Shown: piece by piece, positions 1-7,406 of the stretch
Position numbering within the stretch: the stretch's first letter is position 1
Layout of the letters: each line of letters begins with the position of its first letter
From: Candidatus Iainarchaeum sp.
Lineage (GTDB): Archaea; Iainarchaeota; Iainarchaeia; Iainarchaeales; 0-14-0-20-30-16
Length of the DNA stretch: 7,406 bases
Assembly (NCBI GenBank): GCA_903916665.1
Contig: CAIWXP010000049.1
Span: forward strand, 1 to 7,406
Direction of reading: 5' to 3'
Program-made: the position numbers and the translations under genes
Notes under the pieces: model-generated
What the model was told of the DNA's origin: nothing
The model's input: the letters and a program-made list of their open reading frames with translations, nothing else
Database searches by the model: none

Positions 1-78
1 ACCTCCCGGAACCGTCAATTCCTGTTCTTCGCTGTCGGCTGTCAGAAGCAGCCCTGTGTTTAAGTTGAAGTGTAGCAT
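1..78 (-). CDS. Partial CDS (N-terminal 26 codons only, continues past the left edge); hypothetical protein
   Basis: The reverse-complement ATG at 76-78 opens MLHFNLNTGLLLTADSEEQELTVPGG with no stop before position 1. An in-frame upstream ATG at 157-159 would add 27 codons, but it would place the promoter-like box and the 11-bp inverted repeat inside coding sequence. The fragment is too short to assign a family. Confidence 0.4.
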   Translation of the reverse strand, partial: MLHFNLNTGLLLTADSEEQELTVPGG

Positions 79-106
79 GGCATCTGTTAAACCTTTTATT
101 TCGCGT

Positions 107-139
107 TCTTTGTTGTCGTCGGTTAACTGACAACAAAGA
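107..139. promoter_or_regulatory. Perfect 11-bp inverted repeat TCTTTGTTGTC / GACAACAAAGA with an 11-nt spacer (operator-like or 5' leader hairpin)
   Basis: Arms at 107-117 and 129-139 are exact reverse complements. The spacer GTCGGTTAACT contains the GTTAAC palindrome. No T-run follows on either strand, so it is not an intrinsic terminator. It lies 29-61 nt upstream of the minus-strand start codon at 78. Confidence 0.5.
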
Positions 140-141
140 TA
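134..141 (-). promoter_or_regulatory. Candidate Bacteroidota -7 promoter box (TATCTTTG on the minus strand)
   Basis: It matches the Bacteroidetes sigma-A -7 consensus TAnnTTTG and lies ~56 nt upstream of the start at 78. It overlaps the right arm of the inverted repeat. I found no convincing -33 TTTG at the expected spacing. Confidence 0.3.
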
Positions 142-236
142 TTCATTACAAATGAACATCTTTAATATTATTTATTCATTTGCAATGAACATTTTGACTT
201 ATTAATATTCATCCTCAATGAAAATGACAATATAAA
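138..236. repeat. Three tandem 33-bp units, each carrying the palindrome TTCATT-N3-AATGAA (putative transcription-factor binding array)
   Basis: Palindrome cores are at 142-156 (TTCATTacaAATGAA), 175-189 (TTCATTtgcAATGAA) and 208-222 (TTCATCctcAATGAA). Centres at 149, 182 and 215 are exactly 33 bp apart. Units 1 and 2 share 22 of 33 positions by hand alignment. Confidence 0.6.
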
Positions 237-242
237 AGAAAC

Positions 243-277
243 AAAAAAAGCCTGTAAAAATTTACAAGCTTTTTTTA
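243..277 (-). terminator. Rho-independent terminator of the T9SS cargo gene (bidirectional in form)
   Basis: The hairpin spans 249-270. On minus-strand RNA, AGCUUGUAA pairs with UUACAGGCU (including one G-U pair) and is followed by U7. An A7 run lies on the other side. It sits 16 nt downstream of the stop codon at 293-295. Confidence 0.7.
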
Positions 278-292
278 TTTTATAAACGTTTA

Positions 293-2236
293 TTATTGAA
301 TAACCAGTTTCCTTGATGAATTTGTCTCTTCGTTAAATATCCTTACCATATAAACGCCTTTAGCCAGATGTGAAAGGTCAATACGGGCAGTAGCATTTCC
401 AGTAATTTTATCAGCATATATGAGCTGCCCCAGTAATGAGTAAATAGCAATATCTGCGGGTTTATTAATCCCGGTTACTGAGAAGTTTGTTATTCCTGTT
501 GAGGGGTTAGGAACAAGGCTTACACTTATATTACTATTATTTTCATTAATGCCGACACAAGTTGTAAAGGTAACGCTGATAGTATCGGAGGCAGTACATG
601 CCCCTTTAGTAACACTAACAGCATATAAAAATGTTCCAACACCAACACTTGCCCCATTAATAGTAACTGACGGTGTTGTTTGTCCGCCAGACCACAAATA
701 AGAATCATAACCGGCGCCGGCATTAAGTACAATTGAACTGGTTACACATAAAGTAGTATCATGACCGAGATAAATATCATTAAATTTGGTAACAGCAACA
801 TCATCAGTAGCGGTACAACCCAATGCGTCGGTTACTGAAACTGTGTAGGTCGTGTTTGCAATAGGAGAAGCAACGAATGCGGCATTCGTATTCCCTCCCG
901 GGGTCCAAAGATAAGAACTCATACCAGGAGTTGCAGAGATAAGGACGGTACCTCCGGGACAAAAAATTGCAGGGTTAGCTGAAGCATTCGGTGCAGGAGC
1001 CGGATTTATTGTAACAATTACACTTTGTGAGGCAGAACAGCCATTAGAGCCTGTAACGGTAACTGTATAAGTTGTGATGACAGTAGGTGTTACCGTTAAA
1101 TTAGGCAAAGACCCCAGGGGGTGCCCGCTCCACTGATATGAAATGCCATTGGATGCCGATAGTACTGATGAGCTTCCCAGGCAAACTGCTGCAGGCGTAG
1201 CTGTTGCATTTGGGACAGGAGAAGGTGTGATTGTAATGCTTGTTAACATTGAATCAAGGTTATCGCAAGATCCGCCAAATACATAAAGTTTAACAGGATA
1301 TGTTCCTGCACTAGCGTAAGTTACTACAGGCACCAAAGCAGAAGATGTAGAGGGTGTAGCACCGGCCAGAACCCAATAAACAGAATTCTGTACAGAAGCA
1401 GAAGCATTTAATGTTACAGGAGACCCCGCACAAGTATTGGTTGCAGATTGCGTAAAGGAAGCATGGGCAAAAACATTTGTCATCACCGGAAATATAGCAA
1501 GAGAGATATTCAGCCCCCACGAACTGGCATTAGTATAACTATACCAATTATTATCTGTCTGCATTTCCCATGTAGCAGTAGGTGAAGTTTCAGGATCTAC
1601 ATTACTCTGGATGCTAAGCGTATCATGAGATGTTGTCCAGTCTAATCCGCTCATGTCAATACCCATAAAAAAGGCTGCTCCTGATACAAGCACAGGACTA
1701 GCAAAGTGAACGTCAGTAAAATAATTACCATTTACATCGGTCATTAATTTCTGCATAGTGACTGTTTGTGAAGCGAGCACCGTGCCGGGATTACCACTGA
1801 CGACATTCCAAATCTTTACTGTGACGGTTTTTGAAGGGGTAGTTGAATACGCTTTTGCCAAAGCTATCATGCCGCCAAGAACATATGTGTTGGCGCCCGT
1901 ATTCGGGAAATAAGCAGCTTTGACTTTATCACCATAGGTATTTACACCATTTACAAAGCCTGAAGAAAATTGTGGGGTTGCCGTAACTGAATAGCTTGTA
2001 ACCGTCCACGTGTTTTTATAAGCGTTCAAATTCAGCGTATCGCATGCCGATTTTGAAGAATTCTTTTTGGCAAATAATGCAGTATTTGAGGGTGCTGATT
2101 TACCCTGAAAATCGCGTGCTGCTGAAACCGATTTTGCTGGTTTGGCTTTAATTTTATTTTGTGCATTGGCCGCAGTGCCGATTGAAAAGAAAACAACGGT
2201 GAAGGTTAATGCAATGCAAAGTAATTTTGTTTTCAT
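293..2236 (-). CDS. Secreted multidomain cell-surface protein, T9SS (Por) cargo: signal peptide, unknown N-terminal domain, PKD-like domain, three Cys-bracketed Ig-like repeats, T9SS C-terminal sorting domain
   Basis: A complete 647-aa ORF is in the supplied track. The N-terminus MKTKLLCIALTFTVVFFSIGTAANA|Q is a typical Sec signal peptide. The C-terminal ~80 aa (VSLVPNPSTGITNFSV...IYSLLGQLIY...LAKGVYMVRI...KLVIQ) matches the Bacteroidota T9SS sorting-domain pattern. A terminator lies downstream and a promoter-like box upstream. Confidence 0.9.
   Translation of the reverse strand: MKTKLLCIALTFTVVFFSIGTAANAQNKIKAKPAKSVSAARDFQGKSAPSNTALFAKKNSSKSACDTLNLNAYKNTWTVTSYSVTATPQFSSGFVNGVNTYGDKVKAAYFPNTGANTYVLGGMIALAKAYSTTPSKTVTVKIWNVVSGNPGTVLASQTVTMQKLMTDVNGNYFTDVHFASPVLVSGAAFFMGIDMSGLDWTTSHDTLSIQSNVDPETSPTATWEMQTDNNWYSYTNASSWGLNISLAIFPVMTNVFAHASFTQSATNTCAGSPVTLNASASVQNSVYWVLAGATPSTSSALVPVVTYASAGTYPVKLYVFGGSCDNLDSMLTSITITPSPVPNATATPAAVCLGSSSVLSASNGISYQWSGHPLGSLPNLTVTPTVITTYTVTVTGSNGCSASQSVIVTINPAPAPNASANPAIFCPGGTVLISATPGMSSYLWTPGGNTNAAFVASPIANTTYTVSVTDALGCTATDDVAVTKFNDIYLGHDTTLCVTSSIVLNAGAGYDSYLWSGGQTTPSVTINGASVGVGTFLYAVSVTKGACTASDTISVTFTTCVGINENNSNISVSLVPNPSTGITNFSVTGINKPADIAIYSLLGQLIYADKITGNATARIDLSHLAKGVYMVRIFNEETNSSRKLVIQ
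296..535 (-). other. T9SS C-terminal sorting domain (aa ~568-647)
   Basis: The motifs VPNPSTG, IYSLLGQ, LxxGVYMVRI and a terminal KLVIQ are the conserved strands of the Por secretion-tail family (TIGR04183-type). I recognised this from the translation and ran no search. Confidence 0.8.
551..1216 (-). other. Three tandem ~72-77 aa Cys-bracketed Ig-like repeats (aa 341-412, 413-485, 486-562)
   Basis: The recurring pattern is C-x-G-x(3-4)-L-x-A..(S/G)Y-x-W-(S/T)..G....TY-x-V-x-V-T...GC-x-A-(S/T)-(D/Q)..V-x-V. Examples are VCLGSSSVLSASNGISYQWSG...YTVTVTGSNGCSASQSVIVTI and FCPGGTVLISATPGMSSYLWTPGG...YTVSVTDALGCTATDDVAVT. Confidence 0.6.
1226..1465 (-). other. PKD-like Ig-fold domain (aa ~258-337)
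   Basis: ASFTQSATNTCAGSPVTLNASAS...YWVLAGATPSTSS...VTYASAGTYPVKLYVFGGSCD follows the PKD pattern (F..C.G..V.F...S...W.F..G..S......Y...G.Y.V.L.V). The assignment is from the motif only. Confidence 0.5.
2162..2236 (-). other. Sec-type signal peptide (aa 1-25)
   Basis: It has a basic n-region (MKTK), a hydrophobic core (LLCIALTFTVVFFSIG) and an A-x-A cleavage motif (ANA before Q). Confidence 0.75.
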
Positions 2237-2284
2237 GTAATACTGTTTTAGTAAATAATAAGATTGTGGCTTGAATTAACGACA

Positions 2285-2292
2285 CAAATCTA
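2285..2292 (-). promoter_or_regulatory. Candidate Bacteroidota -7 promoter box (TAGATTTG on the minus strand) for the T9SS cargo gene
   Basis: It is an exact match to TAnnTTTG, 49 nt upstream of the ATG at 2236, within an AT-rich intergenic region. A TTTG lies immediately upstream but not at the canonical -33 spacing. Confidence 0.4.
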
Positions 2293-2363
2293 CAAAACTT
2301 TTATTAAACAAGATAAAATGTTTATTGATTTTATTTTGTTCTAAAAACAATAGCTATAAAAAC

Positions 2364-2392
2364 AAAAAAAGCCTGCAGAATTTCTACAGGCT
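2364..2392 (-). terminator. Rho-independent terminator of the truncated T9SS paralogue
   Basis: On minus-strand RNA, AGCCUGUAG pairs with CUGCAGGCU (one G-U pair), leaving a 5-nt AAAUU loop, and is followed by U7 (plus-strand A7 at 2364-2370). It lies ~25 nt downstream of the stop at 2417-2419. Its layout parallels the terminator at 243-277. Confidence 0.65.
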
Positions 2393-2416
2393 TTCAAATG
2401 CTCTTTTAAATGTTGA

Positions 2417-2569
2417 TTATTGAATAACCAGTTTTCTTAATGAATTTGTTTCTTCATTAAATATTCTTACCATATAAACGCCCTTAGGCAGATGCGATAG
2501 GTCTATACGGGTTGTTGTGTTACCGTTAATTTTATCAGCATACATAAGCTGTCCAAGCAATGAGTAAAT
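2417..2569 (-). pseudogene. 3' fragment (last 50 codons plus stop) of a paralogous T9SS cargo gene, truncated at the composition junction
   Basis: Minus-strand translation gives IYSLLGQLMYADKINGNTTTRIDLSHLPKGVYMVRIFNEETNSLRKLVIQ*. An ungapped hand alignment of 2417-2569 to 293-445 shows 130 of 153 identical nt (85%). Similarity stops dead at 2569/2570, and no remaining part of the gene is present. Confidence 0.8.
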
Positions 2570-2922
2570 GTAATGGATTATTAAGTAATAAGTTTGTAGA
2601 TTTTTATGCCATTTATGAAAATAAACTTTATGATGGTAATAAATTATTTAAATTAGATGATTCAAAAGATAGTTTGGTTTTAAGAAATGATCAATTAAAA
2701 GGAGTACAGTTAATAGTAATTAAATCATTAGAAGAAGAATCTAATTCTGGTTGTAATGGTAATTGGCAAAACTATTCTCTAAATAGTATGCAAGATGTTA
2801 TTGATAATTTTAATACTAAAAACATATTATATTTGACTATTCCTGAAGATGGCGAGAATCCAATGTTTGTATATATTTGGGATCACAATGCGTTGATACA
2901 TAACCCTTACACTTGTAGCTAA
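2560..2922 (+). CDS. Small hypothetical protein (120 aa as listed); N-terminus unreliable, possibly the 3' part of a gene cut by the junction
   Basis: This ORF is in the supplied track. Its ATG (2560-2562) lies in the Bacteroidota-like block, while everything from codon 4 onward is in the ~25% GC block, and the next in-frame Met is far downstream. Codon usage (TTA, AAT, GAT, AAA) matches the giant ORF downstream. I recognised no motif. Confidence 0.45.
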   Translation: MSKCNGLLSNKFVDFYAIYENKLYDGNKLFKLDDSKDSLVLRNDQLKGVQLIVIKSLEEESNSGCNGNWQNYSLNSMQDVIDNFNTKNILYLTIPEDGENPMFVYIWDHNALIHNPYTCS

Positions 2923-2996
2923 TTATTAACTCATTTAGTTACCTTTATAAATCTTCATAGCTATATTTTATCACATATTAATTATATTATATAGTT

Positions 2997-3007
2997 AGGA
3001 TAGGGGA
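2997..3007 (+). promoter_or_regulatory. Shine-Dalgarno-like purine tract AGGAtAGGGGA upstream of the giant ORF
   Basis: The G-rich tract ends 5 nt before ATG 3013 and is the only G-rich patch in a 90-nt AT-rich intergenic region. The match to GGAGG/GGTGAT is imperfect. Confidence 0.3.
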
Positions 3008-3012
3008 TAATT

Positions 3013-6000
3013 ATGGCTATTGATCAAGAATTACAAAACTCAGATATAGGGGAGTTACAAAGTGAAATTAAAGCAACAAAGGGATTTCCTTGGAAACCAA
3101 TAATAATAGTTGCATCTATTCTAATTGTTTTAATAGCAGGATTATTAACCTATTTATTTGTGTTACCACATAACGCAGATGTAACATTTTCATTTTTCTT
3201 AAACGATTCCCCTGTTGCAGAAAATCTAAATGTTCAATTGTCCTACGGTAGTACTGTTTTAGATTTAAACAGTGATAAAAATATATTATTAGTAAGCTTA
3301 CCTAAAAATGTTGATGTTAAGCTAAATATTACAACAACAGGTTATCAAATAACAAAAAATTATTATACTGATTCTGATTTATTTAAAGTAAATATAATCA
3401 AACCAGTTAATGTTGAAGAGGTTGCAAAATTACAAGGTCCGACTCAAGAAATTGTTAATTTTAAAATTTATAAATATCCTACAACAACTATATTATACTC
3501 AAGTCCTATATTATTAAATTTAAGTTGTTCTAGTTCTGGAAAATCAGATCAAATAACAGTTAATGGTTCACAAAGTTACACTAAACCAGATAACTGTGGT
3601 TCTTTAGTAGTAACAGGAAATCCAGATGGATTTAAAGCAGTAAACCAAAGATGTGGAGATAGTTGTCAAATAATATTATATGACGATGTTCAAGTAACCC
3701 CTCAACAAGTTGTTGACGTATCTAAAAATAATTTAGTTATAAAAACGATTACTAAATTTGATAATACTGTAATTCCCGATGTAAATGTTGTTTTAAGTCA
3801 AAATAGTTCTTTTTTGTCAGAAGGAATAACAGATGAAAATGGATATTTAGAATTTATTGATTTGCCTTTAGGAGACTATGCTATAAATGCATCGATAAAA
3901 TTGAAAAATAAAATATATTCATTAGCAGATGATGTTAATATTTATTTAGATAGTAATTCAATAACAAAAGTGTTATTATTTAATATTGGAAAAGGTGGCT
4001 CAGGTAATGATTGGGTTTCTGCAAATGATTCTCAAAATAGTACTTTATCATTAACTATAAAAACATTTGATGGTAATGATTGTAATGTTGGCATAGATAT
4101 TTTTGATGTTAATGGAAAAACAATCACTGATCCTCAAGGAGTGTTAATTAACGCAAATGAGAAACAAGAATTTGATTTTGGCTCAGAAAATGGAAATTAT
4201 TTTATAGATGCAATACCTATAGATAATTGTCAATTTAAATATCTTCCAATATATAATTATCCTTTTGATTTTGCAAAAACTAAAGATATAAGTTTAACTT
4301 TACAAGATTTTAATAAATTACAATATTTCATATTGAATGTTCAACCTACAATTTTTGGAGAAAATAAAACAGGAATTAATGTTTCAATTTCAGATGTAAA
4401 TTATATTAAGAATATAATATTGTCTGGATTAGTAACTCAAGATCCAAGCGAATTATATTTTGTTTTAAAGAATGATATAAATTATTATGTAACTGCAAAT
4501 TTAGTTAATGCATTAGGTACAAATGATTACAATGGAAGTACATATTATGAATATATTAAAAATAAAACTATAACTGCAAAAAAAGATGATTCAAATTATT
4601 ATACTGATAGGATAAACTTACCTTTACAATATGTTGGTGCAAACATTGATTTAAACTTAAATGTTTTGTTTGAAAACGAACAAACACACGAATTTAAAGT
4701 TTATGCACAATACAATAATTTAACAGTAGAATTTGACGGCAATAATAGTTTAGCGCAATTAAAAGTGCCAAAAGATACAATGATTAATTTAATAATAGAT
4801 TATAATATAGTAACTTCACAATATCCTCTTGTTTTTGTAGCTCCAGGTACAGATCTTAAAACAATTACAAATAATCCAATTGAAGTAACAAATCAATTTG
4901 TTTATTACTTTAATCCATTATCTTTTAGTAATTCAACAACAATAAATGCAAATATTGATCCAAGTATTAAAGAACCTAAAGCATTTAAGGATGAAGTATA
5001 CAATGATTCTGCTTTAACAAATTCAGTTAAAGATAAGAATGTTTTAGCAAATAAAGATTATTATTTAGGATTTGATGTTGTATTGCAAAATATTACAAAT
5101 TTTAATTGTTTAGACAGAATAAATAAAGGTGCAGCAGATCCGGGAAAGCAAGATAAATCAAAATGTAATGAAAAATTAAGTGCATTTTATGCAAAAGATG
5201 TATCTCCAAATGTATTTGATATTAAAAATATATCAAATGAAACAGTACAATCAACGGATGATAATTATTATTATGTTTTAAATAGTTTAGATAATACTAT
5301 GGGCGAAACTGATATGACAACAAGAATTATGAGATATGTTGTTAAAATAACTCCAAATGAGTTATCTAGCGGTAAAACAGGTATATTCAATTATGGTGCA
5401 TTGTTTAATGAAAATCAGAGTAGTAAAGATGTATCTATAGAACCAAACCTAAGCAAAGATAAAAATATTGAATTTTATGTTGATGGCAAAAAAGCATTAA
5501 CTGACTTTCCGCCCTATGTGTTAAATGCTTTGGATAAAGGAATGGATATTTATTCAATGTCTTCAGAAATGTCAGCTCTTTTAAAATATACATTTACAAA
5601 TTTTGTTGATGTAAATATTAATGGTCCTGAAAAACAAACTGGAGAAATATTTGTTTTGGCCAAAGGAAATTGTTATACAGTTAAAACTGCAAATTGGACT
5701 TCAAAAGTATCTAATTTACAAAATTGGGCAAATGATTTATATGTTGCAACATTTACAAAATTTTTTAGTTTAGATAAAGGAATTGTGGACAAAAATATTT
5801 TATCAGATGGTAAATTAGAATTAAGTATGGATTTGAATTTAAATTTATTAAAAACTATGAATTTACCAGACTCAATAGATGCTAAATTAGATTTGAACTT
5901 ACAAGAAATTGCATGTTCAAAAATAAATGTAGGCACAACAACAGTAAGACCAAATACGGGATTTAGTAATTCTGATATTATAAATGAAGTAATAAAAAAT

Positions 6001-7406
6001 AATAAAGTTAATACGACAGAAATTATAAAAGAAACAAAAGACTTAACAAGACAAATTAGACCTACAACCATTGATATGAGTAAGTTACCAATACCTCCAA
6101 GACCGGTAGAAAATACAGGTTTAACTTCAGATACAATGATAGATTCTAGAACTAATGTTTCTTCAAATACTGTTACAAATTCAATAATTAATGCAAATTG
6201 GAATGTTAGAACAAATATGATTGCAAATACAAATGTTATTAAAATTAATACTAGTTTTGTTAATACTAATTATAAATCTAGTCCTATTCAAAATAATCAT
6301 TTAGATGCTCCTATTGAAAATAATTCTGCAATATACTTTGGTGCTGGCATTAGTGCAAGTACTGGTTATGAAGTAAGTGGTTCTATGTCAAACAGCAAAT
6401 TATCTGTTGCAATTAATCCAAATGCAGATAATATTTCTGCAGGCAATAAAAATACTATAACTGATGCTACTGCAGTGCCGGCAGTTTCACAATATGTTAA
6501 TATAACTGTGCCTGTAACTTTTATAATTCATGATAGTAGTAAACCAACTAAAGATTGTGTTATCATTAAATACAATAAAGAAACAAATGAATTGGGATTA
6601 AGCGTAGATACTGGAAAATGTGGTTTTGATACTAACTATTCGTATATATTGATGAATAACAATATTAAAACTACTGGAAAATTGTCTCACACCATAGACT
6701 TAAACTATGGAGATTATGATTTGAATATTTATTATTTGGTTAAAAACCAACCAAAGTTTTTAGAAAATAGTAAAAGTAGTGTAATGCCAGAAACAGCAGA
6801 CTCTTCTTTTTTATATTCTCCAAGAGTTAGAATTCCTATAAAATATGGTAAAACTATTGATTGTAGTAAGTTATATTGTAGTTATGAACAATTACAAAAC
6901 TATAATAAATTATCCATTAAATCAAATAATCCTCTTTTAATGGATGATAATTTTATTTCGGATTCTAGTGTAAGTAAAGAAAATAAAGAAACTGCATTAG
7001 TAGACAAAGATAATAGATCTTTAATTGCGGCAACAATAGATTTAACAAATAATTTGTTTTATCACATACCGTATAAGAGTGATTCTAGTTACTATGGTTT
7101 ACCTGTAGGATCCTGCGCAACAGAATCAACAATCAATTATATTGGTTCAGATGAAATGTTAAATTGTGGTACTGGTGTTACTGCATTTAAAAATATTATT
7201 ATTAATGATTTATCTTCAAAAAGATCATCAAATCTAAATACTGCTTTAATAGGAATAGTAAAAGATAATACTATAACTTTAGATTATTATTCTGCACCAG
7301 GATTAGCAGTTTATGATTGTAGTGTAAATATTGAAAGTTGTTTCAAAACTTTTGGCAAAGATAATGCCTATCTATATTATAGAAACAATATTTATTTTGC
7401 AAAAGA
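3013..7406 (+). CDS. Giant membrane-anchored surface protein, partial (1,464 codons, 3' end beyond the window); not present in the supplied ORF track
   Basis: I translated frame +1 codon by codon from 3013 to 7406 and found no TAA, TAG or TGA. An in-frame TAG at 3001-3003 fixes ATG 3013 as the first possible start. At ~25% GC a random frame should hit a stop roughly every 11 codons. The product begins MAIDQELQNSDIGELQSEIKATKGFPWKPIIIVASILIVLIAGLLTYLFVLP, followed by a long hydrophilic Asn-rich ectodomain. Confidence 0.85.
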   Translation, partial: MAIDQELQNSDIGELQSEIKATKGFPWKPIIIVASILIVLIAGLLTYLFVLPHNADVTFSFFLNDSPVAENLNVQLSYGSTVLDLNSDKNILLVSLPKNVDVKLNITTTGYQITKNYYTDSDLFKVNIIKPVNVEEVAKLQGPTQEIVNFKIYKYPTTTILYSSPILLNLSCSSSGKSDQITVNGSQSYTKPDNCGSLVVTGNPDGFKAVNQRCGDSCQIILYDDVQVTPQQVVDVSKNNLVIKTITKFDNTVIPDVNVVLSQNSSFLSEGITDENGYLEFIDLPLGDYAINASIKLKNKIYSLADDVNIYLDSNSITKVLLFNIGKGGSGNDWVSANDSQNSTLSLTIKTFDGNDCNVGIDIFDVNGKTITDPQGVLINANEKQEFDFGSENGNYFIDAIPIDNCQFKYLPIYNYPFDFAKTKDISLTLQDFNKLQYFILNVQPTIFGENKTGINVSISDVNYIKNIILSGLVTQDPSELYFVLKNDINYYVTANLVNALGTNDYNGSTYYEYIKNKTITAKKDDSNYYTDRINLPLQYVGANIDLNLNVLFENEQTHEFKVYAQYNNLTVEFDGNNSLAQLKVPKDTMINLIIDYNIVTSQYPLVFVAPGTDLKTITNNPIEVTNQFVYYFNPLSFSNSTTINANIDPSIKEPKAFKDEVYNDSALTNSVKDKNVLANKDYYLGFDVVLQNITNFNCLDRINKGAADPGKQDKSKCNEKLSAFYAKDVSPNVFDIKNISNETVQSTDDNYYYVLNSLDNTMGETDMTTRIMRYVVKITPNELSSGKTGIFNYGALFNENQSSKDVSIEPNLSKDKNIEFYVDGKKALTDFPPYVLNALDKGMDIYSMSSEMSALLKYTFTNFVDVNINGPEKQTGEIFVLAKGNCYTVKTANWTSKVSNLQNWANDLYVATFTKFFSLDKGIVDKNILSDGKLELSMDLNLNLLKTMNLPDSIDAKLDLNLQEIACSKINVGTTTVRPNTGFSNSDIINEVIKNNKVNTTEIIKETKDLTRQIRPTTIDMSKLPIPPRPVENTGLTSDTMIDSRTNVSSNTVTNSIINANWNVRTNMIANTNVIKINTSFVNTNYKSSPIQNNHLDAPIENNSAIYFGAGISASTGYEVSGSMSNSKLSVAINPNADNISAGNKNTITDATAVPAVSQYVNITVPVTFIIHDSSKPTKDCVIIKYNKETNELGLSVDTGKCGFDTNYSYILMNNNIKTTGKLSHTIDLNYGDYDLNIYYLVKNQPKFLENSKSSVMPETADSSFLYSPRVRIPIKYGKTIDCSKLYCSYEQLQNYNKLSIKSNNPLLMDDNFISDSSVSKENKETALVDKDNRSLIAATIDLTNNLFYHIPYKSDSSYYGLPVGSCATESTINYIGSDEMLNCGTGVTAFKNIIINDLSSKRSSNLNTALIGIVKDNTITLDYYSAPGLAVYDCSVNIESCFKTFGKDNAYLYYRNNIYFAK
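3094..3165 (+). other. Single N-terminal transmembrane anchor (aa ~28-51) of the giant protein
   Basis: The ~24-residue hydrophobic run KPIIIVASILIVLIAGLLTYLFVL follows a 27-aa charged segment. No A-x-A cleavage site follows it, so it looks like a signal anchor. It is the only long hydrophobic stretch in the 1,464 aa. Confidence 0.75.
3727..3987 (+). other. Carboxypeptidase-regulatory-like / Cna-B-like beta-sandwich domain in the giant protein
   Basis: NNLVIKTITKFDNTVIPDVNVVLSQNSSFLSEGITDENGYLEFIDLPLGDYAINA...VNIYLDSNSITKVLLFNI contains the hallmark V-x-V-x-L......T-D-x-N-G-x-(F/Y/L)-x-F..L-P-x-G-x-Y of the CarboxypepD_reg / Cna-B fold families. The assignment is from the motif only. Confidence 0.55.
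4039..4308 (+). other. Second, more divergent beta-sandwich-like module in the giant protein
   Basis: STLSLTIKTFDGNDCNVGIDIFDVNGKTITDPQG...FDFGSENGNYFIDAIPIDNC...ISLTLQD repeats the pattern of alternating strands plus ENGNY-F-x-x-x-x-P and is bracketed by a Cys pair. The match is weaker than for the preceding module. Confidence 0.35.

Follow-up and report, generated by a model that had tools for sequence, protein, structure and literature searches.

A public contig carrying Bacteroidota T9SS cargo-gene DNA next to an archaeal tandem giant-protein locus is very probably an artefactual inter-genome chimera

Inter-species translocations are reported to be the most frequent type of misassembly in the metagenome assemblies of the CAMI benchmark (metaMIC preprint, doi 10.1101/2021.06.22.449514). 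In misassemblies of this type, as treated by MetaQUAST and metaMIC, taxonomic affinity, composition and codon usage all switch at the join, while both flanks are otherwise correct and collinear. The contig described here shares these properties, a likeness drawn from its sequence alone, but differs in that its join crosses domains of life and occurs without obviously shared or conserved sequence. AT-rich DNA lying beside a disrupted host gene is also seen with genomic islands and integrative elements; here, however, it comes without a recombinase, att repeat or tRNA, starts inside a gene of its own and displays archaeal synteny. Two further systems provide points of reference for the individual halves of the contig. 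Among T9SS cargo proteins with the type A sorting domain (PF18962 / TIGR04183), the intact gene on the left is typical in having the full domain, whereas the fragment beside it retains the C-terminal two thirds and is devoid of the first ~25 domain positions and of all cargo sequence. DPANN archaea are known to encode giant surface proteins, such as those of the SPEARE type in nanohaloarchaea (PMC10266531). The proteins encoded on the right resemble these in architecture, namely in their very large size, their small AT-rich archaeal context, an N-terminal anchor and an ectodomain of tandem Ig-like beta-sandwiches. They differ from them in being 1,100-2,500 aa rather than about 9,000 aa in length, in being encoded by tandem paralogues followed by five small membrane-protein genes, and in that a domain search of the window's giant ORF turned up neither a VirB4-like ATPase nor an enzymatic domain of another kind.

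The window, by which we mean the whole stretch of DNA that was analysed, is one entire public contig of 7,406 bp that is free of N runs. Its features are collected in Table 1. The 647-aa T9SS protein (P0001) and the 120-aa ORF at 2560-2922 (P0121) each constitute a single-member protein cluster, recorded from just one contig of exactly 7,406 bp in NCBI and ENA. Translation with an alternative genetic code (table 4) was also tried and left the ORF picture unchanged. A taxonomic assignment of each side separately, as had been proposed in a first-pass annotation of this DNA, placed the left side in the Bacteroidota and the right side among AT-rich archaea. Together with the gene-level comparisons given below, this identifies 1-2569 as a collinear stretch of Bacteroidota chromosome and 2570-7406 as one of an AT-rich archaeal chromosome.

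Table 1. Features of the 7,406-bp window
Feature	Position	Strand	Basis or remark
ORF start (MLHFNLNTGLLLTADSEEQELTVPGG...), running off the left contig end	1-78	(-)	translation; left block, 32% GC over 1-292
Intrinsic-terminator-like hairpin with T-run, just downstream of the intact T9SS gene	239-280	(-)	
Intact T9SS cargo gene, 647 aa, 41.9% GC	293-2236	(-)	
AT-rich intergenic region, 180 nt, 24% GC	2237-2416		
TAGATTTG, match to the Bacteroidota -7 motif	2285-2292	(-)	consensus match only
Intrinsic-terminator-like hairpin (13 pairs) with T-run, downstream of the T9SS fragment	2367-2395	(-)	
Truncated second T9SS cargo gene, 3'-terminal 50 codons + stop	2417-2569	(-)	
Crossover zone, 11 nt (AATGAGTAAAT)	2559-2569		paralogue identity and reading frame into the archaeal ORF
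5'-truncated archaeal giant-protein paralogue, last ~116 codons + stop	2570-2922	(+)	
Archaeal intergenic spacer, 90 nt, 20% GC	2923-3012	(+)	
Giant ORF, at least 1,464 codons, 26% GC, running off the right contig end	3013-7406 (codons to 7404)	(+)	

The boundary between the two pieces is marked by the end of a direct repeat. Bases 2404-2569 repeat the 3' end of the intact T9SS gene (280-445) with 84% identity over 166 nt. The match stops exactly at 2569, which bears out the break in homology at 2569/2570 on which the first-pass annotation was built. The terminator regions of the two T9SS genes are paralogous too (239-262 versus 2360-2383). The likeness of 239-445 to 2360-2569 suggests that adjacent cargo genes have recently undergone duplication or gene conversion. 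We noted that at a related locus (L004, see below) the corresponding ends of the adjacent T9SS genes are divergent, unlike the 84% DNA identity seen in the window. All comparisons taken together place the switch in lineage at a single point within 2559-2596. The final 11 nt of the repeat (AATGAGTAAAT) are the same as in the T9SS paralogue and are also in frame with the archaeal ORF, where they read M S K C. As 2559-2569 could thus be attributed to either parent, the join cannot be placed more finely, and the earlier statement that it falls inside a codon of the sorting domain could not be confirmed. Genes on both sides of the junction are without their 5' parts, yet neither fragment is decayed: the frames of both the T9SS and the archaeal fragment are open and the conserved residues are kept. 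This implies that the join is either artificial or extremely recent.

The first-pass annotation had also reported that no terminal inverted repeat, integrase, transposase or tRNA lies at the boundary, and our searches agree with this. A tRNA search of the window returned none, and no Rfam match in the window reached its gathering score. All ORFs, including those of the visible 4.8 kb of AT-rich DNA, were devoid of integrase or transposase domains in searches with Pfam and NCBIfam, and no meaningful terminal inverted repeat, target duplication or att site was recovered at the one visible boundary. A 30-mer spanning the junction was not present in JGI metagenome contigs; a 26-mer from the T9SS side was not found either, and neither parent strain was encountered elsewhere. 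The absence of the junction from other data is therefore weak evidence, because the parent strains themselves were not found there and the native gene orders of the two sides were encountered in more distant relatives only. Among the loci examined, no relative of either side displayed an association of T9SS genes with the giant-protein family.

It should be noted that this boundary is located by homology and not by composition. In bulk, the intact T9SS gene and the giant ORF are well separated at 41.9% versus 26.0% GC. The best single GC change point under maximum likelihood nevertheless falls at ~2217, where the intact T9SS gene has its 5' end, and a change point at 2569 is 11.5 log-likelihood units worse, so that the knife-edge change in GC previously claimed at 2570 is not borne out. 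The same applies to the range of 38-52% GC that had been given for sampled 60-nt lines to the left of the junction: the six lines from 2221 to 2580 read 23, 18, 30, 22, 42 and 32% GC. Immediately left of the junction, a stretch of 330 nt is itself at no more than 24-33% GC, the T9SS fragment being at 33%. Coding-sequence and oligonucleotide statistics separate the two halves. GC3 is 30% on the left versus 11-16% on the right. The reported shift in codon usage stood for leucine (TTA 27% versus 76%) and arginine (AGA 0/4 versus 15/16) but not for asparagine, for which the share of AAT (81% left, 88% right) does not discriminate between the halves. Tetranucleotide frequencies of the right half correlate at r of 0.96-0.98 with archaeal loci and at 0.71-0.89 with Bacteroidota loci. 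With composition-normalised tetranucleotides, the left half gives values of 0.65-0.67 with the Bacteroidota loci L001/L003 and of 0.42-0.45 with archaeal loci. Thus, the composition and tetranucleotide check proposed earlier shows flanks that differ from each other without a GC step at 2570, and the composition, oligonucleotide and codon signatures of each flank match those of its own lineage.

The intact gene of the left block encodes a protein that begins with a signal-peptide-like sequence, contains Ig_7/PKD-like repeats and ends in a type A sorting domain. Its named homologues are T9SS proteins of Bacteroidetes, Bacteroidia, Hymenobacter, Nibribacter and Fluviicola, the closest relative (P0002) sharing 70% identity. 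Upstream of the gene no Shine-Dalgarno-like motif was detected. On the minus strand, 48 nt upstream of its start codon, the sequence TAGATTTG fits TAnnTTTG, the Bacteroidota -7 promoter motif, making it a candidate promoter element by consensus. The genomic contexts of relatives were informative with respect to the interrupted neighbour. Directly upstream of P0002 lies a complete gene for a 1,273-aa MAM/Por_Secre_tail protein, and in the MAG GCA_013377115.1 (L004) a complete 1,234-aa Por_Secre_tail gene is likewise situated directly upstream of the T9SS homologue; relatives of the P0003 type have a different upstream context. The gene on the other side, 3' of the T9SS homologue, varies between relatives and encodes an amino-acid permease, a short-chain dehydrogenase or a protein of no assigned function.

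The second T9SS gene of the left block is represented by its end only. The minus-strand segment 2420-2569 matches PF18962 with E=2.6e-10 (40.9 bits versus a cutoff of 27) and TIGR04183 with E=7.9e-11 (41.8 bits versus a cutoff of 23), and covers these sorting-domain profiles only from position 25-26 to the end. Given that the start of the domain and the whole cargo part are gone, the fragment cannot be a functional cargo. In its closest homologue (P0138, 76% identity) the domain continues N-terminally (...PNPTTGITNFLVTGIKKYVDIH-IYSLLGQL...), and this preceding sequence of the P0138 type, PNPTTGITNFLVTGIKKYVDIH, is missing from the contig. A tblastn search with the T9SS proteins of a relative found no T9SS-like coding sequence to the right of 2569. 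A concatenated query of the T9SS fragment and the 120-aa ORF recovered only P0121 itself and the 76% identical sorting-domain homologue, and no native full-length gene for either part was found by this query. By synteny, the fragment is probably the end of a MAM/Por_Secre_tail gene of the kind that encodes ~1,234-1,273 aa in the relatives. Since it has a terminator of its own and occupies the position of that gene, ~1,200 codons would be missing. The first-pass annotation was therefore right that the remainder of the gene is absent to the right of the junction, and its figure of ~550 codons is probably too low.

On the archaeal side of the junction, a 124-codon open frame on the plus strand extends from 2548 to 2919. 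We generated a profile from five C-termini of the giant-protein family, with the window left out, and this matched the frame with E=1.2e-12 (HMM positions 37-128 of 138); no further match to this profile was found in the six-frame translation of the window. In the alignment to the family C-terminal domain the frame reads ...LNSMQDVIDNFNTKN...FVYIWDHNALI..., with both SMQDVIDNFN and YIWD present, and blastp likewise matched it to the C-termini of P0124 and of the upstream paralogue of locus L007 (L007_up1). Within the window there is no sequence N-terminal to this C-terminal domain. These alignments indicate that the 353 nt of 2570-2922 constitute the end (~116 codons) of a giant paralogue located upstream, of which at least the first 1,000 codons would be gone. 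The ATG at 2560 is fortuitous, and 2560-2922 is a gene fragment and not a gene. With the end of a cut archaeal gene at 2570-2922, genes are severed on both sides of one point. The first-pass annotation missed this mid-gene start of the AT-rich block, which is not a discrete element.

The spacer that follows contains A/T-rich, TATA-like runs at 2944-2951 and 2982-2993, which might act as a promoter. A Shine-Dalgarno-like GGGGAT at 3003-3008, a consensus match, precedes the ATG of the giant ORF by 4 nt, and GGGAT or GGGGAT with the same spacing is also present ahead of P0122, P0124 and the L008 upstream paralogue. The archaeal block is bounded by the junction (2570) and by the right end of the contig (7406). 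Both of these points fall at homologous positions of tandem paralogues, at most ~24 codons from the same conserved cysteine, and could mark an intragenomic repeat that breaks the assembly graph; there is no DNA identity between the two ends. We also considered whether the 120-aa ORF could be the missing end of the giant ORF itself, wrapped around as in a circular or tandem-permuted contig. This was rejected because ~24 homologous codons overlap with different residues and without DNA identity.

A word-indexed search with the giant ORF gave no match, and an exhaustive HMMER search against 1.84 billion representative proteins yielded 16 relatives. The best of these (P0122) aligns to residues 2-1096 with E=4.7e-114 and 34% identity. 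Alignments of the family contain four conserved cysteines near the N-terminus that are invariant (C172, C195, C214 and C218), and its members (P0122-P0129) share an N-terminal TM segment and a C-terminal domain of ~100 aa typified by ...LQDVIDNYN...YxW.... By alignment, the giant ORF ends ~110 codons short of the family C-terminus. An AlphaFold model of residues 1-700 (mean pLDDT 72) consists of a TM helix at 27-50 followed by beta-strand domains only. Foldseek searches with this model recovered multi-domain beta-sandwich surface proteins, pilins and adhesins with E down to 1e-10 and low TM-scores, the matches including TIE protein, PitA, BcpA and SdrD. Pfam matches to the giant ORF are limited to sub-threshold transthyretin-like ones at residues 246-294; no Pfam or NCBIfam family reaches its cutoff for the giant family, a PDB sequence search with the family profile produced nothing significant, and a scan of 2.9 million viral contigs did not detect the family. 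The modelled fold supports the prediction that the giant ORF product is a membrane-anchored surface protein in a generic sense. The giant family comprises very rare, archaeal, TM-anchored all-beta proteins for which there is no existing family name.

Further loci were sought with an alignment of four sequences, as one of nine proved too divergent. Among GTDB species representatives this detected one locus, in a genome labelled 'MAG TPA_asm: uncultured archaeon', with 20-29% GC, and other family members reside on contigs of 22-27% GC. Apart from the window (3013-7406), family loci are found in L005 (1053-4514), L006 (223-3507), L007 (1719-9421) and L008 (1-14620). The paralogues occur two or three in tandem, with short spacers between them in L007 and L008, as in the window at 2570-3013. 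The C-terminus of the L007 upstream paralogue (...INSLQDIIDYYNN...FYFWNLDYII...) is the same domain as that of P0124, P0125, P0126 and P0127. In L008 the family is followed on its 3' side by five small membrane-protein genes, a CofD-like gene and genes for a Drg-type GTPase, RpiA and TYW1. TYW1 is an archaeal/eukaryotic enzyme, and the L008 protein scores 360 bits versus the NCBIfam cutoff of 318. L006 has the CofD, GTPase and RpiA neighbours in common with L008. The source of the right block is an uncultured archaeon, one that is probably of the DPANN type.

Several other features of these loci were observed in passing. Directly 3' of the giant paralogues there is a block of 4-5 genes for polytopic membrane proteins (78-146 aa) without family annotation, at 4885-6531 in L006, 9502-11102 in L007 and 14673-16439 in L008, followed by CofD/YvcK-like, Drg-type GTPase and RpiA genes. 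The giant paralogues and the small membrane-protein genes may form a conserved surface-apparatus gene cluster. P0123 of L006 (1,094 aa) and P0124 of L007 (1,400 aa), which come from different samples, are nearly identical over their first ~110 residues and in the DNA upstream, and then diverge; this pattern hints at mosaic or rapidly diversifying ectodomains. Immediately upstream of P0122, at 163-917 of L005, lies a toxin-antitoxin pair of HepT-like HEPN and MNT nucleotidyltransferase type.

The contig consists of pieces from two domains of life with genes cut on both sides of one point, neither of them decayed, with no hallmarks of mobility, as a singleton and in the form of a common type of misassembly. 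On these grounds we judge that it is very probably an inter-genome chimera, made during assembly or library preparation, and not the product of a natural gene transfer; we class the feature at 2569/2570 as not a real biological one. This is a conclusion from sequence, and it would work as follows. Two unrelated genomes from the same sample would have been joined artefactually. The left piece would run from the intact T9SS gene through the intergenic promoter and terminator region into the T9SS gene upstream of it, of which it keeps the final 50 codons. The right piece would run from the last ~116 codons of a giant paralogue across the 90-nt spacer into the paralogue that follows, and would hold the first 1,464 codons of that gene. 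The join could have come about at low coverage either by an assembler linking two contig tips via a short shared word, or through a chimeric DNA fragment from library preparation or amplification that was then assembled. There would be no biology at the junction, and the fragment ORFs would be by-products. Two considerations stand against an artefact. Graph chimeras usually form at shared sequence, which here amounts to at most 11 nt (2559-2569) and is below usual k-mers, and natural illegitimate recombination of a random fragment would likewise cut genes on both sides. The latter process leads to the main alternative, a very recent, microhomology-mediated illegitimate integration of at least 4.8 kb of archaeal DNA into a T9SS gene, or the reverse. 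A random fragment would give arbitrary ends and hence the severed genes seen, the stretch of at most 11 nt at the crossover is a possible microhomology, and no long shared repeat is available to account for a graph-based misjoin. Nevertheless, the junction has not been seen independently, composition, codon usage and expression signals are wholly unameliorated on both sides, it is not plausible that archaeal genes would function or be expressed in a Bacteroidota cell, and such an association is not seen in any relative of either side. As the prior for such an event is also far below that for inter-genome misassembly, we consider a real junction of this kind unlikely.

The first-pass annotation had offered an insertion of foreign DNA or a chimeric join as the two explanations. 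The chimeric join is favoured by our analysis, and the insertion is not, as the AT-rich block begins in the middle of a gene without the hallmarks of an element. An integrative element, transposon, prophage or other genomic island lodged in the T9SS gene would be in keeping with the contrast in composition and the disrupted target gene. Against this, in addition to the mid-gene start, the visible end has no integrase, transposase, inverted repeat or tRNA, the genes of the block are syntenic with archaeal chromosomal loci that include housekeeping genes, and the giant family is missing from the viral contigs searched; we regard a mobile element as very improbable. It is hardly credible, too, that the whole contig is native to one organism, for example a member of the Bacteroidota with a long-resident AT-rich locus and a decayed T9SS pseudogene. 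The AT-rich 330 nt to the left of the junction, which leave composition alone without a step at 2570, fit that explanation. However, all relatives of the giant family are on archaeal-type contigs of 22-27% GC, GC3 is 11% on one side versus 30% on the other, a truncated archaeal domain abuts a truncated T9SS domain with neither of them decayed, and related Bacteroidota, as far as relatives were examined, are without the giant family.

A public contig that fuses bacterial and archaeal DNA in this manner would mislead binning, taxonomic calls and the inference of HGT. As the first-pass annotation foresaw, everything to the right of 2570 has to be interpreted anew: the right 4.8 kb calls for annotation as archaeal DNA, and 2560-2922 as a gene fragment. 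A real join would offer a rare view of an unameliorated inter-domain transfer of a giant surface-protein locus in which a T9SS cargo gene was destroyed; nothing here supports a real join over an artefact. As a minor by-product, the archaeal half of the contig puts on record a very rare family of giant surface proteins encoded in tandem.

Follow-up and report, generated by a model that had tools for sequence, protein, structure and literature searches.

The open reading frame at 3013–7406 and its surroundings

The stretch of DNA analyzed here (7,406 nucleotides, hereafter the window) holds one large gene on the plus strand, the end of a related gene upstream of it, and the remnant of a Bacteroidota gene to the left. 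The features of the locus are as follows.

2417–2570, minus strand: flanking sequence, a T9SS C-terminal sorting domain that is cut short, belongs to a Bacteroidota gene, and aligns to the CTD of a 647-aa gene product and to a 1,198-aa protein of contig L011
2570/2571, no strand: breakpoint at which Bacteroidota-type DNA with 39% GC (left) gives way to archaeal-type DNA with 26% GC (right), placed by colinearity and by the shift in GC and GC3
2571–2922, plus strand: C-terminal stump of an upstream tandem paralog, ~116 aa and a stop (BLASTP, alignment, and HMM positions 201–291)
3003–3008, plus strand: Shine-Dalgarno-like GGGGAT, 4 nt before the ATG (predicted function)
3013–7406, plus strand: large surface-protein gene, stop-free and periodic, with homologs P0001–P0007; its 3′ end lies beyond the window edge

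Translation of frame +1 from ATG 3013 to position 7406 gives 1,464 codons with zero stops, and the remaining five frames contain 73–214 stops each over the same span. The recomputed frame has no stop, as the initial annotation had claimed. From the base composition, the probability of a stop is 0.094 per codon (1 per 10.7, against the earlier figure of one per ~11), which gives a probability of 2.5e-63 for a chance open frame of this length. The GC contents at codon positions 1, 2, and 3 are 35, 32, and 11%, respectively, and the period-3 Fourier power for C, G, and T is 60–95 times the mean. The codon periodicity test named in the initial annotation thus yielded a strong 3-nt signal, indicating that the region is coding. 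The GC content is 26.0% and the ORF occupies 59% of the window, in agreement with the earlier values (~25% and 59%). Its absence from the supplied list of open reading frames, pointed out previously, has the sole cause that it runs past the window end. The open frame is a genuine, nearly complete gene.

ATG 3013 is the sole start candidate, and an in-frame TAG stop is located upstream at 3001–3003. This start is backed by the Shine-Dalgarno-like GGGGAT and by the alignment of the homolog N-termini. A corresponding G[GT]GA[TG] motif is also present 4–5 nt before the ATG in the related loci L001, L002, L004, and L005. An alternative genetic code was ruled out: in-frame TGA, TAG, and TAA codons each number zero, and Trp is encoded by TGG. 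A search with Rfam detected no RNA families in the window.

Protein family, architecture, and gene neighborhood

An exhaustive phmmer search against 1.84 billion representative proteins, with a query that stopped 209 aa short of the visible end of the ORF, gave 13 matches. Seven of them are clear (P0001–P0007). The closest relative, P0001, aligns over 1,041 aa at 33% identity (E = 2e-100); P0002–P0005 follow with E values of ~1e-41 to 1e-46. The clear relatives are all known from metagenomes only and are encoded on contigs of 22–27% GC. Samples in which relatives occur include SRR22216451 and JGI 3300005077 and 3300013137. They have a common plan, consisting of an acidic N-terminus, one transmembrane (TM) segment, an all-beta chain, a variable middle, and a C-terminal module. 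In addition to overall sequence similarity, the ORF product shares with them the N-terminus, the anchor, and a ~600-aa N-terminal part with four invariant Cys residues. The termini are the best-conserved parts, even among distant large proteins of these loci. By sequence comparison, the ORF belongs to a small, previously undescribed protein family. The exhaustive protein search revealed no annotated protein with detectable sequence similarity to the ORF, and nothing above threshold was obtained from Pfam, NCBIfam, PHROG, PADLOC, or the PDB (single-sequence and profile searches); the earlier view that the product fits no named family thus agrees with the profile database and PDB results. No related loci for the ORF were found in viral, genome, and metagenome collections, and tblastn against phages and plasmids gave no match.

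The predicted protein is divided into the following parts.

3013–3096, plus strand: acidic cytoplasmic N-terminus, aa 1–28, ending with K20/K23/K28 (from the sequence; conserved in P0001–P0005)
3097–3165, plus strand: single TM helix or signal anchor, aa ~29–51 (Kyte-Doolittle; all full-length relatives have one)
3166–5172, plus strand: conserved N-terminal ectodomain, aa 52–720, with about six beta-sandwich modules (AF2, Foldseek, and alignment; the HMM spans aa 55–715)
3748–3903, plus strand: prealbumin/CarboxypepD_reg-like sandwich, aa 246–297 (sub-threshold Pfam and PDB profile matches)
5173–6024, plus strand: variable middle, aa ~721–1004 (alignable mainly to P0001; conservation track)
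6025–6462, plus strand: S/T/N/P-rich low-complexity linker, aa ~1005–1150 (composition; aligns poorly in the family)
6781–7404, plus strand: first two-thirds of a Cys-containing C-terminal module, aa 1257–1464 (BLASTP, alignment, and HMM positions 2–218 of 293)

The lone segment of the protein with a Kyte-Doolittle value of at least 1.6 spans aa 23–55 and peaks at 2.88. Because K20, K23, and K28 lie on the N-side of the hydrophobic segment, it is predicted to be an N-in signal anchor. This single N-in segment bears out the proposed topology of a short cytoplasmic N-terminus, one TM helix, and an ectodomain. An archaeal type IV pilin (class III) signal was considered for the N-terminus and rejected. 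The sequence in the window, KATKG-FPWKP, corresponds to KKP-FPKK or KNPKPFKK in the relatives, so that the family does not retain the Gly and has basic residues after the site.

The AF2 model of the N-terminal 670 aa, calculated from an 8-sequence alignment, is all-beta with a pLDDT of 73.4, and its Foldseek matches are chains of Ig/CnaB/prealbumin domains. The beta-sandwich modules suspected in the initial annotation therefore appear in the model as a chain of sandwiches. The best matches are GhpA and the multi-Ig/CnaB stalks of surface adhesins and pilins, at ~10% identity. These matches are generic, with TM-scores of 0.1–0.2 owing to the multi-domain geometry, and adhesion is not established by them. 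Cys172, Cys195, Cys214, and Cys218 are invariant in the family alignments. The sandwich at aa 246–297 has sub-threshold Pfam matches to CarboxypepD_reg (1.3e-3), SdrD_B, SpaA, and NOMO_3rd, and a PDB profile search of it pointed, below threshold, to NOMO and transthyretin-like proteins (E ~3e-3). In the variable middle, the sandwiches of the N-terminal part recur as weak internal repeats, with secondary HMM domains at aa 800–945. The STNPQG fraction is 0.45–0.52 in the linker compared with ~0.35–0.4 elsewhere in the protein. All 18 Cys residues of the ORF are located in the ectodomain as near pairs. N-glycosylation sequons are not enriched (30 observed; 26.9 ± 4.5 expected).

The visible part of the C-terminal module, aa 1257–1464, matches the C-terminal regions of P0003, P0004, and P0006 in BLASTP (E = 4e-7 to 2e-6) and displays the motifs IDC..YC, LMDDNF, LFYHIPY, GSC, and C.....C. 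In the family, the module is ~300 aa long and finishes with SLQD(V/I)I..YN...Y.YYWN(L/I), a terminal motif that falls past the window edge in the ORF. Alignment to the relatives places the window edge ~75–110 codons short of the stop, giving a predicted full length of about 1,550 aa. The initial annotation supposed that the gene may be much longer than what is visible. This was not borne out, as only ~75 profile positions of the module are missing, and the protein is large rather than giant. The module is common to the large proteins of these loci; P0001 and P0002 lack it, and therefore it is not obligatory. A structure prediction of the module had a pLDDT of 46.8 and was unusable, giving no fold.

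The last third of the same module (SMQDVIDNFN...YIWDH) is carried by the stump at 2571–2922. BLASTP of the stump matched the C-termini of P0006 (2e-7), P0004 (2e-5), and L004_1152 (2e-3). The stump is the small upstream ORF that had been listed at 120 aa. The ATG listed for it at 2560 is fortuitous, because it sits in Bacteroidota-derived sequence. This tail of a tandem paralog had been overlooked in the initial annotation.

In the relatives, the large gene or genes are directly followed by five genes for small, highly conserved multi-pass membrane proteins in 8/8 lineages examined, all on the same strand and with gaps of 5–132 nt. Each locus holds one to three large paralogs in tandem. This synteny was seen in relatives at only 25–33% identity, and the window ends before the ORF's own downstream genes; the upstream-paralog half of the arrangement is seen in the window as the stump. 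From the family pattern, the ORF would be followed within about 130 nt by five genes on its own strand, with predicted products of about 110–146, 115–120, 80, 110, and 113 aa. A small membrane protein is 65–90% identical where the large proteins are ~28% identical. The position of the cluster in the chromosome is stable, with archaeal housekeeping genes around it, among them the ribosomal L3/L4 operon, and a VKOR gene is conserved near the clusters. An FtsX/MacB_PCD permease is located within the module in one lineage, and an AAA_14 gene was found in one lineage only (L013). The loci of the relatives contain no tRNA genes.

Origin of the DNA on either side of 2570/2571

The contigs of the relatives carry a TYW1 equivalog (360 bits against a cutoff of 318), a ribosomal protein L3 that scores 273 bits with the archaeal model and 51 with the bacterial model, and genes for type II MetAP, PolB, and NMD3. 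Judged by these contigs, an origin of the ORF in an uncultured low-GC archaeon is supported. A DPANN affiliation would be plausible. Among the candidate sources named in the initial annotation, the archaeal one was retained on account of these markers. CPR bacteria, predatory bacteria, and mobile elements were dropped, in view of the archaeal chromosomal synteny and the lack of viral, plasmid, and PHROG matches.

The left part of the window is of a different type. Over positions 369–2570, it runs colinear with a native contig, L011 (90.7% identity), and the match ends exactly at 2570. Past this point, the native contig continues with an intact gene of 1,198 aa. The genes on both sides of 2570/2571 are broken mid-domain, and GC3 is 11% on the archaeal side versus 30% on the other side. 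The window is thus most likely an assembly chimera of Bacteroidota (1–2570) and archaeal (2571–7406) DNA, as far as sequence comparison can tell. The GC jump beside a long ORF would here reflect a probable misassembly of two organisms. Because of this probable misassembly, inferring a mobile element or gene transfer from the window is unsafe. The composite nature of the window had been overlooked in the initial annotation.

We consider it highly improbable that the junction is real, meaning that inter-domain transfer placed a fragment of the archaeal cluster inside a Bacteroidota T9SS gene and that the ORF is now bacterial. The join does exist in the given sequence, with no visible low-complexity stretch or long repeat, and the breakpoint lies within a Bacteroidota gene, as an insertion would give. 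However, the native contig lacks the insertion, the archaeal-type DNA begins mid-domain of a truncated gene, and the 4.8 kb available show neither an integrase or transposase nor an inverted repeat or target duplication. A GC3 of 11% beside one of 30% would also be wholly unameliorated, and an SD-led, type II-anchored protein would land in the periplasm of a diderm cell.

The ORF product was also compared with T9SS cargo, the class of the neighboring gene. The C-terminal sorting domain Por_Secre_tail is present only in the 647-aa protein of the left flank and absent from the ORF and its complete relatives, whose contigs are archaeal, and this assignment was rejected.

Possible function and comparison with known systems

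Taken together, the observations are, with reasonable probability, explained by a genuine archaeal membrane-anchored surface protein, a stalk with a contact role, on a chimeric window. We infer a function in adhesion or envelope structure. The protein would be inserted by Sec in an N-in/C-out orientation, with the N-terminal helix keeping it attached to the membrane. Stiffened by disulfides, the sandwich modules may serve as a stalk that keeps the C-terminal module at a distance from the membrane, and this module could contact another cell or the envelope of its own cell. In this model, the conserved membrane platform or partner of the array would be the five small membrane proteins. The quick divergence of the exposed parts would fit surface exposure and interaction with a host or virus. 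More tentatively, the ORF might be one subunit of an undescribed, lineage-wide archaeal surface apparatus with no counterpart in Pfam, NCBIfam, or the PDB. It would be made of tandem, fast-evolving, N-terminally anchored large beta-sandwich proteins, alike in their conserved cytoplasmic/TM end and C-terminal module, and of the five-protein membrane module to which they are genetically linked. Such an apparatus could be an organelle for host attachment or intercellular contact in a low-GC, possibly DPANN lineage. We regard this broader proposal as a possibility on the unlikely side.

A structural role in the envelope appears unlikely. The tandem large proteins would then be S-layer-like or sheath proteins rather than adhesins, fixed at one end through the N-terminal helices and at the other through C-terminal modules docked on the small membrane proteins. 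The fixed chromosomal site and the presence of the cluster in every lineage examined are as expected for core envelope genes, and the most-conserved termini fit docking or assembly interfaces. Known archaeal S-layer proteins are rich in beta-sandwiches, as is the AF2 model, and S-layer proteins likewise diverge fast. However, the signal peptide of the known archaeal ones is usually cleaved, and they are attached by a C-terminal anchor or through a separate stalk protein, unlike the N-terminal signal anchor predicted here. Two to three divergent paralogs per locus and members devoid of the C-terminal module would be odd for a lattice protein. No archaeal S-layer structure appears among the 50 Foldseek matches listed. 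The ORF was not assigned to the known archaeal S-layer class: Pfam and NCBIfam detected no S-layer domain, the anchor is N-terminal, the relatives have no C-terminal TM, and the sequons are at expectation.

It is quite improbable that the large proteins and the small membrane proteins form a channel or injection device toward a host cell. A conduit of this kind has been proposed for nanohaloarchaeal giant proteins (PMC10266531), and it would account for the tight coupling to five conserved small integral membrane proteins and for the FtsX/MacB_PCD permease in the module of one lineage. Against it, neither the ORF nor the conserved module has a VirB4/TraG-type or other ATPase domain, and the AAA_14 gene is restricted to the L013 lineage. 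The protein also has ~1,550 aa rather than 9,000 aa and just one TM helix. A receptor-binding or fibre protein encoded by a virus or mobile element is extremely improbable. In its favor are the large size, the beta-rich fold, the fast evolution, and the conserved module at the distal end, together with a weak Pfam hint of phage_tail_N in a paralog (E = 0.018). Against it, there are zero PHROG matches, no relatives were found in IMG/VR and the phage and plasmid collections, synteny with housekeeping genes such as those of the ribosomal L3/L4 operon extends across lineages, and an N-terminal membrane anchor is atypical of virion fibres.

Large surface proteins with a single anchor are the chief candidates for the means by which very small symbiotic archaea recognize and hold other cells, and almost none of them has so far been placed in a family or machine. 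The gene described here points to a testable unit, namely a small family with defined conserved ends and five membrane proteins at a fixed site. It offers a defined set of targets for structural biology and cryo-ET groups.

Among characterized adhesin families, no strong full-length homology was found and the matches are sub-threshold or generic. The GhpA grappling-hook of Aureispira (9flp, 9fly, and others), a long extracellular filament for cell-cell capture, is among the top Foldseek matches and has serial beta-sandwich modules. In contrast to the ORF product, it is bacterial, longer than 5,000 aa, and T9SS-associated, and at 7–9% identity with a TM-score of ~0.07, the resemblance is generic.

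In structure, the N-terminal 670 aa come closest to the Gram-positive MSCRAMM/CnaB adhesins and sortase pilins (Cna B repeats, 1d2p; SdrD; BcpA; PitA; and B. anthracis TIE, 6fwv). The likeness lies in a serial stalk of Ig/CnaB/prealbumin-like sandwiches that projects a distal region from the cell surface. In contrast, these proteins are bacterial, share ~10% identity with the ORF product, and are attached with opposite polarity: their signal peptide is cleaved off, and an LPXTG sortase anchor lies at the C-terminus. The ORF was not placed in this sortase-anchored class. The Pfam scores are below the gathering thresholds (SdrD_B, 17.0 bits against a cutoff of 29.7; SpaA, 14.3 against 23.1), the 28-aa n-region and the ~23-aa helix indicate a signal anchor, and neither LPXTG nor a C-terminal TM is present in the complete C-termini of the relatives.

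The "hypothetical external" proteins of Nanoarchaeota are defined by a single N-terminal TM helix and are reported to show high non-synonymous diversity (PMC6142677). They resemble the ORF product in having one near-N-terminal TM, no annotation, and fast divergence. This likeness is one of operational signature and evolutionary behavior, as the category is heterogeneous and does not form a family.

Giant membrane-anchored extracellular proteins are known from DPANN archaea: the nanohaloarchaeal SVXNc_0300/BNXNv_0298 and "SPEARE" of Ca. Nanohaloarchaeum antarcticus have 6,000–9,400 aa (PMC10266531, PMC6642349). Within these giants lies a VirB4/TraG-like ATPase domain, and the next gene encodes a VirB4-family ATPase (PMC10266531). 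In contrast, the ORF product has ~1,550 aa with no ATPase or other enzymatic domain in Pfam and NCBIfam, and the downstream genes of its relatives encode the five small membrane proteins. The ORF was thus kept apart from a class characterized by more than 5,000 aa, an internal ATPase domain, and an adjacent ATPase gene. What it shares with these giants is that all are archaeal, tethered at the N-terminal end, built with a very large ectodomain rich in Ig modules, lineage-specific, fast-evolving, and proposed to make contact with a host.

Coding status of the large ORF and composition of the window

Upon translation, frame +1 contains 1,464 sense codons and no stop between 3013 and 7406, whereas the remaining five frames of the same span contain 73-214 stops each. 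The stop expectation from base composition is one per 10.7 codons, and the probability of a chance open frame is 2.5e-63. ATG 3013 is the sole start candidate (upstream in-frame stop, TAG 3001-3003), and an SD-like G[GT]GA[TG] sequence is located 4-5 nt 5' of the ATG in the window ORF and four relatives. The GC contents at codon positions 1, 2, and 3 are 35%, 32%, and 11%, respectively. The initial annotation had called this frame coding and named a lack of 3-nt periodicity as evidence against it; the call stands, with a period-3 Fourier power 60-95 times the mean for C, G, and T. The ORF is missing from the mechanical ORF list solely because it runs off the window. An alternative genetic code is unnecessary, given that there are no in-frame TGA, TAG, or TAA codons and Trp is encoded by TGG. 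A 132-aa antisense ORF (5673-6071, minus strand) lies within the gene. Among the five other frames, stops are fewest (73) in the antisense frame that is in register with the large gene, and this ORF is most likely a by-product of codon bias, not a gene.

The GC content of the window drops from approximately 39-42% on the left to approximately 26% on the right, near 2300-2500, and Bacteroidota-type DNA switches abruptly to archaeal-type DNA at 2570/2571.

Features around the junction
293-2236, minus strand: 647-aa T9SS cargo gene with a Por_Secre_tail sorting domain and Ig_7/PKD-like repeats
2395-2367, minus strand: terminator-like hairpin between both T9SS genes
2417-2570, minus strand: truncated second Por_Secre_tail copy, from the 3' end of a 1,198-aa-type paralog by sequence alignment
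2560-2922, plus strand: listed "120-aa ORF"; from about 2571, the last ~116 residues of a tandem-paralog C-terminus

The two T9SS sorting domains are approximately 85% identical at the DNA level, and their genes are in tandem and come from a Bacteroidota organism. A native Bacteroidota-type JGI metagenome contig (L011) is colinear with window positions 369-2570 (90.7% nucleotide identity); the match ends exactly at 2570, where L011 runs on at ~40% GC into an intact 1,198-aa T9SS protein. Two truncated genes, one from Bacteroidota and one of archaeal type, meet here at a single point, each broken within a domain. GC3 changes from 0.30 to 0.11-0.16 without amelioration, and the window shows no sign of an integrase, repeat, or target duplication. 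The junction is therefore very probably an assembly chimera, and a genuine inter-domain insertion at this point is improbable. The striking context of the large ORF is largely an artefact of assembly.

To the right of the junction, the apparent small gene at 2560-2922 was rejected as an independent gene, because it is homologous to the C-termini of the giants (the family of the window ORF and its tandem paralogs; BLASTP, 2e-7 to P0006 and 2e-5 to P0004) and its apparent ATG 2560 is Bacteroidota-derived. This stump covers positions 201-291 of the 293-position HMM of the C-module, a Cys-containing C-terminal module. The window ORF therefore has a tandem paralog upstream. The large ORF covers positions 2-218 of the same profile and ends at 'AYLYYRNNIYFAK'. 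The stump starts at 'DFYAIYENKLYDG', equivalent to this cut-off point, and supplies the remainder of the module from a different gene. In P0004, approximately 85 residues lie beyond the equivalent point. Based on the profile coverage, P0004, and the stump, the full-length protein is estimated at approximately 1,540-1,575 aa. The initial annotation had described a giant ORF, still open at the window edge, whose true gene may be much longer; by this estimate it is neither giant nor open-ended. A low-complexity tail is possible further on, as in P0003, P0005, and P0006 (up to ~130 aa).

Relatives and architecture of the window protein

An exhaustive phmmer search with residues 56-1255 against 1.84 billion representatives gave 13 matches. 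Seven are clear relatives: P0001 (2e-100, 33% identity over 1,041 aa), P0002-P0005 (1e-41 to 1e-46), and P0006 and P0007 (about 1e-22 to 1e-24); the others are confined to a single prealbumin-like domain. All clusters of the relatives are singletons found only in metagenomes. No relatives were found in IMG/VR, GTDB species representatives, phages, plasmids, or, at the sensitivity used, JGI metagenome contigs. A word-indexed search of the 5.8-billion-protein collection returned no matches among the 8,000 candidates that it admits with either the Asn/Lys/Ile-rich query or the family profile, probably because words rich in N/K/I swamp the candidate list. Clear homologs recovered by the exhaustive search are present in that collection, so an empty result from such an indexed search is unreliable for low-GC proteins.

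All full-length members have an acidic N-terminus, a single hydrophobic helix (residues 23-55 in the window protein), and a conserved N-terminal ectodomain of ~600 aa in which four cysteines (Cys172, Cys195, Cys214, and Cys218) are invariant. Because Lys20, Lys23, and Lys28 precede the helix, the anchoring is predicted to be type II (N-in). A class III pilin signal was excluded, as its Gly varies within the family and is followed by basic residues. The AlphaFold2 model of residues 52-720 (8-sequence alignment, pLDDT 73.4) is an all-beta chain of about six sandwich modules. Foldseek against the PDB matched it only to multi-domain Ig/CnaB/prealbumin stalks, with ~10% identity and low TM-scores (B. 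anthracis TIE at 6e-11, Cna B repeats, PitA, BcpA, SdrD, and the GhpA grappling hook). Pfam gave only sub-threshold CarboxypepD_reg, SdrD_B, and SpaA matches at residues 246-297, and searches of PHROGs, NCBIfam, and PADLOC, as well as sequence and profile searches of the PDB, gave none, in agreement with the initial annotation, which had recognised no named family beyond generic beta-sandwich modules.

Regions following the conserved N-terminal ectodomain (plus strand)
aa ~721-1004: poorly conserved middle region, by conservation
aa ~1005-1150: S/T/N/P-rich linker, by composition
aa ~1257 onward: Cys-containing C-module, common to P0003-P0006 and other giants of the same loci

The C-module carries, in order, the motifs DC..YC, LxDDN[YF], HLFYYxPY, GSC, CxxxxxC, and finally SLQD(V/I)I..YN...Y.YYWN; its structure modelling was unsuccessful (pLDDT 46.8). 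The window protein combines a stalk of beta-sandwiches with this conserved C-module. Its 18 cysteines occur in near pairs and are all extracytoplasmic by predicted topology. Relatives retain, a few genes downstream of the cluster, a gene of the VKOR family, which functions in extracytoplasmic disulfide formation; this conserved gene and the paired cysteines are consistent with extracellular disulfides in the ectodomains of the giants.

Tandem giants and small membrane proteins in relatives

The contigs of the relatives have 22-27% GC, as in the right part of the window. Their clusters are flanked by TYW1 (360 vs 318 bits, above the equivalog cutoff), ribosomal protein L3 (273 bits for the archaeal model vs 51 for the bacterial one), type II MetAP, family B polymerase, NMD3, and the L3/L4 operon, which are chromosomal, archaeal genes. 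The large ORF is a genuine gene and belongs to a narrow archaeal family with no earlier description. The low GC, the occurrence in metagenomes alone, and the abundance of large surface proteins make a DPANN affiliation plausible. In L017 (14095-17781, plus strand), the family B DNA polymerase neighbouring the cluster contains an intein (Intein_splicing between both DNA_pol_B halves), and its L015 ortholog does not. A HEPN (HepT-like)/MNT nucleotidyltransferase toxin-antitoxin pair (L001 163-917, minus strand) lies directly 5' of P0001, the closest relative.

In L002/L003, L004, L005, and L007, one or two additional giant genes, paralogs with the N-part, TM, and C-module in common with the family, precede the family member. 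Five small multi-pass membrane-protein genes follow on the same strand within 37-83 nt; no Pfam family was found for them.

Features of the relatives' loci
L002: second-subtype giant 3154-9909; five small genes 14673-16439; VKOR-family gene 20406-20876
L004: second-subtype giant 1719-5177; five small genes 9502-11102
L005: five small genes 5139-6894; VKOR-family gene 9982-10386
L006: second-subtype giant 614-3958
L007: five small genes 3162-4923; VKOR-family gene 8177-8629
L013: five small genes 4939-6531; VKOR-family gene 9649-10059
L015: second-subtype giant 1854-9470; five small genes 9582-11489
L017: second-subtype giant 2127-9569; five small genes 9702-11315

One small protein is 65-90% identical among loci, whereas the giants share only about 28% identity. 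A search with it gave 44 clusters, from which contexts were sampled at falling identity (L013, 67%; JGI 3300072015, 55%; L017, 39%; L015, 37%). Giants of 2,000-2,750 aa lie directly upstream of the small-gene module in all four, and giants do so in 8/8 lineages examined overall. Among the relatives, the link between the family and the five small membrane proteins is tight and universal. The distant giants have no convincing match to the family profiles and retain the single N-terminal TM, a P0006-type cytoplasmic motif, and a terminal SLQDLF..VC..FWWNP motif. Small genes 1 and 2 appear to be distant paralogs, as judged from a match of the small2 HMM to small1 at 1.6e-5, and the fourth small protein ends in a Gly-rich tail. 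An AAA_14/DUF4143 ATPase between giant and module in one MAG (L013 3596-4846, plus strand) and an FtsX/MacB_PCD permease within the module in another (JGI 3300072015, genes at 10360-11499) are lineage-specific insertions.

The second N-terminal subtype of giants has a longer cytoplasmic segment with the motif YY..L(D/E)K....P....ID.IDK(V/I)(M/I)PS before the TM helix. This motif is common to lineages with otherwise unrecognisable ectodomains, which suggests a conserved cytoplasmic or membrane interaction.

Possible role and comparison with known systems

We infer that the window protein works like a stalked surface adhesin. It would be displayed on the cell surface, where the beta-sandwich stalk may project the C-module so that it contacts another cell or partners in the envelope, and the five small proteins could serve as a conserved platform in the membrane. 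The exposed parts diverge fast, which may reflect interaction with a host or virus. Fast divergence and host/virus interaction have been reported for the single-N-terminal-TM "hypothetical external" proteins of Nanoarchaeota (PMC6142677), and host interaction has been put forward for the giant membrane-anchored proteins that nanohaloarchaea encode (PMC10266531). An S-layer-like structural role is the less likely alternative. A conduit or secretion device is improbable, as no ATPase was found, and a viral or mobile fibre is barely credible, being contradicted by chromosomal synteny and the absence of PHROG and viral matches.

The family, the C-module, and the fixed pairing with the five small membrane-protein genes are not represented in Pfam, NCBIfam, PHROGs, PADLOC, or PDB, and a limited look at the literature, not aimed at gene arrangement, found no published description. 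Large single-anchor Ig-rich archaeal surface proteins are already known as a kind. In every membership feature tested, the window protein differs from MSCRAMM/CnaB adhesins, SPEARE-type giants, pilins, archaeal S-layer proteins, and T9SS cargo.
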